A DNA stretch of 64,000 bases, taken from the NCBI GenBank assembly GCA_964636435.1, contig CAZWRS010000002.1, positions 296 through 64,295 on the forward strand, written 5' to 3'. Below the pieces are notes generated by a model. It was not told where the DNA came from and made no database searches. It worked only from the letters and a program-made list of their open reading frames with translations. A program made the position numbers and the translations under genes. The DNA comes from an uncultured Candidatus Saccharibacteria bacterium (GTDB lineage Bacteria > Patescibacteriota > Saccharimonadia > Saccharimonadales > JAGQNK01). Shown here in pieces: positions 1-64,000 of the stretch. Every line of letters begins with the position of its first letter. Position 1 is the first letter of the stretch.

Positions 1-1
1 A

Positions 2-226
2 GTGGCTATACGGTTTCTACCAAGGCAGCGGACAGTAATTACTATTACGGACCCTGATGCTGGTAGAAACTACTACAAAGCTGGCGACAGCTTTTATGTA
101 GTATTTGGTGACGCTAAGAGGGTTCTGGACAAACGCAAGGATGATCGAGCGGCCGCCTGTAGGAACGAAAAGCCTGACTTTGCACAGCCTTTTGTGGATG
201 TAATGGCGTCCTTAGAGCGGCGCTAG
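2..226 (+). CDS. C-terminal fragment of an unidentified protein; the gene starts upstream of the window
   Basis: Open frame running in from the window edge to a stop at 226. No family recognised from the 74 aa. Confidence 0.3.
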   Translation: MAIRFLPRQRTVITITDPDAGRNYYKAGDSFYVVFGDAKRVLDKRKDDRAAACRNEKPDFAQPFVDVMASLERR

Positions 227-329
227 TATCATCACATAAAATGCCCTGGCCAGCTCAGGGTAATTTTTGTGCTTACTAACTGTTTTGAAGTACCGCGCGT
301 GCGTGCTGTTCGAAGTGGGGTGCCTCTCG

Positions 330-1556
330 TCAGTGACCAGCGACATGAGTAGCCAGGAAGTCGACGGTGTGGTCTTTCAGTGGTGCCTGCTCAAAGAACA
401 GATCATGGCCGTATCCCGGAAAGGTAACGGTGATGCACGGGTGTCCCATTTTATCTAGTCGGTCGCAGTCTGCGGCGTGATCGTTGGGCTGTCCAGCAAA
501 CCCCGTGTCATTATCGTAGCTTGCAAATAATGAAATCGGTCGATACGCGCTCGTGAACGTTTTGTAGCCATTAAAAGGTTCGGTGAATGCCAGATGATCC
601 ATGAGGATGCTAGAGGAGCCAACGACACCCCTCAGTCCCGGGATAGAGGGCATAGGGGAGAAGTGAGCCAGGGTATTACTGATTTGCCCCCCAGCTGACC
701 AGCCAGCTAGGCCGACACGGGTTGGGTCGATTTTGTAATAACTCTGATGAGCTTCGAGGTACTGGTAGGCTGCATAGATATCCTGGGCGCTCTCATAAAA
801 AATCGTTGTGTAGACGTCCATTGCCGGTTGGTCATCAGGGTTCATGACAGGGTTTTCGTGGTTATCGGGCGGCATCATGGTGTAGTCGATGGTGGCGGTT
901 ACGTAGCCCAGCCGGGCGTAGTACTCGGCTGCTGCTTCCTGCTGGTAGCGATCGCCGAGAACCCAGCCGCCACCGTACACAAAGATTAGCAGCGGCCGTT
1001 TCGCCGCTGTGTCCCCGACAGGCTGGTAGATATTTAGCTTGAGATCCTTGGGAGATTGTTCATTAAACCGGAGTGACTTAAAGCCATCCTGGTCGGTGAC
1101 AATTTGTGTTTCGAATGTCGACTCAAAGGTGAGATCTTTGTGTGATTGCACTGCATTAAAGACTGGGTTTCTGAAGCGACCAGCCGGGTGCAGCGGCTCA
1201 GGTTTGTTGTCAGGTGCTGGGCGAGGGTCTTCTTTTTTGCCGCCAGGTACTAGCTTTTTGATAGCGTCAATAACCTTCGTGATGAGATTACCGCTCGGCT
1301 TGTGCTGAGGCTCCGTATAGGCGGCAGGGGTGCTTGCTGGGGCGGCGCTTGTACTGTCGCTGGGCTGGCTGGCTGCTTGTGCATCCTGGTCGGTGACCAG
1401 GATGTCGGATGCGTTATTATCTGGAGTGGTGGCCGGGGTGGATTGCGGAGCGGGGGTTGATGATGGCTCCGAGGTCTGGTTGCGCAGCGAAAGGGCTAGC
1501 CCGGAGAGCCCAAGGCCTCCGATAGCAATGGCACATATGATGAGTATTTTTTTCAC
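330..1556 (-). CDS. Secreted alpha/beta-hydrolase (esterase/lipase, HGGG-type fold) with signal peptide/lipobox-like N-terminus and Ser/Thr/Pro-rich linker
   Basis: N-terminus MKKILIICAIAIGGLGLSGLA. VYGGGW (HGGG-like oxyanion motif) and GWSAGG (GxSxG nucleophile elbow). GTG start inferred at 1556. Confidence 0.7.
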   Translation of the reverse strand: MKKILIICAIAIGGLGLSGLALSLRNQTSEPSSTPAPQSTPATTPDNNASDILVTDQDAQAASQPSDSTSAAPASTPAAYTEPQHKPSGNLITKVIDAIKKLVPGGKKEDPRPAPDNKPEPLHPAGRFRNPVFNAVQSHKDLTFESTFETQIVTDQDGFKSLRFNEQSPKDLKLNIYQPVGDTAAKRPLLIFVYGGGWVLGDRYQQEAAAEYYARLGYVTATIDYTMMPPDNHENPVMNPDDQPAMDVYTTIFYESAQDIYAAYQYLEAHQSYYKIDPTRVGLAGWSAGGQISNTLAHFSPMPSIPGLRGVVGSSSILMDHLAFTEPFNGYKTFTSAYRPISLFASYDNDTGFAGQPNDHAADCDRLDKMGHPCITVTFPGYGHDLFFEQAPLKDHTVDFLATHVAGH

Positions 1557-1662
1557 TTTTTTGTTTGGATTTTTTACTTAAGTGGTCTATGCAAAGTATA
1601 GTGCATATGCTAACATAACGGAAACTACTTTAAAAAAAGAGAACAAAAGAGGGAAGACAAAA

Positions 1663-3150
1663 ATGAAAACCAGAAGTTTCGTGATGCCAAAAATATGGCT
1701 GTACGTATTAACGGCAACTGTGCTCACTTTGAGCATAGCTACTGCCCCTATGACAGCCAGTGCGGCGGTATCGATTAGTATCGATAGCCCAGTTGCGGGC
1801 CAGAGTGTAGCTGGTGGGCCAGTTCAGATTGCCGGTACCGCTACAGCTGGACGGACGGTTGTGGTGTACAAAGGGGCGAGGCCGCTAGCCATGACGAGGG
1901 CTGACGGGTCAGGGCAGTGGCGTGTCGACGTGGCCAGCCTCGGTAACGGATCACATACATTGACCGCTAAGGTTATCGGTAATGATGGTTATGGCTATTT
2001 CAGCTCCACAAACGGCGCTTCGAGCGCCATGAACAGGCTGCGTTTGTCCGATAATGTTCTTAACCCCGGTGGCGATTGGCCAGTTGCGACGAGTGGTGCC
2101 CGGCTAGTGCCAACAGCTGTATCATCAGGATCTACGGTCGACTATCACTATATGCCAGGAGGCGCGGCTGCGCTGCCAGGTAAGTTTGACAAGAGTAATC
2201 CTGCTGATTTTGCTGACGTGAGCGGGTACCCTGCCAGTCCTGGTTTGTCGGGTGGTGGCTTTAGTCTGGATGGCACAAAGTGGTACGGCGTTAACAGCGC
2301 CCTTGATAACGTGTCAGTCGTTGATGTTGCGACCAACACCCAGGTAGGCACTATTGCGGTCGGTGGCACTCCTCAAACAGGTATCTTGGGGTCTGACGGA
2401 AGGTTTTATGTTGGCAACACCGATGACTCAACCATATCAGTTATTGATACCAATACTGACACGGTCGTGGCCACCCATACTATTACGGGGTGTGTTACGC
2501 CTGGCAGTCTCGGCTTTATGGCTTTCCCTAGTGGTGAGGACTATTTCTACGTCGCCTGTGCTCAAGATGGTCTTATTCTGAAGCTGCGTTTACAGGATGG
2601 CTCAGTGCTGGACACGTTAGACATTAGCGCGACGCATGGGATGATTAGCTCTATGTTCCTCTCGCCGGATAGCAAGACGCTGTACGTCTCTGGGATGCTT
2701 ATGGAAGCAAACGGCAACAAGGTGGCTATCGTAGACGCCGCAACAGGCACAGTTAATAAGTCCGTCACGCTTTCCGGTGCGGCTATTGCTAGCAGCCTAA
2801 CACCAGATGGGCAGTATCTCTATGCAGCGACGCAAGGCGCTGGCTTCGATATGGAGAATATAGACGTCATTAGCACTGCTACTGGTGATATCGTCACCTC
2901 AATTGACACAACTAGCACAGGTCTCGCTGGCGTGGTTTCGTTCGATGAGCCAAGTACTGCCACTAGTGACGTAACCTTCACATTGGGTGCGGCAGCAGAT
3001 GGCGGGACAGATTCAGTGGTTAAAGACGGCGAGCTGGCAGCAACGGGCGTCAATCAGCGAATACTGATGCTAGGAGCTGCAGCGGTACTGGGCCTCACCC
3101 TGGTGGTTGCTCGCATCAGAAAAGTAATTCACTACCGTTTAAGCGCGTAG
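1663..3150 (+). CDS. Secreted surface protein: N-terminal Ig-like domain plus YVTN-type beta-propeller repeats, with C-terminal LAATG sortase-type sorting signal
   Basis: ATG at 1663 preceded by GGGAAG RBS. Signal peptide MKTRSFVMPKIWLYVLTATVLTLSIATAPMTASA. Repeats of type YVGNTDDSTISVIDTNT, LYVSGM, LYAATQG. C-terminus LAATG + hydrophobic stretch + RIRK tail. Confidence 0.6.
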   Translation: MKTRSFVMPKIWLYVLTATVLTLSIATAPMTASAAVSISIDSPVAGQSVAGGPVQIAGTATAGRTVVVYKGARPLAMTRADGSGQWRVDVASLGNGSHTLTAKVIGNDGYGYFSSTNGASSAMNRLRLSDNVLNPGGDWPVATSGARLVPTAVSSGSTVDYHYMPGGAAALPGKFDKSNPADFADVSGYPASPGLSGGGFSLDGTKWYGVNSALDNVSVVDVATNTQVGTIAVGGTPQTGILGSDGRFYVGNTDDSTISVIDTNTDTVVATHTITGCVTPGSLGFMAFPSGEDYFYVACAQDGLILKLRLQDGSVLDTLDISATHGMISSMFLSPDSKTLYVSGMLMEANGNKVAIVDAATGTVNKSVTLSGAAIASSLTPDGQYLYAATQGAGFDMENIDVISTATGDIVTSIDTTSTGLAGVVSFDEPSTATSDVTFTLGAAADGGTDSVVKDGELAATGVNQRILMLGAAAVLGLTLVVARIRKVIHYRLSA

Positions 3151-3231
3151 GTACTACCAGCAGGAGCCAGGCTACCATCTCGCTTGGCTCTTGCTATTAA
3201 AAAGCACAAGCAGTTACACTAGTAGCAGACT

Positions 3232-4674
3232 ATGAGCAAGACAACCGATAGGGCGCCAAATGTGCCAGTTACCAAATTCAAACGGACGAAGATTATCGCC
3301 ACAATTGGTCCGTCGACGATGCAGTACAGTTACGTGCTGCGCCTGATCAAGGCTGGTGCGAATGGTATTCGGCTGAACTTCAGCCATGGCAGCCAGCAGG
3401 AGAAGGCTGAACAGATCAAATGGATTCGTAAAGCGAGCCAGGAGTACGGTAAGCCGGTCGCTATCATTCAGGACCTGCAAGGGCCGAAGATTCGCCTAGG
3501 TGATTTCGACGGTATAGTTAACGTCCGATCTGGCCAAAGCTTACGGTTTAAATTTAACGCTAATTACGAGCAGTCTGGTTTTATTCCGACCCAGTATGAC
3601 TTGAGCAAGAAGGTCAAGCGGGGGGAGCGTCTGTATTTATATGACGGCAAGGTCCGGACGACCATTGTCAGCGTAATTGATGGTGTCGTGCATGCACGGG
3701 CGGAAAACAACGGTATACTTATCAAGCGCAAAGGCATGAATTTGCCGGACACTGACTTTGGTGGCGATGTGATCACGGAGAAAGACAAGAAGGATATAGC
3801 CTTTGGTGCCGAGCACGATATTGATTGGGTGGCGATGAGCTTTGTTCAGACGGCTGATGACGTACGCGTGCTGCGCCGCATGCTGCGAAACCTCGGTAGC
3901 GATGCCAAAATTATGGCGAAAATCGAAACCAAGGCAGCTGTTGAGAATCTGGAGGACATTATCCAGGAGGCTGATGGTGTGATGGTTGCGCGCGGTGATT
4001 TGGCGGTTGAGACTCTGCCAGAATCGGTACCGATCGTCCAGCGCAAAGCAATTGGCCTGGGACTGAAGTACGCCAAGCCATCCGTCGTTGCGACGCAAAT
4101 GCTCGCGAGTATGACTGAGATGCCGGAGCCGACGCGAGCGGAAGTTTCTGATGTGGCGACCGCCGTCATTGTTGGCGCGGATGGTGTGATGCTGAGTGAT
4201 GAAACGGCAAATGGCCAGTACCCTATCGAAGCAGTCAAGGTCATGAAAGAGATCATTCTCTATACGCAAGAGAACATGCCAGTTATCGCTCTGTTTCCGG
4301 AAGGTGACGATAAGACCATAACCCGCCAGGAGGCAATCTGTACGGCAATAATACGACTGGCTGAGGATGTTCAGGCAAAGGCTATCGTCGCTGAAACCAA
4401 GTCGGGTGCAACGGCGCTACAGATTTCTGCCCGGCGACCGGACCGCCCGGTTATCGCCGTGACATCTGAAACACGCGTGGCCCAGCAATTAGCGCTCAGC
4501 TATGGGACCAAGAGTTACGTGCGCCCGGATAGTAGGTATGCCGCCACCAAGCTCACCGACTGGCTGCTGAAGACAAAGGTGTTACATGTGGGTGATATGG
4601 TAGTGTCAGCATCTGGCCAGTATCCTGGTGTGGTCGGTACGACAGACACCATCAAGGTTCGAATTCTGGAATAG
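3232..4674 (+). CDS. pyk: Pyruvate kinase
   Basis: N-terminal KIIATIGPST motif region and overall PK architecture, 480 aa. Confidence 0.9.
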   Translation: MSKTTDRAPNVPVTKFKRTKIIATIGPSTMQYSYVLRLIKAGANGIRLNFSHGSQQEKAEQIKWIRKASQEYGKPVAIIQDLQGPKIRLGDFDGIVNVRSGQSLRFKFNANYEQSGFIPTQYDLSKKVKRGERLYLYDGKVRTTIVSVIDGVVHARAENNGILIKRKGMNLPDTDFGGDVITEKDKKDIAFGAEHDIDWVAMSFVQTADDVRVLRRMLRNLGSDAKIMAKIETKAAVENLEDIIQEADGVMVARGDLAVETLPESVPIVQRKAIGLGLKYAKPSVVATQMLASMTEMPEPTRAEVSDVATAVIVGADGVMLSDETANGQYPIEAVKVMKEIILYTQENMPVIALFPEGDDKTITRQEAICTAIIRLAEDVQAKAIVAETKSGATALQISARRPDRPVIAVTSETRVAQQLALSYGTKSYVRPDSRYAATKLTDWLLKTKVLHVGDMVVSASGQYPGVVGTTDTIKVRILE

Positions 4675-4705
4675 AGAAAACCAACGAGGGGCAAACAAAA
4701 ACCAT

Positions 4706-5992
4706 ATGAGCTTACGCAAAAAGACCATCCGTGATATTGACCTGCAGGGCAAGTCAGTGCTGGTACGGGTCGACTATAACGTGCCATTCGAGCACGGTAA
4801 AATCAGCGATGATTACCGGATTAAGAAGTCGCTACCAACCATTCAGTACTTGTTGCAACAAAAGTGCAAAATCATCCTCTGTTCACACCTGGGCCGCCCT
4901 AAGTCCCCAACCGACAAGAACGCATCGCTACAGCCATGCGCTGAGCGCTTAGGCGCGCTGCTGGACCAGCGAGTGCGCTTTAGCGAGGACTGTATCGGGC
5001 CCAAGGCACAAGCAGCGGCGAAAGAACTCAAAGCAGGTGAAATTCTGCTGCTTGAGAACTTACGCTATCACGAAGCGGAAGAGGCAAATGATGACACGTT
5101 TGCCCAGGAGCTGGCTAGTCTCGCGGAGGTCTTCGTGCAGGAGGCATTCGGTGTGGTGCACCGCGTCCATGCTTCGACCGACGCTATAACCAGGCACCTA
5201 CCGAGCGTTGCTGGCTTGTTGGTTGAAAAAGAGGTGACTACCATTACTGAGGTTATCAAGAACCCTGAGCGACCACTTATGGCTATCATTGGCGGTTCCA
5301 AAATTTCGGACAAGATTCATATCCTGGAGCGCTTCGTCGATATCGCTGACTTCGTAGCAGTTGGCGGCGCGATGTCTAATACCTTCCTCTTAGCCGCCGG
5401 TATTGAAGTTGGTAAGAGCTTGGCTGAAAAGGATGAAATTGACCTGGCTGACGATATCATTGAAAAGGCGCACGCCAAGTCCAAAAAACAGCCGTTCACC
5501 TTCTACATTCCCCAAGACGGTGTGGTGGCAAAAAAGATCGACAGCCACACGAAGACGCGTATCGTTGACTGGGATGCCCACGTTATCGCCAGTATCCAGA
5601 ATTACCCGAAGCGTCCGCCGCGAGATTCTGGTCAGGTTGACGATGATGAGATGATTTTGGATATCGGGCCATTTTCCGGGGCGTTTATCGCCGGCGGCAT
5701 GCAGCTGGCGAAGACAGTCGTGTGGAACGGGACGATGGGCGTAACAGAAACTGATGGACTGCAAGGGCCAGTGGGGCCGTTCGCGCACGGTACGGATATG
5801 ATTGTTGACGCTATGCTCGGCGAATACGGCCACAAGCCGTTCACGGTTGTGGGCGGCGGCGACACGGTTGGCTACCTGGAAGAGCGTATGCTGGTCGATA
5901 ATTTCGGGCACGTCTCAACAGGGGGTGGTGCCAGCATGGAACTGATGAGCGGCAAGCAATTGCCGGGTGTCGAGGCATTACTTGATAAATAG
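4706..5992 (+). CDS. pgk: Phosphoglycerate kinase
   Basis: Start chosen at MSLRKKTIRD after the pyk stop. VLVRVDYNVP and GGGAS motifs. The ORF track's longer N-extension at 4628 overlaps pyk. Confidence 0.9.
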   Translation: MSLRKKTIRDIDLQGKSVLVRVDYNVPFEHGKISDDYRIKKSLPTIQYLLQQKCKIILCSHLGRPKSPTDKNASLQPCAERLGALLDQRVRFSEDCIGPKAQAAAKELKAGEILLLENLRYHEAEEANDDTFAQELASLAEVFVQEAFGVVHRVHASTDAITRHLPSVAGLLVEKEVTTITEVIKNPERPLMAIIGGSKISDKIHILERFVDIADFVAVGGAMSNTFLLAAGIEVGKSLAEKDEIDLADDIIEKAHAKSKKQPFTFYIPQDGVVAKKIDSHTKTRIVDWDAHVIASIQNYPKRPPRDSGQVDDDEMILDIGPFSGAFIAGGMQLAKTVVWNGTMGVTETDGLQGPVGPFAHGTDMIVDAMLGEYGHKPFTVVGGGDTVGYLEERMLVDNFGHVSTGGGASMELMSGKQLPGVEALLDK

Positions 5993-6029
5993 TGGTATAC
6001 TACACAACAGATAATAAAGCATAAATAGT

Positions 6030-6827
6030 ATGGCAAGCACACAAAAAAGAACACTCGTTGTCGGCAACTGGAAACTGCACCTTAATACTTCTCAGGCCAG
6101 CTTGCTGCTCCACCGTCTGCAGGAGCGTATCAAGATTTACCGTGATATAGAGGTCGTGCTAGCACCAAGTATGCTGGTGTTACAGCCCCTGAGCTTGCAG
6201 ATTGATCGCCGCAAGTTCCGCTTGGCTGCCCAAAATGCCTTTCATAAAGACACCGGAGCCTACACCGGCGAAGTGAGCTTTGCCATGCTGCAGGATCTGG
6301 TGCACTACACTATCATCGGTCACTCCGAGCGCCGCATCCACTTTAGTGAATCATTGGAGATGGTCCGCGAGAAGGTGGCCTCGGCGATACGAAACGGCAT
6401 CTCACCCATCCTGTGTGTGGGCGAAACGATCGAAGAAAAGCGGGCTGGCGAGACCAACCAGGTACTGCACGACCAGATTACGACGGCACTGGCTAATTTG
6501 ACGTCGACTGATATGAAAAAAGTCGTGATCGCGTATGAGCCAGTCTGGGCAATCAGTACCTTCGGCGGCGAGCTGGCAAAGCCGGACGAAGTCAAGAAGC
6601 GCATGGATTTCATCCGTCGACAGGTTGCAGATCTATACGGCAAGCGGGCGTCCGAGCGTGTACGCGTACTGTACGGTGGCAGCATTGACCACGACATCGC
6701 GGCGGGCTATCTGTCTATCGACGGCTGCGATGGTGTATTGGTCGGTGGTGCCAGCACCAACTACCAGAAGTTCGCAGGCATCGTTGATGTGGCCTACAGA
6801 TTACGTTATAAGGACGGAGAAGACTAA
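6030..6827 (+). CDS. tpiA: Triosephosphate isomerase
   Basis: VVGNWKLH N-terminus; GHSERR and VLYGGS motifs. Confidence 0.9.
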   Translation: MASTQKRTLVVGNWKLHLNTSQASLLLHRLQERIKIYRDIEVVLAPSMLVLQPLSLQIDRRKFRLAAQNAFHKDTGAYTGEVSFAMLQDLVHYTIIGHSERRIHFSESLEMVREKVASAIRNGISPILCVGETIEEKRAGETNQVLHDQITTALANLTSTDMKKVVIAYEPVWAISTFGGELAKPDEVKKRMDFIRRQVADLYGKRASERVRVLYGGSIDHDIAAGYLSIDGCDGVLVGGASTNYQKFAGIVDVAYRLRYKDGED

Positions 6828-7915
6828 TGGCCGAAAAACCCAAAACACCTAAGAAGTCCAGGATGATTGATGTGGCCCAGCCTGGCCGGTCGGCGCCCAG
6901 TGCCTCGTCCCGCCCGGTTATTGTTGGCAACAAGCCAACGGTGCAGGATCCGATGGTTAATGATAAGCAGAACGTGCAAGCTGGCGAGCAGCCGGTTGCT
7001 GTCAGGCGAAGCGCCCCTCAGGTCATCGCACCGCTCTCTGACGCAGAAAAAAGAGCCGCTGAGAATGATACCGATACCTCGACCAATGCAGACCAGGCTG
7101 AGCAAACGCCAGTAGAAGCGCCACCGGTACCGGCGACTGAACCAGCCAGCGAGCAGCCGGGAAGTTCGGATGGGGGTGGTAGCGCATCCGGCTCGGGCAG
7201 CGATAAGAATTCAGGTGGCAAAAGCTCATCAATTGTTGATGCAGTGGTTGACCAGGCTTCCAAGAATAAGGATAAAAAGGGCGACAAGAAGCAGGCGGAG
7301 CTAGAAAAGCGCCAGGCCGAGGTCGAGAAGTTAATTGAAGAAAAGAAGTACTTCGTCCAAACCTCTCAGGTTGCTAAAAAGCAGCGTAAGACCCGCTGGG
7401 CAGCCCTGTTGCTTGTGATTTTGCTGCTTGTCGGTGCGTACCTCGCCATTGACGCACAAGTTATAAAGAACGATATTCAGCTGCCGTATGAATTTTTCAA
7501 GGAAGAAGAACGAGCCACGCCAGCACCACTTCCCGTATCTGGCGATAATGACAATGCCCAGAAGGCAGAATCTACAGATGAAGAGTCTAAAGAGCCAGCT
7601 AATGGCCAAGATGCGGAATCTGTAGACGGACAGATGCCAGCCCAAATAAGCGCTCGCGATACGGAACGAAAGATCGAGCTCAAGAATCTGCAGCAAAAAC
7701 TCGAAGCCTATTTCAATGATCGCGGCGCGTATCCGACCGGCGCAGGTTGGGCAACGTCAATTAACGCAACGAATGATGAAATCACCGGGCCACGAGGTGA
7801 TGCCTACACGTACGAGTCGGATGGGCGATCATTTACGCTGAGGGCGCAATTGGAGAATGCGAGCGATCCCGATGCCGCGGATGGCTTTTACGTTATCAAT
7901 TCTCTGAACGAATAA
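6827..7915 (+). CDS. Bitopic membrane protein: long disordered acidic/basic cytoplasmic N-region, one TM, and a C-terminal pilin/pseudopilin-like globular domain
   Basis: Start overlaps the tpiA stop (TAATG). TM RWAALLLVILLLVGAYLAI. C-terminal KIELKNLQQKLEAYFNDRGAYPTG resembles the conserved helix-to-globular junction of type IV pilins/GspG, but there is no prepilin G|F cleavage motif. Confidence 0.5.
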   Translation: MAEKPKTPKKSRMIDVAQPGRSAPSASSRPVIVGNKPTVQDPMVNDKQNVQAGEQPVAVRRSAPQVIAPLSDAEKRAAENDTDTSTNADQAEQTPVEAPPVPATEPASEQPGSSDGGGSASGSGSDKNSGGKSSSIVDAVVDQASKNKDKKGDKKQAELEKRQAEVEKLIEEKKYFVQTSQVAKKQRKTRWAALLLVILLLVGAYLAIDAQVIKNDIQLPYEFFKEEERATPAPLPVSGDNDNAQKAESTDEESKEPANGQDAESVDGQMPAQISARDTERKIELKNLQQKLEAYFNDRGAYPTGAGWATSINATNDEITGPRGDAYTYESDGRSFTLRAQLENASDPDAADGFYVINSLNE

Positions 7916-7953
7916 TCACAACGGCGTTAGCTTCATAAAATTGCTACAATGGG

Positions 7954-10122
7954 ATGATGCAACATGATCTCTTGGTGGGTTTGAATACGGAGCAGCAGCG
8001 GGCGGTGGAGTGCACCGAGGGGCCGCTGCTTATTCTGGCTGGCGCTGGTTCTGGCAAGACGAAGACGCTCACGCACCGCATTGCGTACATCATTGCGACC
8101 GGGAAGGCCACACCCTATAACATTCTAGCGGTGACGTTTACCAACAAGGCCGCCCGGGAAATGCGTGAGCGCGTCGCACAGCTGCTCGGCCAGAGTGCTG
8201 ATAACCGTTCATTCATGCCCTTTATGGGGACGTTCCACTCTATCTGCGTACGACTGCTGCGGCAGGATGGGGAGCATATCGGCATCCCGAAGAACTTCGT
8301 GATTTTTGACGAGGCAGACCGCCTGGCGGCTGTGAAGCAGGCTTGCAAAACGGCCATGATTGATGAGAAGAGCTACCCGCCGCGAACACTGGCGAGCATT
8401 ATCAGCAACGCTAAGAATGAATTATTAACGCCGCAGGATTACTTAGGGGTGGCTAGCGGTCCGACGCAGCGTGCGGCGGCGCAAATTTTCCCACTGTATC
8501 AAAAAACACTCAAAGACAACAACGCACTGGACTTCGATGATTTGATTTCCCGCACCGTCAACTTGCTGCAAGCGCAGACGACAATCCGCCGCAAGTGGCA
8601 GGAGCAATTCAAGTACATCATGATTGATGAATACCAGGACACCAATGCTGCGCAGTACAAGCTCGTGAAATTATTGACAAACATTAATAATAATATTGTA
8701 GTAGTAGGCGATGATTTCCAGTCGATATATTCATGGAGGGGCGCAGATTTCCGCAATATTCTGAACTTTGAAAAAGACTATCCCAATGCAACTATTATCA
8801 AGCTGGAGCAGAACTACAGAAGTACGCAAGCTATCCTGAACGCAGCTCATCAGGTTATTACTAAGAATAAAGAAAGATCAGATAAGAAGCTCTGGACAGA
8901 CAACGGGGCTGGAAGCCCAGTGAGTGTATTGCAGGTCGCCAACGAGCGTGCTGAAGGCGAAGCCATAACCAGGCGGGTTAAGAACGCGGTGGATGCTCGG
9001 TTCCGAAACTACCGTGACTTTGCGGTACTGTATCGGACCAATGCCCAATCACGCAGCATTGAAGAGACATTCATTCGTTACGGTGTGCCGTATCGCATCG
9101 TGGGCGGTCAGCGCTTCTATGACCGTAAGGAAATTAAAGATGTCATGGCGTATTTACGCCTTATTTACCAACCCGAGGACCGGATAAGTTTTGAGCGGAT
9201 TGTAAACGTGCCGACGCGCGGTATCGGTGCCAAGTCGGTGCAGAACTTCTTTACCTGGAAGGACGCGAATAATCTGGGCCTGCAGCAGGCACTGGAAACG
9301 GTGCGTGATCACCCGAACTTGACCGGCAAGGCCCGGAAGGGTCTGCAGGAGCTGGGGGACATGCTACAGTCTCTGCGCGAGCTATCGACGGATACTCCGC
9401 TGCCAGCGTTGCTCGATAGCCTGCTGCGGCGGATCGACTACTTTGCCTACATTGACGATGGCACGCCGCAGGGCGAATCACGTGCCGAGAACGTGCGAGA
9501 ATTGGTGAGCGTCACCCAAAGTTACCAGGGCCTGGGATTGGATGGCTTCCTGGAGGAGATGGCCCTGATCAGCGACATCGACTCAGCTGAATTCAGCAAC
9601 AATGCCGTAACACTCATGACGATTCATGCTGCCAAAGGCCTAGAGTTCCCGGTGGTATTTATGATCGGCATGGAGGAAACGATTTTCCCGCACTCCCGTG
9701 CCCTGTACGATCAGGCGGAGATGGAGGAGGAGCGTCGGTTGTGCTACGTGGCGATGACCCGTGCCCGCGAAGAGCTCTACATGAGCTACGCAACCTCACG
9801 CATGCTTTATGGCGGTGTGCAGCACAACCCGCCGTCGCGCTTCTTGAGCGAATTTGACTCCCAACTACAGACCGACAGCATCAGCCTGGGTGGCGGGATG
9901 TGGCAGAATATCTTTGAACAGGAAAGCTATGACGACTTGCCGACCACGGTAGTCGATGAGCCGCAATATGTACCCGAGCTACATGAAGGCGACACCGTAA
10001 AGCACGATGTGTTTGGCCAGGGGACGGTCATGGAAGTCGATGGCGATAATGTCGTAGTGTACTTTAAGGGAAAGGGCGCCAAGAAGCTGAACGTGTCGTT
10101 TGCGCCCCTGCAAAAGTTATGA
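7954..10122 (+). CDS. uvrD: ATP-dependent DNA helicase UvrD/PcrA (SF1)
   Basis: LNTEQQRAV, Walker A AGAGSGKT, and TIHAAKGLEF motif V/VI region. Confidence 0.9.
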   Translation: MMQHDLLVGLNTEQQRAVECTEGPLLILAGAGSGKTKTLTHRIAYIIATGKATPYNILAVTFTNKAAREMRERVAQLLGQSADNRSFMPFMGTFHSICVRLLRQDGEHIGIPKNFVIFDEADRLAAVKQACKTAMIDEKSYPPRTLASIISNAKNELLTPQDYLGVASGPTQRAAAQIFPLYQKTLKDNNALDFDDLISRTVNLLQAQTTIRRKWQEQFKYIMIDEYQDTNAAQYKLVKLLTNINNNIVVVGDDFQSIYSWRGADFRNILNFEKDYPNATIIKLEQNYRSTQAILNAAHQVITKNKERSDKKLWTDNGAGSPVSVLQVANERAEGEAITRRVKNAVDARFRNYRDFAVLYRTNAQSRSIEETFIRYGVPYRIVGGQRFYDRKEIKDVMAYLRLIYQPEDRISFERIVNVPTRGIGAKSVQNFFTWKDANNLGLQQALETVRDHPNLTGKARKGLQELGDMLQSLRELSTDTPLPALLDSLLRRIDYFAYIDDGTPQGESRAENVRELVSVTQSYQGLGLDGFLEEMALISDIDSAEFSNNAVTLMTIHAAKGLEFPVVFMIGMEETIFPHSRALYDQAEMEEERRLCYVAMTRAREELYMSYATSRMLYGGVQHNPPSRFLSEFDSQLQTDSISLGGGMWQNIFEQESYDDLPTTVVDEPQYVPELHEGDTVKHDVFGQGTVMEVDGDNVVVYFKGKGAKKLNVSFAPLQKL

Positions 10123-10589
10123 TGTGGCGGCTCTGGTTACGAGTTGGCCGGTTGACCTACTGGGTAGCGTGGCCACTGCTGTATGTGTATCTACATGGCA
10201 GCAAGCGCACCCGGGTACTGGTGGTTCATGGCGACGAGGTGCTGGTGGTCCGTGGCTGGCTGGGCAGCGGTCGCTGGCTGCTGCCGGGCGGCGGCTTACA
10301 CCGGCATGAACGGCCGGCCGAAGGAGCTAGCCGGGAGCTTGAGGAAGAGACCGGGCTCGCAGTAAATGCGACAGAATTGCAGCCACTCATATCTGATGAA
10401 CCGATTCAGCAAAGTAGCCTGTCATTCAGGCTGTATGCTTTTGCGGTTAAGCTGGACAAAAAGCCGCAGCTCCGGCGGCAAAGGTTTGAAATTACCCAGC
10501 TGGCATGGATGAACTGGCGCACCTTGCGGACTGAGCAGTCAAGGGACGCTGATATCCGGCGTGTGCTGGACGCTTTTTTTCAGGAGTGA
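10119..10589 (+). CDS. NUDIX hydrolase
   Basis: Nudix box GGGLHRHERPAEGASRELEEETGL. ATGA overlap with the uvrD stop. Confidence 0.7.
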   Translation: MMWRLWLRVGRLTYWVAWPLLYVYLHGSKRTRVLVVHGDEVLVVRGWLGSGRWLLPGGGLHRHERPAEGASRELEEETGLAVNATELQPLISDEPIQQSSLSFRLYAFAVKLDKKPQLRRQRFEITQLAWMNWRTLRTEQSRDADIRRVLDAFFQE

Positions 10590-10669
10590 AATTTGCTACA
10601 ATTGAGCCTGTTTAATGCTATGCATGACTTCGGTGGAGAAGGGGCGAGACAGCCATCTCCAAACTACTT

Positions 10670-11890
10670 ATGAGCAAGAAATATAGTACAGGTACGCAGT
10701 ACAGGCCCTATTTGGACAGGTTTCACAACCATCCCTACGTTTTGCCGGTGACGACATTTCTGGTTCTTTTCTTCTTATCGATTGCAAGCTTTATTGGCTT
10801 TAACGCTCAGGGCAACCCACCCAGCGATTCACATATCGTGGAGTTTTCTATTGAGCGAGAGCGCCGCTCAGTCCCGACGCGGGCCAAGACCGTCGGTGAG
10901 TTTTTGAGTAAAATCGATGTCACCCTGGGAGAGAATGACATCGTTGAGCCGAGTGTCGATACCCGTATTGATGACGAAAAGTTTCATATTAATGTGTACC
11001 GGGCGCGGCCTATCACTATTGTCGAGTCTGGCCAAGAGCGTAAGTTTGCCTACAGTGCAGCCACGACGCCCCGCAGTGTGGTGCGGCAGGCCGGCGTCGA
11101 AGTTCATCCGGAAGATAAGGTGGAGTCAAAGCTGCCAGACAATTTCCTCAAAGAAGGGGTGCTGGGTGAAAAAGTGATTATTGAGCGGTCAACGCCGGCT
11201 GACATTAACCTCTACGGCTCGCATGTGCCGGTGCGAACGCATGCGCGGACGGTCGGTGAATTACTGGAGGAGAAGAATATTAAGGTTGCAGACAATGATG
11301 AGGTGCGGCCGTCACCAGATACGCCGATCAAGCAGGGTATTCAGATATTCGTGGTGCGGCCTGGCACCAAGCTGGTCACTGCCGAGGAAGAGATTCCAAT
11401 GCCGGAAGAAGTTGTCGAGGATCCGCGCCTGTCGTTTGGTGTCCAGGTCGTGCGCCAGGAAGGCTCCCCAGGAAAGCGAGTGGTGACCTACCAGGTGGAA
11501 ATGGAGAACGGCAAAGAAATCGGCCGCAAGCGGATTCAGGAAGTCGTTGCCGTCAAGCCCGTCAAGCAGGTCATCGCCAAGGGTAAGGCGGTATACATTC
11601 CGTCTGATAAGTCATCGCTACTTAGCGCGGCAGGCATTCAGCCGTCCGATCACCAGTACGTGGACTACATTATCCAAAAGGAATCAGGCTGGAATCCGAA
11701 CGCCCGCAATGCTAGCTCTGGTGCCTACGGGCTATGCCAGGCATTGCCGGGCAGCAAGATGACCTCAGCGGGCGCCGACTGGGAAGTCAACCCCATCACG
11801 CAGCTTAAGTGGTGCGACGGGTACGCGCAGTCAAGATATGGCGGCTGGGCGAACGCCTATGCGGCCTGGCAGCGACAACATTGGTGGTAA
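10670..11890 (+). CDS. RpfB/YabE-like cell-wall protein: N-terminal TM, 3x DUF348 repeats, G5 domain, C-terminal lytic-transglycosylase-like domain
   Basis: Three repeats of the ARTVGEFL / PRSVVRQAGVEV / ARTVGELL type. C-terminal SLT-like motif ESGWNPNARNASSGAYGLCQ. Confidence 0.7.
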   Translation: MSKKYSTGTQYRPYLDRFHNHPYVLPVTTFLVLFFLSIASFIGFNAQGNPPSDSHIVEFSIERERRSVPTRAKTVGEFLSKIDVTLGENDIVEPSVDTRIDDEKFHINVYRARPITIVESGQERKFAYSAATTPRSVVRQAGVEVHPEDKVESKLPDNFLKEGVLGEKVIIERSTPADINLYGSHVPVRTHARTVGELLEEKNIKVADNDEVRPSPDTPIKQGIQIFVVRPGTKLVTAEEEIPMPEEVVEDPRLSFGVQVVRQEGSPGKRVVTYQVEMENGKEIGRKRIQEVVAVKPVKQVIAKGKAVYIPSDKSSLLSAAGIQPSDHQYVDYIIQKESGWNPNARNASSGAYGLCQALPGSKMTSAGADWEVNPITQLKWCDGYAQSRYGGWANAYAAWQRQHWW

Positions 11891-11928
11891 GCGGCTTTGG
11901 CTGTGCTGTTGAGGTACACTAGTAGGGT

Positions 11929-12729
11929 ATGAGCAGTAGCAGCCCCCTCCCGAAAAAATCGCTTGGCCAACACTGGCTGCATGATAGGCACGCATTGGCG
12001 GCCATGTGCGAAGCTGCCGAGGTGGGTAAACAGGATACCGTTTTAGAGATTGGTCCTGGGCTCGGCACCTTGACCGAGGTGCTCACCAAGCAGGCAAAGA
12101 CCGTCGTTGCCGTCGAGTTTGACCAGGCCCTGGCTGATGCGCTGCCGGGTCGGGTAGGCGCCGGCAATCTGGTGACGCACCAACAGGATATCTTGACATT
12201 TGATCTGACGATGCTGCCAAAGGACTACAAAGTCGTCGCCAATATCCCGTATTATTTGACGAGCAATCTTATCCGAGTGATCAGTGAGTCAATAAACCCA
12301 CCATCCATTGCTGCGCTGCTGGTGCAAAAGGAAGTCGCTGAGCGGGTCGCGGCGGCGCCAGGGGATATGTCGTTGCTGAGCGTGAGCGCACAGTTCTACT
12401 GGGAGGTGAGTACTGGTCAGGTAGTACCAGCTGAGCTGTTCACGCCGCCACCTAAGGTTGATTCGCAGATCCTGGTGTTGAAAAAACGTCGTGAGCCGCT
12501 CTTTCCGGGCGCTGATATTCAAACATTTTTCCAGGTAGTAAAGGCTGGCTTCGCATCGCGCCGTAAGACCTTGCTCAACTCACTCAGTGCCGGCTTGCGC
12601 ATTAATAAGCAGCAGGCTCATCGGTTACTAGCCGAGGCAGGCATTGAGCCCGGGTTGCGCCCACAGGCCCTGTCGCTCGCGGAGTGGCACAGTTTGTACG
12701 TAGCAGCGCGCCGTCTCGGAGTCATATAG
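11929..12729 (+). CDS. rsmA: 16S rRNA (adenine1518/1519-N6)-dimethyltransferase
   Basis: KKSLGQHWL N-terminus and VLEIGPGLGTLT SAM-binding motif. Confidence 0.9.
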   Translation: MSSSSPLPKKSLGQHWLHDRHALAAMCEAAEVGKQDTVLEIGPGLGTLTEVLTKQAKTVVAVEFDQALADALPGRVGAGNLVTHQQDILTFDLTMLPKDYKVVANIPYYLTSNLIRVISESINPPSIAALLVQKEVAERVAAAPGDMSLLSVSAQFYWEVSTGQVVPAELFTPPPKVDSQILVLKKRREPLFPGADIQTFFQVVKAGFASRRKTLLNSLSAGLRINKQQAHRLLAEAGIEPGLRPQALSLAEWHSLYVAARRLGVI

Positions 12730-12804
12730 CCCCCTCGTGCCTGTGGTAGAAAAAATGCTTATGGCTTTTACATTTTCTCTCTGTTTCGGTACTCTATTCT
12801 ATAT

Positions 12805-14400
12805 ATGAACCCCGAAAACCAAAACCCCGGCGGCCATCCCGGCCCCGTGCCGGGACAGCAGCCTCCATATCAGGGCCAGCCGTACAATCAACAGGCACCC
12901 GGGCCGCACGTCTATGGTCCGCAGCAGTTTAGCCCGTTCCCGCAAGGCGGCGGTGTGCCGCAGCAGGCACCACCTAAAAATAATCGGAAGCTCATCTGGG
13001 CGGTGATCGCCATGGCCGTTCTGCTGCTCATAACGATCGGTGTCGCGGTATTTTTGAACCTGCCAAAAGACGGTTCATCCGCTGGTGATGATTTCATCCG
13101 CAGCTACGATTCTCCGGTCGGCCTGCTGCCGGGTATGCAGTCGGCTGATATTAAGTCCGGCAAATTTAAGCTTCAGGCCAGTTATGTCGGTGATGGTAAT
13201 TTCCGGCGTGAGGGTGTGTTTGCGGTCAAGGATGGCAAGCTGCACTTCGCCATGGTCGCCGACGAAAAGCGGGTTAACGAGCTGGTCAAGCAGCTGTATG
13301 ACCGTCGTCAGGGCAATAAGGCCACCTTTGACGCAGCTAAGCACGGCGTGACGAGCAATTTTTCGTACGACTTTGCTTCGATGGCGGGGTATCACTATCT
13401 CTATGATCAGAATGGCGGTGCCATGAGCGGCTTTATCCCTGAAGTGGACGCTGCCAAAGCGGCGAGCAGCACTGATAAGCGATTCACACTCACAACTGCC
13501 TGTGACAGTGCACTGGCTGACGTTAAGCAAAAGCTAAACATGCATACCACTAGCCTGATGTTTGATATCCGTGACATGGGTGTTAACAAGCGGCAGGCCG
13601 AGATCAGCTTTGCCACCAGACAGAGCATCGACAAGGCGGTCCGGACATTCTTCGATAGCTGCTATGACCTTAACTATAAGCCTTCGGCTGCGCTCAAAAA
13701 GTTTGTTGATGGCCTAAAGCAAAATATTACTACAAGCCCAAAGTTTACCTACTGGCAAGAAGAGGGGGTGAGCTACCTGGAGGTCGCTCCGCCCGATGAG
13801 AACACGCCGTTTGGCGGCAAGCTGCACTTTGAGTTGACAGCCTTGAGTACCGCTCCCGCTGAACTGACCGGCGCCAACGCATCGTATATCGAGCGGCGCA
13901 ATCAGTTCGGGTTGGCCTACAGCCTGTGCCGCACCGACCCGATAATTACCCGTACCGTCCAGGACGGGTACCGCTTCCTGCGCGAAGACCCAGCCTATGA
14001 ATACCCCAGTGCCCGAGATTCGGGCTACTTCTGTACGACACTATCGACACCGCGTCAGTATACGCCGGCAAAGACTGTTTCGCTGCGTTCAACGACCGGC
14101 GCCATGGTACCGGTTACCGGTGCCGCTATTGACGGCCTGCGGGGCCTGCACGACCTGACCTATGAGATAGAGAAGTACAATCTGCAGAACAAGCGGTACC
14201 CCGGGCCCAATGAATTTCGTGACATGGCGAGCAGCAACATGGGAGATTTGACCCTGACGACCCAGACGGCTTTCGCTAGCCGCTCCCTGGTCTACACGGC
14301 ACTGCCTACGGAGTGTGAAGGTACCTGCAACGACTTTGTGCTGAGTTACGTGGCAGCACCGAACGTGCAAATCCAGCGCAGTACGTACCGGCCGCATTAA
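12805..14400 (+). CDS. Hypothetical membrane protein: Pro/Gln/Gly-rich cytoplasmic N-tail, one TM, about 440-aa extracytoplasmic domain of unknown family
   Basis: Long ORF. N-terminus PGGHPGPVPGQQPPYQGQPYNQQAPGP followed by TM LIWAVIAMAVLLLITIGVAVFL. Confidence 0.45.
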   Translation: MNPENQNPGGHPGPVPGQQPPYQGQPYNQQAPGPHVYGPQQFSPFPQGGGVPQQAPPKNNRKLIWAVIAMAVLLLITIGVAVFLNLPKDGSSAGDDFIRSYDSPVGLLPGMQSADIKSGKFKLQASYVGDGNFRREGVFAVKDGKLHFAMVADEKRVNELVKQLYDRRQGNKATFDAAKHGVTSNFSYDFASMAGYHYLYDQNGGAMSGFIPEVDAAKAASSTDKRFTLTTACDSALADVKQKLNMHTTSLMFDIRDMGVNKRQAEISFATRQSIDKAVRTFFDSCYDLNYKPSAALKKFVDGLKQNITTSPKFTYWQEEGVSYLEVAPPDENTPFGGKLHFELTALSTAPAELTGANASYIERRNQFGLAYSLCRTDPIITRTVQDGYRFLREDPAYEYPSARDSGYFCTTLSTPRQYTPAKTVSLRSTTGAMVPVTGAAIDGLRGLHDLTYEIEKYNLQNKRYPGPNEFRDMASSNMGDLTLTTQTAFASRSLVYTALPTECEGTCNDFVLSYVAAPNVQIQRSTYRPH

Positions 14401-14403
14401 TAC

Positions 14404-14432
14404 TAGACATAAGCGCTTTTATACGGTATAAT
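14404..14432 (+). promoter_or_regulatory. Candidate sigma70-type promoter for ssrA (TAGACA-17-TATAAT)
   Basis: TAGACA at 14404-14409 and TATAAT at 14427-14432 with a 17-nt spacer, about 36 nt upstream of the tmRNA 5' end. Confidence 0.4.
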
Positions 14433-14467
14433 ACTAGTGTCCTCTGCATAAGGGGAGTAGTAATTAT

Positions 14468-14851
14468 GGGGCTGAATTTAAGCTCGACGTTGGACTTTAA
14501 CAGTTAGATCAGCAGGCCGCTTGTCAGCGTTATAGACACCATTTAGTAGATGCAGAAAAAGTATCTCTTAGCGACATGGTTGACCGTGTTCTCGGTCGCC
14601 GTGAAGCACTCGCTTTCGCCTAAGAACGGAAGCTATCTTTGGTCCGACGCCAGATAGGATCATTAGATATCATATTTTCTGGATGCCCATACGCAAGTGT
14701 TCCATAGCGTATGGAAAGACTTTTGGAACAGTCTCTTCAGCCTTTTGTTCGTTTTTATGCTGAAGAGGTGAACGTAAACGGACTATGCCTGTAGGATAGA
14801 CTAACTTAGTTAAACTAGCGGACGCGGGGGCAGTACCCGCCAGCTCCACCA
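14468..14851 (+). ncRNA. ssrA: tmRNA (transfer-messenger RNA, SsrA)
   Basis: 5' GGGGCTGAATTTAAGCTCGACG matches the tmRNA acceptor/D-arm. 3' GGACGCGGGGGCAGTACCCGCCAGCTCCACCA matches the T-arm/acceptor with encoded CCA. An internal tag frame ends ...GRREALAFA then TAA at 14621-14623. Confidence 0.85.
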
Positions 14852-14856
14852 CAAGA

Positions 14857-14882
14857 GCATCAGAGAAATCTGGTGCTTTTTT
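14857..14882 (+). terminator. Rho-independent terminator after ssrA
   Basis: Hairpin GCATCAG-agaaat-CTGGTGC (one G-U pair) followed by TTTTTT. Confidence 0.5.
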
Positions 14883-14926
14883 GTTTGCCTTCTGACACCT
14901 CGTTTGGTCTATGGTAACCTACTTCT

Positions 14927-15684
14927 ATGCTCAATAATGCTCGAAACATTTACGTTGGGTTGAAATTGGGGGAAAATGCTAGCCCCAATATGTCGAAGAG
15001 GTTGTGGACTACGTTGATTTCTTTGAATTGTACGCAAGCCCCCAAGTCGACTATGCGTTTCTCGCAGGTATCAATAAACCCATCACTATCCATATCGCAC
15101 ATTTCGCCAGTGAGGTAAATTTTGCTAACCCAAGGCGAAGAGAGATCAATGAAGCGGCCTTTCGGCATGCCCTTGTCTTAGCTGATAAATTCAGTGCGAA
15201 AAAAATCATCTTTCATCCCGAGCTCAAAGAAGATGACGACTGCTCCGTAGACGTATTGGCGAACTTTATTACGAATCATTATGATGAAAGGCTGCATCTA
15301 GAAAATATGCCATTTTCGTCAGAGGGATTTGAGCATTTCGCTGCGAGCCCACCCGAAATCGAAGCTTTGCTAGATTTGCTTGGTGTAAAATTCTGTTTCG
15401 ATTTCGCGCACGCCTTCGAATTCCTAGAGTTTAGCGGCAAGGGTCCATCGGAAGTCGAGGAATTTTTAAAATTAAACCCGAGCCATTTTCATATTACCGA
15501 CACAGACCTCTCGGCAGTAGTGTTGCCGGGCTACAATGAGCAGCATATAAATTTTGGAGAAGGAACTATGGATCCGGTGCTTTGTCGGAACATGGTACCG
15601 CAAGGCGCTTGGGTTACTATTGAAACACCGATGAGCAGCACCAAGCAGCTGAAGGAAGTTCAATTTTATATGGTCACGAGTTAG
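14927..15684 (+). pseudogene. Xylose-isomerase-like TIM-barrel (sugar phosphate isomerase/epimerase/Endo IV superfamily) gene, apparently frameshifted at a C-run near 14983-14986
   Basis: N-terminal MLNNARNIYVGLKLGENASP lies in a different frame from the downstream body (IHIAHFASE, IIFHPE, LHLENMP, FCFDFAHAF, HFHITDTD, VTIETP). Joining them needs a -1 shift in the agCCCCaat run. The downstream frame alone has only a GTG start and lacks the N-terminal strand. Confidence 0.45.
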
Positions 15685-15952
15685 CAGCAGTTGCCTAGTT
15701 GCTAGTGCGGATACTTTTACATGTAAGCTATCGTTTCCTATCTAGGGAGCCTGGTTGACAACCCGATTCTAACCAGTACTGCTTATTAAGTTGTTTTACT
15801 ATATATAAATTAAGACTATTAAAGGGATAGTATGAAAAGTACTCAGGGTGGTTCCAGTGCCTTATTGTTGTGAAAAATATAAGTAGGCCGTATACTTAGT
15901 TCATCAACTAAACAGGAAACAACATGCAAGAAAAAAGCGGAAATTCCCTAAA

Positions 15953-16438
15953 GTGCGAGTCATTGCCCTCGTCGCCCTCTTTTTGATGATTATTGGCATC
16001 GCAGCTTACGGCTTTATGCAAATAAAGGGGCTGAAATCACGAGTCACAACTGTAGAGAACAGAGTAAACGAAACGTATGCATATAACGAAGAGGGTGCGG
16101 ATGAGGTTGTTGATATCAAGGTAGCTTCCCGCAGTACGAAGCAGCTACGTGTAGAGACCATTTATAGCATGGAAGGCACCCCGCAGTATGAGACAAAAAG
16201 CGTCGAGGAGTTCATCGTACGAATCAAAAACAATACCTCATGGCAGCACAATGACGGCGGGGCGATCCAGGCGAGAACCGCAAAGGGTGTTTTAATTTCC
16301 CCGGCAACCATTCATCCTGACGACTTTAAAGGTGAATCGACACTTTCTCTAGCACCAGGCGGTGAAGCCGAGATTACTCTGCATTTTGTCGCTCCGGAAG
16401 GTGAAAAAATTACAGACATCTATACTGATGGCAAATAA
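15953..16438 (+). CDS. Hypothetical N-terminally membrane-anchored protein
   Basis: GTG start. TM VIALVALFLMIIGIAAYGFM. AT-rich flanks. Confidence 0.4.
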   Translation: MRVIALVALFLMIIGIAAYGFMQIKGLKSRVTTVENRVNETYAYNEEGADEVVDIKVASRSTKQLRVETIYSMEGTPQYETKSVEEFIVRIKNNTSWQHNDGGAIQARTAKGVLISPATIHPDDFKGESTLSLAPGGEAEITLHFVAPEGEKITDIYTDGK

Positions 16439-16547
16439 GTTATCTAGTCTGCCGTGTAAGAAAAGCATCGACAATAGTACATAAAGATAATAATTTTACA
16501 TATAAACTATCTTTTCCCATTTAGAATTCTTTATGGAAGGAGAGGGT

Positions 16548-16637
16548 ATGGGAAAAAGTTTAGTACCGCGTTACTACATCCGCGATAGCGAAACTAATGA
16601 GCTTTGGTGCTTTGAAGCCGACGCGCTGGCTGGCTAG
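16548..16637 (+). CDS. 29-aa mini-ORF with a very strong Shine-Dalgarno sequence
   Basis: GGAAGGAGAGGG 5 nt upstream of ATG. Peptide MGKSLVPRYYIRDSETNELWCFEADALAG. Confidence 0.25.
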   Translation: MGKSLVPRYYIRDSETNELWCFEADALAG

Positions 16638-16846
16638 GGAGTTTTACGAAGCATGAGGCGTAAGTTTGACAGGTACTGCTGAGGGTCTGTCTTCGGGCGC
16701 AGCTTGAGATAACTCAGGTGATTGTCGACGAATGAAATTCTATTCTCTGGCCACTTATCGGTATTGGCTCGAAAGGCAGACTTGGTTACAAGTGCTGGAT
16801 TTCTTTCCATAGCCTCCAGAGCTGCGATAATCTCTTCTTCAGTCAT
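16634..16846 (-). CDS. Small hypothetical protein (70 aa)
   Basis: ORF MTEEEIIAALEAMERNPALVTKSAF... Preceded on the minus strand by a further short Lys-rich ORF. Confidence 0.35.
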   Translation of the reverse strand: MTEEEIIAALEAMERNPALVTKSAFRANTDKWPENRISFVDNHLSYLKLRPKTDPQQYLSNLRLMLRKTP

Positions 16847-16988
16847 AACTTAACTACTCCTTAATTTTCTTAGGCTTCTTTTTTTCTTTCTTACCTTTGT
16901 CCTTGGGTACCGCATTCTCCTCTTCGTCTCCTACCAGTATGCGCTTGTTCGGGCTAATAAGCTACTTGTTGTATGGTGCAGTGCTGCA

Positions 16989-17483
16989 ATGTTAGTGAGA
17001 AAACTTACAGTTTGTGAGAAGTTTCTGTCTACACTAGTTCTTATGACAATTACGAGTACGGCATTTCAGGACAATGATTTTATACCGGTAGAGTATGGAT
17101 ACGACGGACGCAATATTAATCCACCGCTAACCTTTTCTGAGGTGCCGACCGAGGCTAAAAGCTTGGTGCTGATAGTCGAGGATCCGGATGCGCCGAGCGG
17201 TACGTTTACGCACTGGATTCTTTATAATATTTCGCCAGCTACACTGCAAATTATGGAGGGCGAGCTGCCTATCGGTGCCGAGCAGGCGACGAATGACTAT
17301 GAGACCAGAGCGTATGGTGGACCGCGACCTCCGGACGGCACCCATCGCTACTTCTTCAAGCTCTTCGCGCTTGATACGAAACTGGATGAGGTGCAGCCGG
17401 AAGATAGACGTGAAGATGTCTACGAAGCCATGGACGGTCACATCATTGAGCAGGCTGAGCTCATCGGGCTGTACGCCGCGTAA
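16989..17483 (+). CDS. YbhB/YbcL family protein (PEBP, Raf kinase inhibitor-like)
   Basis: DPDAPSG and GTHRYFFKLFALD PEBP motifs. A more likely start is the internal ATG at 17043 (MTITSTAFQDNDFIP). Confidence 0.8.
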   Translation: MLVRKLTVCEKFLSTLVLMTITSTAFQDNDFIPVEYGYDGRNINPPLTFSEVPTEAKSLVLIVEDPDAPSGTFTHWILYNISPATLQIMEGELPIGAEQATNDYETRAYGGPRPPDGTHRYFFKLFALDTKLDEVQPEDRREDVYEAMDGHIIEQAELIGLYAA

Positions 17484-17647
17484 AGATTGACGCTTACGCT
17501 CAGACGTGCTACAATTAATTCTCATTGTTCTAAAAAGTGAATCCAGAGTTTGGGAATAGTTTTACTTCTAGGTTTCATTTAGTGACAATCGAAGTAATAA
17601 CTAAGGGCCGTTAATGCGGGCTCAGCAAACAAAAGGATTCTATTTTT

Positions 17648-18853
17648 ATGCCTTCATCATATAAAAAAACCACCAACCAGCGGTCGGCCTTTGGCGGCCG
17701 TCGTCGTACCTACCGATCGGCACCGCGCCAGAATAAACGCCGCCAGGGTCAGTACATCGACCCCATTAAATTTGTTAAAGCTGCCCGTCCGGTTGCCGCC
17801 GAGCAGTATGAGGCGACGCATCAGTTTGATGATTTTGACCTGCATGATCTACTTAAATCAAACCTAGCCACTAAGGGCTACCAGACACCGTCGCCCATCC
17901 AGGACCAGACGATCCCGGTCGCTTTGTGCGGCAGTGACGTTATTGGTATTGCTAACACCGGCACTGGTAAGACGGCCGCCTTTGCCCTGCCGGTCTTGCA
18001 CCAATTGATGTGTAATCCGCATACCAAGGCGCTGATCATTGCACCCACCCGTGAGCTTGCCCAACAGATCGAAGCCGAAATGAAGTCGATCGCCAAAGGG
18101 AGCGGCCTATTTGGTGTGCTGCTGATTGGCGGCACGAACATCGGTCCGCAGCTGCGTGACCTGCGGCTCAACCCCCGGGTTGTCATCGGTACCCCTGGCC
18201 GCATCAAGGATCATCTGGAGCGCGGTACGCTCAAGCTGCATCAATTCAGCTTCGCGGTGTTGGATGAAGTCGATCGCATGCTGGATATGGGCTTTTTGCC
18301 AGATGTGACGACGATCATGCAGCAGCTCCCCACAGAGCGTCAGTCCTTGTTCTTTTCGGCGACGATGGACAGTAAGGTGCAGATGCTGATCGAGAGCTTT
18401 TCTAATGAGCCCGTCGCCATCAAGCACAAGACCAGTGATACGAGCGACAACGTACACCAGGACGTGGTGCGTGTATCGGCCGCCCATGAAAAAATCGACA
18501 AACTGCACGATATCCTCATCAGGGAAGAGGTGGAGAAAATAATTGTCTTTGATGAAACGCAGCGTAGCGTTGAGCGGCTCAGTAATGAGCTGATCGCTCG
18601 CGGTTTCAAGGCTGATGCGATTCATGGCGGCAAAAATCAGGGCCAGCGCCAACGTGCGCTTAATCGCTTCAAGAAAAATGAGGTGACGATTCTCGTGGCT
18701 ACCGATGTCGCTGCCCGCGGTATCGACGTAAAAGACATTACCCATGTCATTAACTACAGCATTCCGCAGACCTACGACGATTATACGCACCGCATCGGCC
18801 GGGCCGGCCGGGCCGGCCGCATTGGTTACGCCCTGACGTTTATAAGTCACTAG
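17648..18853 (+). CDS. DEAD-box ATP-dependent RNA helicase
   Basis: Basic N-tail. Q-motif, Walker A ANTGTGKTAAF, and DEVD, SAT and HRIGRAGR motifs. Confidence 0.9.
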   Translation: MPSSYKKTTNQRSAFGGRRRTYRSAPRQNKRRQGQYIDPIKFVKAARPVAAEQYEATHQFDDFDLHDLLKSNLATKGYQTPSPIQDQTIPVALCGSDVIGIANTGTGKTAAFALPVLHQLMCNPHTKALIIAPTRELAQQIEAEMKSIAKGSGLFGVLLIGGTNIGPQLRDLRLNPRVVIGTPGRIKDHLERGTLKLHQFSFAVLDEVDRMLDMGFLPDVTTIMQQLPTERQSLFFSATMDSKVQMLIESFSNEPVAIKHKTSDTSDNVHQDVVRVSAAHEKIDKLHDILIREEVEKIIVFDETQRSVERLSNELIARGFKADAIHGGKNQGQRQRALNRFKKNEVTILVATDVAARGIDVKDITHVINYSIPQTYDDYTHRIGRAGRAGRIGYALTFISH

Positions 18854-18867
18854 CCGAGAAATACTGT

Positions 18868-20703
18868 ATGAATAGCGCCGTCCAAGACCCATCGAAAATC
18901 AGAAATATTGCGATTATCGCCCACGTTGACCATGGCAAGACGACCATGGTAGATGGGCTGCTCAAGCAGTCCCATACCTTCCGCGACAATCAGGCGGAGA
19001 TGGGCCAGGAGCTGATCATGGACAGTGGTGACCAAGAGCGTGAACGCGGTATCACGATTACTGCCAAAGTAACGGCCGTGCAGCATAGCGACTACCGGAT
19101 TAATATTATTGATACGCCGGGGCATGCCGACTTTTCGGGTGAAGTAGAGCGGACGCTCAATATGGCTGACGGCTGTATTCTGATCGTGGACGCCCAGGAA
19201 GGCCCCATGCCACAGACCAAGTTCGTGCTCGGCAAGGCGCTCGCGGCCGAGCTCAAGCCAATTGTCATTATTAACAAAATAGACAAGCCCGGTCGTCGCA
19301 TTAAAGAAGTCGAAGATGAGCTGGCGGACCTGTTCCTGGAGCTGGCCGTTCACGAAGAGCAGCTGCACTATCCGGTGTACTACGCAATTGGTCGGACCGG
19401 CAAGGCGTGGGACTCGATACCTGATGATGTAGAGGCGGAAGCTTCGCTGGCGCCAATTTTTGGCGCCATAACTCAGCACGTTCCGGCTCCACGGGTGGAG
19501 CTTGATAAGCCCTTTCAGATGCTCGTCACGGCTCTGTCATGGGACTCATATAAGGGTAAGTATGCGGTTGGGCGCATCAACAGAGGCCAGGTAAAGGCGG
19601 GTCAGCCGGTGGTGGTCTGTAAAAAGGACGGCTCGCTCGCAAAAGCAAAGATTGATACCGTCTGCATGAGCCACGGTGTGTCGAAGTTCGAAGTGCCCGG
19701 CGGAATCGCCGGCGATATTGTCCGGTTGACGGGCATTGGCGATGTGCAGATTGGTGAGACAATTGCTGACGCTGACAGCCCCGAAGCCTTGCCAGTGCTT
19801 GAGGTGGAGGCACCGACGCTCAAGGTATATCTTGGTCCGAATACCTCCCCTTTGAAGGGCACCGAAGGAGAGTTCAGCACCTCACGTCAAATTAGTGAAC
19901 GCTTGCAAAAAGAGCTGGAGACGAACGTTGGTTTGCGCGTTGAGGAAGATGGTATCGGCTTTTTAGTGTCTGGCCGCGGCGAGCTGCACCTAAGCGTGCT
20001 GATTGAATCGATGCGCCGCGAAGGCTATGAGTTCGAGGTGGGCCGACCTCAGGTCGTGACGCGGGAAATTAATGGGGTGACTGAAGAGCCGCTCGAGGAG
20101 TTGATCGTTGAAGTTGCCGCCGAACATGTCGGTACTGTCCAGATGGAGCTCGGCGCCCGCAAAGCCGAGCTGCTCGAGCAGTTCGCCAGTCCAAAGGGCG
20201 TAACGAAGCTTGTGTATAAGCTGCCTACCAGAGCACTGCTTGGCCTCCGTAACATTTTAGTGACCAAGACGAAGGGGACGATCATCATGAACAGCCTGAT
20301 GATTGGCTACCAGCCGCTCGGTTCATCATTGCAGCAAATCCGTAACGGCGTACTGATAGCCTATGAAGCTGGCACGACGACACCGTACGCCCTGCAGATG
20401 GCTGAAGGGCGCGGTGATATCTTCGTCGGGCCCGGGGAAAAAGTCTATGCCGGCCAGATTATCGGTCTTAACAAGCGTCAGGAAGACATGGAAATGAACG
20501 TGTGTAAGGCTAAGCACCTGACCAATATGCGTGCTTCCGGTAGTGACGGCGTGGTGCAACTGACACCCCCGACAATTCTTAGCCTTGAGCAATGTTTGGA
20601 TTTTATTGAAAACGACGAGCTGCTGGAGGTCACGCCGAAAAACTTAAGACTTCGCAAAAAAGAGCTCGACCCCAATAAGCGCAAGCGCCAGAACAAGCAG
20701 TAA
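18868..20703 (+). CDS. typA: Translational GTPase TypA/BipA
   Basis: IRNIAIIAHVDHGKTT and DTPGHADF motifs; length 611 aa. Confidence 0.9.
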   Translation: MNSAVQDPSKIRNIAIIAHVDHGKTTMVDGLLKQSHTFRDNQAEMGQELIMDSGDQERERGITITAKVTAVQHSDYRINIIDTPGHADFSGEVERTLNMADGCILIVDAQEGPMPQTKFVLGKALAAELKPIVIINKIDKPGRRIKEVEDELADLFLELAVHEEQLHYPVYYAIGRTGKAWDSIPDDVEAEASLAPIFGAITQHVPAPRVELDKPFQMLVTALSWDSYKGKYAVGRINRGQVKAGQPVVVCKKDGSLAKAKIDTVCMSHGVSKFEVPGGIAGDIVRLTGIGDVQIGETIADADSPEALPVLEVEAPTLKVYLGPNTSPLKGTEGEFSTSRQISERLQKELETNVGLRVEEDGIGFLVSGRGELHLSVLIESMRREGYEFEVGRPQVVTREINGVTEEPLEELIVEVAAEHVGTVQMELGARKAELLEQFASPKGVTKLVYKLPTRALLGLRNILVTKTKGTIIMNSLMIGYQPLGSSLQQIRNGVLIAYEAGTTTPYALQMAEGRGDIFVGPGEKVYAGQIIGLNKRQEDMEMNVCKAKHLTNMRASGSDGVVQLTPPTILSLEQCLDFIENDELLEVTPKNLRLRKKELDPNKRKRQNKQ

Positions 20704-20737
20704 TAAGGTATCCCGGCCGGTGTAATCCTGGTTTGTA

Positions 20738-21435
20738 ATGTATTATGCACATATGAGTAGGCCGCGGATAGCAATCATGGGATCGGGCGAAGGCTCTACA
20801 GCAGAAGTGTGCGCTCGGTCAGCCGCTGATGGAAGCTTGCGTGCAGACATTGGATTGGTCATATCTAATCAGCCGGCGTCGGGCATAATCAGGCGTGCGG
20901 AAAGCTGGGAGCACGTGTATGGGTTAGCAGTAGATTCGATCGTGATAAACCAGCATACGCACCCTGATGGGGCGCATGCCAGGGGGCAAACAGACAGTGA
21001 GTCACTGGCTATCGCCGAGAGCCTGGTAAAGCATGACATTGATCTCGTCCTGATGATGGGGTACTTGAGAATCGTAGGTAAGTTGCTACTGGAGAGGTAC
21101 GGCTTCGTCGCTGGCAGGCATAGTGATGTACGGCAGAGCCGGATGCTGAACTGGCATCCCGGTCCTTTGCCGCTGACTTCAAGCGAGTACGGTGTCGGGG
21201 CTGCCGAGAAAGTTCTGGATGCCTATATGGCCGGGAAGATCGTCAAATCTGCGTGTGTCTCGTGCATGCAGTTTCCGAATCAGTCGACGAAGGCCCAATT
21301 TGGCGGCTGCATGAGGTTCCGGTGCACGAGTACGACACACCCCAGAGTTTGTTTGGGCGTACACAAAAAATTGAAAAACAGTATTTAACACAAGACATCA
21401 ACGAGTTTATTGAGCTCCAGTCGGGGAGTCAGTAG
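20738..21435 (+). pseudogene. purN: PurN-like phosphoribosylglycinamide formyltransferase (formyl transferase family) interrupted by a -1 frameshift at a (GT)n tract near 21251-21260
   Basis: Frame A: RIAIMGSGEGS...LNWHPGPLP. Frame B from 21253: CLVHAVSESVDEGPIWRLHEVPVHEYDTPQSL, matching the TVHFVxEELDxGPIIxQxxVPVxxxDT core of PurN. No single frame covers both halves. Confidence 0.55.
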
Positions 21436-21495
21436 CAACTCGACTATGCGATAATACTCATAGACAAAACTTATGATACATGATATAATAAAAGA

Positions 21496-21729
21496 ATGAG
21501 AGCATGTATTGTGATGCTAGTGGTCGTGGCGGCCTTGGTGTTTGGCACTACTGGGACTGTTGCGGCGACTGACGAAGGCTTTGTACCGCAGACGTCATCG
21601 ACCAGAACGGATGTGCCGAGCCCGTCGGCCTTGCCGGCAGCCGGGGCGGGGCATGTGCTGGTAGTGTTTGCTGGGGCAACCGGTCTAGGTTTTGCCGGCC
21701 ATGTATGGCTTCGGCGTAAACGGGTATAA
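21496..21729 (+). CDS. 77-aa secreted mini-protein with C-terminal LPAAG sortase-type sorting signal
   Basis: Signal peptide MRACIVMLVVVAALVFGTTGTVAA. C-terminus LPAAG + hydrophobic segment + RRKRV. TATAAT at 21484-21489 only 6 nt before the ATG, with no SD, suggests a leaderless mRNA. Confidence 0.45.
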   Translation: MRACIVMLVVVAALVFGTTGTVAATDEGFVPQTSSTRTDVPSPSALPAAGAGHVLVVFAGATGLGFAGHVWLRRKRV

Positions 21730-21747
21730 GCCGGTAGGTTAATAAAA

Positions 21748-21774
21748 GCTCCGGCCACGAAGTGCGGCCGGAGC
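21748..21774. terminator. Bidirectional rho-independent terminator between convergent genes
   Basis: GCTCCGGCC-acgaagtgc-GGCCGGAGC hairpin followed by a T-rich tract. Confidence 0.6.
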
Positions 21775-21826
21775 AAGTCTTTTGGCTTAAAGTGTTTTAC
21801 CCAAATTGTTACCGAAGGACGAGCGG

Positions 21827-22624
21827 CTAGTAGGCGTATGCCATGCGCTCGCGGTGGTACTTTTCGTACGACTTGTAGTCTTTGTCCTTGCGGCTGTCGT
21901 TGTCTTTGTGGTCATAGCCGCGCTTGTGATCATCCGATTTATCGTAACGGACGAACTTGGCACGGTGGTGACTTGAGTGCTGTTTGTGGTCTTTGCGCTC
22001 GTAATTGACATGCTTGTATGACTTATTCCGGTTATGTGAGCGGTGCTTGTCATAGTCCTTCTTGTACTCAGACTTTTTGTCGTAGTCACGATAGTCTTTT
22101 TTGTAGTCTTTCTTTTTATGGCTGTCGCTATGCTTGTGATCGTAGTCCTTTTTCTTGTGATCATAGGACCTCTTGGAGACGTACTTGACGGGCTTCTTGT
22201 GATCGTGCCTGTCGTAGTCTTTGCTGTAGCGCTCCTTGTGATCGTGCTTCTTGTGGTCCTTTTTGTAATCCTTCTTATGCTCCCACTTGTTATCGTGATG
22301 CTTTACATATTTCTTCTTGTCATCGTCTTTTCGCCAGTGGTTCCAGCTGTACTTGTGGTCATGGTCTTTTTTGTGCTTGGACGATGGTCGCCACCACTTA
22401 TGGGAGTCATGTGACTTCTTGTACTGGTGGCTGTATGAGTTGGATTTATGATGCTTCCAATCCCTATCCTTGCGGTCCGAGCTTTTATGCTTCTTATGCT
22501 TATTGTGGTAGGAGTGGTGCTGCTTTTTGTACGAATCGTAGTTCGTGTACTTCGTGCGCGTACCCGGAATGTAGGCCATTCCTATGACGAGGGCACTTAC
22601 ACAGGTTGCTACAAAGTAATACAT
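21827..22624 (-). CDS. Secreted/anchored extremely His-, Lys-, Asp-, Tyr-rich low-complexity protein (repeats of KKDY / DHK / HKK type)
   Basis: Strong SD AAGGAGGT 9 nt upstream of ATG. N-terminal hydrophobic signal/anchor MYYFVATCVSALVIGMAYIPG, then about 240 aa dominated by H, K, D and Y. Terminator at 21748-21774 downstream. Confidence 0.55.
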   Translation of the reverse strand: MYYFVATCVSALVIGMAYIPGTRTKYTNYDSYKKQHHSYHNKHKKHKSSDRKDRDWKHHKSNSYSHQYKKSHDSHKWWRPSSKHKKDHDHKYSWNHWRKDDDKKKYVKHHDNKWEHKKDYKKDHKKHDHKERYSKDYDRHDHKKPVKYVSKRSYDHKKKDYDHKHSDSHKKKDYKKDYRDYDKKSEYKKDYDKHRSHNRNKSYKHVNYERKDHKQHSSHHRAKFVRYDKSDDHKRGYDHKDNDSRKDKDYKSYEKYHRERMAYAY

Positions 22625-22827
22625 ACTTGCTACGTACCTCCTTGAAAGTTAGATTTGAAAATTAAATGCATGTACCTCCTTTCAAAGTCGCTTTTTTCAT
22701 TTTTAGCAAGGGCTGATATTCGGTGCCATGAGTATTCTCACACTACTTCCTATAGAGAACAGTTTGTAATATTTATTACTTACGGCAGGTGTAAAATAGA
22801 AGGGTAGGGTAAGGTAAGGGGTTTGGT

Positions 22828-23985
22828 ATGAATAGACGAGCAATACTGGGTGCACTGCTCTTGCTGGTGGTGCCGGTGTTTGCATGGGTCGGGCTGGCGA
22901 ACGCGCAAACGTTCCGCTCCGGTGATACGACGACAGTAGACGCCAATGAAACGGTGAATAGTTCGCTGTTTGCCAGCGGCCGCACGATAGACATTGCTGG
23001 AACAGTTGACGGTGACGTGTACTGCGCGGGCATGAATATATTCGTCAGCGGTACCGTGCGCGGTGATGTGCTGTGTGCCGGACAAAATGTGACAGTATCG
23101 GGTGAAGTTGAGGGAGATGTGCGGCTGGCTGGCCAGTCAGTAACGGTCAGCGGCCAGGTGGATGGCAGTGCGTCAGTAGCAACGGCAGCTTTCTCGCTGG
23201 ATAGCCGGGCGCGCATTGCCCGTGACCTGAGCGTGGCGAGCAGTGATATGGCGCTCAATGGCCAGGTTGGCCGGGATGCAGCGTTAGCCGGCGCAAGTGC
23301 GGTGCTCAATAACCAGATTGGTCGGAACGTAAATGCGAGCGTTGAGAGCTTGCGATTGAATGGTCAGGCAGATATCGGTGGCGGGCTGTACTACACGAGC
23401 AGTCAGGATGCGCAGCTTGCTGAAGGGGCGCAGGTAGCTGGCGAGACGCGGCGATCTGAACCGCAGCAGACCAAGGGCACGTTTGAGGCGCCGTTCATTA
23501 CCGGCGCATCGTTCGTGTTTTACACCATAGCGGCGTTGCTCATATTGTCACTGGCGCTGGTGCTGCTGTTTCCGCGAGCTGTGCATGCAGTCACGAGCCA
23601 GGCGGTTGCGCAGCCGCTGAAGGTGCTGCTGGTAGGCTTTGTGGCGAGCCTGGCAGTGCCGGTGCTCATTATCGTGCTGCTGGTTACGGTGCTGGGTATT
23701 CCGCTGGCCTTGCTGCTTCTTGGTATTTGGCTCCTGATACTGTTTCTGGCTGGCCCTGTCTTTAGCTACTATATCGGTCGGCTGCTGCTTTCGGGCCAGC
23801 GTAACGTGATGCTGATTATGGCGCTCGGTGCACTGGTGGTGCTGCTCCTGCTGTTCATACCGATCCTCGGCTTCCTGGTGTGGTTGGCGGCAATGTGGAT
23901 GGGTGCTGGCATGATCCTGCTCGAGATTACCCGCCGGACCCCGCGTCCACGATATGAGATAGAGCCAGCTGCGGCGAAGCGGTAG
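22828..23985 (+). CDS. Membrane protein with cleavable signal peptide, extracytoplasmic bactofilin-like beta-helix repeat domain and C-terminal polytopic TM region
   Basis: Signal ...GLANA|QT. Repeats VSGTVRGDVLCAGQNVTVSGEVEGDVRLAGQSVTVSGQVDG resemble bactofilin (DUF583) repeats. There are 4-5 C-terminal TM helices. Confidence 0.5.
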   Translation: MNRRAILGALLLLVVPVFAWVGLANAQTFRSGDTTTVDANETVNSSLFASGRTIDIAGTVDGDVYCAGMNIFVSGTVRGDVLCAGQNVTVSGEVEGDVRLAGQSVTVSGQVDGSASVATAAFSLDSRARIARDLSVASSDMALNGQVGRDAALAGASAVLNNQIGRNVNASVESLRLNGQADIGGGLYYTSSQDAQLAEGAQVAGETRRSEPQQTKGTFEAPFITGASFVFYTIAALLILSLALVLLFPRAVHAVTSQAVAQPLKVLLVGFVASLAVPVLIIVLLVTVLGIPLALLLLGIWLLILFLAGPVFSYYIGRLLLSGQRNVMLIMALGALVVLLLLFIPILGFLVWLAAMWMGAGMILLEITRRTPRPRYEIEPAAAKR

Positions 23986-24054
23986 CTGCTGCCTAGTCAG
24001 AACATGCTATGCTATAACGAGCAATAGCAAGCCTCGAATAAACATTACAAAGAC

Positions 24055-25389
24055 ATGAAACTCAACCTGCGAAAAAGTAAATTACCGACTATGCCAGCGG
24101 TGCCGCCAGCGATTTCGAGCCTGGCGACGGTGCCGCTCAATATCTTGAATCCCAAGGTTTTGAGCGATGTCTTGTTTAAAAAAGACAAGCGCACAGAGCT
24201 GTTTTTAGAACTCTCGCCGCAGAAGCGGCTGCTGCTACTGCGTTCGTTGACACCGAGCGTGCGCAAGGAGATTCTGCTGCACGTACCTGATCAGGAGCTG
24301 GTGTCGCTGATTCACATGGTCGATCCGGATGAGGCGACGGATATGCTGCAGCTGCTGTCGGCAAAACGCCGCGAAAAGATTTTGCAGATGGTGAGTACCG
24401 AACTTAAGGATTCACTGAGTACGCTGCTGGCGTTCGACGCTGAGACCGCGGCCGGTCTGATGACCCTGGATTACATTCAGGTCAGCCCAGAAGACACGAT
24501 CGTCGAAGTGGCGAAGAAGTTTAAATCCCACGAAAAAGCGACCGGTCGGCCGCCAGTTATCCTGGTCATGAAAGAAGATGGCAAGTTGGCGGGCTTTTTG
24601 CCGGGCCACGAACTGGGCTTTAGTCGCACTACGGAAAAAATCGGTAAATATATTAAGCGCATGCCGTCAGTGTCGTACGCCGCGACGCACGATGAGGTGG
24701 TCCATATCTTCCATACCTACCCGCACTCCAAGGTGGCGGTCAAGAACGATGCCGGCAACGTCATAGGTATTATCTATTCCGATGACGTGCTCAATTTGCT
24801 GCAAGAGCAAGAAGCTTCCTCGCTGTACGACTTTGCAGGTATTCGTCAGGAGGAGAGTATTGCGGACAGCACCCGGCGCAAAGTTATCAACCGGCACCGC
24901 TGGCTGATCGTTAACGTCTTTACTGCCTTTTTGGTGGCTTTCACAGTCAGCCAGTTCGAAGGAATCCTCAGTCAGTACGTCTTGCTGGCGGCGTACATGC
25001 CTATTGTGGCCGGTATGGGCGGTAATGCGTCTATGCAGACGTTTGCGGTGCTGGTGCGCGGTATTTCGCTCGGACAGATCAGTCTCAGGACTGCCGGTCG
25101 GACGCTGCGTAACGAGCTGGGGGCCGGGTTTATTAACGGTATTATCATCGCGGTGATTGTGGCGAGCGTGGCTATCGTAATGAACGGCGATCTGCGGCTG
25201 GGCGCTGTGCTGGCGCTGGCAATGGTCATCAACCTGATGGTGGCGGCCTTTTTCGGTACCGTCGTGCCGCTGGTCATGAGCCGGCTCGGCAAAGACCCGG
25301 CGACCTCGGCATCTATTTTCATTACCACCGCGACCGATGTGCTGGGCTTCTTAGCTTTCCTCGGTTTGGCATCGCTCATTCTCATGTAA
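24055..25389 (+). CDS. mgtE: Magnesium transporter MgtE
   Basis: MgtE N-domain, CBS pair region and C-terminal TM domain (PIVAGMGGNASMQT). Confidence 0.85.
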   Translation: MKLNLRKSKLPTMPAVPPAISSLATVPLNILNPKVLSDVLFKKDKRTELFLELSPQKRLLLLRSLTPSVRKEILLHVPDQELVSLIHMVDPDEATDMLQLLSAKRREKILQMVSTELKDSLSTLLAFDAETAAGLMTLDYIQVSPEDTIVEVAKKFKSHEKATGRPPVILVMKEDGKLAGFLPGHELGFSRTTEKIGKYIKRMPSVSYAATHDEVVHIFHTYPHSKVAVKNDAGNVIGIIYSDDVLNLLQEQEASSLYDFAGIRQEESIADSTRRKVINRHRWLIVNVFTAFLVAFTVSQFEGILSQYVLLAAYMPIVAGMGGNASMQTFAVLVRGISLGQISLRTAGRTLRNELGAGFINGIIIAVIVASVAIVMNGDLRLGAVLALAMVINLMVAAFFGTVVPLVMSRLGKDPATSASIFITTATDVLGFLAFLGLASLILM

Positions 25390-25482
25390 AGGTAGTGGGT
25401 GTGGCCGCGGGTGCGCCAAGCGTACAGTTGGCGTATAAAAAGTTTGACGACTAGCGTGACTGTCTATACTCTGTAAAATAAG

Positions 25483-26778
25483 ATGCTTGAACGTGCTACC
25501 AAGAAACTAAAAACAACTATCAAAAAGCTCAGCCCGCTGGGAACGCATTTTGATGTGCAGCCGGACGATGTTCGCCCGGCCCTGCGCTACATCCACGACT
25601 ACTGGCCCAAGCTGGAGCGCTATCATCCGAAGGATGACGAGAGCCTGCTGGGCCTCCCCAATAAGTACCTGGTGCCAGCTTATGATGAGGGGCATGAATT
25701 TGATTTTAATGAAATGTACTACTGGGACAGCTACTTCATGGTTCAGGGCATGATGGATGCCGAGCACAAGGATCTGGTTGTCGGCATATTGGAAAACTTG
25801 GTCAGTATGTTCGATCGCTTCAAGGTGATTCCGAACGCTTCGCGCCTGTATTTGATGGGGCGCAGCCAGCCACCCTTCCTCACCTCATTCATCTGGGAGG
25901 TATACGACACGTATGACATGGACAAGCGCTGGCTAAAGCGGATGATGAGGTCTGCCCAGGCTGAGTACGAAACGGTATGGATGGGCACCAAGAAGCCGAA
26001 TGCCCGGCAGGTATACAAGGGCTTAAGCCGCTACTATGACATCAACCACTTGCACGACCTTGCCGAAGCCGAGAGCGGCTGGGATATGACAACCCGTTTC
26101 GGCCGCAAGGCACTGGATTATGTGCCGGCGGACCTAAATGCCCTTTTGTACAAGTACGAAATGGATTTTGCCCGCTACTATCGGCTGATTGATGACAAGC
26201 GCACAGCCGCCAAGTGGGAAGTTGCTGCCAAGTACCGCAAGAAAACCATGGATGGTTTGATGTGGAGCAACCTGCGGGGAATTTACTTCGACTACAATTT
26301 TGCAAAGGAAAAGCGCGGTACGGTCAGTTCACTCGCGACGTATTACACGATGTGGGCAGGTATGGCAACTGATGAGCAGGCAAAAGAAATGGTTAAAGCA
26401 CTGCGGCGCTTCGAGCACCGCGGCGGGCTGGCCACAACCGATGGCCAGGCGCTCAATCAGATGGTACCGGGTGCCATCACGCCAGGTGTTATGCCGACGC
26501 AGTGGGCGTTTCCGAACGGCTGGGCGCCGCTTCAGTACATCGTTATAAAAGGCTTGCAGCGGTACGGCTATCATGAGGATGCCAGGCGGATTGCCATGAA
26601 GTGGCTCAAGACCAACCTGGACTGGTTCAATACACACGGTGTCTTCCTGGAAAAGTACAACGTCGTATCGCCGGAAAAACCGCCGGCAAAAGGAGTCTAC
26701 CCCTCCCAGACTGGCTTTGGTTGGACGAACGCGGTGTTCGAGCGGCTCTGTCAAGAATACGTGTATGAGCAGCGATGA
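25483..26778 (+). CDS. Trehalase (glycoside hydrolase family 37)
   Basis: GH37 signature 1-like NEMYYWDSYFMVQGM and signature 2 QWAFPNGWAPLQY. Confidence 0.8.
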   Translation: MLERATKKLKTTIKKLSPLGTHFDVQPDDVRPALRYIHDYWPKLERYHPKDDESLLGLPNKYLVPAYDEGHEFDFNEMYYWDSYFMVQGMMDAEHKDLVVGILENLVSMFDRFKVIPNASRLYLMGRSQPPFLTSFIWEVYDTYDMDKRWLKRMMRSAQAEYETVWMGTKKPNARQVYKGLSRYYDINHLHDLAEAESGWDMTTRFGRKALDYVPADLNALLYKYEMDFARYYRLIDDKRTAAKWEVAAKYRKKTMDGLMWSNLRGIYFDYNFAKEKRGTVSSLATYYTMWAGMATDEQAKEMVKALRRFEHRGGLATTDGQALNQMVPGAITPGVMPTQWAFPNGWAPLQYIVIKGLQRYGYHEDARRIAMKWLKTNLDWFNTHGVFLEKYNVVSPEKPPAKGVYPSQTGFGWTNAVFERLCQEYVYEQR

Positions 26779-26932
26779 CGAGATATTCAAGCTGCCCTGC
26801 GCCGATAAAATGGCTTTTGACACCCAAGAGGCAGCTTCGGCTGCAGCGCTGGCGATACAGCACCAGCGGGGCACAAAACTGAAGGCTTACCGCTGCCGAC
26901 ATTGCGGACTGTGGCACCTTGCCAGTGCCTAG
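26765..26932 (+). CDS. Small hypothetical protein (55 aa), possible zinc-binding C-terminus
   Basis: MSSDDEIFKLPCADK...YRCRHCGLWH. Overlaps the trehalase 3' end in another frame. Confidence 0.3.
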   Translation: MSSDDEIFKLPCADKMAFDTQEAASAAALAIQHQRGTKLKAYRCRHCGLWHLASA

Positions 26933-27588
26933 AGCTGATTCTGCTGTCGATACTGTTGTATTTCCTCGACCTGCGCGGGCGTAATGTACCCCGCAGTGAT
27001 GCCATGCCCAAGTAAATCATCAGCGGTCAGTATGGAGAGAAAGCCTACGCCCACTTTTTGTAAGTTGTCTCTGGCGCCTTGTTGACGATCGACGACCGTC
27101 AACACGGTGCTGACAACCAGGCCGGCAGCCCTACTCGCCCGCAGGAAGCGGAACTTGTTTCTGCCGCCCGATGTATGGTCATCGACAACGATCAGTTCAT
27201 CGCCGACTTCGTAGGTGCCTTCCGGCTGGGTGAAGGTTGTGCCATGCTCGGGATCGTCTACTTTGTCAAAGGTCAGCAGGTTCTCCGGATAGTCGGTGTA
27301 TTGCTTTGCCAGAGCCTCGCCGAGCGGCCAGGCACCGCGGGGCAGCGCCGCAATACGGTTGGCTTTGAGGTTGTTTCGCTGGCAGATCTCGTAGAACTCC
27401 TCGCCGATGCACTCATACAGCTCTGGCAAAAGCTCACTGCCAGGCTCATTTTGCTTCGGGTAGTGCATGTACCACGGTGACGGCGGCAGTGATGGGTTGT
27501 CGCGATGTGCTGAGAGTAAAAACTCCCCGAACTGTATGGAGTTGCTGTGATAGTAGAGGTCGGCAATCTCTGCTTGGCGATGTGTCAT
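26929..27588 (-). CDS. Type I phosphoribosyltransferase, orotate PRTase (PyrE)-like
   Basis: IQFGEFLLSA N-region and PRPP-binding motif ELIVVDDHTSGG. Confidence 0.6.
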   Translation of the reverse strand: MTHRQAEIADLYYHSNSIQFGEFLLSAHRDNPSLPPSPWYMHYPKQNEPGSELLPELYECIGEEFYEICQRNNLKANRIAALPRGAWPLGEALAKQYTDYPENLLTFDKVDDPEHGTTFTQPEGTYEVGDELIVVDDHTSGGRNKFRFLRASRAAGLVVSTVLTVVDRQQGARDNLQKVGVGFLSILTADDLLGHGITAGYITPAQVEEIQQYRQQNQL

Positions 27589-27765
27589 CGGCTAGGCTCA
27601 CGGCTACTGGTGTTCATATCTCACCTAAAATGATACCATTGGTACGGTATGACAAGTATACAATGCCAGATGATGCAACTGATGATGCCCGAGCGGGCTG
27701 CATAGATACTTCATTTCTCTTTGATTTCCCCCCATCACGCTAAACAGGTACACTTTAAGTAACGT

Positions 27766-29211
27766 ATGAACTACTACATCACCACTTCTATTCCCTATGT
27801 AAATGCTGAGCCGCATATTGGATTTGCGCTGGAGCTGATCATGGCGGACGTGCTGGCGCGGAATGCCCGGGCGCGGGGCCACAAAGTAATCTTTAGTACT
27901 GGTACCGATGAGCATGGCGGCAAGATTGCTGAAAAGGCCGAAGCCAGCAACCAAACGCCCAAGCAGTTTGCGGATACTATCAGCCAGCAGTTCCGGGACT
28001 TGGCCAAGTCGCTTAATGTCAGTAATGACCGTTTTATCCGGACGACGGATCCCGGACACGAACAACGGGCACAGCTGATTTGGCAAGCTCTGGAGAAAGA
28101 CATCTATAAAGGCAACTACAGTGGGCTGTATTGCACCGGTTGCGAGGCATTCGTAACCGAAGCGGTCGCTAAAGAAAACAACGGCATCTGCCCGATCCAT
28201 AACAAGCCGTACGAGACGATTGAGGAAGAGAATTACTTTTTCCGGCTGAGCGCTTACGCCGACAAAATCAAGCAGGCAATTACCGACGGCAGTTTCCGCA
28301 TCATTCCAGCTACCCGCAAGCGTGAGATTCTGAACGTTATCAATGATGGTCTGGATGATATCAGTATCAGCCGACCGAAGGAGCAGATTGCGTGGGGTAT
28401 TCCGGTGCCGGGTGACAAGACGCAGGTCATGTACGTGTGGTTTGAGGCGCTGATGAACTACCTGACGGTACTCGGCTACCCTGAGCACGAGGACTTCAAG
28501 AAGTTCTGGCCGGCCAATGTGCAAGTCATCGGCAAAGACATTATCCGTTTCCACGCGGCAATTTGGCCTGGCATGTTGCTGGCGCTCGGCTTGCCGCTAC
28601 CGAAAGTTCTCTATGTCCATGGCTTCATCAATGCCGAGGGCGGCGTCAAGATGAGCAAATCACTTGGTAATGTCGTGCTGCCAAAGGACGTACTGGCTGA
28701 ATACAGTGCGGACGTGCTGCGCTACTACTTGCTCCGGCACATACCGTCGTACGAAGACGGCGAGTTTAGCTGGGGCCGCCTGCGCGAAGCATATAACGCT
28801 GAGCTAGCCAATGAGCTTGGCAACACCGTGCAGCGAACTGCCGCAATGATCAAGTCCTACCAGAACGGCCTGGTGGGCAATACGCCACCGGCAACCCATG
28901 ACATTGCGCCGTACATCGAGGCGTTGGATACGTGTCGGTTCGATCGGGCACTCGATGAGGTCTGGGATCTGATTCGCGGCCTGAACAGGTATATTGACGA
29001 GCAGAAGCCGTGGGAAATCAATAAACGGGGCGACAAAGGCCACTTGCAAGAGGTGCTGGCCTACCAGGTCAGCTGCCTGCTGCAGATCGCCGAGCTTTTG
29101 CAGCCATTCATGCCGGAGACAGCGCTCAAAATTCGCCACGTGTTTGAAGGTGGCGTCATCCAACCGCTCGAGGGTACACTGTTTCCGCGCAAAGATGCTC
29201 CCGCAGCGTAA
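27766..29211 (+). CDS. metG: Methionyl-tRNA synthetase (short form)
   Basis: YYITTSIPYVNAEPHIGF (HIGH region) and KMSKS motif. Confidence 0.9.
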   Translation: MNYYITTSIPYVNAEPHIGFALELIMADVLARNARARGHKVIFSTGTDEHGGKIAEKAEASNQTPKQFADTISQQFRDLAKSLNVSNDRFIRTTDPGHEQRAQLIWQALEKDIYKGNYSGLYCTGCEAFVTEAVAKENNGICPIHNKPYETIEEENYFFRLSAYADKIKQAITDGSFRIIPATRKREILNVINDGLDDISISRPKEQIAWGIPVPGDKTQVMYVWFEALMNYLTVLGYPEHEDFKKFWPANVQVIGKDIIRFHAAIWPGMLLALGLPLPKVLYVHGFINAEGGVKMSKSLGNVVLPKDVLAEYSADVLRYYLLRHIPSYEDGEFSWGRLREAYNAELANELGNTVQRTAAMIKSYQNGLVGNTPPATHDIAPYIEALDTCRFDRALDEVWDLIRGLNRYIDEQKPWEINKRGDKGHLQEVLAYQVSCLLQIAELLQPFMPETALKIRHVFEGGVIQPLEGTLFPRKDAPAA

Positions 29212-29221
29212 GGAGCTATGT

Positions 29222-29989
29222 ATGGAATTCGTTGACACCCACTGCCACATACACTTTCCGGATTACGGCTGTGATCCAGACGAGGCGCGGGAAGCTGCCG
29301 CCGCGCAGGGTGTGACCCGGCTCATGTGCGTTGGCTGCACGCTGGACGATAGTAAATCGGCCGTCGCCTACGCTGCACGGCATGACGGGGTCTGGGCAAG
29401 TATTGGCCTGCACCCGCACGAAGCCGACAGGTATGCGCACGACCATAAAGCCTTGCAGCAGCTGCGCGATTTGGCGAGCAGGCCGAAGGTGGTTGCTGTC
29501 GGAGAGATTGGCTTGGATTACTACTATGAACATTCCCGTCGTGACAACCAGCAGAAGCTGCTGCGTTTTCAGCTAGACCTCGCCAAGGAGCATGGTTTGC
29601 CGGTGATTTTCCATATCCGCGATGCGTTTGAAGACGTGTGGCCGATTGTTGATGACTACCCTGACCTTCGCGGCGTGGTGCACAGCTTTACAGCTACCGA
29701 AAAAGAGCTGGCGCAAGCACTGGAGCGCGGGCTGTATATTGGCCTGAACGGTATCATGACATTCACGAAAGATGAGCGCCAGCTTCAGGCGGCCAAAAAA
29801 GTGCCGCTTGACCGGCTACTTCTGGAGACTGATGCACCGTTCTTGACCCCTGTTCCGTTTCGTGGTAAAGTGTGCGAGCCAGGGCATGTCGTGTTGACGG
29901 CCAAGTTCTTGAGCGATTTACGAGGGGAGTCGTTGGAAGGCTTAGCGGCAGCAACTACGCAGAATGCCCGCGATTTATTTGATATTTAG
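29222..29989 (+). CDS. TatD family metal-dependent DNase/hydrolase
   Basis: MEFVDTHCHIHF N-terminus after an AGGAG RBS. LETDAPF motif. Confidence 0.85.
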   Translation: MEFVDTHCHIHFPDYGCDPDEAREAAAAQGVTRLMCVGCTLDDSKSAVAYAARHDGVWASIGLHPHEADRYAHDHKALQQLRDLASRPKVVAVGEIGLDYYYEHSRRDNQQKLLRFQLDLAKEHGLPVIFHIRDAFEDVWPIVDDYPDLRGVVHSFTATEKELAQALERGLYIGLNGIMTFTKDERQLQAAKKVPLDRLLLETDAPFLTPVPFRGKVCEPGHVVLTAKFLSDLRGESLEGLAAATTQNARDLFDI

Positions 29990-29996
29990 GAGAAGT

Positions 29997-30449
29997 ATGC
30001 TCGGTAACCAAGGCTCAGTCAACCAGCATGGATTTGATTCCAGGGAAGCGCTACGCGACACCAACCCAGAGATGGGTGGTGCCTTTGAGGTTGCCCGTCA
30101 GCGCCAAGCGGTTATTCAGCGAGGTGTCGAGAGCATTTACCGCTCGATAGGTGTCGTGCCACAATCCCCAGAAGTGCAGCGCCATGCTCACCTTCAGGAA
30201 ACAGGACAGTATGACCCGGTCGCTGAAGCAGAGGCGATTACCCGTCAGGCGGCAGAGCAAGAGCGGCAGGCTGCGATGGGTGTCAGTGCTCGCGAACAGT
30301 TGCAAGGCCTGCCAGATAGCAGTCCCCAGGTACCCGACGCTACGCCACACACACCGCCAGCACCAGTATCCGAAATCCAAGATCACGTCTCCTATATCAG
30401 CCAGATTGCCGATCAGCGCTATAACGGGAACCTCCCAGGGTTGAACTAG
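29997..30449 (+). CDS. Hypothetical, largely disordered Gln/Glu/Pro-rich protein
   Basis: AGGAG RBS upstream of the ATG at 29997. No recognisable family. Confidence 0.35.
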   Translation: MLGNQGSVNQHGFDSREALRDTNPEMGGAFEVARQRQAVIQRGVESIYRSIGVVPQSPEVQRHAHLQETGQYDPVAEAEAITRQAAEQERQAAMGVSAREQLQGLPDSSPQVPDATPHTPPAPVSEIQDHVSYISQIADQRYNGNLPGLN

Positions 30450-30450
30450 C

Positions 30451-30822
30451 ATGATACTCAAGAAGTTTATTGACAGCCTGTCGGCCCAGAAAGACGCGCA
30501 GCGCAAAGCTGATCTATATCGTAAGCTACTGCGCCACGAGGCCAAGATCGGGGGCGAAGTCTTTGGTCCGGTCCGTCCTGGCGGCCGCCGGGAGTTCTTT
30601 TGCCTCGACGAGCATACCTGGGTCTGGCACGAGGAGTGGATTGATCAGAACGGGCAGCACCAGTACGCGACCACCCGGTATGATGTGCGGCCAAGTGGCA
30701 TCGTCAAATCTCAGAATGGCCGCTATAGCCCGGTCACGCAGCAGGAGGCACGTAATTTACTGAATGCTGCTGAGCTGTACCGACAGCGCGTCAATACCGA
30801 GCTCTATTCTTTTGTTGTTTAA
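30451..30822 (+). CDS. Hypothetical protein (123 aa), unknown family
   Basis: Directly abuts the previous ORF. Peptide MILKKFIDSLSAQKDAQRKADLYRK...FFCLDEHTWVWHEEW. Confidence 0.4.
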   Translation: MILKKFIDSLSAQKDAQRKADLYRKLLRHEAKIGGEVFGPVRPGGRREFFCLDEHTWVWHEEWIDQNGQHQYATTRYDVRPSGIVKSQNGRYSPVTQQEARNLLNAAELYRQRVNTELYSFVV

Positions 30823-30843
30823 TTCATCGAATACGCACTACCT

Positions 30844-31989
30844 ATGAAACAGCCGATTTATATGGATCATGCGGCGGCAACGCCGATGGCACCTTCTGTC
30901 ACGGAGGCGATGCTGCCGTATTTTACGGAACAGTTCCACAACCCCTCAGCGCTCTACCTAGCTGCCAAGCGCATCTCCCGCGATGTTGCCGATGCCCGGG
31001 CCCGAGTAGCGGGACACTTTGGGGCGCGGCCGGCGGAGGTATACTTTACCGCTGGAGGTACGGAAGCGAATAACCTGGCCATTCAGGGCGTCATGCAGCA
31101 GTTCCCTGGTGCCAACGTGGTGGTGAGTGCTATTGAGCACGAATCGGTATTGAAGCCCGCACATCTTCATGATTGTCGAGAGGTGGCTGTCCAGGCCGAT
31201 GGCCGGCTTGATATGAATAGCTTGGGGCAGCAAATAGACGAGCAGACAGTGCTCGTCAGTATTATGTATGCCAATAACGAGATTGGCACCATACAGCCCC
31301 TCAAGCAGGTCGCCCAGCTGTTGCAGGAGGTGCGAAACCGTCGCAAAAACAGTGGCAACACGCTACCTTTGTATTTTCATACTGATGCCTGCCAGGCGAC
31401 GCCGTACCTCGATCTGCATGTAGCCCGCCTGGGCGTTGACATGATGACTATAAACGGCGGCAAAATGTACGGGCCAAAACAGAGCGGTGCCCTCTACGTC
31501 AGCTCATCGGTCGCACTACAGCCGCAGGTAGTCGGTGGTGGCCAGGAGCGAGGTATGCGTAGTGGTACTGAGAATGTGCCCGGTATCGTCGGCTTGGCCG
31601 CCGCGCTCGATGAGGTGCAAGCTCGGCGAGCTGAGGAGAGCGCCCGGCTAAAGGCTTTGCAACAGCTGTTTATCGAGGCGGTAGCTGCAAAACTACCGCA
31701 TGTGCAGATCCGCGGTTCGCTTAAATATCGTTTGCCAAACAACGTCCACCTCACTATACCGGGGGCGGATAATGAGCGGCTGATCATGGCGCTCGATGAA
31801 GCCGGTATCCAAGCGGCAGCTGGTTCGGCCTGCAGTGCGAGTAGTGAGGAGCCGTCGCATGTTCTTAAGGCAATCGGTATGTCAGAGACTGAGGCGCAGA
31901 GCTCGCTGCGCTTCACGATGGGCAGGCAGACGACTGAGGTACAGCAGGTACATACGGTCATAGACAGTCTTGCCCGGCTGCTCGTCTAG
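30844..31989 (+). CDS. iscS: Cysteine desulfurase (class V aminotransferase, group I IscS/NifS-like)
   Basis: PLP-fold N-region and group I C-terminal motif AAGSACSASSEEPSHVLKAIG. Confidence 0.8.
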   Translation: MKQPIYMDHAAATPMAPSVTEAMLPYFTEQFHNPSALYLAAKRISRDVADARARVAGHFGARPAEVYFTAGGTEANNLAIQGVMQQFPGANVVVSAIEHESVLKPAHLHDCREVAVQADGRLDMNSLGQQIDEQTVLVSIMYANNEIGTIQPLKQVAQLLQEVRNRRKNSGNTLPLYFHTDACQATPYLDLHVARLGVDMMTINGGKMYGPKQSGALYVSSSVALQPQVVGGGQERGMRSGTENVPGIVGLAAALDEVQARRAEESARLKALQQLFIEAVAAKLPHVQIRGSLKYRLPNNVHLTIPGADNERLIMALDEAGIQAAAGSACSASSEEPSHVLKAIGMSETEAQSSLRFTMGRQTTEVQQVHTVIDSLARLLV

Positions 31990-32018
31990 CCGTATAATGC
32001 AGGTAAGTCACTAAAGTT

Positions 32019-32123
32019 ATGAAAACAAAAATTAAGCAAAAGGTTACTTTCCCGCGCGTTCTCGCGGTTGCCTGTTTGGCGGCACTCGTATACTTGAGTA
32101 CTGTCGGGCCAGTTTATTTTTGA
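32019..32123 (+). CDS. 35-aa single-TM mini-ORF upstream of the atp promoter
   Basis: MKTKIKQKVTFPRVLAVACLAALVYLSTVGPVYF. No family recognised; it may not be expressed. Confidence 0.2.
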   Translation: MKTKIKQKVTFPRVLAVACLAALVYLSTVGPVYF

Positions 32124-32144
32124 TGCCCTGAGGGATGCACTGCT

Positions 32145-32173
32145 TTGAAATTTCAGCACACTTGCGCTATAGT
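32145..32173 (+). promoter_or_regulatory. Candidate sigma70 promoter for the atp operon (TTGAAA-17-TATAGT)
   Basis: TTGAAA at 32145-32150 and TATAGT at 32168-32173 with a 17-nt spacer, about 50 nt upstream of the atpF GTG start. Confidence 0.5.
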
Positions 32174-32223
32174 CATAGCTAAAGCTAGAAGCATAAACAT
32201 ATTAGGTGGGAGACACATAGAGC

Positions 32224-32847
32224 GTGGAAATCTGGCAACTGGCCCTCATTGTCGGCAGCTTGACAGCGAGTACTGCAGCTTTCGTGTGGATGGCGCTGCA
32301 GAACGGTGGTGGGAGTGGTCGAAAAAAGAAAAAAGGCCAGGATCCGTACACCGACATGGCAGAGAAAGAAGTCGAGCACCTCTTTAGTGAGACGTTTCGT
32401 GAAGAGCTGCGTAACCGCGGCCGCCTGCACTTCGAAAAGATCATTGGCGAAAACGCCATGTTTTTGCAGCAGGACTTGCGGCTGACGACGTCGCAGCTGA
32501 ATGAATTCCTAAAAGAAGAAGTCACCCGGAAGCTCAAGGAAGAGTTTGCTAAGTACGAAGAGTCCATCACCGATGCCAAAGACTTGGCAGTCGAGGCGAT
32601 CACCAAAACCCAGGATGCTATTGAGCAGCAGCATAAGGTTATGAGCCAGCAGCTAGCGGAAGAGTTAGCCAGCGAAAAAGCGCGCATGACGAAGCATTTC
32701 GAAGAAAATATGGCCGATATCGTGAACCATTACGTGCTGGCGGCGATCGGTGATCAAATAGATTTGACCGATCAGCTGGAGTTTATCATTTCCGGGCTAG
32801 AAGAGAACAAAAAGGCAATTATTAAAGATATCACCGAGGGGGCTTAA
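32224..32847 (+). CDS. atpF: F-type ATP synthase subunit b
   Basis: GTG start. N-terminal TM followed by a long charged helix. C-terminal VLAAIGDQIDLTDQLEFIISGL resembles the b-subunit C-terminal pattern. First gene of the operon. Confidence 0.6.
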   Translation: MEIWQLALIVGSLTASTAAFVWMALQNGGGSGRKKKKGQDPYTDMAEKEVEHLFSETFREELRNRGRLHFEKIIGENAMFLQQDLRLTTSQLNEFLKEEVTRKLKEEFAKYEESITDAKDLAVEAITKTQDAIEQQHKVMSQQLAEELASEKARMTKHFEENMADIVNHYVLAAIGDQIDLTDQLEFIISGLEENKKAIIKDITEGA

Positions 32848-32851
32848 GGGC

Positions 32852-33448
32852 GTGGCAGCTGCAAAACAGAGTGAGATTACGCTACCGATCCAGGTCACCA
32901 GCCGTGCCGAAGTGTCACGATTACTCCGCGAAATTGACCAGGTGGACGACTTCTTGCAGCAATCAGCTATCCGCAAGCCCGGCACTGCCCTGCAGCTGCC
33001 GAAAACCTCCCGGCTGTTGGACGAAATGGCTGCCAGTAATAAGCTCAACCTCCTGCTCAAGAAAGACCGCCTGCGGCTCATCAGCTTCTTGACAGCGATT
33101 AAATCTAAGGCGCCCGTACTGCACATCGGACTGGGGGTTGATCCGGCGCCAGTTTTTGTACAGAAGCTGCTGACCTGGCTGCGCAGTGAGATACATCCCG
33201 TACTGCTGCTGCATATCGGTCTGCAGCCGAGTATTGGCGCTGGTTGTACGGTTCGCGGCAACAGTGCGTACTTTGACTTAAGTCTTCGGCAGCATTTCCG
33301 TGATCAGCGCAGCCTGCTCATCGAGCAGCTGCGCGGTGAAGCGCAGGCGGCGACGGACGCAGCCGCGGCACCGGAAGCTGAAGCAACAGTTGACGGGCAG
33401 GAGCAAGCAGTACCACAGCCAGCCTCCGCAAAGGACGGCAGCGCATGA
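32852..33448 (+). CDS. atpH: F-type ATP synthase subunit delta (OSCP)
   Basis: Position between atpF and atpA; about 198 aa. C-terminal IGAGCTVRGNSAYFDLSLRQ resembles the delta C-terminus. Confidence 0.6.
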   Translation: MAAAKQSEITLPIQVTSRAEVSRLLREIDQVDDFLQQSAIRKPGTALQLPKTSRLLDEMAASNKLNLLLKKDRLRLISFLTAIKSKAPVLHIGLGVDPAPVFVQKLLTWLRSEIHPVLLLHIGLQPSIGAGCTVRGNSAYFDLSLRQHFRDQRSLLIEQLRGEAQAATDAAAAPEAEATVDGQEQAVPQPASAKDGSA

Positions 33449-34954
33449 GTAGTTCCCGTTCAAGTACTGCTGCTTCTCGCACCGGCAACAAGCACTTCGA
33501 CAAACTGGTGGCTGCTGGTAACCCAGTTGGCGAAGTTATTGCGGTTGAAAAGTTCCTGATACGCGCTACCGGACTGCAGCCGTGTGCGACGCACGCACTC
33601 GTCATGTTCGAGGACGGCAGCAAGGGCTTTGTGCATCAGATTGCTGATGATCACGTCGTGATTCTGCACTTAGGTGAAGTTCCGGTGAGCGTCGGCACGA
33701 TAGCCGTCGTGCAGCATCAGGAGCTGGTGTGTAAAGTGGGTAAGAACTTCGTTGGCCGGGTTGTGTCGGTCACTGGCGAGCCGCTTGACGGCAAGGGTCC
33801 GATTGCAGCTGATACCACCTGGCCGGTATTTAATCCTGCGCCGCCCCTGTATGAACGCAAGCTGCTCAGCGAGCAGCTAGAGAGCGGCGTGATTACCATT
33901 GATGCCCTGTTTCCAATTGTCCGTGGTCAGCGCATGGCCCTGCTTGGTGACAGTAAGTCGGGTAAAAGTACGCTTGTCACGCAGCTGACGATGAACCAGA
34001 AGAATACTGATCAGGTGGTCGTGTACGTGCTGATTGCCAAACGCCGCAGTGATGTCGAAGAGCTGATTACTCGCCTGGAAGAGTCCGGTGGCATGAAGAA
34101 AGCAGTCGTGGTGGTGGCAACGATGTTCGAATCGCTCATCATGAGTTACATAGCCCCCTATGTCGGCTGTTCGATTGCTGAGTATCTTTGGCAGAAGTGC
34201 GACCAGGACACGATTGTGATTTACGATGATTTGACCTCCCATGCACATGCCTACCGTGAGGTAGCGTTGCTGTCTGGTGTCAGCCCGGGCCGGGACTCCT
34301 ATCCGGGCGATATGTTCTACGCCCATTCGAGTCTTCTGGAGCGTGCCGGACGACTGGAGAAAAGCGGCAAGCATCTCACCAGCATTCCCCTGGTCAACGC
34401 GGCCGGCGGCGATATTACGGCTTACCTGCCGACTAATATCATGTCGATCACAGACGGCCAGTGGATACTGGACATGAACATTTTCCGTGACGGTATTAGG
34501 CCAGCGATCAATATGGGACTCAGTGTCACCCGTGCCGGCGGTGTCGGGCACAATAAGCGCCAAAAGGCACTCGCCTCCCAGACGCTTAAGCTGCTCGCCG
34601 ACTATCGGCAGGCAGCAGAGTATGCTCACTTCGGTACCGAGCTGGCTGCCGAGGCGAAGCGGGCGCTGGCGACGGGCAAAAAAATATTTGAACTGGTGAG
34701 TCAGTCACCGATGGAGACGTACTCACTCATAACGCAGCAACTGATGCTCGATATCATCCTGAACGCTGATAATCCGGATTTGGTCGACCTCGCGGCGCTT
34801 AAGCTGAAAGCGCCTGACTTGGCTGGTAAGGTCAAGAAAGACGACGATTACGCTGCTGTTCATCGGGAGCTGCTGGCCCAGGCTGTCAAGGGCGGCCAAT
34901 CGACTGCGACGCAGTCGCAAAAAGCTTCAGCGGCAGACCCGAAACCAAAGCAGG

Positions 34955-37161
<2,207 letters not shown>

Positions 37162-37168
37162 GTAGCCT

Positions 37169-37465
37169 ATGGTCGAGGAAGCGATGACCGATAGCCAGCA
37201 GCCGGAGCTCACTGTTCCCAAAGGCAAGATGCACGTCAAAGTATACGCACCGTTTAAGACATATTTTAACGGTATAGCTAACAGTATTTCGGCGGTGAAC
37301 GAAACGGGTCCGTTCGATATTCTGCCGCAGCACCACAATTTTATGACGCTGCTCAGTCCCTGCGATATTATCGTCCGGACCGATCAGGGTGACGAGAAGT
37401 TTACGATTACGCGCGGCATTATGCACGTCAAGGCAGACAGGGTCATTGTATTTCTCGATGTCTAA
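37169..37465 (+). CDS. atpC: F-type ATP synthase subunit epsilon
   Basis: 98 aa; N-terminal beta-sandwich pattern MHVKVYAPFKTYFNGIANSISAVNETGPFDILPQH. Confidence 0.7.
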   Translation: MVEEAMTDSQQPELTVPKGKMHVKVYAPFKTYFNGIANSISAVNETGPFDILPQHHNFMTLLSPCDIIVRTDQGDEKFTITRGIMHVKADRVIVFLDV

Positions 37466-37533
37466 GCGTCGTCAGGAGCAGAAGTTTGCGCGGACTCGAA
37501 AAACATGAGCTAAACTGCTAAAATAGATAGGTT

Positions 37534-38607
37534 ATGGCTAAAACTGTGTACGTCGGTTTGAGTGGCGGCGTTGATTCGTCGGTTACGGCAGCCCTGTTAA
37601 AAGAGCAGGGTTATACGGTCGTGGGCGTATACATGAAAAACTGGAGCCAGGATTTGCCAGGCATGCCCTGTCCCTGGAAGGACGACTACCAGGATGCCAA
37701 GCGGGTTGCTGTCCAGCTGGGCATCGATTTCAAAATGTATGATTTTGAGACTGAGTATCGGCAAAAAGTCGTTGATTATATGATTGATGAGTACAAAGCT
37801 GGCCGCACGCCGAATCCGGATGTCATGTGCAACCAGGAGGTGAAGTTTAAGCTGTTTTTGGAGGCTGCACTGGAAGACGGTGCTGATATGATTGCTACCG
37901 GTCACTATGCCCGCACTGAGGCTGGACGGCTGCTGGTCGCCGCCAATAAGGCCAAGGATCAGACGTACTTTCTCTATCGGGTGACGGATCGTGCGCTGGA
38001 AAAAAGCTTGATGCCGATTGGGGAGTTTGCCACCAAGGATGACGTGCGAGCTATGGCCAAGAAGCTCGGTCTGGTGACGGCGGAGAAGAAAGACAGCCAG
38101 GGCATCTGTTTTGTCGGTAAGGTCGGCATTCGGGAGTTTTTGAGCCAGTACGTCACGACCGAGCCCGGCGCAATCAAAGAGCAGAACGGTGTGACGATTG
38201 GTGAGCATGACGGTGCAATTTTTTATACCATTGGCCAACGGCATGGCCTGCAGGTCGGTGGCGGCCTGCCGTACTACGTGATTGGCAAGGACATGGCCAA
38301 GAACGAGGTGTACGTTACGACCAAACTGGACGATGAAAATCTATGGAAGCAAGATCTGCACTTAACAGATGTGCATTGGATTAATGATCAACCAGATATG
38401 GGAAGGAGCTACCAGGTGCGCACCAGATATCGGGCGCCACTCGTCGAGGGTACGCTTGAGATCGGGCCGACTGGTGAAGGCAGCGCTGTATATAACGTAC
38501 CTACGCTACATATAGCGCTTGCAGACAAAATTCGGGCCATTACCCCCGGTCAATCAGCGGTTATTTACGATGGTGACCGCGTCGTAGGCGGCGGGATTGT
38601 GGTCTAG
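37534..38607 (+). CDS. mnmA: tRNA-specific 2-thiouridylase MnmA
   Basis: PP-loop VYVGLSGGVDSSV and conserved catalytic Cys regions. Confidence 0.9.
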   Translation: MAKTVYVGLSGGVDSSVTAALLKEQGYTVVGVYMKNWSQDLPGMPCPWKDDYQDAKRVAVQLGIDFKMYDFETEYRQKVVDYMIDEYKAGRTPNPDVMCNQEVKFKLFLEAALEDGADMIATGHYARTEAGRLLVAANKAKDQTYFLYRVTDRALEKSLMPIGEFATKDDVRAMAKKLGLVTAEKKDSQGICFVGKVGIREFLSQYVTTEPGAIKEQNGVTIGEHDGAIFYTIGQRHGLQVGGGLPYYVIGKDMAKNEVYVTTKLDDENLWKQDLHLTDVHWINDQPDMGRSYQVRTRYRAPLVEGTLEIGPTGEGSAVYNVPTLHIALADKIRAITPGQSAVIYDGDRVVGGGIVV

Positions 38608-38622
38608 TCGAGCGGTAGCCAT

Positions 38623-39813
38623 GTGTATTATGCTAGAGCTATGAAAAGACGCGCTGTTATTATTTTTGGTGTCATTGGCCTGGTAGCGCTTGGTTTTGCG
38701 ATATTTGTCATTATGAGCGTGCAGCGCAGCCTGGCGCCCGCACCAGATAACGCGCCTGATGTCCAGCAGGGCCGCGGCGGGGTGCCTGATCTGCAGGAAG
38801 AAGTGGTGCTTGATGGTCTGAGTCATGTCTGGGATATTGGTTTTTTGCCGGACGGCACAGCGCTATTTACGGAGCGAGCCGGGCAAATTAGCAAGCTCGT
38901 AAACGGTCGAAAAGAAACGATTCACACCGTACCGGACGTGTACGCACGCGGCGAAAGTGGGTTACTGGGTCTCGTCATTGACCCGAAGTTTCGTGAAAAC
39001 CGGTTTGTTTATGCTTGCTACGCGACTGACGAGGACGTGCGTGTCAGCCGCTGGCGCGTAGATGAGCAGGTCAGCAGCCTGACTGGCAAGTCAGACATCG
39101 TGACCGGCATACCGGTCAATACGAGCTTCTATCCTGGCCGGCACTCCGGTTGTCGCCCGCGCTTCGGAGCTGATGGGTACCTGTGGGTTGGCACGGGCGA
39201 TGCGGCCATTGGCAAAAACCCACAGGACCCGAAGTCACTTGGCGGCAAGATACTGCGGGTGGACCGCGACGGCACGGCAGCACCCGGCAATGTTGGAGGC
39301 GAATTTGACAATCGTATCTACAGCTACGGGCATCGTAATGTGCAGGGACTGGCCATGTATGACAAGGTACGAGACGGTTCATACGGCTTCAGTGTTGAGC
39401 ATGGACCGGATAAAGATGATGAGATTAACCCGCTAAAGCCTGGCAATATGGGCTGGAATCCAGTGCCGCTGTATAACGAGCTGGTGGCAATGACGGATAC
39501 CAGCAAGTATGTCGATGCTGTTGAGCCGGTATGGCGGTCGGGAGAGTCCACAATAGCCCCATCCGGCATGACGTTCATTCGTGGTAACAGGTGGAGAGGC
39601 CTCGAGGGGCGGCTGGCGGTAGCAGTGCTCAAAAACCAGCACGTCCGGATCCTGAAGCTGGGTGAGGACAACACGGTGGAGTCCGAGGAGCTGCTCTTTA
39701 CCAATAAATACGGACGGATTCGCAGCGTCGTGATGGGTCCTGACCAGAGTTTGTACTTTACGACTGACAATGGAGAGGGTCAGGACAAACTAGTCAAAGT
39801 CAGCCCCCGGTAG
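38623..39813 (+). CDS. Soluble glucose/sorbosone dehydrogenase-like (PQQ-dependent aldose sugar dehydrogenase family) beta-propeller protein, membrane-anchored
   Basis: N-terminal TM. VWDIGFLPDG, GESGLLGLVIDP and HRNVQGL motifs typical of the YliI/SGDH family. Confidence 0.65.
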   Translation: MYYARAMKRRAVIIFGVIGLVALGFAIFVIMSVQRSLAPAPDNAPDVQQGRGGVPDLQEEVVLDGLSHVWDIGFLPDGTALFTERAGQISKLVNGRKETIHTVPDVYARGESGLLGLVIDPKFRENRFVYACYATDEDVRVSRWRVDEQVSSLTGKSDIVTGIPVNTSFYPGRHSGCRPRFGADGYLWVGTGDAAIGKNPQDPKSLGGKILRVDRDGTAAPGNVGGEFDNRIYSYGHRNVQGLAMYDKVRDGSYGFSVEHGPDKDDEINPLKPGNMGWNPVPLYNELVAMTDTSKYVDAVEPVWRSGESTIAPSGMTFIRGNRWRGLEGRLAVAVLKNQHVRILKLGEDNTVESEELLFTNKYGRIRSVVMGPDQSLYFTTDNGEGQDKLVKVSPR

Positions 39814-39894
39814 CTGGCTTAGCAGTAATAAATCCCACAGCCAGGCAGTGGCCAAACCGCCTACACTAAAGGGGCGATTAACGAGGAGGTGCGT

Positions 39895-40059
39895 ATGGCT
39901 ATGGACGACAAGCTGAAGAATGCCGGCAACGACATGAAGCAAAAAGCGGATGATGCAATGGATTCGGCCAAGGATAAGGCCCAGGATGCTAAAACTGACA
40001 TGGCCGAGAAGAAGGGTGAGCTGAAAGGTGGGGCTGAAGAGCGCCGCGACGATGGGTAG
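39895..40059 (+). CDS. Small hydrophilic stress-protein-like peptide (CsbD/YjbJ-like, 54 aa)
   Basis: GAGGAGGT RBS 5 nt upstream. Lys/Asp/Ala-rich sequence MAMDDKLKNAGNDMKQKADDAMDSAKDKAQDAKTDMAEKKGELKGG. Confidence 0.45.
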   Translation: MAMDDKLKNAGNDMKQKADDAMDSAKDKAQDAKTDMAEKKGELKGGAEERRDDG

Positions 40060-40098
40060 TGGTCGGGATCTGCAGCCCTAAAGGTGCAGGTGAAAATA

Positions 40099-40137
40099 TA
40101 GCCGCTGGTAAAATATACCGGCGGCTATTTCTGTTTG
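40099..40137 (+). terminator. Rho-independent terminator
   Basis: TAGCCGC-tggtaaaatataccg-GCGGCTA hairpin followed by TTTCTGTTTG. Confidence 0.55.
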
Positions 40138-40183
40138 TAAACTACCTGTACACGGCCATTTACCTCTGTTACAATGGGCTCCT

Positions 40184-42079
40184 ATGAATGCGCAGGAAAT
40201 TAGGAAAAAGTACCTAGAGTTTTTTGAGGCTCGCGGGCACCGCGTGATTCCCCGGGCACTGCTGGTCCCCTACAATGACCCGACGACACTGTTTACCGGT
40301 TCCGGCATGCAGCCGCTGATTCCGTATTTACTGGGTGAGCCGCATCCTGAAGGCTCGCGCCTGGTCAACAGCCAAACCTGCTTGCGCGCCCAGGATATCG
40401 GCGATATTGGTGATAATCGGCACACGACGTTTTTTGAGATGCTCGGCAACTGGAGCCTGGGCGATTACTTCAAGGCGCAGCAAATACGCTGGTTCTTTGA
40501 GTTTTTGACGGACGAGGTCGGACTTGACCCCCAAAAGATATACGTCACCTGCTTCATTGGCAGCCAAAAACACGGCATTCCGCGTGATGATGAGGCAGCG
40601 GCCATCTGGCAGCAGCTCTTTAAAGAGCGGGGTATTGACGCTGAGATTGCCGAGATTGGCAGTCAGGCGGCTGGCGATAAGCGCGGTATCAAGCCTGGTG
40701 AGCGGATCTTTTTCTATGATGACGGCGAGAACTGGTGGAGTCGGGGCGGTGGATTGGATAAGACGCCAATCGGTGACCCGTGCGGGCCAGACAGCGAAGT
40801 GTTTTATGACTTTGGCGAGCAGCATCATGCTGAAGGGTATGGCCAGGCGCACCCGGCCAGCGACTCCGGCCGTTTCATGGAAATTGGCAACCAGGTGTTC
40901 ATGCAATACCGCCGGACCGAAGGCGGCTTTGAGCCGCTCGCCAAACCGAACGTTGACTTCGGTGGTGGGTTGGAGCGTATTGCCGCAGCAGCGATTGATA
41001 GCCCGGACGTTTTCAGAATCAGCGTTATGTGGCCGGTTATTGACAAGCTGCAAGCGATCAGCGGCAAAAAGTATGAAAGTCATACTGAAAGCATGCGCGT
41101 TATTGCTGATCACTTACGGGCAGCTACCTTCTTGGCTGTGGATGGGGTGAAGCCCAGTAACAAGGAGCAGGGCTATGTCATGCGACGGCTGGTGCGCCGG
41201 GCAATTCGGTTTGCCTTTGACCTCGGTGTAGAGCAGAACTTCCTAGAGAGTATTGTGCCGGTTATCGCTGATATCTACCACGCGGACTTTCCAGAGGTGG
41301 CCGAGAAACGCCAGCAGATTATTGAGATACTGGTGCGTGAAGAGAAAGCCTTCCGACAGACACTACGCAAGGGCATTCGTGAGTTCGATAAACTGACAGC
41401 TGACGGTCTGACGGGCAAAGAGATCTTCACGCTCTATGACACCTACGGCTTCCCCGTTGAGCTCAGCGTGGAGGAGGCATTCAAGCAGGATGTGCGGGTA
41501 GCCGATGATTGGCGGGCAGAGTTTGATCGGCTCATGGAAGAGCAGCGGCAGCGCAGCCAGACGGCAGCCAAAGGTACGTTCAAGGGCGGGCTGGGCGGCC
41601 AGACGATGCAGCATAAAAAGTATCACACGGCAACGCACTTGATGTACCAGGCGCTTCGCGACGTACTAGGTGATCATGTTATTCAGCGCGGCAGTAACAT
41701 TACTGAAGAGCGCTTGCGTTTTGACTTTTCGCATCCCGAAAAGGTCACCCGTGAACAGCTGACCGAGGTGGAAGAGATTGTGAACCGGGAAATCGCCAAA
41801 GACTTGCAGGTCACCTGGGCGGAGTACCCGACCGAAGAAGCGACTGGCCCCCTCGGTGCGCTCGGTCAGTTTGGCGACCGCTACGGTGATACGGTGAAAG
41901 TCTACTCCATGAAAGATCCCAAATCGCCACCAGAAGAGCGGCCTTACAGCTTCGAAATTTGCGGCGGCCCCCATGTTGACCACACCTTGCAGCTGTTTGA
42001 AGATGGCAAGCGCTTTAAGATTGTCAAAGAAGAAGCTTCATCAGCCGGTATCCGCCGCATCAAAGCCGTGCTGCAGTAG
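40184..42079 (+). CDS. alaS: Alanyl-tRNA synthetase, short form lacking the C-terminal C-Ala/DHHA1 region
   Basis: N-terminal catalytic core (FTGSGMQPL, class II motifs). Editing-domain HxxxH (HTATHLMYQALR) and CGGPHV near the C-terminus. 631 aa versus about 870 aa for canonical AlaRS. Confidence 0.85.
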   Translation: MNAQEIRKKYLEFFEARGHRVIPRALLVPYNDPTTLFTGSGMQPLIPYLLGEPHPEGSRLVNSQTCLRAQDIGDIGDNRHTTFFEMLGNWSLGDYFKAQQIRWFFEFLTDEVGLDPQKIYVTCFIGSQKHGIPRDDEAAAIWQQLFKERGIDAEIAEIGSQAAGDKRGIKPGERIFFYDDGENWWSRGGGLDKTPIGDPCGPDSEVFYDFGEQHHAEGYGQAHPASDSGRFMEIGNQVFMQYRRTEGGFEPLAKPNVDFGGGLERIAAAAIDSPDVFRISVMWPVIDKLQAISGKKYESHTESMRVIADHLRAATFLAVDGVKPSNKEQGYVMRRLVRRAIRFAFDLGVEQNFLESIVPVIADIYHADFPEVAEKRQQIIEILVREEKAFRQTLRKGIREFDKLTADGLTGKEIFTLYDTYGFPVELSVEEAFKQDVRVADDWRAEFDRLMEEQRQRSQTAAKGTFKGGLGGQTMQHKKYHTATHLMYQALRDVLGDHVIQRGSNITEERLRFDFSHPEKVTREQLTEVEEIVNREIAKDLQVTWAEYPTEEATGPLGALGQFGDRYGDTVKVYSMKDPKSPPEERPYSFEICGGPHVDHTLQLFEDGKRFKIVKEEASSAGIRRIKAVLQ

Positions 42080-42117
42080 TCGCTATCCCTCCTCTCCATG
42101 CTATAATTATTTCGATT

Positions 42118-43413
42118 ATGCTTGATAAACTCTCGGGGCTTTCCCGTTCAGCAAAAAAGAAGGTCAAATCTGCAAAAACGACCGATACGGGCCGCTTTGT
42201 TGTCGGCCTGGATATTGGTACTGAGTACGTTAAGGCGCTCGTCGCCCGGGTGGGAGATGATGAGCTGGAGATTATCGGGGTTGGCAGGCAGCACCAGGGG
42301 TTTGCAGATATGCAGGCTGGCGCAATTGCTGATATTGGCGCCGTGGTTGCCAACTGCGACGCCGCGCTGACGCAAGCTGAGCAGCAGGCAGGCGTTAGTG
42401 CGCGGACAGCTGTAATTGGTATCGCTGGCGAACTAGTGAAGGGCACGACGACTACCGTACGGTGTACCCGCAAGAACGCGGGCAAGCCGCTGGACGTGGC
42501 TGAGCTGGAGCGTATCATCGGGCTGGTGCAGGAGCGAGCTGAGAAAAAAGCCAAGCAGGAGCTGGCCTGGGAGATGGGCGGCAAAGAAGTTGAGATTCGA
42601 TTGGTCAACAGCGCCCTGGTCGGTATTGATATTGATGGCTATAAAGTTACCAATCCCGTCGGCTTCCAGGGCAAGGATGTGATTGTCCAGTTGTACACGG
42701 CGTTTGCGCCGCTGGTGCATATTGGCGCTCTGGAGCGGACTGCTCAGGAACTCGACCTTGATCTGCTCGCCGTAGCTGCCGAGCCCTTCGCGGTTGCCCG
42801 CTCGGTTATTGGTAACGACCCCAACGCTAACATGAGCGCAATCCTGATGGACGTTGGCGGTGGTACGACCGATATTGCCGTTATCAATGAAGGCGGCGTA
42901 CAGGGAACGAAAATGTTTGGTATTGGTGGCCGCGCCTTTACGCGTACGCTGGAGCGTGAGCTGGGTATTGATTTTGACCGAGCTGAAGAACTGAAACTGA
43001 GTCTTGGTACTAACCGCCTGCCACAGAACAAAAAAGCCGCGGCTGAAAAAATACTGGGCAAGACGGTTGACGTGTGGACGAGCGGTGTTGAGTTGGCGCT
43101 CAGTGAATTTACCAAGCTTGATAATCTGCCGCACCGCATTTTACTCTGTGGCGGTGGATCGAGTCTCGACACACTTATGGATTCCTTGAACCAGGCGAGC
43201 TGGTACAAGGATCTGCCCTTTACCCGCAAGCCGGTCATTCAGCACCTGGATCCGGACCGAGTGGTGGGGATCGACGATAAGACCGGCAATGTGACCGACC
43301 ATACCTTCGTGACGGCCATGGGTCTGCTCAGGGTTGGATTAGACACCCTCCAGCAGGAAATGGGCACAAGCGGTTCGGTGAAGGAAAAAATTGATAGAAT
43401 GTTACGGATATAG
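42118..43413 (+). CDS. ftsA: Cell division protein FtsA-like actin-family ATPase
   Basis: VVGLDIGTEYVKALV phosphate-1 motif, MDVGGGTTDIAVI, LCGGGSSL, and a C-terminal amphipathic helix KEKIDRMLRI. Confidence 0.65.
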   Translation: MLDKLSGLSRSAKKKVKSAKTTDTGRFVVGLDIGTEYVKALVARVGDDELEIIGVGRQHQGFADMQAGAIADIGAVVANCDAALTQAEQQAGVSARTAVIGIAGELVKGTTTTVRCTRKNAGKPLDVAELERIIGLVQERAEKKAKQELAWEMGGKEVEIRLVNSALVGIDIDGYKVTNPVGFQGKDVIVQLYTAFAPLVHIGALERTAQELDLDLLAVAAEPFAVARSVIGNDPNANMSAILMDVGGGTTDIAVINEGGVQGTKMFGIGGRAFTRTLERELGIDFDRAEELKLSLGTNRLPQNKKAAAEKILGKTVDVWTSGVELALSEFTKLDNLPHRILLCGGGSSLDTLMDSLNQASWYKDLPFTRKPVIQHLDPDRVVGIDDKTGNVTDHTFVTAMGLLRVGLDTLQQEMGTSGSVKEKIDRMLRI

Positions 43414-43422
43414 AGAAGTAAT

Positions 43423-45135
43423 ATGGTAAAAGATCCCAAAGACACCATTTATATAGATATCGATGACGAAATAACAGCGATTATTGATAAGGTACAAAAC
43501 TCTCAGAAGAAGATTGTTGCCCTGGTTCTGCCGAAGCGGGCGGCAGTTTTCCAGAGTATCGTTAATATGAAGCTGCTCAAGCGCACAGCAGACAACGTAA
43601 AGAAAAATGTCGTCCTGATCACCTCGGAGTCAGCGCTGTTGCCGCTGGCCGGTGCGGTTGGCCTGCACGTTGCCAGGACGCCCCAGAGCAAACCAGAGAT
43701 TCCGCCGGCTCCTGTGGCAGCCCGGGCGGCTGCGCATGCGCCGGAGCAAGATGAAGATGTGGAATTAGACAAAGCTGCATCAGTCGGTGCGTTGGCTGGT
43801 GTAGCTGACGATGAAGCAATTGAGGTTGATAACACTGAACCAGCTCACGAAGCTGGCGGCGCCGGCGGTGCAGGTGTGGCGGCGGGAGCGGCTGCCGCCA
43901 AGAAGGGCAAAAAAGGCAAGGATGCAGCTGCCAAGAAGAAGTTTAAAATACCGAATTTCGAAAAGTTTCGCAGTAAATTATTCCTCGGCATTGCTGCTAT
44001 ATTGATTTTAATTGTTGGTTGTGTCCTCGCGTTTATGGTGCTGCCGAAAGCCACGGTAGCGCTGAAGACCGATACGAGTAATCTGGACACCAATCTGACC
44101 GTTATTGCTGATCCGAATGCTCAGCGACTGGATATTGAGAATGGCATAATTCCGGCCATCAACAAAGAGTTCCGCAAGACCGATACCGAAAAGGTTGCTG
44201 CCACTGGTGAGAAAAATGTCGGTACTAAAGCTTCGGGCAGCGTTATACTATCTGTTGATTGTGGAGACGGCACACCTTCCATACCAGCTGGAACGGGTGT
44301 GAGCACCGGTAATCTGACATTTATAACCAGATCGGCTGTTACGATAGCGTCATTCCCCGATACGAGTGACGGTGACTGTAAATTTACGAGAGAAGTAGAT
44401 GTGGTCGCTCAACAAGCAGGTGAAAAATATAATGTAAGGTCAGGCAGGAGTTTCACGGTGGCAGGCTTCTCTGCCGTATCAGCAACCAATGAAGAATCTA
44501 TGTCAGGCGGATCTGACCGAATCGTCAAAGTCGTGACGCAGGAAGACGTCGATAAGGCCAAGAATACTATCACCCAGCGCGCAGGCGATGAAGCACCTAA
44601 GGATTTACGCGAAGATATCCAGGACGAGGGTTACCTGCCCATTGATTCAACGCTTAATGCCGGTGAACCAGTGGTTACGAGCTCGCCAGAAGTTGGTGCC
44701 GAGGCGAATGAGGTAACGGTTACGTCAACTACGGTGTTTACCATGCTCGGTGTCAAAGAAAATGATCTAAAATCGCTGGTCGAGGCGGACGCTAAAGACA
44801 AGATTGATCCAGAAACGCAGGTCATCCGGGATAATGGCTTAAGCCGAGCAAATTTCCGCGTTGAGCAAGCAAACCCGAACGGCCAAACAACTCTAACTGT
44901 GCAGACCATTGTCGTAGCCGGGCCGGAGCTGAATGAAGAATCACTCAAAAAGGAGATTGCCGGCAAGAAGCGCGGCGAAATCCAAGATATGCTCAAGAAG
45001 CGCCCAGGAGTCAACGAAGTGGAAGTCGAGTATAGCCCGTTCTGGGTGCAGTCCACGCCAAAGAGTGCCGACAAGATCAGTATAGTAATAGAGGGAAATG
45101 ATACGGACCAGGATGCAGACAGCCGGGATCCATAA
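43423..45135 (+). CDS. Hypothetical bitopic membrane protein (about 100-aa cytoplasmic domain, Ala/Gly/Lys-rich linker, TM, about 370-aa extracytoplasmic domain) immediately downstream of ftsA
   Basis: TM LFLGIAAILILIVGCVLAFMVL. No recognisable family. Confidence 0.45.
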   Translation: MVKDPKDTIYIDIDDEITAIIDKVQNSQKKIVALVLPKRAAVFQSIVNMKLLKRTADNVKKNVVLITSESALLPLAGAVGLHVARTPQSKPEIPPAPVAARAAAHAPEQDEDVELDKAASVGALAGVADDEAIEVDNTEPAHEAGGAGGAGVAAGAAAAKKGKKGKDAAAKKKFKIPNFEKFRSKLFLGIAAILILIVGCVLAFMVLPKATVALKTDTSNLDTNLTVIADPNAQRLDIENGIIPAINKEFRKTDTEKVAATGEKNVGTKASGSVILSVDCGDGTPSIPAGTGVSTGNLTFITRSAVTIASFPDTSDGDCKFTREVDVVAQQAGEKYNVRSGRSFTVAGFSAVSATNEESMSGGSDRIVKVVTQEDVDKAKNTITQRAGDEAPKDLREDIQDEGYLPIDSTLNAGEPVVTSSPEVGAEANEVTVTSTTVFTMLGVKENDLKSLVEADAKDKIDPETQVIRDNGLSRANFRVEQANPNGQTTLTVQTIVVAGPELNEESLKKEIAGKKRGEIQDMLKKRPGVNEVEVEYSPFWVQSTPKSADKISIVIEGNDTDQDADSRDP

Positions 45136-45532
45136 TATTATTGCGCTCGATGTTGGCGACAAGCGGGTTGGTGTTGCCATGACTAATAGCGTGGCTCGCT
45201 TGCCGAGTCCGTTCGTAACCCTCGTTCGTGACGAACACTTTTGGCAGAAGCTGGAATTGTTGCTACGCGAACATGACGTTGAGGAGGTGGTGGTGGGATT
45301 GCCACGGAACTTGCATGGCAACGACACTGAGCAGACACGACTCACCAGGCAGTTTATTGCCGAGCTGGAAGTGCGACTAGGTGTCAAGGCGGTAGAGCAA
45401 GATGAGGCTTTGACCTCGAAGCGGGCCGAGGCCGAACTGGACGCGCGGGGCAAGCCTTACGACAGGGGTGATGTTGACGCGCTGGCAGCAACTTTTATAC
45501 TGGAAGATTATCTAAACGAACGGAAAAACTGA
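45098..45532 (+). CDS. ruvX: Putative pre-16S rRNA nuclease / Holliday junction resolvase-like YqgF (RuvX)
   Basis: IIALDVGDKRVGVAM N-terminus; EVVVGLP motif. Confidence 0.8.
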   Translation: MIRTRMQTAGIHNIIALDVGDKRVGVAMTNSVARLPSPFVTLVRDEHFWQKLELLLREHDVEEVVVGLPRNLHGNDTEQTRLTRQFIAELEVRLGVKAVEQDEALTSKRAEAELDARGKPYDRGDVDALAATFILEDYLNERKN

Positions 45533-45538
45533 GTCACT

Positions 45539-46612
45539 ATGGTATTTATGCGAAAGCGCCGGCAAAAAAATTGGCCAAAAATTCTTCTGGGCGGACTCAT
45601 TGTGCTGATAGTCTTCCTAGCAGCCGCTGCGTTCCTGGTGCGACGGGAGTACAACCAGAACCTGCGGCCCGTCAGTGCTTCACAAAAAAGTGAAACGTTC
45701 ACCATTCCAACGGGTGCGTCTGTTAAGCAGGTCGGCACTGAGCTCCAGGCAGCCGGTCTTATTCGGGCGTCATGGGCCTTCGAGTGGTATTTCCGGACAC
45801 ATAAGCTCGGCGATCATTTAAAGGCCGGTACGTATTCGCTGCGGCCGGATATGTCAGTCAAGGAGATCGCTGATATTGTGACTGACGGGGTGGTAGCTAC
45901 TGATCAGGTCACCATCCTGCCGGGCAAACGCATAGATGAGGTGCGCACGGATCTCATCAACGCCGGTTTCCGGGTTGAAGATGTTGAGGCGGCGCTCGAT
46001 CCAAAACAGTACCCCAATCATCCGGCTCTCGTGGATAGGCCCAGCGGTGCTACCTTGGAGGGCTACGTATTCCCTGAGACGTTCCAGAAGACAGCAACTA
46101 CCCAGCCAACGATTATTATCAAGTCGTCGCTTGATGAGCTGCATAAGGTGCTCACCCCGACACTGCGGGCGAATATCATTAAGCAGGGCCTGACGATCCA
46201 CGAAGCCATCATTCTGGCCTCGATTATTGAGAAGGAGGCAGGTACGGAAGATGAAAAGCCGCGCATTGCCCAGGTATTTCTCAAGCGACTACGGGAGGAC
46301 ATGAAGCTACAGTCTGACGCGACAGCCGGCTATGGAGCAGTGCTGAGCGGTGATTATGATTCGCTCAGTGGCAGCGAGTTGCTGACGTATGAATCAGCCT
46401 ATAACACGTACCTGCATGCCGGACTGCCGCCAGGCCCGATTAGCAGCTTCAATGCTTCATCACTAGAGGCGATTGCCTACCCCTCGAATACCGATTACTT
46501 GTACTTTGTCTCCGGCAAAGACTGCGTGACCAGGTTCTCGAAGACGTTGGCCGAGCACGAAGAGCTGCAGGAAAAACACGGTGTGCGCAGCTTCACGACC
46601 GTGTGTAAATAA
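45539..46612 (+). CDS. mltG: Endolytic murein transglycosylase MltG (YceG family)
   Basis: N-terminal TM; YceG-like domain (LEGYVFPETF, ASIIEKEA). Confidence 0.8.
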   Translation: MVFMRKRRQKNWPKILLGGLIVLIVFLAAAAFLVRREYNQNLRPVSASQKSETFTIPTGASVKQVGTELQAAGLIRASWAFEWYFRTHKLGDHLKAGTYSLRPDMSVKEIADIVTDGVVATDQVTILPGKRIDEVRTDLINAGFRVEDVEAALDPKQYPNHPALVDRPSGATLEGYVFPETFQKTATTQPTIIIKSSLDELHKVLTPTLRANIIKQGLTIHEAIILASIIEKEAGTEDEKPRIAQVFLKRLREDMKLQSDATAGYGAVLSGDYDSLSGSELLTYESAYNTYLHAGLPPGPISSFNASSLEAIAYPSNTDYLYFVSGKDCVTRFSKTLAEHEELQEKHGVRSFTTVCK

Positions 46613-46656
46613 CTACTGCTAATAGTTAGTTCTCGCCTGATGACCTCAGTAGCGAC

Positions 46657-46684
46657 TTGAATACGCCAGTGGTTTTGGTATAAT
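46657..46684 (+). promoter_or_regulatory. Candidate sigma70 promoter (TTGAAT-16-TATAAT)
   Basis: TTGAAT at 46657-46662 and TATAAT at 46679-46684, upstream of the LysM-CHAP gene. Confidence 0.4.
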
Positions 46685-46741
46685 TTGCAGCAGCAACTTT
46701 CATGAACTGAAGTTGCGTCCGCGGTTAGGGCTCGGCGAGTA

Positions 46742-47917
46742 ATGCCAGTGCTAACCGTTAAGACATCTGCTTCGTATAACGCGAATCAGGAGAACATTAT
46801 TCGTATACTCTCGCAAACAATCGGTCAGCATGCACGCACAAAAGCGGCAGCGAAGGCCCGTCGGCGCATCATCGGTCGAATATCCAAGCGGACTCGAAAA
46901 CGCTTCATTCGATACTCTTTAGTGGCAGCCAATGCAGCTCTGCTCGTTGCTGTAATTGGCTTCGTGACCAAGAGTCCGAACACGAGCCAGGCAATCAAAC
47001 AGAGCGCGCTCTCCAGCGATGTGGTGGCAGCTAACCCGCTTGACCAGCTGTCATCGTCGGATATCGCGGTGCATTTGGCGCGTATGGCCAGCTTGCCGGA
47101 ATCGACCGCTGTCGTAAACCAGGCAGACACCATTAGCGGCCAGATGGCCATTACGTCGGCTGATAGCCGCATCGTGGCTAAGCCGCAGATTGTCAGTACT
47201 GCTGCGAAATCTTATAAAGACATTCAGGTATATGTCGTCAAACCTGGCGATACGATTGCTTCGGTCGCTGAGAAATTTGGCGTGACCTCCGATAGTATTC
47301 GCTGGTCGAATGACATTGAAGGTACTGAGCTGCCAGTCGGGCGCGAGCTCTACATTCCGCCGGTCAACGGCATCGTATACCTGGTGAAGGCTGGTGACAC
47401 GGCTGATAAGCTGGCCCGTGAGTACAACGCAAGCAAAGCGGCGATCGAATCCTTTAACGACGCTGAAGTACTGGGGCTGGTGGTCGGCCGACGGATTGTG
47501 ATACCTGATGGTACAAAGGCAGCTGCCACCTATAACGTTGCTTCGTCCTATAGCGGCGGGTACGGTGCGGCGGCTTGGGGTAGTGCCCCAATTTATGGCT
47601 ACAACGGCTACGATTACGGCTGGTGTACCTGGTATGTCGCGAATAAAGTACCGGTGCCGGCCAACTGGGGAAATGCCAATACGTGGGATAACTACGCGGC
47701 GGCGAGCGGCTGGACCGTGAGCAGCGTGCCGCGCCCGGGAGCGGTTGCTCAGACGGATGCCGGCGGCTTGGGCCATGTCGGTGTCGTGGAGGCTGTATCA
47801 GCTGATGGCACCATGATTAAGTACTCTGATATGAACGGACTGGCTGGCTGGGGTGTTGTAGGGTATAGCGACTGGGTGCCAGTCCACTCCAAGTTCCAGA
47901 AGTTCATCTACCGATAA
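46742..47917 (+). CDS. Peptidoglycan hydrolase with 2x LysM and C-terminal CHAP domain
   Basis: LysM repeats (YVVKPGDTIASVAEKFGV, YLVKAGDTADKLAREY). CHAP Cys (GWCTWYV) and His (GHVGVVE). Confidence 0.75.
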   Translation: MPVLTVKTSASYNANQENIIRILSQTIGQHARTKAAAKARRRIIGRISKRTRKRFIRYSLVAANAALLVAVIGFVTKSPNTSQAIKQSALSSDVVAANPLDQLSSSDIAVHLARMASLPESTAVVNQADTISGQMAITSADSRIVAKPQIVSTAAKSYKDIQVYVVKPGDTIASVAEKFGVTSDSIRWSNDIEGTELPVGRELYIPPVNGIVYLVKAGDTADKLAREYNASKAAIESFNDAEVLGLVVGRRIVIPDGTKAAATYNVASSYSGGYGAAAWGSAPIYGYNGYDYGWCTWYVANKVPVPANWGNANTWDNYAAASGWTVSSVPRPGAVAQTDAGGLGHVGVVEAVSADGTMIKYSDMNGLAGWGVVGYSDWVPVHSKFQKFIYR

Positions 47918-47975
47918 GTAGCCGACTTACTATCACCAACTATCTGTAAGAATTACACCACCTCTGTTATAATGA

Positions 47976-49250
<1,275 letters not shown>

Positions 49251-49291
49251 CGTGCACCTGTACGGAGTGCGGGGTGGTACACTGGTAAGGT

Positions 49292-50734
49292 ATGGCACAA
49301 ACGCTATTCTTTTACGATCTTGAGACGTCCGGCTTCAACCCCAAGGATGCCCGGATTATGCAGTTTGCCGGCCAACGGACCGATATGCAGCTCACCCCGA
49401 TTGGTGAGCCGCATAACTATCTGATCCGCATGACCGATGATGTGCTGCCCGAGCCGGACGCGGTGCTCGTCACGGGCATTACGCCGCAGCAAACGATTGC
49501 TGATGGCCTGCCTGAAGCCGAGTTTCTTAAGATTTTCAGCGAGGAAATTGCTACACCGGACACCATTTTTGCCGGTTTCAACACGGTGCGCTTTGACGAC
49601 GAGTTCATGCGCTATACGCTGTATCGGAACTTTTATGATCCCTATGAGTGGCAGTGGCAAGACGGCCGATCCCGCTGGGATATTCTGGATGTCGTCCGCA
49701 TGACCCGCGCCCTGCGGCCCGAAGGTATCGAGTGGCCATTCGACGCCAAAGGCGCACCGACGAATCGTCTGGAGCTGCTGTCCTCATTAAACGGCCTGGA
49801 TCACGCCAACGCGCATGATGCCCTCAGTGATGTTCACGCGACTATTGCCGTCGCCCGCCTTATCCGGGAAAAGCAGCCGAAGCTCTTCGATTTTCTGCTC
49901 AAAATGCGGGACAAGAAGGAAGTCGCCAAGCTGGCCATGAGCGGCCAGCCCTTCGTGTATACCTCGGGTAAATATGCCAATGAATTCGAAAAAACCACCG
50001 TTGTCAGTACGCTCGCCGAGCATCCGCAAGGTCAGGGCGCGTTGGTATTTGATCTGCGCTATGACCCCACGCCGTTCCTGGAACTTGATCCACCTGCCCT
50101 GGCTGAAGCGCTGCGCCGTCGCAAGGACGATCCGGGGCCACGCCTTCCCGTCAAGACGCTGAAATTCAACCGCTGTCCGGCGATAGCGCCACTATCGGTG
50201 CTCGATGAAGCCAGCCAGGAACGTTTGAAGTTAGTGCCTGAAACTTATCTGCAGAATCATGAAAAACTGCAGCGCGTGCAGTCTGAACTGACGAAAGGCG
50301 TGCTGGAAGCGCTGCAGATTATGGATAAGAAGCTGCAAGCCCGGTTGCTCGAGACAGACAGTGATGTCGATGCCCGGCTGTATGACAGTTTTTTTGCCAA
50401 CGAGGACAAGTCCCATATGCGGTCGGTGCGGACGGCGGATGTTGATACGCTGCAGTCTCTGAAGCCGGCGTTTAAAGATGGGCGCCTGGAGGCGCTGCTG
50501 CCGCTGTATAAGGCACGTAACTACCCGAAGTCAATGAGTGCTGAGGACCGCGCACAGTGGGAGCGGTTCCGGGAGCGACGGCTGCTGGGTGGCGGTGAAG
50601 CGAGTCGGGCGGCTAAATACTTTGCCCGCTTGGCTGAGCTGGCCAAGGATGACAAGCTATCGGGCGAGCAGCAGTATATCTTAGAAGAGCTTCAGCTTTA
50701 CGGCCAGAGCATTTTGCCAACGAGCGAAGGGTGA
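49292..50734 (+). CDS. sbcB: Exodeoxyribonuclease I
   Basis: DEDDh N-terminus FFYDLETSGFNP and H-x4-D ANAHDALSD; about 480 aa with SH3-like C-terminal region. Confidence 0.85.
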   Translation: MAQTLFFYDLETSGFNPKDARIMQFAGQRTDMQLTPIGEPHNYLIRMTDDVLPEPDAVLVTGITPQQTIADGLPEAEFLKIFSEEIATPDTIFAGFNTVRFDDEFMRYTLYRNFYDPYEWQWQDGRSRWDILDVVRMTRALRPEGIEWPFDAKGAPTNRLELLSSLNGLDHANAHDALSDVHATIAVARLIREKQPKLFDFLLKMRDKKEVAKLAMSGQPFVYTSGKYANEFEKTTVVSTLAEHPQGQGALVFDLRYDPTPFLELDPPALAEALRRRKDDPGPRLPVKTLKFNRCPAIAPLSVLDEASQERLKLVPETYLQNHEKLQRVQSELTKGVLEALQIMDKKLQARLLETDSDVDARLYDSFFANEDKSHMRSVRTADVDTLQSLKPAFKDGRLEALLPLYKARNYPKSMSAEDRAQWERFRERRLLGGGEASRAAKYFARLAELAKDDKLSGEQQYILEELQLYGQSILPTSEG

Positions 50735-51006
50735 CCGCTGCCTGAGGCGCAACGATAGATAGATGCGCAGCATACTCAGCTCGGTGATGCACGTGCTTGC
50801 GTATTTACGACCCCGTGTCACGGCGAACATAAGCGCCAGAAATGCCGCCCACAGTAACATGACACCGCCAAAAGAGAGTTGAATATGGCTGCCAGGGATC
50901 TGGCCCAAGACTATGAGTTCCAACATCTGCCACCTCGCCTAGGTAAAACTATTGTTGAGGTAGATTTTATATCATATTGCTAATAAAGCAAATATATATT
51001 ATAGCA

Positions 51007-51417
51007 CTAGCGCTTTCGCTTGAACTTCTTTTTGAGCCGACCCCACCGGTTGCGATTACCGAAAAAGACTACGACGCCCATGCTGATCATGAACGCGCCC
51101 ATAGCATTGGTCCAAGGGTAGAGGATATCGAGAATGATGTACAGGCCCCAAATGATGAGGGTGGGTGACAGCAGGTCGAAGAAGCGGTACAGTCGAGGTC
51201 GAAAGATTAATTCACCTAATCGGTCGGCGTATTCACGGAGGAGGTCGATATATCGTTCGGCCCACTCGTGGTTAATCGCGAGCAGACCGAGGCCAGCTAT
51301 GAATAGTGGGATGCCGCCGGGACCCGGTAGCCAACCGGTGAGCAGTGCTCCGATCATACAGAGGACTGCCAGCGTATCAAAAATAATCAATTGTAAGTAG
51401 TGCTTGACGCGAGCCAT
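51007..51417 (-). CDS. PGPGW-family small transmembrane protein
   Basis: LPGPGGIPLFIAGLGLLAI motif, two TM helices and a basic C-tail. Confidence 0.6.
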   Translation of the reverse strand: MARVKHYLQLIIFDTLAVLCMIGALLTGWLPGPGGIPLFIAGLGLLAINHEWAERYIDLLREYADRLGELIFRPRLYRFFDLLSPTLIIWGLYIILDILYPWTNAMGAFMISMGVVVFFGNRNRWGRLKKKFKRKR

Positions 51418-51432
51418 AAAGCATATTATAGA

Positions 51433-52251
51433 CTAGTTGACTGTTTTGTAGCTACCCAGGGTCGTGATACTGCACCCCTGGGCACGCAAGGCGGTGAAGA
51501 CTTCCTGCTCTAGGCGCTCGTCAAGGCGCGCCTCAAAATCGATGTAGAAAGAGTAGTGCCGCTGGTCATTGGCGATCGGATGGCTGTCGAGCTTAGACAG
51601 GTTGATATTCGCATCGGCAAACACACCCAGGGCCCGGTAGAGCGCAGCGGGCTGGTGGTTAGTCTCCAGTATGATGCTTGTCTTGGTGGCGTCAGCGGGC
51701 ACACGCGCATCGTTACCTATCAGGAAAAAGCGGGTGTAGTTGTGCGTGTCATCGTTTATGGGGCCCGCTATAATCGTGCCGCCATATAGTTCAGCCGCAT
51801 GCTTGCCGGCGATTGCCGCGAGTGGCTTATCTATATGCTGCGTAACATAACGGACGCTTTCGGCTGTGTCGTGCTTTTCTTCTATGTGGGCCTGCGGCAT
51901 GTGCTGCTCCAGCCAGAGCTCGCATTGGGCAATGGCCGGTCCCTGGGATAGGACGGTGGTGATTTCATCTACTGCCCGGTCGCGCGCAGCAATCAGGTAC
52001 TGATTGATGTGTAGGGTAGTTTCTTGGCTGACCCACAGTGCGTGCCGGGCGAGTAGTCGATAAACGGTATTAATCGAACCATGCAGGCTGTTTTCAATGG
52101 CGACCACTCCTTGGTCGGCTTGCCCACTTTTGACAGCTTCAAACACCTGCTGGAACGTATTGCAGGGTAGCAGTTCTATATCTGGGCCGAGCATCTTGGT
52201 AGCTGCCTCGTGATGGAACGAGCCGGCGATGCCCTGAATCGCTATTTTCAC
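51433..52251 (-). CDS. pheA: Prephenate dehydratase with C-terminal ACT domain
   Basis: PDT domain (IAIQGIAGSFHHEAA, TRF) followed by an ACT-like region. Confidence 0.85.
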   Translation of the reverse strand: MKIAIQGIAGSFHHEAATKMLGPDIELLPCNTFQQVFEAVKSGQADQGVVAIENSLHGSINTVYRLLARHALWVSQETTLHINQYLIAARDRAVDEITTVLSQGPAIAQCELWLEQHMPQAHIEEKHDTAESVRYVTQHIDKPLAAIAGKHAAELYGGTIIAGPINDDTHNYTRFFLIGNDARVPADATKTSIILETNHQPAALYRALGVFADANINLSKLDSHPIANDQRHYSFYIDFEARLDERLEQEVFTALRAQGCSITTLGSYKTVN

Positions 52252-52360
52252 CCTGACAACCCTACCACTTATAAGTCATTTTTACAATCAGCTTGTGTTC
52301 GCGTAAGCACAAAGCCTACAATTAAAATATTAGAAATCTCACAATATTCAGGAGAGGGGT

Positions 52361-53026
52361 GTGAGGAAGAATTATAACGCTGCCCGCCGAAACCGGCAGC
52401 ACTCCCGTCGGGAATTGAGAATGGCAGCTAAGTCAGAGAGCTTCGTGCCGTTTGGGGTACGGCGGCGAATGGCCTATGAGTCAGCTGCGCCGATCATTGA
52501 GGCTTTTAACGTGCTGCGAGATGATGGCGTAATTGACGAACGACTCAAACCGCGCCAGGTGCTCCATGTGACGGAAATGCCCCTGACGAGCATACAGAAA
52601 CAGGTCAGCCGCGGCATTGTGGCAGGCTACGAGCTAGGTAAACGAAGCGTCAAGGAAAAGAAGCGCATTACGTCAGCTTTTTCACATCCGATAGAGGTAA
52701 CACTCGGTGAAGCCGATCTTTTCAGGGGGCGGCATCTCGGCTATCGGGTGCATAGTGAGGAGCTTGAAGAAGAGTACCACGACATTCGGTTGTCGCTCGG
52801 TAATATCGGTATCAAGGGTACCATGCGCGACGTAGTGCCGCTTCATGTCACTTGCGGCACGGCTGATGGGCACGTCAGAAAATCAGACCTACGCAGTGCT
52901 GTCAGGGCGATGAATGAGCTGCGCAGTGAGGATCCGCTGCAACTCGGTAGCAGCGAAGAGGGAATGTTGCACGTGCCGCTTCGGGTGGTACTGGAGCCGG
53001 TCGAATTCTACCCGGGCGAGTACTGA
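52361..53026 (+). CDS. Hypothetical protein; possible 2H-phosphoesterase-like (two HVT motifs), low confidence
   Basis: GGAGAGG SD then GTG start. LHVTEM at about residue 69 and LHVTCG at about residue 166 resemble the paired H-x-T/S-x motifs of LigT/2H enzymes. Confidence 0.3.
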
Positions 53027-53101
53027 TTATCTCCCCACCGGCGCAGTGGAAAAAGTGCTGAAATTTTGCTATAATTCCTAGCCGTTCTAGAGAGTGAGGA
53101 A

Positions 53102-55918
53102 TTGATGAGCGAAAAGATTGTCGTTAAGGGTGCGCGCGAGCACAACCTGAAGAATATTGACGTCGAGCTGCCCCGCAATAAATTGGTGGTGATTACTGGC
53201 CTGTCTGGCTCCGGTAAGTCATCGCTGGCGTTTGACACGATTTATGCCGAAGGTCAGCGGCGCTATGTCGAGTCGCTGAGTGCCTACGCCCGTCAGTTCC
53301 TCGGGCTCATGGAGAAGCCGGATGTCGATCAGATAGATGGCTTAAGCCCGGCTATATCTATTGACCAGAAATCCACCAGTCGTAACCCACGCAGTACGGT
53401 AGCGACGGTGACTGAGATTTATGACTATTTGCGCCTGCTGTTTGCCCGGATTGGTATTCCGCACTGTCCCATCTGTGGCCGGCCGGTGGAGCGCCAGACG
53501 ACCCAGGCTATCGTTGACCAAGTCGCCGCTCTGCCCGAAAAGGCCCGGCTGATGATTCTGGCGCCGGTAGTCGTAGACAAGAAGGGGGCTTTCGAGCATA
53601 TCCCCGAGCAGTATCAGCGCGCCGGCTTTGCCCGGGCCCGTGTCGACGGCGTCGTGTATGCGTTGGATGAATTTCCCGAACTGGATAAGAATTATAAGCA
53701 CAGTATCGAGATTGTCGTTGACCGGCTGGTGAATGACGAGGATAGCCGCGGCCGATTGGCCCAGAGTGTCGAGCAGGCCATTGAGATTGCTGACGGTAAG
53801 CTGAAGGTCGTCAATGCCGATAGCGAGGAAACGTTCAATTACAGCCTGATGTATGCCTGCATCGAGCATCCCGACGTGGTCATTCCCGAACTTGAACCGC
53901 GAACGTTTAGCTTTAACAGCCCTCACGGTGCCTGTCCGGTCTGTACCGGCTTGGGTTCGCGGCTCGAGGTTGATCCTGAGCTGGTTATTCCTAACGGCCG
54001 CTTGACGATTGCCGAAGGGGCAATCCGCCCATTTAACCGTATCAATACCGATGCCTGGTACACCAAAAAGATACAGGCAGTGGCGGATCGCTACGGCTTT
54101 TCGCTGCACGTACCGACCGGTGAGCTGAAAAAAGACCAGCTGGATAAGATCTTGTACGGCACGGGTAACGAGAAATATAAGGTTTCACTCGGTATTGGCC
54201 GCACCTTTGAGACGACCTATGAAGGCGTCATCCCCAACCTCGAGCGCCGGCACAAAGAAACTGAGAGTGATTTTATGCGGCGTGATATTGAACGATTCAT
54301 GCGCGAGCGGCCGTGTCATGTCTGTGAGGGGCGTCGGTTACGGCCAGAAGTGCTGGCCGTAACAGTCGCGGAGCATTCCATCATGGATATTTGCGAGCTT
54401 TCTATTGACGAGGCGGTTCGGTTTTTTAATACCATCAAGCTGACTGACAAAGAGTCGCAGATTGCGCAGCAGGTCATCAAAGAGATTTGCGCCCGATTAA
54501 AGTTCATGCAGGACGTCGGCTTGAATTACCTGAATCTGCTGCGCAGTGCCGCGACGCTGTCCGGCGGTGAGGCCCAGCGTATCCGGCTGGCGACCCAGAT
54601 TGGCTCCGGCCTGCAGGGTGTGCTGTACGTGCTCGATGAGCCGAGTATTGGTTTGCATCAGCGCGATAACGAACGACTGATCAGCACCCTCAAGCACCTC
54701 CGCGATTTGGGCAATACGGTGATTGTCGTTGAGCACGACGAAGATACCATCCGTACCGCTGACTACCTTCTGGACATTGGTCCGGGTGCTGGCATCCACG
54801 GCGGCAAGGTGGTGGCTGCCGGTGCACCGCGTGAGGTTGCCTCAGTTGAAAAAAGCATCACCGGCAAGTACTTAAATGGAGTCAAGGAGATACCGAAGCC
54901 GAAGAAGCGCCGTAAAGGCAACGGCAAAGCCCTATTCGTCAAAGGTGCCAAGGAAAATAACCTCAAAAACGTGGATGTCAATATTCCGCTCGGTCAGCTG
55001 GTGGTGGTCAGCGGCGTATCCGGCTCTGGCAAGTCCAGCCTCATTAACGATATCCTGGCCAAAGAGCTGTCAGCTCGTTTGATGCGTGCCAATACGGTGC
55101 CGGGCCGTCATGAAGATATTGAGGGCATTGAGCACCTCGACAAGGCGATCATTATTGACCAGTCACCGATTGGCCGCACGCCGCGCTCTAATCCAGCGAC
55201 TTACACCGGCTTATTCACGCCGATTCGCGAACTGTTTGCCAGCACGCCGGAGGCGAAGCTACGTGGCTACGGTCCGGGCCGTTTTAGCTTTAACGTGCGT
55301 GGTGGGCGGTGTGAGAACTGTGCCGGTGACGGTATTATTAAGATTGAAATGCACTTCCTGCCGGATGTGTATGTACCGTGTGAAGTGTGTAAGGGTAAGC
55401 GCTACAACCGTGAAGCGCTGGAGATCCACTACAAGGGCAAGACGATTAGCGACGTACTCGATATGACCTGCGAGCAGGCGCTAGGCTTCTTTGAGAATAT
55501 TCCTTCAATTGCGAAAAAGTTGCAAACACTTGTGGACGTGGGCTTGGGCTACATTAAGCTCGGTCAGCCAGCGACGACGCTCTCCGGCGGCGAGGCGCAG
55601 CGCGTCAAGCTCGCCACCGAGCTATCGCGGCGGGCCACCGGACGAACGTTGTACATCTTAGATGAACCGACGACCGGCCTGCATATGGATGATGTGAACC
55701 GGCTGCTCGGGGTGCTGCATGCCCTGGTCGATACCGGTAACAGCATGGTCATCATTGAGCATAACCTGGATGTGATCAAAAATGCCGACTGGGTAATCGA
55801 TATGGGTCCTGAAGGTGGCTCTGGCGGTGGTCAGGTGGTAGCTGAAGGCTCCCCGGAGCAGATTGCTAAAAGTAGCGATTCGCACACCGGTAAGTTTCTA
55901 GCAAAGATGCTGAAGTGA
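53102..55918 (+). CDS. uvrA: Excinuclease ABC subunit A
   Basis: Two ABC modules ([20 protein letters not shown]), zinc-finger Cys clusters and LSGGEAQR signatures; 938 aa. Confidence 0.95.
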
Positions 55919-56397
55919 TGGCTGACCCGCAACGATCCTTTGAGGCCCACCGACGAAGCGCAATCGTGCTGGCACGTGATAACTTGGCAGAGGTAGCCTT
56001 ATTCAGGCTGCAGACCAGGCACCACGAAACTGATCTGGCAAACACGTGGCACTTGGTGGGCAACCTGGTTATCGCTGCATGTGCGGCGGCCGAAACCGAT
56101 GAGCCGCCCGCCAGGTTGGCGGCTGATGCGCTGGCTACGGTGGGAGCGGACGCGGAGCGCAGCCAGCATAACTTCCAGCAGCTCCTAACCCGGAGCGTCC
56201 GACGTGAAATATTTGCACTTCAGCATATCCCAAGTGGCGCTCCGGAAATTCATGAAACGGCGCATAGCCGGGAGTTACGGGTGGCTGAATTTATCCGTCA
56301 GGCACACATGCTAAAACCGGACGCACCAGAGCCAGTCGGCCCCGCGGGTAGCGGCAAGCTGCTGTTTTTAGGTACTTACCAGCGGCGGGTGACGTAA
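55915..56397 (+). CDS. Hypothetical protein overlapping the uvrA stop (ATGA)
   Basis: 160-aa ORF; no family recognised. Coding status uncertain. Confidence 0.3.
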
Positions 56398-56407
56398 AGG
56401 GAGCTGC

Positions 56408-57103
56408 TTAGTCAATCCGCTTATTGAGGCCGATGTACCGCAAGATGCGCTTGATATTGGTATCAATTAACGTGAAGAGCTTCTGCCGGGATACCGGATC
56501 GCGCAGGATTGGCACGAGCGGTGGGATAAAGGTAGCGACCAGGGCAACCAGTACGATCGGGCCGAGGTAGGCATCGAGATTCGGAATCCGGCTGCCGAAA
56601 AAGTAGCCGAGCATCGGTACGCCGATACCCCAGATGAGGGCGCCCAGTACGTTATAGAACATGAAGCGTTTGCGGTCCATTTTGGCAACGCCAGCTATCA
56701 TGGGGGCAAATGTCCGGACAACTGGCACAAAGCGGGCGAGGGTGACAGTTTTGCCGCCGTGTGTTTTGTAGAAGCCCTCAGCCCGCTGGATATGATCTTT
56801 GCGGAAAAAGAGTCCGTCGTCTTTCCTGAATAGTCGCGGCCCGGCCCGTCGACCAATTGTGTAGCCGACGTTGTCACCGAGGATGGCGCCGATGACGATT
56901 GACACAATGAGCCACTCAATAGGCAACAGACCTTGAGCGGCGAAGAAGCCAGACATGAAGAGCAGGGTATCTCCGCCCGGCAGAAGAATACCGATGAGCA
57001 GGGCGGATTCGGCGAAAATTATGCCGCCGATGAGTAGTGCACCGCCGGTCTGAACGATTTTTTCTGGGGAAATACCTATCATTTGCTTTTGCAATTCTAA
57101 CAC
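56408..57103 (-). CDS. DedA family membrane protein
   Basis: LLPGGDTLLFMSGFF motif and multi-TM pattern of DedA/SNARE-associated proteins. Confidence 0.8.
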   Translation of the reverse strand: MLELQKQMIGISPEKIVQTGGALLIGGIIFAESALLIGILLPGGDTLLFMSGFFAAQGLLPIEWLIVSIVIGAILGDNVGYTIGRRAGPRLFRKDDGLFFRKDHIQRAEGFYKTHGGKTVTLARFVPVVRTFAPMIAGVAKMDRKRFMFYNVLGALIWGIGVPMLGYFFGSRIPNLDAYLGPIVLVALVATFIPPLVPILRDPVSRQKLFTLIDTNIKRILRYIGLNKRID

Positions 57104-57191
57104 AGGCGAGTCCCGGTGTCTCCCTATGCTGGTATTTGGTATACTAGGTGTACGCTAGATAAGACTGCTAACTCGGAGGGAGAAGCGATTC

Positions 57192-57875
57192 ATGGCAAAT
57201 GACACCATAGGGGTGGAACTTAATAAACGCGACGTCATCGGTAAGGGGCTGGGCAAATTACGCGCCCAGGGGCTGGTGCCGGCAGTAGTGCACAACCACG
57301 GCAAAGATTCACTGCATGTGATGGGTGATTTTTTGCGGCTCACGAAGGTGTACGAGCAAGCCGGTAAGCACCACCCGGTCGAGTTGAGCGTGGATGGCAA
57401 ACCGCAGCTCGCCCTCATTAAAGATGCTGACTTTGACCCGCGCAAGCACCAGCTGCGTCACGTTGTTTTCCAGGCAATCAAACAGAATGAAAAAACGACT
57501 GCCGAAATTCCGGTCGTGCTGGCAGGTGAAGAAATTCCAGCTGAAAAGAAGAGCTTACTGGTATTGCCGCAGCTTGATGTGGTAGAGGTCGAAGCGCTGC
57601 CACGTGATCTGCCGAGTGAACTGCCGGTGGATGCCACTAAACTGGAGGATGTTGGTGACCGGTTGCACGTGTCGGACATCCAGGCGCCAAAGGGCGTGAC
57701 CATCCTGACCGATCCCGATGCTTCATTGGCGGTCGTAGAGATGCCGAAAGATCAGATTGCCGAGGCAGACGCTGCTGCAGCCGCCCTGGCGGAGGATCAA
57801 GAGGCAGCACCTGCCGAAGAACAGCCCGCTGAGGAAGCTGCTGAGCCAGCTGAAGAACAGCCAGCCGAAAAATAG
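57192..57875 (+). CDS. rplY: 50S ribosomal protein L25 / general stress protein Ctc with acidic C-terminal extension
   Basis: L25 N-domain (ELNKRDVIGKGLGKLRAQGLVPAVV); Ala/Glu-rich tail. Confidence 0.85.
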   Translation: MANDTIGVELNKRDVIGKGLGKLRAQGLVPAVVHNHGKDSLHVMGDFLRLTKVYEQAGKHHPVELSVDGKPQLALIKDADFDPRKHQLRHVVFQAIKQNEKTTAEIPVVLAGEEIPAEKKSLLVLPQLDVVEVEALPRDLPSELPVDATKLEDVGDRLHVSDIQAPKGVTILTDPDASLAVVEMPKDQIAEADAAAAALAEDQEAAPAEEQPAEEAAEPAEEQPAEK

Positions 57876-57903
57876 CTAGCCTAGACAGCAAACGTCTTTT
57901 GAC

Positions 57904-57940
57904 CCACACCAGCCATAATGGGTAGCTGGTGTGGGTTTTT
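57904..57940 (+). terminator. Rho-independent terminator after rplY
   Basis: CCCACACCAGC-cataatgggta-GCTGGTGTGGG hairpin followed by TTTTT. Confidence 0.6.
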
Positions 57941-57960
57941 GCTGTCGTCTGGCGTAAAAT

Positions 57961-59679
57961 GTGGCCATAATGGAACGCAATCCCTTTGATAACCTGCCAG
58001 ACGACGAACACCCGGCTGATAGTTCCGAAAGTTCTAAAGCAGCTAAAAAGAAAAAGAAGCGTTTATTACCGGAGACGGAGGTGAAGAATCCGGACCAGAA
58101 GCGGCAAGCGTCAGAAGATGATGGTACGCGGCATGAAGTGCGGGGGCGTAGACTAGATCTCTCTTCGCTGCTTGAGGCAAACAAGCATCAGGATGAGGCA
58201 GTTACTGACAGTGTCGAAGGACACGACGAAGCACAGCCTGAAGTAGCGCAAAACCCGGAAGATTTATCTGAGGAAGAGCTGCAGCTCGTCGCGCAGCAGA
58301 TTATCGAAGACCACGGCAGGCAGCTACAGGAAGAACTGGCGTCAGTTGAGTCGGACAGTCCGAAAGCGGCCGAAGTCCTTGGGGATGCGTATTTTATTGA
58401 GAGCCTGGCGGAGGAAGTCGACCAGGGCAAGAAGATAGATGACGAGCTGCTTGATGAGCTTGTTGATAGTGTCGCGCGTGAATTTGCGAGCGAGCGAGCT
58501 GAGCACGCGACTGCAGAGGAAGTCGTGACTGAGGATGGTGAGACGGCTGATGATGAGCCTGCTGCTATCGCCCTCAGGGCAGCAGCTGCCGCCCCGCCTA
58601 CTGTGCCACCGCCACCTCCGCCACCACCACGGACGCCAGGTCCCTCAGCACCGACGCCAGGACCAGGGGGGAGCGGCCCCGTACCTGCTCGTACTTTCAC
58701 TGGTGCGATGCCCGCAGGTCCCGCTACAAGCCCGCGATTGCCGCATACCCGTTCGGCGGCGCACGAAACTGTTCGCACCCGGTATAGGGGGGCTGACCTG
58801 CTAGTTGGTGGTATTGTCGGTTACTTGATTGGTCGTCGGCGTGGGCGTATTAGGACCGAGGCCCGACTCATGCCTATCCAGCAGTCACTGGAAAAGCAGG
58901 TGAGAGATCTGGATGAAAAGATTAGCAGCAGAGAAAAAGTCATCCGTTCAATGGTTGCTGAAAAGATAGCTCGGGGCAGCGAAGATATGCGCCGCTCGGT
59001 AGCCGAGAAGGTCGAGGCAAAAACCCGGGCAAAGGAAGAGGCCAGGCGCCGATCAGGTGAGGCGCGCAGCGTCCGGCCGGCACAACCGGAGCAGGCCGAT
59101 AAAGTATACGACGAAGCGGTTATATCTGAGCGCACAGCGGCATCACTGCATGTTCATCGCCATGACAGGTTAGCGAGTGCCGTCATAGCGCAGACCGAGG
59201 TCCGTCCGGCTCTCACCAAGGAGGCGGTGAACCGCATGTCAGATAGTGAGCTACTTAAAATTGCCGCAACGATTGAGGCTGATGGCCAGAATGCTCAGCA
59301 GTTGTACGAACAGGGTCGGCTAAGTCGGGAGGACCTCCAGGCAGTCGTGACCGAGCAGTTGATTGGTCAGGGCCGAGTGGAGCGGTTACTACGCGAACGC
59401 CAGCGACCGGTTGAGCAGGCGGTCGGTACGCGTGAGCAACTTGTGCAGCAGTCGGACGTAGGACAGGCTGCGCAGACGCATACCGTAAGCAGCGCTCCCG
59501 TGCCAGATTCACTGCCTGTGGCGAGCTCATCGCCAGGCACGGATGTTGCGGCAGCTTCTGATGCGCTAATCGCGGAGCATGCTGCCCGTGAGCGGCGGAC
59601 CGGGGGTAGTTACAGCTACGTCTGGATTATCGTGGGCATTGTGGCTGCATTGTTCATCTTGAGCTTGCTACTGCTCTAG
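57961..59679 (+). CDS. Hypothetical protein: acidic disordered N-region, poly-Pro tract, central TM, coiled-coil region, C-terminal TM
   Basis: 572-aa ORF. PPPPPPPPRTPGPSAPTPGP, then TM LLVGGIVGYLIGRRRG; C-terminal TM YVWIIVGIVAALFILSLLLL. Confidence 0.4.
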   Translation: MAIMERNPFDNLPDDEHPADSSESSKAAKKKKKRLLPETEVKNPDQKRQASEDDGTRHEVRGRRLDLSSLLEANKHQDEAVTDSVEGHDEAQPEVAQNPEDLSEEELQLVAQQIIEDHGRQLQEELASVESDSPKAAEVLGDAYFIESLAEEVDQGKKIDDELLDELVDSVAREFASERAEHATAEEVVTEDGETADDEPAAIALRAAAAAPPTVPPPPPPPPRTPGPSAPTPGPGGSGPVPARTFTGAMPAGPATSPRLPHTRSAAHETVRTRYRGADLLVGGIVGYLIGRRRGRIRTEARLMPIQQSLEKQVRDLDEKISSREKVIRSMVAEKIARGSEDMRRSVAEKVEAKTRAKEEARRRSGEARSVRPAQPEQADKVYDEAVISERTAASLHVHRHDRLASAVIAQTEVRPALTKEAVNRMSDSELLKIAATIEADGQNAQQLYEQGRLSREDLQAVVTEQLIGQGRVERLLRERQRPVEQAVGTREQLVQQSDVGQAAQTHTVSSAPVPDSLPVASSSPGTDVAAASDALIAEHAARERRTGGSYSYVWIIVGIVAALFILSLLLL

Positions 59680-61527
59680 GAAGCCGCCTGATTGATGGTT
59701 CCACAAGCTGGCATAAATGCCACCTTGTCGCAGTAACTCTTTATGGGATCCTTCTTCGACGATCTGCCCCTTGTCCATGACCAGGATGCGGTCCATCTGT
59801 TGGATGGTGCTTAAGCGGTGGGCAATGACGATAGCAGTGCGTCCTTCCATGAGCTTCCATAGTGCGTCTTGGATTAAGACCTCGCTCTCTGAATCCAGGG
59901 CGGACGTTGCTTCGTCCAGCACCAGTATGGGTGCGTTTTTCAGCATCGCCCGGGCAATGGCGACACGCTGGCGCTGGCCGCCAGATAGCTTGACGCCGCG
60001 TTCGCCAACGAGCGTATCGTACTTGTCTGGCAACGCTGCAATGAACTCGTGGGCGTGGGCCATTTTGGCAATGGCTGTTATCTGCCGCTTGGTTGCGTCC
60101 TTGGTGCCGTACGCTATGTTTTCGGCAATTGTTCGGTGAAACAGCATTGGCTCCTGCGGCACGTAAGCGATGTGTTTTCGAAGATCGGCCTGTCGTAGTT
60201 GCGTGATATTCTGGCCATCAATAAGTATTTCGCCGGACTGGATATCAGTGAAGCGCATGAGGAGCTTCGTGACTGTAGTTTTACCACCGCCGCTATGACC
60301 TACGAGGCCTACCTTCTCACCAGGCTTGATCCGTAAGTTCATGTTGCGAAACAGTGGCGCCTCCTTTTTATCGGCGTAGGCAAACGTAACATCCTTGAAT
60401 TCTATCTTGCCGTGTACGATCCGAGGCTTTTCTGGCACGGCCGGATCTGTAATGTCAGTATCCATATTCAGAATTGCAACCATATCGTACGCATCACCCA
60501 TGACTCGGTTGTAGTTACGCATAATATTATTCATCTCCCACAGTTGGCGAGCGATGGTGAACGTATAGGTTACGGCCAGGTAGACGGTAGCTATCGAGAT
60601 GATGTTGTGTTCTGCGGCCCAGACAGCAGCAATGAGTGCGGTTGTGTTCAGTAGGGCGATGAGGCCAGAATAGCCACTGCTGACAAGCAAAAAACCGCGC
60701 ATGGTATTGAGGCTTTTTTCGCGCCAAGTCCTAGTTTGTAGCGTAAGGCCCTCCAGCTCACGGGCTTCGCTGCCATGCGATTTGACAGCCATTATATTCG
60801 TGACTACATCGGCAACATAGCCAGTTACCGCTGTACTAGCCTGCGATTCTTGTTTACTGAGATCGGCCATGTGCCGTGAGCCAAAGTATACGATTAGGAT
60901 AAAAATGACAGCAATTATCAGTAGTACTACAGCATATTGCCAGAAGACAAAGCTTAGTATACTGACCGCTGCGATGATGCTAGTGATAGACGGGGTTAGT
61001 TGGAATATGACCGTATCCCAAAACCGCTCAAAGGCGCTAGTTAGCTTATTGGTCTGTGACACAAGAGAGCCGCCAAATCGGTTGGCGTGAAAGTTCATAC
61101 TATGACTAGTAAGTTTAGTGAAGATCTTTTGATACAAATCTCGTTGAGCTGCAGTTTCAAATGTCCAAGCGAGATAGAGATTGATACGCCAGCCAATAAG
61201 CTCACCCCATAGCTGCGCAAGTATATACAGTGCAATAAGCGTCCAGCTACTAGATAAAGTAATTGAACCTGCTTGTAGCTGCTCCAAGATCCGAGAAATA
61301 ATAAAAGGACCAGCAAATGCACTAGCCGTAACAGCGAGTGCTGCACCGATAATTGCACCAAGCACGCGCATGCGATAACGCATGGCGGTGCGCCAGAATA
61401 GTCGCAAAGTTTCCTTTTGCACAACAAGTTCCTCGTAAGAGTTAATATTTTTATTTGACGCTATAGGATCGGCACGTCCGATCGTTGGCGTATTTAGAGG
61501 ATTGGGCTTACAAAAAGAATGAGCCAA
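59668..61527 (-). CDS. ABC transporter, fused permease/ATP-binding exporter (MsbA-like)
   Basis: Six-TM N-domain. Walker A GHSGGGKTT, signature LSGGQRQRVAIARAML and Walker B ILVLDEATSALD. Confidence 0.85.
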   Translation of the reverse strand: MAHSFCKPNPLNTPTIGRADPIASNKNINSYEELVVQKETLRLFWRTAMRYRMRVLGAIIGAALAVTASAFAGPFIISRILEQLQAGSITLSSSWTLIALYILAQLWGELIGWRINLYLAWTFETAAQRDLYQKIFTKLTSHSMNFHANRFGGSLVSQTNKLTSAFERFWDTVIFQLTPSITSIIAAVSILSFVFWQYAVVLLIIAVIFILIVYFGSRHMADLSKQESQASTAVTGYVADVVTNIMAVKSHGSEARELEGLTLQTRTWREKSLNTMRGFLLVSSGYSGLIALLNTTALIAAVWAAEHNIISIATVYLAVTYTFTIARQLWEMNNIMRNYNRVMGDAYDMVAILNMDTDITDPAVPEKPRIVHGKIEFKDVTFAYADKKEAPLFRNMNLRIKPGEKVGLVGHSGGGKTTVTKLLMRFTDIQSGEILIDGQNITQLRQADLRKHIAYVPQEPMLFHRTIAENIAYGTKDATKRQITAIAKMAHAHEFIAALPDKYDTLVGERGVKLSGGQRQRVAIARAMLKNAPILVLDEATSALDSESEVLIQDALWKLMEGRTAIVIAHRLSTIQQMDRILVMDKGQIVEEGSHKELLRQGGIYASLWNHQSGGFLEQ

Positions 61528-61566
61528 TCATAATAATCAAACCATAATACGGTATAATGTACGTCG

Positions 61567-62457
61567 ATGCAAAAAGTTATTCTCTATTACAAATTCGTGC
61601 CGGTGAAAGATCCGGAGATGACCATGCGCTGGCAACGTGAGTTGTGTACGCGCCTGAACCTTAAGGGCCGGGTTCTAATATCTGATCACGGCATTAATGG
61701 TACGCTCGGTGGCGACCTAGAAGACTTGAAGCGCTACAAGCGGGAGATGAACAAATCTGTTGTGTTTAAGGGCATTGTTTATAAGTGGAGTGATGGCACC
61801 GGTGAGGAGTTCCCGAAGCTTAAAATCAAGGTTAAGCCGGAGCTGGTCGCGCTCAATGCGGCTGACGAGATAATTGTGTCTGAAAAGGGTATCGAAAACG
61901 GTGGCAAGCACTTGAGGCCGAAAGACGTGCATAAGCTCCTTAAAGAGCGCGGTGACGAAGTCGTATTCTTTGATGGCCGGAACAAGTACGAGGCTGCTAT
62001 CGGTAAGTTTAAGGGCGCAATTGTACCGGATGTCGATACGTCACATGATTTTGCTAAAGAGCTCGAAGATCCGAAGTACGAGGCGATTAAGGACAAGCCG
62101 ATCGTCACCTACTGTACGGGCGGCGTGCGCTGTGAGGTAATTAGCGCCATGATGAAGAACCGTGGCTTCAAAGAGGTGTACCAGATAGATGGCGGTATTG
62201 TGAAGTATGGGGAGACGTACGGTGATGACGGCCAGTGGGAAGGCAAGTTGCATATCTTCGATGACCGTATGCAGATGCAGTTTAGTGACAAGGCCAAGGA
62301 TATAGGCGCCTGTACGCACTGCGACGGCCCAACCAGCCGGTATATAAACTGCGATAATGTTGCATGCAACAGATTGGTCCTTGTCTGCAGAAATTGCGAC
62401 AAAAAATCAAAATGCGAAAAGTGTATTAGCGAAAGACTATTGACAAAAAAGCAATAA
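61567..62457 (+). CDS. trhO: Rhodanese-domain tRNA uridine(34) hydroxylase TrhO (UPF0176/YceA family)
   Basis: Rhodanese active-site CTGGVRCE; C-terminal Cys cluster CTHCDGP...CDNVACNRL...CRNCDKKSKCEKC. Confidence 0.75.
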   Translation: MQKVILYYKFVPVKDPEMTMRWQRELCTRLNLKGRVLISDHGINGTLGGDLEDLKRYKREMNKSVVFKGIVYKWSDGTGEEFPKLKIKVKPELVALNAADEIIVSEKGIENGGKHLRPKDVHKLLKERGDEVVFFDGRNKYEAAIGKFKGAIVPDVDTSHDFAKELEDPKYEAIKDKPIVTYCTGGVRCEVISAMMKNRGFKEVYQIDGGIVKYGETYGDDGQWEGKLHIFDDRMQMQFSDKAKDIGACTHCDGPTSRYINCDNVACNRLVLVCRNCDKKSKCEKCISERLLTKKQ

Positions 62458-62541
62458 TCATGTAGTATGTAGCACCTGACTCGATATCGCCTATGTTACC
62501 CCGCGTAACAGGGTGGGCACGAGTGGAGAGGTGTTATATAT

Positions 62542-64000
62542 CATGAGCTATGAGTTTTTACCGGCTTACGCAGAGCGTACCCACGGCCTTGTTAGCGACC
62601 CCATAGTCGCCAATGATGTGATTGAAAAACGTAACCTCGGCCCTGAGGTGCTCGATGATTTGGCCCGCCTGCAGCAGGAGCTCAATACGCGCTTAGAAGA
62701 AATGACTCAATCGATCTCTCGGGATTTTATACAAGATGCGCTCAATAGAGGCCCACAATGGGGTCCGGAAGCATCGACTACCGATGTTGGCCCGGCTGAA
62801 TACCAAGAGCCGGAACCAGGCGTGTTGACTAAGGACAAAGAGGCTTTTGCGCAATTGCATGGCGCTGAATTTTGGGATGAGGCGGCAAAAGTAGCGGGTG
62901 AGATCACTAAGAATACACTGAAGCAGGTATCAGACGGCGTCCAGGTTGCTAAGGAAGAGTCCGTGGCGCTCGCTACTGGTGTCAAAAATGAGCTTGTGGG
63001 CGGTGCGAAATCTTTTGCAAAGCCTTTTAAGGCGTTCGCACATTCAGCCAGTGATCCGCAGGTCCGCAGAGAGGCTATCGAGCTTGCTCGAGCTGACAAG
63101 CAGAGGCTTATTGATGCCGCGCATGCATACATTGAGGAGTATCATATAACTCCGCGTGAGCTCGGCGTGACCGGGCTGGCATCGGCGTTAATGCTCATGG
63201 GTGCTTATGGCTTGATAGAGAATGATAAAAACGTTAACTCTGAAATTGCCCTGGGCGAAGGCGCCGTGCCGGCCTTTATGTATGAACACACGAGTGACGC
63301 GACAGTTATAACTGTGCCTGGATTAAATTCTGGCAACCAGGATCCTGTGGCATCAGCTGGCGACATACAAGGTTTACTCATGGATGAAGACGGCAATGTG
63401 CCGGATGTCACCATTGAAGATGATAAAATCACTATTTCTGGCCACCTGAGCGAAGCAGCGCTGCCATTTGTCGCTGCGGTTGCGCTTCATCCAGACGATG
63501 AGCCTCGGCAGCCTTCTGAGCTAGAGCAGCCTGCAGACCTCGTCACTTCAGCTACACCGCAGGTGTCTGATGCTCCAGCGGCGCCAGCCACGCCCGAAGT
63601 TTCATCGCAGACTCCTGAGCATGAGCAGGTGAGTCCTGAGGTTCAGGCCGTGAATAACGCTTTAGCAGAAATTAAACTCGGTCATAATAATAATCTCGAT
63701 ACGCTCGTTCAGGCTGTCACGAACATGTATGCGGCATATGCGCCGAACGACAAAGATCGACCGTCTGATATGCCCGAGGGTTACGTGAAGTTCATGCTGC
63801 CACACGAAGCCAATGGAATTAGTGTGCCTTTTACGATTGCTCAGCGTACAGCAGATAATGAACGTTATACATCGCCCCACATGGCTGCGGTTCAGTATGC
63901 TACGGCAAAGCTATACCAAGACCTCATAAAGTCTGAGTTCAAGCACCTGCAAGGTGATATGCTGCGCGTTCGTGACCTGAACTCGCCAGGCCACAAAACA
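62542..64000 (+). CDS. Large hypothetical protein, N-terminal part (continues beyond the window end)
   Basis: Open frame from ATG 62542 (GGAGAGG SD upstream) to the window end with no stop. Not in the supplied ORF track because it is unterminated. No family recognised. Confidence 0.45.

Follow-up and report, generated by a model that had tools for sequence, protein, structure and literature searches.

We analyzed a window of 64,000 nucleotides of DNA from an uncultured Candidatus Saccharibacteria bacterium. It contains three consecutive genes, encoding a mini-protein, a His-rich protein on the opposite strand and a membrane protein with a bactofilin-type beta-helix, hereafter called HalB-like. 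The features of this region are the following:

21461 to 21489, + strand: promoter-like site of the mini gene (TAGACA-17-TATAAT, 11/12, TG-extended)
21496 to 21729, + strand: mini-protein gene, 77 aa (alternative start at 21514, 71 aa)
21748 to 21774, no strand assigned: GC-rich hairpin with an 11-bp stem, between the convergent mini and His-rich genes
21827 to 22624, − strand: gene of a Lys/His/Asp/Tyr-rich low-complexity protein, 265 aa
22625 to 22827, no strand assigned: divergent intergenic region of 203 bp, between the His-rich and HalB-like genes
22828 to 23985, + strand: HalB-like beta-helix membrane gene, product of 385 aa
22828 to 22905, + strand: predicted HalB-like signal peptide, residues 1 to 26 (MNRR, hydrophobic core, ANA↓Q)
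22906 to 23457, + strand: bactofilin-type right-handed beta-helix, predicted to be extracytoplasmic, residues 27 to 210, about 10 windings of 17 residues
23458 to 23484, + strand: short, poorly conserved linker with low pLDDT, residues 211 to 219
23485 to 23937, + strand: DUF8173 membrane domain, residues 220 to 370, five transmembrane (TM) helices and one short helix
23938 to 23985, + strand: basic cytoplasmic tail of the HalB-like product (TPRPRYEIEPAAAKR) and stop codon

A sequence-only reading had proposed that these genes might form an undescribed cell-surface module. The three consecutive open reading frames (ORFs) it described are present and are all real coding genes, as judged from synonymous changes, an open reading frame and homologs, respectively. 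It had placed the beginning of the first gene at 21484, which lies in the −10 hexamer of the promoter-like site; the ORF starts at 21496. Since the hexamer ends 6 nt before this ATG, the mRNA is suggested to be leaderless or to have a very short leader. Gene callers chose the start at 21514 in other assemblies. The encoded protein shows a predicted signal peptide (MR, a hydrophobic stretch and VAA↓T), an invariant 13-residue core (PQTSSTRTDVPSP), an LPAAG motif, a hydrophobic segment and an LRRKRV tail. The PQTSSTRTDVPSP block differed by 8 to 10 nucleotides per genome pair, and all these differences were synonymous, showing that the gene is a real coding one. The gene is genus-specific, and a metagenome scan for its product returned a single locus, identical to that of a known relative.

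The C-terminal part of the mini-protein, composed of LPAAG, AGHVLVVFAGATGLGFAGHVW and LRRKRV with an alanine in place of the threonine of LPXTG, suggests a sortase-substrate-like tripartite signal. LPAAG was reproduced in 4 further independent assemblies, and the homologs in relatives carried LPATG or MPETG instead. The signal peptide, the P..G motif, the basic tail and a hydrophobic stretch about 20 residues long are common to the mini-protein and LPXTG sortase substrates, but the mature part of the mini-protein would have only about 25 residues and lack a folded domain. The TIGR01167 model scored 13.8 bits on this protein and 14.3 on its nearest relative, both below the curated cut-off of 15.9, and did not match the third homolog. 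A search for sortases by the TLxTC motif found no such ORF within the 64-kb window. The hairpin at 21748 to 21774 is followed on the minus strand by TTTTATT, which identifies it as the terminator for the His-rich gene; transcription of the convergent mini gene probably ends there as well.

The His-rich protein is rich in lysine (23%), aspartate (13.6%), histidine (13.6%) and tyrosine (11.7%) and has an invariant N-terminal hydrophobic anchor (MYYFVATCVSALVIGMAYIPG). Its gene has a strong GGAGGT Shine-Dalgarno site, and the ORF was kept open in a relative, where the protein has 50% amino acid identity and the gene has 64 synonymous-only codon differences; together, these observations indicate a real coding gene. 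It is present only in the source species and in the nearest relative, and no compositionally similar gene adjoined the HalB-like gene in the other loci. Secretion signals had been assigned to all three proteins, and those of the mini and HalB-like proteins held up on inspection. The hydrophobic N terminus of the His-rich protein, however, lacks a basic n-region and is directly followed by TRTKY. By the positive-inside rule, this suggests an N-out/C-in orientation, which would place the His-rich part in the cytoplasm. The protein is thus probably membrane anchored, disordered and cytoplasm facing rather than secreted.

The His-rich and HalB-like genes diverge from the region at 22625 to 22827, which the sequence-only reading had correctly delimited and had taken as a sign of coregulation. 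This region contains a palindrome, GTAATATTTATTAC, at 22766 to 22779, 62 nt ahead of the start codon of the HalB-like gene. It is conserved in the three genus-level relatives, one of which lacks the His-rich gene, but not beyond the genus, and it had no second copy elsewhere in the 64-kb window; no regulon can therefore be defined for it. Rfam revealed no RNA element between 21300 and 24150. Coregulation is not supported. A promoter-like site of its own precedes the mini gene, whose terminator hairpin is shared with the His-rich gene converging on it, and a relative at 75% identity that lacks the His-rich gene retained the element upstream of the HalB-like gene. This layout of promoters and terminators points to separate transcription of the three genes.

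Comparison with related genomes gave a similar picture. The three genes are adjacent, and their order is the same in the nearest relative (79% identity), as would be expected if the trio were one coregulated cell-surface or appendage system. Across 80 related species loci, the complete trio was found in only 1 and was missing from the other 79, while 1 more carried the mini and HalB-like genes; the genes are thus unlinked in related genomes, an outcome that the sequence-only reading had itself named as a refutation. Near the HalB-like gene, mini, His-rich and MgtE homologs occurred in the two closest loci only, and ORFs with sorting signals were found within 4 kb of it in no more than a handful of loci. 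No conserved neighbor of the HalB-like gene emerged from the window and the 80 related loci, where the best-conserved neighbor cluster was present in 17 of the 81 loci, at scattered positions. The adjacency of the mini and HalB-like genes was kept in all three genus-level genomes and may reflect a lineage-specific functional link. The BipA, MgtE and trehalase genes on the flanks are nevertheless conserved in the same three genomes, which indicates general synteny around the trio. The MgtE gene downstream and CorA/MgtC near one relative raised the possibility of a link to Mg2+ transport, which was rejected, since the adjacency of MgtE was restricted to the three genus-level genomes. Considering also that the His-rich protein probably faces the cytoplasm, we regard a single three-gene system as very unlikely, and we read the genes as three separate transcription units, of which the two small ones happen to adjoin the HalB-like gene.

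As had been stated, the three products showed no recognisable enzymatic domain. Pfam gave a single family, Bactofilin (PF04519), in the HalB-like protein (39.4 bits, for a cut-off of 27.9) and no match for the mini and His-rich proteins. NCBIfam, PHROGs and PADLOC assigned none of the three to a family, apart from a sub-threshold LPXTG anchor in NCBIfam. Precomputed annotation of an identical protein and of homologs of the HalB-like product comprised PF04519 and PF26514 (DUF8173). The gene is real, with hundreds of homologs. Its signal peptide was called from the sequence pattern, the conservation among homologs and the AlphaFold2 helix: the A-x-A site and A26 were invariant in 29 homologs, and a helix of residues 3 to 25 spans the signal peptide in the model.

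The AlphaFold2 model (pLDDT of 88) showed, after this helix, a beta-helix at residues 27 to 210 and six helices between 220 and 370. The membrane domain had earlier been described as having 4 to 5 TM helices; it is indeed multipass, and the model resolves it more exactly into five TM helices (220 to 247, 263 to 286, 290 to 320, 327 to 342 and 345 to 370) and one short helix (249 to 261), the latter on the cytoplasmic side. A model of the TM part alone had a pLDDT of 90.6 and a pTM of 0.81. The DUF8173 domain carries a GIPLAL motif and invariant P/G/W/R residues, and the basic cytoplasmic tail has about 15 residues. The charge distribution over 29 homologs predicts that the beta-helix lies outside the cytoplasmic membrane: on the predicted inner side, the N terminus had a mean of 2.8 K and R residues, the two loops 1.8 and 2.6 and the C-terminal tail 5.8, against means of 0.0 and 0.0 for the two short outer loops. 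Pfam, AlphaFold2 and this distribution all agree with the earlier proposal of a bactofilin-type beta-helix placed outside the membrane behind a signal peptide, which remains a prediction. Windings 2 to 4 are the most conserved of the beta-helix. Two invariant cysteines, Cys66 (23023 to 23025) and Cys83 (23074 to 23076), occupy the same repeat position in adjacent windings.

This architecture had been thought atypical and possibly undescribed, but it corresponds over its full length to a published family. HalB (halofilin B, HVO_1237) of Haloferax volcanii is an outward-facing bactofilin membrane protein in which a Sec signal peptide precedes an extracellular bactofilin domain, and which has five TM helices and a sixth short helix (Curtis et al., PNAS 2024, PMC11459167). 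The same study described a family of 2,304 proteins, 1,813 of them bacterial, with up to 10 windings. In hhalign comparisons, a profile of the Saccharibacteria proteins (A1) matched a halobacterial Bactofilin+DUF8173 profile (A2) with a probability of 100% (E = 6.6e−41, 338 columns), and also matched a Halobaculum protein (E = 4e−20) and an Acaryochloris protein (E = 1.9e−33). Membership was assigned through this halobacterial homology and the agreement with the published description of HVO_1237/D4GX31. Given its signal peptide, PF04519 beta-helix, predicted outside location, membrane domain of five TM helices and a short helix, and homology, the predicted product of 22828 to 23985 is a new Saccharibacteria member of the known HalB-type halofilin family (Bactofilin + DUF8173). 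The DUF8173 TM domain alone, used as a query, retrieved 2,344 cluster representatives at 50% identity, and members of the family are present in free-living archaea, cyanobacteria and Bacillota as well.

The HalB-like protein shares with HalB the Sec signal peptide, the N-terminal beta-helix on the outside, an unstructured linker before the TM domain, the five TM helices with one short helix (DUF8173) and a cytoplasmic tail. It differs in having about 10 windings, against 5 in H. volcanii HalB, a short linker where that of HalB is long, and a tail that is short, unlike that of HalB. Its clade also shows an invariant C-x16-C pair, while cysteines are mostly absent from the halobacterial proteins; this pair and the short linker are features specific to the Saccharibacteria HalB clade. 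Saccharibacteria are presumably walled by peptidoglycan, and the archaeal envelope of H. volcanii has only an S-layer. With windings, linker, cysteine pair and presumed envelope all different, the S-layer-related model of HalB is not simply transferable. The PF04519 beta-helix is also common to the canonical bactofilins, such as Caulobacter BacA (PDB 2N3D) and Thermus TtBac (PDB 6RIA/6RIB). BacA, the sole match in a sequence search of the PDB, was a weak one, and TtBac was matched by Foldseek with a TM-score to the target of 0.62. The canonical proteins are soluble and cytoplasmic, have about 6 windings and neither a signal peptide nor a TM domain, and bind the membrane via an N-terminal targeting peptide. 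With its signal peptide and five TM helices, the HalB-like protein is not one of them.

What is known of HalB offers a guide to function. HaloTag experiments in H. volcanii established its outward topology, and its isolated beta-helix (bHalB) assembles into polymers in vitro. HalB is found in static foci at negative curvature of the outer surface, and its deletion leads to shape defects (PMC11459167). By analogy, we consider it likely that the HalB-like protein is a self-associating, extracytoplasmic, membrane-anchored envelope scaffold, and that the two adjoining genes are independent of it and genus restricted. From its sequence and model, the protein would be exported by Sec and its signal peptide cleaved after ANA. 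The beta-helix, a rod of about 10 windings and roughly 5 nm, would remain on the outer face of the cytoplasmic membrane, tied by a linker of about 10 residues to the five-TM DUF8173 anchor, with the short basic tail in the cytoplasm. Self-association, by analogy with the polymerisation of HalB, would most likely proceed through the conserved membrane-distal windings, and the resulting assembly could occupy the space between membrane and wall and stabilise or organise the envelope there. The stacked Cys66 and Cys83 probably lock or stabilise the exported helix, possibly through a disulfide.

Some relatives of the HalB-like protein suggest another role. In these proteins, a zf-HC2 anti-sigma domain is fused to the N-terminal side of the beta-helix and DUF8173 module, and the genes that encode them overlap an ECF sigma-factor gene at its end. 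One such fusion matched the Saccharibacteria profile (E = 7e−37, 32% identity) over a stretch that begins at the membrane anchor and runs through the whole TM domain. Such fusions among close relatives point to sensing rather than to a purely structural role, and the outward beta-helix with DUF8173 might monitor the wall or membrane and, in Saccharibacteria, signal via a separate partner. We consider such an envelope-state sensor unlikely here. The fusions (P0138 and P0148) share the module but have a cytoplasmic anti-sigma domain and an ECF sigma operon, where the HalB-like protein has a cleavable signal peptide. The latter has no anti-sigma or other output domain besides its tail, with no Pfam match to zf-HC2 (PF13490); its gene neighbors are the His-rich gene and MgtE, not an ECF sigma factor, and no sigma factor or regulator was found among its conserved neighbors. 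Moreover, HalB, the sole characterised member of the family, acts as a scaffold.

An exposed beta-helix could also suggest an adhesin by which the epibiont binds the surface of its host bacterium. This seems extremely improbable, since the matches behind it reflect a generic beta-helix, a rod of this length on so short a linker would hardly span the cell wall, the family is not confined to epibionts, and the sequence conservation of the HalB-like protein is high, which is untypical of adhesins.

The envelope scaffold that we favor is not a new system; a family described in 2024 accounts for most of the finding. What this locus adds is that Candidatus Saccharibacteria contain a clade of HalB-type outward-facing bactofilins that is both large (at least 293 species-level matches) and well conserved; no link between Saccharibacteria and bactofilins was found in the literature searched. 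It is possible, though we hold it only tentatively, that this clade represents a widespread “exoskeletal” polymer or envelope mechanosensor, which would be the first bacterial example of a bactofilin acting outside the membrane, with the anti-sigma fusions of other bacteria showing that the same module couples envelope state to gene expression. If so, the 10 or so windings, the stacked invariant cysteine pair and the short tether would be the marks of such a polymer or mechanosensor in ultrasmall epibionts. The invariant cysteine pair, the conserved membrane-distal windings and the anti-sigma fusions provide handles that could help to reveal the role of the bacterial majority of the HalB family.

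The product of the HalB-like gene belongs to a Saccharibacteria clade of HalB-type halofilins, and its gene is flanked by two genus-specific orphan genes. The three ORFs that had been proposed from the sequence are all present, and all are real genes:

21496-21729, + strand: mini gene, 77 aa (gene callers elsewhere begin at the ATG at 21514)
21827-22624, - strand: His-rich gene, 265 aa
22828-23985, + strand: HalB-like gene, 385 aa

The window is part of the genome of a Candidatus Saccharibacteria (TM7) bacterium, whose species was represented by 17 contigs from several sequencing runs. In the mini gene, a block of 13 residues (residues 31-43, PQTSSTRTDVPSP) was invariant in three genomes, while its codons showed 8-10 nucleotide differences per genome pair, every one synonymous. 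At the sequence level, this is a signature of strong constraint on a predicted mature peptide of ~25 residues without a folded domain. The His-rich gene, with the ribosome-binding site GGAGGT, kept its reading frame in a relative that shares just 50% identity, with 64 synonymous-only codon differences and an identical N-terminus of 21 residues. The HalB-like gene has hundreds of homologs.

The HalB-like protein matched the Pfam Bactofilin model (39.4 bits; cut-off, 27.9), to which precomputed annotation added PF26514 (DUF8173). The AlphaFold2 model (29 homologs; pLDDT 88) showed the following parts:

residues 3-25: N-terminal helix
residues 27-210: single-stranded beta-helix
residues 211-219: linker, low confidence
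residues 220-370: six helices, that at 249-261 being short

The beta-helix has about ten windings of 17 residues (such as GDVYCAGMNIFVSGTVR, GDVLCAGQNVTVSGEVE, and GDVRLAGQSVTVSGQVD), of which the membrane-distal windings 2-4 were the most conserved. Among the 29 homologs, K+R averaged 2.8 for the N-terminus, 1.8 and 2.6 for the pair of cytoplasmic loops, 5.8 for the tail, and 0.0 for either short outer loop. Given this positive-inside charge pattern and a signal peptide ending in a conserved A-x-A|Q, the beta-helix is predicted to be extracytoplasmic, which supports its earlier placement outside the membrane.

Such an architecture had been regarded as atypical and perhaps part of an undescribed system, but the HalB family is already published. 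Halofilin B of Haloferax volcanii (HalB; HVO_1237) begins with a Sec/SPI signal peptide and an N-terminal bactofilin domain, confirmed as extracellular by HaloTag labelling; these are followed by five TM helices, a sixth helix that is shorter, and a tail in the cytoplasm. Its family comprises 2,304 UniProt proteins (1,813 bacterial, some from candidate phyla), in which the windings number up to 10 and the count of TM helices is invariant (Curtis et al., PNAS 2024, PMC11459167). Our halobacterial comparison set was reached by tblastn through a Halobaculum plasmid protein, which led to a widespread chromosomal family with PF04519 and PF26514; the profile homology is to this family, and HVO_1237 was matched by its published description. 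The Saccharibacteria and halobacterial alignments matched with a probability of 100% (E = 6.6e-41) across signal peptide, beta-helix, and TM domain. Single-protein profile comparisons gave E values of 4e-20 for Halobaculum and 1.9e-33 for the cyanobacterium Acaryochloris. The TM domain alone retrieved 2,344 representatives of 50%-identity clusters, and in nearly all full-length matches it was C-terminal in proteins of ~380 aa. Homologs of the HalB-like protein were found in 293 species-level hits, the best 80 of which were almost entirely Saccharimonadales or Saccharibacteria-named records.

The clade has features of its own. The HalB-like protein carries exactly two invariant cysteines, C66 and C83, which occupy equivalent positions in neighbouring windings, at a spacing of 17 residues (winding 4 has a leucine there). 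This pair was present in 116 of 120 Saccharibacteria homologs, whereas 115 of the 145 proteins from the halobacterial search were free of cysteine. Stacked as they are in a domain that is exported, the two residues may form a disulfide or pack tightly in the core. The linker is short (~10 residues), in contrast to the long one of the described HalB.

The gene neighbourhood did not reveal a module. ORFs were called in the surroundings of the HalB-like gene at 80 species-level loci. Homologs of the mini protein lay close to it in two and homologs of the His-rich protein in one, these loci being those of the two closest relatives (79% and 75% identity). BipA, MgtE, and trehalase are conserved across the same three genomes, so the arrangement reflects ordinary genus-level synteny. 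All-against-all clustering of the 81 loci (window included) found no neighbour cluster in more than 17 and none fixed in position; proteins with sorting signals occurred within 4 kb in only a handful. The trio is thus unlinked in related genomes, the very outcome that the sequence-only reading had named as refuting a module. An association with Mg2+ transport (MgtE downstream in the window; CorA two genes upstream and MgtC ~5 kb downstream in the 50%-identity relative, L003/L009) was not general.

Transcription signals likewise argue against a three-gene module. A promoter-like site close to consensus (TAGACA-17-TATAAT) precedes the mini gene, with its end 6 nt upstream of the ATG, and the convergent His-rich gene shares the 11-bp GC hairpin that follows the mini gene. 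Upstream of the HalB-like gene lies an element of 40 bp with the palindrome GTAATATTTATTAC; it was kept in a relative without the His-rich gene, therefore belongs to the HalB-like gene, and was found neither beyond the genus nor elsewhere in the window. The earlier observation was largely correct; its interpretation was right about topology and wrong about novelty and a three-gene system.

Several further features were seen in the window and in relatives:

20738-21388, + strand: PurN-like formyltransferase gene, split into two ORFs in L093 (an assembly of the same species); it replaces a YdjM-family gene that has this position in the two nearest relatives (L001 4177-4683; L002 5048-5545)
22636-22650 and 22672-22686, sense on the - strand: duplicated TTTCAAGGAGGTAC ahead of the His-rich gene, with conservation in the nearest relative; the distal copy is followed by no more than an ORF of 13 codons
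L043 (a distant relative) 7493-7792, - strand: 99-aa ORF, highly charged and K/E/D/W-rich, divergent from the HalB-like gene and 197 bp ahead of it; placed like the His-rich gene and not homologous to it
14468-14851, + strand: tmRNA gene (Rfam, 87.9 bits)

GC content was lower at 14001-18000, around the tmRNA gene, and at 60001-62000 (0.46-0.48 versus ~0.54); DNA beside the tmRNA gene may have been integrated or be of foreign origin.

Neither small protein matched family, phage, or defence models. The mini protein consists of a signal peptide, a mature part with the invariant core, and a C-terminus of LPAAG, 21 hydrophobic residues, and LRRKRV. LPAAG was reproduced in four further independent assemblies, relatives carry LPATG or MPETG, and the TIGR01167 score was slightly below the cut-off; the protein is probably an atypical sortase substrate. 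A second candidate substrate is a 522-aa YncE-like beta-propeller protein (1582-3150, + strand) with a C-terminal LAATG, a hydrophobic stretch, and a RIRK tail. No ORF with a sortase motif was seen within the window. In the His-rich protein (K, 23%; H, 13.6%; D, 13.6%; Y, 11.7%), the hydrophobic N-terminus lacks a basic n-region and runs directly into TRTKY; under the positive-inside rule, the charged domain is most likely retained in the cytoplasm. Of the secretion signals once proposed for all three products, those of the mini and HalB-like proteins hold as signal peptides, and this protein is probably not secreted.

In H. volcanii, the isolated HalB domain polymerises in vitro, HalB occurs as static foci where the outer curvature is negative, its deletion causes shape defects, and removal of the S-layer leads to extensive HalB polymerisation (PMC11459167). 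A role in envelope sensing is a serious rival to a structural one, since the same beta-helix and DUF8173 module (matching with E = 7e-37) occurs behind an N-terminal zf-HC2 anti-sigma domain in relatives outside the window:

L088 3001-4620: zf-HC2, bactofilin beta-helix, and DUF8173 protein
L090 3001-4611: zf-HC2, bactofilin beta-helix, and DUF8173 protein

In both cases, the fusion gene overlaps an ECF sigma-factor gene at the end of the latter; sigma factors are absent from the main text of the halofilin paper (PMC11459167). The HalB-like protein of the window, however, has no output domain, and a scaffold is therefore the preferred reading and the best supported by our analysis, though not proven: the protein would be anchored in the membrane as an outward-facing bactofilin scaffold and act in the manner of HalB.

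Follow-up and report, generated by a model that had tools for sequence, protein, structure and literature searches.

A 77-residue predicted sortase substrate with an LPAAG sorting signal and a near-consensus promoter in Saccharibacteria

Introduction

Surface proteins of staphylococci and streptococci with an alanine residue instead of the threonine in the LPXTG sorting motif are among the closest described counterparts of the protein considered here. SasD of Staphylococcus aureus carries exactly LPAAG. Two LPxAG proteins are known from S. aureus (PMC3436756). SasF (LPKAG) is wall-associated, and alanine occupies this position in 5 of 10 SssF-like proteins (PMC3398289). Two LPXAG proteins exist in Streptococcus uberis, and the motif was given there as "LPXTG, or occasionally LPX(A/S)G" (PMC2657157).

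The locus analyzed here is a small gene, the mini-gene, at positions 21496-21729 of a 64,000-nucleotide stretch of Saccharibacteria DNA, referred to as the window. Its product, the mini-protein, shares with SasF and with SUB0207 and SUB0241 of S. uberis the same tripartite signal with alanine at position 4 of the motif. These LPXAG substrates, however, are several hundred residues long, contain folded passengers, and belong to the Bacillota, whereas the mini-protein contains a 21-residue passenger and originates from the CPR. There is no sequence relationship between them outside the signal.

The same architecture of a signal peptide, a very short mature part, and an LPXTG signal is found in the NCBIfam family NF053819 (EF2685/EF0750, Enterococcus, profile length 105). 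This was the best-scoring NCBIfam family for most members of the mini-protein family, with 12.4 bits for the window member and up to about 20 bits for its relatives at a cutoff of 47. The mini-proteins are shorter (77-91 aa) and contain an invariant core of their own, so that NF053819 is an analogue and not a family to which they belong. Searches of the literature yielded nothing specific on EF0750 or on sorted proteins in Patescibacteria.

GspA of Actinomyces oris, reportedly described by Wu and colleagues in 2014, is said to be a small sortase substrate with a glycosylated Ser/Thr-rich region and no adhesive domain. As a sortase substrate with a Ser/Thr-rich region, it would resemble the mini-protein, but it is reportedly much larger and unrelated in sequence, and the likeness is a lead only.

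For Saccharibacteria, which live attached to other bacteria, little is known about the surface molecules, and most of the published work concerns type IV pili. Sortases and predicted sorted proteins have been reported in a TM7 genome (Kantor et al., PMC3812714), and a sortase family occurs in more than half of the CPR genomes, with a patchy distribution outside the Microgenomates (Meheust et al., PMC6744442). As judged from its sequence, the mini-gene is probably a leaderless, strongly transcribed gene. Its exported product would be cleaved by a sortase between alanine and glycine of the LPAAG motif, leaving a 25-residue peptide on the peptidoglycan.

Reading frame and layout of the mini-protein

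The open reading frame (ORF) and its predicted parts are as follows.

21496-21729, plus strand: coding sequence, with the stop codon, for the LPXTG-type mini-protein of 77 aa (translation; orthologues)
21496-21567, plus strand: predicted signal peptide, aa 1-24, with an MR n-region, a hydrophobic core, and a V-A-A cleavage site (sequence reading)
21568-21642, plus strand: predicted wall-anchored product, aa 25-49, TDEGFVPQTSSTRTDVPSPSALPAA, 25 residues (cleavage rules of signal peptidase and sortase)
21586-21624, plus strand: invariant core PQTSSTRTDVPSP, aa 31-43, 13 residues (comparison of the window, L006, and L008)
21631-21645, plus strand: sorting motif LPAAG, aa 46-50 (Thr-to-Ala variant of LPXTG)
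21646-21711, plus strand: hydrophobic membrane-retention segment, aa 51-72, 22 residues (family-invariant F58, G65, H69)
21712-21726, plus strand: basic cytoplasmic tail RRKRV, aa 73-77 (translation)

The first-pass annotation of the window had proposed a minimal ORF of 77 codons with an LPAAG signal. This is borne out by the translation, MRACIVMLVVVAALVFGTTGTVAATDEGFVPQTSSTRTDVPSPSALPAAGAGHVLVVFAGATGLGFAGHVWLRRKRV, and by orthologues in five other species. An in-frame TGA at 21481-21483 bars an extension in the upstream direction, which means that the ATG at 21496 is the earliest possible start. Five short Logan contigs, each from an independent run, encoded exactly this 77-aa protein, always with LPAAG, and a 99%-identical variant (P0001, V11M) contained LPAAG, too. 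This indicates that LPAAG is fixed in this species and not the result of an assembly error.

Removal of the signal peptide and cleavage by a sortase should leave 25 residues (aa 25-49), in agreement with the 25 to 30 residues estimated previously. The portion from aa 25 to aa 45 is a 21-residue stretch rich in Ser, Thr, and Pro. A 25-residue peptide of this kind is not expected to fold, and a Pfam scan of the mini-protein gave no match. An interpretation as a lipoprotein was rejected; the conserved Cys at position 4 or 5 is too near the N-terminus, and a lipobox is absent.

Phylogenetic range of the family and selection on the gene

The typA gene at 18868-20703 served to locate related loci. 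TypA and the products of the neighboring genes were 80-90% identical to those of metagenome-assembled genomes of Saccharibacteria/Saccharimonadales, with the closest TypA matches in L006 (CAZNIN010000002; 90%), L007 (87%), and L008 (JAKQHX010000028; 87%). A tblastn comparison on the TypA loci yielded syntenic orthologues of the mini-gene at 8402-8653 of L006 and 8387-8632 of L008. Further members came from 1.84 billion representatives searched exhaustively with HMMER, a step that was required to uncover the family, and from searches with a profile and in metagenomes. A word-indexed homologue search with the single protein returned a 99%-identical copy as the sole match, the metagenome scan with the family alignment returned a single locus, which belongs to the species of L008, and a separate profile search with a lengthened sorting-signal module returned the known members and nothing further. 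The family consists of six distinct species-level sequences of 77 to 91 aa, the window member and five others.

Window member: 77 aa, LPAAG, found in five independent assemblies
L006/P0002: 83 aa (78 aa as called), LPATG, syntenic
L008/P0004/L093: 81 aa, MPETG, found in two independent assemblies
P0003 (L096): 88 aa, LPATG
P0009 (L094, L095): 81 aa, LPATG
P0010 (L086-L089): 91 aa, LPETG, QTSSTWT unit duplicated

A related C-terminal module occurs in three larger proteins, P0007 (182 aa, LPKAG), P0008 (203 aa, LPKTG), and P0011 (153 aa, LPKTG). No Pfam or NCBIfam model matched the family, and the window copy and its homologues in the searched collection were without a precomputed Pfam domain. 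The mini-proteins are a small and narrow family restricted to one clade of the Saccharibacteria (TM7).

Invariant positions in the alignment of the six members are F29, P31-Q-T-S-S35, T38-D39, P41, P47, G50, F58, G65, and H69, and the core PQTSSTRTDVPSP is almost unchanged across all six species. When the window, L006, and L008 were compared by the method of Nei and Gojobori, this core displayed 0 non-synonymous and 8 to 10 synonymous differences per pair, with saturated synonymous sites. The substitution pattern settles the coding strand and the frame. A core without an amino acid change next to 8 to 10 synonymous changes also indicates strong selection on the gene, with the short mature peptide as its functional part. 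For the same three genes, the dN/dS ratio was 0.14-0.25 over the whole mini-gene. It decreased to about 0.04 in the predicted anchored segment, aa 25-49, and reached about 0.8-0.9 in the signal peptide. Fast evolution of the signal peptide is the expectation for a cleaved leader. The small residues at positions −3 and −1 of the cleavage site were kept in 6 of 6 members (VAA, VFA, VNA, VYA, ARA, and TSA). An uncleaved signal anchor that would make the protein a membrane-to-wall tether was rejected on the same grounds, the conservation of the AXA sites and the almost neutral evolution of the leader.

The mini-gene is real, conserved, and under purifying selection. Its shortness, the missing Pfam match, and a 101-aa antisense ORF that overlaps it would be in line with a spurious ORF, or with the antisense ORF at 21471-21776 (minus strand) as the real gene. 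Against this stand the third-codon-position substitutions, which leave the amino acids of the plus-strand frame unchanged, the loss of the antisense ORF in L006, and the promoter and terminator that flank the plus-strand ORF. The probability of a spurious ORF is practically negligible.

In P0010, which comes from a low-GC relative, the QTSSTWT unit of the core is present as a tandem duplicate (L086:10100-10160), and the gene is located directly upstream of that for MgtE.

LPAAG as a probable sorting signal

At the position of LPAAG, the orthologues contained LPATG in three species, LPETG, or MPETG, and a hydrophobic segment of the same type with a basic tail came next. LPAAG can thus be understood as a Thr-to-Ala variant of the canonical LPXTG motif. 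The change from LPATG to LPAAG requires one A-to-G transition, from ACC or ACT in the relatives to GCC in the window. The features of an LPXTG-type substrate that can be recognized in a sequence, which are a Sec signal peptide, a variant of the motif, a hydrophobic segment, and a basic tail, are all present. A second, independent LPxAG case was found in the same kind of module, the LPKAG of P0007. In a pairwise test, the sorting signal was 45% identical to that of a 240-aa LPATG protein encoded in L016 (E = 4e-6), and the signal is homologous to canonical LPXTG signals. The proposal of the first-pass annotation that LPAAG may act as a sortase sorting signal is supported by the canonical LPATG and LPETG motifs of the syntenic orthologues and by LPXAG as a natural variant elsewhere.

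The NCBIfam model for such anchors, TIGR01167 (LPXTG_anchor), assigned 13.8 bits (E = 0.072) to the mini-protein, below the cutoff of 15.9, and 12.8 bits, also below the cutoff, to the L006 orthologue with its LPATG motif. Other Saccharibacteria LPXTG-type proteins tested, including those of L016 and L065, gave no match at E values up to 1. Canonical LPXTG-type proteins of the Saccharibacteria thus receive low scores or none, and the calibration of the model is poor for this lineage.

In two of the six species, the motif deviates at normally strict positions, with Thr replaced by Ala in the window and Leu by Met in L008, and selection on the motif may therefore be relaxed. The exchange of Thr for Ala might even have inactivated the motif, and the product, once its signal peptide is removed, would then be a small type-I membrane protein that displays the conserved 20-residue peptide on the outer face of the membrane. 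Variation in LPAAG and MPETG at positions strictly conserved in most substrates agrees with such a protein, as do the invariant F, G, and H residues of the hydrophobic segment, which could indicate an intramembrane function, and the fact that a sortase was not located in the window or in the related loci. On the other hand, the Pro and Gly residues of the motif are invariant in the family, the motif always directly precedes the hydrophobic segment, and in staphylococci, proteins with LPxAG are anchored to the wall (PMC3398289). The F..G..H pattern is also common to the large LPATG/LPNTG surface proteins of L016 and L065, so that it looks like a general feature of the sorting signal in this lineage. 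Retention of the mini-protein in the membrane is considered unlikely.

A different processing site would be VPQTS, which recalls the class B motifs NPQTN and NPKTG, or the core might be an extended recognition element for a dedicated sortase, with LPxxG in a secondary role. PQTSS is indeed far better conserved in the family than LPxTG, and a related VPQ(T/V)SST precedes LPK(T/A)G in P0007, P0008, and P0011. Known sorting motifs, however, directly adjoin the hydrophobic segment, while VPQTS was found 17 residues before it and LPAAG in the canonical position, which does not agree with a signal of the class B (NPQTN/NPKTG) type. The duplication of QTSSTWT in P0010 is easier to reconcile with an epitope or a modification site than with a site of cleavage, and the core is missing from other proteins of the Saccharibacteria that carry the same LPxTG signal. 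Processing at VPQTS is very improbable, and cleavage at LPAAG is the preferred reading.

Search for the sortase and further sorting signals

The window had been described as devoid of a sortase gene with the TLxTC motif, and the motif, Pfam, and by-eye checks confirmed this. Searches with regular expressions found TLxTC neither in the window proteins nor in about 1.1 Mb of related loci. The Pfam Sortase model did not match any of the 45 window proteins scanned, and the last four window ORFs, judged by eye, were without sortase features. A phmmer search of 2,657 ORFs with S. aureus SrtA as the query and an inspection of the Pfam annotations around P0007, P0008, P0010, and P0011 did not locate a sortase either.

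A second sortase-type signal in the window, which had also been proposed, proved to be real.

3034-3150, plus strand: C-terminal LAATG, hydrophobic segment, and RIRK of the beta-propeller protein encoded at 1582/1663-3150

This ORF continues for 10 more residues after RIRK. Apart from the mini-gene, it was the sole ORF in a six-frame scan of the window to combine such a motif at the C-terminus with a hydrophobic segment and basic tail.

The first-pass annotation had named a lack of motif enrichment as a point that would speak against a sorting signal. To obtain a count, the fetched Saccharibacteria DNA was freed of duplicates, and its ORFs with a length of 150 aa or more were screened for a strict L[PA]xTG before a C-terminal anchor. 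Among the 117 ORFs that possess an anchor of this kind, composed of a hydrophobic segment plus basic tail, 6 contained the motif just before it. Five of these 6 had not been ascertained via the query, namely, those in L016, L065, L069, and L081 and the beta-propeller ORF of the window, compared to about 0.12 expected from a background of 7.5e-5 per residue. This corresponds to an enrichment of about 40-fold before C-terminal anchors (Poisson P of about 2e-7) and is a partial answer that applies to the fetched loci.

Two flavors of the signal appeared in the Saccharibacteria loci, LPxTG with a hydrophobic segment containing F...G(Y/F)..H and LAxTG with a different hydrophobic segment. Both were seen among the sites window 3034-3150, L016:4089-4811, L065:12352-13806, L069:2576-4108, and L081:5886-7004, which hints at two sortases or two classes of substrates.

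Promoter, leader, and terminator

Three features that may control transcription of the mini-gene flank the ORF.

21461-21466, plus strand: −35 box TAGACA (invariant in the window, L006, and L008; present in L096)
21481-21489, plus strand: extended −10 box TGaTATAAT, with TATAAT at 21484-21489, ending 6 nt before the ATG
21748-21774, strand not assigned: GC-rich hairpin, a predicted bidirectional terminator (11-bp stem, fold z-score −3.35)

With a 17-bp spacer, TAGACA and TGaTATAAT match the sigma-70 consensus at 11 of 12 positions and contain the TG extension in addition. Two sites with 11 of 12 matches exist in the 64 kb, compared to 0.45 expected in shuffled sequences, and that of the mini-gene is the sole one with the TG extension and the best sigma-70 match of the window. 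High expression of the mini-gene is a reasonable conclusion from an 11/12 promoter with a TG extension that is rare in 64 kb and comparable to that of the tmRNA gene; the gene is probably highly expressed.

The other 11/12 site, TAGACA-17-TATAAT at 14404-14432 (plus strand), precedes the gene for the tmRNA (ssrA). This gene was identified at 14468-14851 (plus strand) by Rfam (RF00023, 87.9 bits) and was not reported by ARAGORN.

A TATAAT hexamer 6 nt upstream of the ATG without a Shine-Dalgarno sequence had been noted previously, and both features were confirmed. A −10 box that ends 6 nt before the ATG, together with the missing Shine-Dalgarno sequence before the ATG at 21496, would place the transcription start on or next to A21496. 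The −35 box, the length of the spacer, and the extended −10 box are conserved in L006 and L008, at a distance to the ATG of 6 nt in L006 and 8 nt in L008. The geometry of the promoter thus fits the leaderless mRNA suggested for this gene and is shared by the two closest species, and a leaderless or near-leaderless mRNA is plausible.

The more distant members differ in this respect. In L096, the same promoter was kept, and about 55 nt are inserted before the start codon. In L094, the leader comprises about 60 nt and includes the Shine-Dalgarno sequence GAGGTG. This indicates that leaderlessness would be a trait of this subclade and not of the family. The insert in the P0003 species (L096:880-925) contains a direct duplication, GGAGTAAACGG followed by GAGTAAACGG, which converted a leaderless arrangement into a leadered one.

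The arrangement is also not special within this genome but usual. At least 12 of the approximately 50 genes of the window contain a TAnnnT box 6 to 12 nt before the start codon and no Shine-Dalgarno sequence. Starts of this kind are those at 7957, 11929, 40184, 42118, 47982, 49292, and 61567, and the box often reads TGnTAnAAT. Leaderless mRNAs or those with a very short leader look common in this Saccharibacteria genome, as far as the positions of the boxes indicate; a literature search yielded nothing specific on leaderless mRNAs in Saccharibacteria.

The hairpin at 21748-21774 is common to the mini-gene and the convergent gene at 21827-22624 (minus strand). In L006 and L094, this position is likewise taken by hairpins, with compensatory sequence changes, and a comparison of the region 20600-24200 with Rfam found no RNA family.

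Fate and possible role of the anchored peptide

On the reading preferred here, the near-consensus sigma-70-type promoter would direct initiation to the A of the ATG or a position next to it, yielding an (almost) leaderless mRNA. The 24-residue signal peptide should target the product to Sec export and be removed after V-A-A, according to the sequence rules for such peptides. The precursor would be kept in the membrane by the C-terminal hydrophobic segment and the RRKRV tail until a sortase, as homology of the signal suggests, cuts between Ala and Gly of LPAAG and transfers TDEGFVPQTSSTRTDVPSPSALPAA to a peptidoglycan precursor. The functional part is presumed to be the core PQTSSTRTDVPSP, which would measure up to about 9 nm in an extended form and be located within the wall or at its surface. 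There, it might serve as a modification site, for instance, for O-glycosylation, or as a recognition epitope, although this is speculative. An epitope or a modification site would agree better than a fold with the Ser/Thr/Pro-rich composition of the core, the QTSSTWT duplication in P0010, and the related stretch in three larger proteins.

The most likely interpretation is that of a new, narrow family of the Saccharibacteria with a mechanism that extends a well-known one, and of an ordinary surface protein of the Gram-positive style. A more far-reaching idea is possible but doubtful, that this is the smallest natural family of sortase-anchored polypeptides, highly expressed and composed of signals only, with an invariant 13-residue Ser/Thr/Pro payload as a dedicated decoration embedded in the wall of an episymbiotic CPR bacterium. 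If this is true, the payload would be an acceptor for glycosylation or phosphorylation, or an epitope for contact with the host bacterium or with phages, and would not act as an adhesin domain. The combination of a passenger-less, lineage-specific protein, a promoter of the grade of that of the tmRNA gene, and a payload of 13 residues points to a cheap and abundant modification of the cell wall.

The mini-gene family may moreover provide a very simple natural reporter of the activity and specificity of CPR sortases (LPATG versus LPAAG versus MPETG). The peptides DVPSPSALPAAGAG and DVPSPSVLPATGTK would form a pair for the determination of sortase specificity, with the Thr form included.

Genomic neighborhood

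The mini-gene is located in a variable segment between typA and a conserved block encoding MgtE, trehalase, MetRS, and TatD. Orthologues at the same position, between TypA and MgtE-trehalase-MetRS-TatD, exist in L006, L008/L093, L096, L094, and L086. In L007, the whole segment is absent, and MgtE directly follows TypA. The upstream neighbor in the window is a gene for a divergent PurN-like formyltransferase (20738-21388), and that in L006 (7858-8364), L008 (7849-8346), and L096 encodes a YdjM-type membrane protein.

The slot after YdjM and before MgtE is occupied in L016 by the gene for the 240-aa LPATG protein mentioned above (L016:4089-4811), which contains DUF11 repeats. The sorting signals of both proteins, 45% identical, share TGLG...H and the basic tail. 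Unlike the mini-protein, the L016 protein possesses a folded DUF11 passenger and a Pro/Thr linker, contains no PQTSST core, and should be translated from a leadered mRNA with a strong Shine-Dalgarno sequence. The use of the same slot and the related signal suggest that the mini-proteins are related to the ordinary sorted surface proteins of this lineage and differ by the lack of a passenger.

This 240-aa protein with a homologous signal, together with the variability of the segment between TypA and MgtE and the absence of the gene from L007, could also mean that the mini-gene is functionless and in decay, the leftover of a larger surface protein whose passenger domain was lost. A remnant would hardly persist in six species with its ORF unbroken and of similar length, its core invariant, and its synonymous sites saturated, nor would its promoter be conserved and the best consensus match of the window. 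Decay is scarcely credible here, and a functional mini-gene with a sorted product continues to be the preferred reading.

The convergent gene downstream of the hairpin, at 21827-22624 (minus strand), is conserved in L006 (46% identity) and in L094/L095. It encodes a 265-aa protein with an N-terminal hydrophobic segment and a remainder that is extremely rich in His, Lys, Asp, Tyr, and Ser, and no Pfam or NCBIfam family matched this protein. It is followed in the window and in L006 by a gene for a bactofilin-domain protein, which adjoins MgtE in L006 and L008. In the window, this gene (22828-23985, plus strand) encodes a signal peptide, a beta-helical bactofilin domain (PF04519), and a C-terminal region that spans the membrane several times.

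Follow-up and report, generated by a model that had tools for sequence, protein, structure and literature searches.

Here we describe a genuine monocistronic gene of a soil-type Saccharibacteria lineage whose product belongs to a new, narrow, unnamed, and fast-evolving family, known to date from five related species. The gene, 265 codons long with an ATG start, occupies positions 21827-22624 on the minus strand of the window, the 64-kb stretch of DNA that was analysed as a whole. It encodes an N-terminal hydrophobic helix followed by a disordered basic tail of ~240 amino acids rich in Lys, Asp, His, Tyr, Ser, and Arg, and it is preceded by a leader with two Shine-Dalgarno (SD) elements, the upstream one of which (SD1) is invariant across the five species. 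The reality of the gene, its architecture, its pattern of conservation, and the anatomy of its leader are matters of direct observation. How these parts work together is a more tentative matter: our best explanation, which we hold with somewhat less than even confidence, joins an anchored basic tail, a leader with SD1 and a working SD (SD2), and a fast-evolving family into a single picture.

A coding gene and its narrow family

Evidence that the minus-strand ORF is a true gene, as the sequence-only reading took it to be, comes from comparison with its ortholog in a sister species (L012). In the sense frame pN is 0.22 and pS is 0.85, and all nine indels between the two genes are multiples of three, while the antisense frame evolves neutrally, with a pN/pS of about 1.05. 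This bears on a hydrophobic ORF on the plus strand (22043-22414), an in-phase mirror of the gene that stays open for 123 codons here and for 171 in L012. That reading had allowed that the plus-strand frame might be the conserved one, or that the repeat-like region might be an artefact of assembly; the neutral antisense ratio speaks against the former, and the latter is excluded by the agreement, base for base over the gene and its flanks, of ten contigs that were assembled independently of one another and stem from different sequencing runs. An empty Tandem Repeats Finder (TRF) result rules out repeats at the DNA level. One could still point to the open antisense frame and to the absence of a database family, and propose a chance ORF in a skewed stretch or a true gene on the plus strand; against the selection on the sense frame, the in-frame indels, the conserved start, SD, and terminator, and the syntenic members in five species, this proposal is effectively refuted and keeps next to no probability.

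The composition of the product is as extreme as had been described. Lys makes up 23.0% of the whole protein, Asp and His 13.6% each, Tyr 11.7%, Ser 9.8%, and Arg 6.8%; past residue 25 these six account for 84% of 240 residues, and Cys, Ile, and Leu do not occur. The combined fraction of Lys, Asp, His, and Tyr is 0.60, against 0.26 in the runner-up among the window's ORFs of at least 80 amino acids, and the tail (residues 22-265), whose pI is 9.8, has at pH 7 a net charge near +39. Repeats of the KKDY, DHK, and HKK type had also been noted. The motifs are present (five, nine, and seven times, respectively), but TRF finds no tandem array in the gene, so the low complexity is cryptic and not made of true repeats. 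Codons ending in C or G are favoured (0.68, against 0.53 +/- 0.07 with a maximum of 0.63 in 29 reference genes), and high expression of the gene is, to judge from its sequence, rather probable. A horizontal origin was considered and rejected, as there are no foreign matches and both GC3 and codon use are native or better.

No named family accommodates the protein, as had been suspected. Pfam gave no family at E<=0.01, NCBIfam no match at E<=1, and the PDB no chain at E<=10; tblastn against phages and plasmids found no match, and the exact protein sequence is absent from a clustered protein collection. Sequence searches over 1.8-5.8 billion proteins, with protein and two-sequence profile queries, returned one homolog (P0001), neither the 5.8-billion nor the 1.84-billion protein search led to a named family, and metagenome scans with back-translated motifs and with a degenerate N-terminal pattern added no further member. 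Synteny in related genomes, which had been proposed as a check, revealed three more members in related Saccharibacteria (L016, L017, and L019), all too diverged for BLAST. The five species that carry the gene are thus that of the window, the sister species (L011/L012), and these three. What the members keep is an uncharged N-terminal helix bearing an A-T/S-C motif, a basic tail that does not change in composition, and the invariant SD1; with conservation limited to composition, the anchor helix, and signals in the leader, the family is invisible to sequence searches. The slot lacks the gene in six related loci (L013, L014, L015, L018, L020, and L022). Gene-bearing and gene-less loci are interleaved in a tree of the neighbouring gene; the gene has been lost repeatedly and so is dispensable. 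The relatives derive from soil-type samples (JX_forest), and looking up the habitat via SRP144015 gave nothing in the literature.

The leader and its two Shine-Dalgarno elements

The gene is a clear exception among the mostly SD-free, leaderless starts around it: at 40 other gene starts the SD match never exceeds 5 nt, and a -10 box abuts the start in 12 of 41. Translation is served by SD2 (AAGGAGGT, 22636-22643, minus strand), the working ribosomal binding site, 12 nt ahead of the ATG, and each of the five species has a GGAG core at a distance of 5-12 nt ahead of its start. The sequence AAGGAGGT has only two copies in the 64 kb on either strand, both in this leader. SD1, an SD-like 10-mer (GAAAGGAGGT, 22674-22683, minus strand), lies 38 nt before SD2; it is identical in the window, L011/L012, L016, L017, and L019, with 36-44 nt always separating it from the working SD, and it occurs exactly once per gene-bearing locus and never in seven gene-less loci. 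The perfect SD and the second SD-like motif upstream of it, both picked out by the sequence-only reading, are therefore real and conserved. So is the terminator that had been noticed downstream of the gene (21741-21774, minus strand), a strong hairpin at 21774-21748 with an 11-bp stem of 9 GC pairs followed by the T tract TTTTATT (fold z = -3.1); in the L012 ortholog a hairpin of other sequence stands in the same place (z = -4.2).

Further upstream, at 22724-22742 on the minus strand, a conserved promoter-like block with an extended -10-like element (TGTGAGAAT-ACTC-ATGGCA) is a candidate promoter, and the gene would be expressed through a leader of ~100 nt. The window shares the pattern TGTGA(G/A)AAT...ATGGCA with L017 and L019, some 95-105 nt ahead of the start; the corresponding variants are TGAGAGAAT in L011/L012 and ACGGCA in L016. 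The leader does not appear to fold into anything distinctive: Rfam gave no family (a chance miRNA match stood at E = 0.5), the MFE z-score is +0.35, and neither a three- nor a four-species consensus held a conserved RNA structure. A 14-bp palindrome (GTAATAAATATTAC, 22766-22779) was considered as the operator of a metal regulator and rejected, because it is conserved with one mismatch in the gene-less L013, is not kept in L017 and L019, and recurs nowhere else in the window as a perfect copy.

What might an invariant SD-like sequence do so far from the start codon? SD1 could recruit or park a 30S subunit, either as a standby site or as an mRNA stabiliser of the STAB-SD kind. In Bacillus thuringiensis, the STAB-SD of cry3A binds 30S and keeps RNase J1 from degrading the mRNA in the 5'-3' direction (PMC4113751). 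The 64-kb window contains neither an RNase J gene nor a 16S rRNA gene. The leader resembles such elements in having an SD-like 5' UTR sequence well upstream of the real binding site for which a start codon is dispensable: SD1 is unchanged in all five species, and in L011, L012, and L019 no start codon lies within 6 nt of it. It differs in that a short ORF follows SD1 in three of the five species. Arguing by analogy, we would give the standby or STAB-SD mechanism a chance just short of even.

The short ORF itself suggests another device, in which ribosomes loaded at SD1 would translate the mini-ORF, and their termination near the main start would control or boost translation of the main gene. 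In the window this mini-ORF (MHLIFKSNFQGGT plus stop, 13 codons, 22630-22671, minus strand) has its ATG 3 nt after the GGAGG; positional analogues encoding unrelated peptides occur in L016 (ATG, 17 codons) and L017 (TTG, 13 codons). In these three species the ORF begins 1-3 nt after the GGAGG of SD1 and ends within 12 nt of the main ATG or overlaps it, an arrangement that shuffling produces by chance in 2-8% of leaders, in a test that was defined post hoc and on species that are related. As it recurs above chance, SD1 may drive translation of a short ORF. Yet the ORF is missing in L011, L012, and L019 with SD1 unchanged, efficient SD-led initiation needs a wider gap than 1-3 nt, and the leader offers no conserved RNA structure as a target. 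For the leader-peptide-like arrangement that had been described, then, the evidence is mixed, as a short ORF recurs while its peptide is not conserved; that SD1 serves a conserved leader peptide is unlikely, and we regard control through the mini-ORF as rather doubtful.

A probable anchor helix and a disordered basic tail

The first 21 codons (MYYFVATCVSALVIGMAYIPG, 22562-22624, minus strand) encode a putative membrane-anchor helix, the best-conserved part of the protein. Compared with L012, all 21 residues are identical, with seven synonymous and no non-synonymous changes; L016 has three conservative changes, and A6, C8, A11, and K25 are retained in L019 and L017, K25 being invariant. The helix is moderately hydrophobic, with a 19-residue Kyte-Doolittle mean that peaks at 1.79 at residue 1. 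No charged residue precedes it: the residues ahead are MYY, MSY, or MIH, and Lys and Arg are absent there in five species, while the flanking secreted proteins begin with MNRR... and MR..., that is, with a positive n-region. Directly past the helix comes a basic flank of R23, K25, K33, and K34.

In our rule-based assessment of signal peptides and topology, the protein had neither the features of a lipoprotein, since the conserved Cys sits at position 8 after V-A-T with no preceding Lys or Arg, and not in a lipobox of the form [LVI][ASTVI][GAS]C some 15-35 residues from a charged N-terminus, nor those of a cleavable Sec (SPase I) substrate. A candidate small-x-small site, G-M-A|Y, is present in the window, L011, and L012, and is lost elsewhere, with V at -1 in L016, F at -3 in L019, and P at +1 in L017. 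The missing n-region and the basic flank favour a tail in the cytoplasm, under the positive-inside rule and because early positive charges block export, and so do the unconserved cleavage site and the strongly conserved helix. We consider it likely that the protein is bitopic, with an uncleaved N-out/C-in anchor and a cytoplasmic tail, and the description of the protein as secreted, made from the sequence alone, is not supported.

The opposite topology nevertheless has its attractions. If the helix were a Sec signal or a type II anchor, the exported tail could be a polycationic, Tyr-rich adhesive of an epibiont, or a binder of teichoic acid or of the host surface. The N-terminus is hydrophobic and carries the possible cleavage site in the window, the organism itself is a Saccharibacterium, the adjacent genes encode envelope proteins (an LPXTG mini-protein and a bactofilin/DUF8173 protein with a signal peptide), and marine adhesive and coacervate proteins are likewise rich in Lys, Tyr, and His. 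Besides the charge pattern around the helix and the loss of the site in relatives, two points weigh against export: ~77 Lys and Arg residues would have to cross the membrane, and the genuine signal peptides of the flanking genes are less conserved than their own mature parts, the reverse of what is seen here. We judge an exported tail unlikely.

Beyond the helix little is predicted to fold. AlphaFold2 predicts helices at residues 2-17 and 254-260 only, with pLDDT below 50 for the remainder, an overall pLDDT of 43.5, and no fold. The second helix falls within a C-terminal motif (YKSYEKYHRERMAYAY, codons 250-265, 21830-21877, minus strand) that is kept in L011/L012 and is not conserved in L017. 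The protein ends in AYAY and the tmRNA tag, read by eye for a comparison of degrons, in ALAFA. Indels are frequent in the tail, which preserves its composition and the placement of its Lys and Tyr residues but not its exact sequence, and the net charge across members is +37, +19, and +14. Among the abundant residues His is conserved least, at 45% of aligned positions where Lys and Tyr reach 71-75%, and the commonest substitution is an exchange of His and Tyr. Tyr, Trp, and Phe are evenly spaced in the window and L012 (p ~0.006), though not significantly so in L017 (p = 0.69); with His included, even spacing holds in all three full-length members (p <= 0.007). This spacing could be a relic of eroded short repeats.

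Possible functions and what the family means

Because selection keeps composition and Lys/Tyr positions rather than exact sequence, the tail may act through bulk multivalent physics. We picture a disordered, strongly basic polyampholyte of Lys, Asp, His, Tyr, and Ser in the cytoplasm, a membrane-tethered polycation whose evenly spaced aromatic and His "stickers" would bind cytoplasmic polyanions, perhaps nucleic acids, ribosomes, polyphosphate, or anionic lipid, while His would tune the charge of the tail by pH and metal. Such a polyanion-binding role is possible, though we hold it at well under even confidence.

Two other roles deserve consideration. The 36 His residues, along with Asp, might form a store or buffer for divalent metals (Zn/Ni/Cu), possibly for cation homeostasis near MgtE, as the sequence contains 15 DH/HD pairs, eight H..H spacings, and four each of HH, H.H, and H...H, and the next gene but one encodes MgtE. 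That gene, however, is on the opposite strand with one gene between, and it is equally present at gene-less loci; His falls to 11.4-11.5% in the relatives, and dense Lys should disfavour cation binding. Proteins of the Hpn type differ in their very high His content, His runs, and Cys pairs, the present tail being Cys-free with only four HH pairs. As His is poorly conserved and mostly swapped for Tyr, these exchanges argue against fixed metal sites, and metal storage seems very unlikely. The second possibility is a membrane-tethered stress protectant of the dehydrin/LEA type that would shield the membrane during drying or cold, expressed by an SD-dependent route for stress genes. The protein has a GRAVY of -2.7 and is disordered, and thus shares the extreme hydrophilicity of dehydrins, LEA proteins, and hydrophilins; the soil-type origin of its relatives also suits this role, and a strong SD leads just one further gene of the window (GAGGAGGTG, about 39901-40062), whose charged 54-aa product weakly resembles the YtxH stress family. 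Against it, a K-segment is absent, the Pfam dehydrin, LEA, CsbD, and YtxH families do not match, the tail has 0.4% Gly where the definition of a hydrophilin asks for >6%, and the association of SD-led starts with stress comes from two genes. We find a stress role quite improbable.

Known proteins offer partial parallels to the polycationic tail that we favour. The nearest in composition are the Bacillus spore-coat proteins CotG and CotC/CotU, which are also extremely rich in Lys, Tyr, His, Asp, and Ser, positively supercharged, and disordered. CotG-like proteins form a family without homology of primary sequence and with a shared modular structure, in which the ends are conserved and a variable charged centre acts as a spacer (PMC9765600), and the Tyr-rich CotC and CotU assemble to high-mass forms (PMC7944565). 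Our protein differs from both in its N-terminal membrane helix and its non-sporulating Saccharibacterium host, from CotG in lacking tandem repeats (by TRF) and in having no CotH-type kinase within the window, and from CotC in that BLASTP, with a CotC sequence as query, gave E = 13 and so no sign of homology. In architecture it may be closer to ZipA, a bitopic protein with an N-out/C-in anchor, a charged disordered linker, and a C-terminal interaction module: both would have a short anchor free of an n-region and a long, charged, disordered cytoplasmic stretch, if the predicted topology is right, and ours has a small C-terminal element conserved in the closest species. There is, however, no similarity of sequence or domain and no globular C-terminal domain here, and conservation of the C-terminal motif does not extend to L017. 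Cationic His-rich proteins such as histatins and KS-type dehydrins bind membranes, metals, and nucleic acids; they too are disordered and dominated by His, Lys, Arg, Tyr, Asp, and Ser, with a charge tunable by pH and metal. However, they comprise secreted peptides and soluble proteins of plants, and our protein has no K-segment, ATCUN, or HEXXH-like motif and no Pfam match, and its His residues are poorly conserved.

The general importance of the family is limited by its narrow distribution and repeated loss. Even so, it is real, selected, and syntenic, and yet escapes exhaustive sequence searches, and it flags a probably abundant envelope-associated protein of unusual chemistry in the largely uncultured Saccharibacteria. 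As an exception to SD-free leaderless starts, the gene is an entry point to the division of translation initiation in reduced cells, and the invariant SD1 offers a simple and testable case of what may be, outside the Firmicutes, a standby site or a stabiliser of mRNA. Most speculatively, and with only slight probability, the ultrasmall Saccharibacteria of this clade may possess an abundant, membrane-tethered, condensate-forming polycation, with this gene and the YtxH-like gene at ~39.9 kb expressed by a separate SD/STAB-SD route. If that were true, the polycation would organise nucleic acid, ribosomes, or polyphosphate along the membrane's inner face, and, with housekeeping mRNAs leaderless, two translation regimes would partition the classes of the proteome.

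A basic low-complexity gene and its locus

The minus-strand ORF at 21827-22624 encodes 265 residues, beginning MYYFVATCVSALVIGMAYIPG, and is, as the sequence-only reading described it, rich in lysine, aspartate, histidine and tyrosine. The whole protein is K 23.0, D 13.6, H 13.6, Y 11.7, S 9.8 and R 6.8%, these six making up 84% of the roughly 240 residues after the N-terminal segment, and K, D, H and Y together reach a fraction of 0.60, where the runner-up among window ORFs of at least 80 aa reaches 0.26. Beyond residue 25 there is no C, I or L, and the tail (residues 22-265) has a pI of 9.8, a net charge of about +39 at pH 7 and a GRAVY of -2.7. The motifs KKDY, DHK and HKK do recur, as had been noted, but Tandem Repeats Finder detected no tandem array, so the protein is of cryptic low complexity. 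AlphaFold2 predicted helices only at residues 2-17 and 254-260 (mean pLDDT 43.5).

The minus-strand ORF is a genuine gene. Ten contigs from independent assemblies of different sequencing runs agree with the window at every base of the gene and its flanks, which rules out the assembly artefact raised earlier as a concern. The neighbouring genes assign the window to Candidatus Saccharibacteria, and the MAG CAZNIN01 (L012), with the same gene order and a TypA of 89.5% identity, carries a 248-249-aa ortholog in the same slot, as does a short contig of the same population (L011, protein P0001). Compared with L012, the window's sense frame shows a pN of 0.22 and a pS of 0.85, codons 1-21 show seven synonymous and no non-synonymous differences, and each of the nine indels has a length divisible by three. 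The in-phase antisense frame, a hydrophobic plus-strand ORF considered as the possible true gene, has a pN/pS of about 1.05 and was rejected; it is the minus-strand gene that is under selection. The orthologs keep the start region and both Shine-Dalgarno (SD) motifs, as well as a terminator hairpin, though with another sequence; the terminator first described downstream of the window gene is indeed there, and it is strong. Together with this terminator, a C/G-ending codon bias of 0.68, against a maximum of 0.63 in 29 reference genes, suggests high expression.

Searches with the protein against Pfam, NCBIfam, PDB, phage and plasmid sequences gave no match, and word-indexed and exhaustive HMMER searches of 5.8 and 1.84 billion proteins returned P0001 only, in agreement with the earlier statement that no named family has this composition; apart from the leader tests, every test for membership of a defined family was negative. 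The proposed synteny check, made by inspecting contigs that carry homologs of the divergent bactofilin/DUF8173 neighbour, yielded three more members in the same slot and orientation: one of full length (L017, 77-820, 247 aa; tail K 19, D 13, H 11.5, S 9 and Y 9%; pI 9.3) and two partial (L019, N-terminus MSYIFASCVAAIFFFTAYVPGYHAKD...; L016, N-terminus MYYFVATCVSALIIGMVYIPSAYTKSANYDSYKKQH...). Pairwise BLASTP of the L017 member with the window protein reaches only E = 0.012; the family's evolution is too rapid for sequence searches to follow, and this makes the gene look like an orphan. The slot is empty or otherwise occupied in L013, L014, L015, L018, L020 and L022. Gene-bearing and gene-lacking loci are interleaved in one subclade of the DUF8173 protein tree (neighbour-joining, single gene, no bootstrap), a pattern consistent with the gene having arisen at the base of that subclade and then been lost repeatedly.

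The divergent neighbour, at 22828-23985 (+), carries a signal peptide and has two domains, one bactofilin-like (PF04519) and presumably extracellular, the other a DUF8173 domain that crosses the membrane several times; it is widespread in Saccharimonadales (219 homologs at E<=1e-40). A perfect 14-bp palindrome in the divergent promoter region, GTAATAAATATTAC (22766-22779), recurs in L011, L012 and L016, and with a single mismatch also in L013, a locus without the target gene; L017 and L019 do not preserve it. It is probably part of the promoter of the DUF8173 gene. The other flanking gene, at 21496-21729 (+), encodes 77 aa comprising a signal peptide, some 20 further residues, the motif LPAAG (replaced in relatives by LPATG or MPETG), a hydrophobic segment and RRKRV, and has orthologs at L012:4718-4972 and L013:5601-5846 and a longer relative at L018:517-1176 (219 aa, LPATG at its end). 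It resembles a sortase substrate that has hardly any passenger domain; against the LPXTG anchor model TIGR01167 it scores E = 0.072, below the model's cutoff. Between TypA and this mini-gene the window has a formyltransferase-like gene (20738-21388 (+), PF00551), whereas relatives have a YdjM-type membrane hydrolase gene (L012:4177-4683, L013:5063-5560, L015:3366-3875), a local gene replacement. The window also holds a tmRNA at 14468-14851 (+), scoring 87.9 bits with Rfam and missed by ARAGORN, whose tag, read by eye, appears to be AEKVSLSDMVDRVLGRREALAFA.

Probable anchor and tail

The N-terminal helix is identical in the window and L012 and nearly so in L016, and M1, A6, C8, A11 and K25 are invariant in all family members. 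Topology was argued from rules of charge, cleavage site and conservation. No K or R precedes the helix in any of the five species, and a basic flank follows it in all five (R23, K25, K33 and K34 in the window). The proteins of both flanking genes have classical signal peptides with R/K n-regions, and there the signal peptide is less conserved than the mature part (16 of 26 positions against 286 of 359; 9 of 25 against 35 of 59), the reverse of the target, in which the N-terminal segment is conserved at 21 of 21 positions and the rest at 119 of 260. The sole plausible SPase I site, after the alanine of G-M-A-Y, is gone in relatives: L016 carries V at position -1, L019 carries F at -3, and L017 carries P at +1. 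On the positive-inside rule, and since export is blocked when positive charges closely follow a signal peptide, the protein is probably an uncleaved N-out/C-in anchor with a cytoplasmic basic tail; this orientation being the most likely, the earlier label "secreted" lacks support.

Conservation across the family lies in composition and in Lys and Tyr positions, with identity at aligned positions of 71-75% for K and Y and only 45% for His, the commonest substitution being H<->Y. Net charge stays basic and varies in size (+37, +19, +14). In the window and L012 proteins, gaps between Y/W/F residues are more even than in shuffles (CV-squared 0.38 against 0.80, p ~0.006), with 0-1 adjacent pairs against 5-6 expected; in L017 the even spacing appears only with His included (p = 0.007; Y/W/F alone, p = 0.69). 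A C-terminal YKSYEK..ERM.YAY motif is common to the window and its closest species only.

A double SD leader

None of the 40 other inferred gene starts in the window has an SD match longer than 5 nt, and a TAnnnT box lies 3-12 nt upstream of 12 of 41 starts, against 1.3 expected (p = 3e-9), with the caveat that starts were taken from the longest ORF. Most of the genes have no SD at all; examples of the gene starts are 7954, 11929, 21496, 40184, 42118, 47982, 49292 and 61567. This leaderless or very-short-leader signature, the 'group C' pattern (PMC6028130), suggests that such mRNAs are widespread in this Saccharibacterium. One other window gene is strongly SD-led, with GAGGAGGTG 4-5 nt 5' of its ATG (~39884-40062 (+), start ~39901); it is followed by a terminator-like hairpin and encodes a highly charged 54-aa protein (MAMDDKLKNAGNDMKQKADD...) whose similarity to stress proteins of the YtxH family is weak (E = 6e-4, below cutoff). 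The products of both SD-led genes are thus hydrophilic and charged.

In this otherwise SD-poor genome the conserved double-SD leader is distinctive. The working ribosome-binding site, SD2 (AAGGAGGT), lies 12 nt 5' of the target ATG, and a second copy of AAGGAGGT sits 38 nt farther upstream inside the SD-like 10-mer SD1 (GAAAGGAGGT); the 128 kb of two-strand sequence holds these two copies and no other. GAAAGGAGGT is invariant in all five species, 36-44 nt upstream of a working SD that is itself 5-12 nt from the ATG, and occurs exactly once per gene-bearing locus and in none of seven gene-lacking loci. A 13-codon mini-ORF, MHLIFKSNFQGGT (22671-22630 (-)), begins 3 nt downstream of GGAGG in SD1 and ends shortly beyond SD2, so that the tandem motifs and upstream ORF are present as first described. 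For a leader-peptide arrangement the evidence is mixed: a short ORF starts 1-3 nt after GGAGG in three of the five species (ATG, 13 codons in the window; ATG, 17 in L016; TTG, 13 in L017) and ends at most 12 nt from, or overlapping, the main ATG, but the peptide is unconserved and the ORF is missing in L011, L012 and L019. By shuffling, such an ORF arises by chance in 2-8% of cases per leader, in a post hoc test on related species. No conserved RNA structure or Rfam family was found in the leader.

Translational coupling through the short ORF is possible as a secondary or alternative role of SD1. Because SD1 is unchanged where no start codon follows, and because a gap of 1-3 nt leaves too little room for efficient SD-led initiation, we favour a role, by analogy, as a 30S-binding standby site or a STAB-SD-type element, an SD-like 5' mRNA stabiliser. 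The leader resembles STAB-SD systems, of which cry3A is the precedent (PMC4113751), and at the level of sequence SD1 is what a STAB-SD-type element would look like. Farther upstream, a conserved ATGGCA (22724-22729 (-); also in L012, L017 and L019) lies directly 3' of a promoter-like TGTGA(G/A)AAT block and opens short unconserved ORFs (MAPNISPC and stop in the window, MAPRTLSWYKWKK and stop in L012); it may represent an AUG at the 5' end of the leader, or just the region where transcription starts.

A proposed function through bulk properties

Selection acts on composition, Lys/Tyr placement and the anchor, not on exact sequence or fold, which suggests that function lies in bulk properties. 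For mechanism and function we infer that the tail may be a membrane-tethered multivalent polycation with aromatic and His stickers, which would bind polyanions (DNA, RNA or ribosomes, polyphosphate, anionic lipid), its histidines making it sensitive to pH and metal. The poor conservation of His and its exchange with Tyr make fixed metal sites unlikely. A serious rival is a dehydrin-like stress protectant, in favour of which the only other strongly SD-led window gene encodes the charged protein with weak YtxH similarity, and the relatives derive from soil-type samples.

The tethered polycation would be similar in architecture to proteins of the ZipA type, N-out/C-in anchored with disordered charged linkers. 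The Bacillus coat proteins CotG, CotC and CotU (PMC9765600, PMC7944565) come closest in composition and modular logic; the target shows no homology to them, has no tandem repeats and differs in its cell biology. The target represents a new, narrow, fast-evolving family of what are probably membrane-anchored low-complexity proteins.
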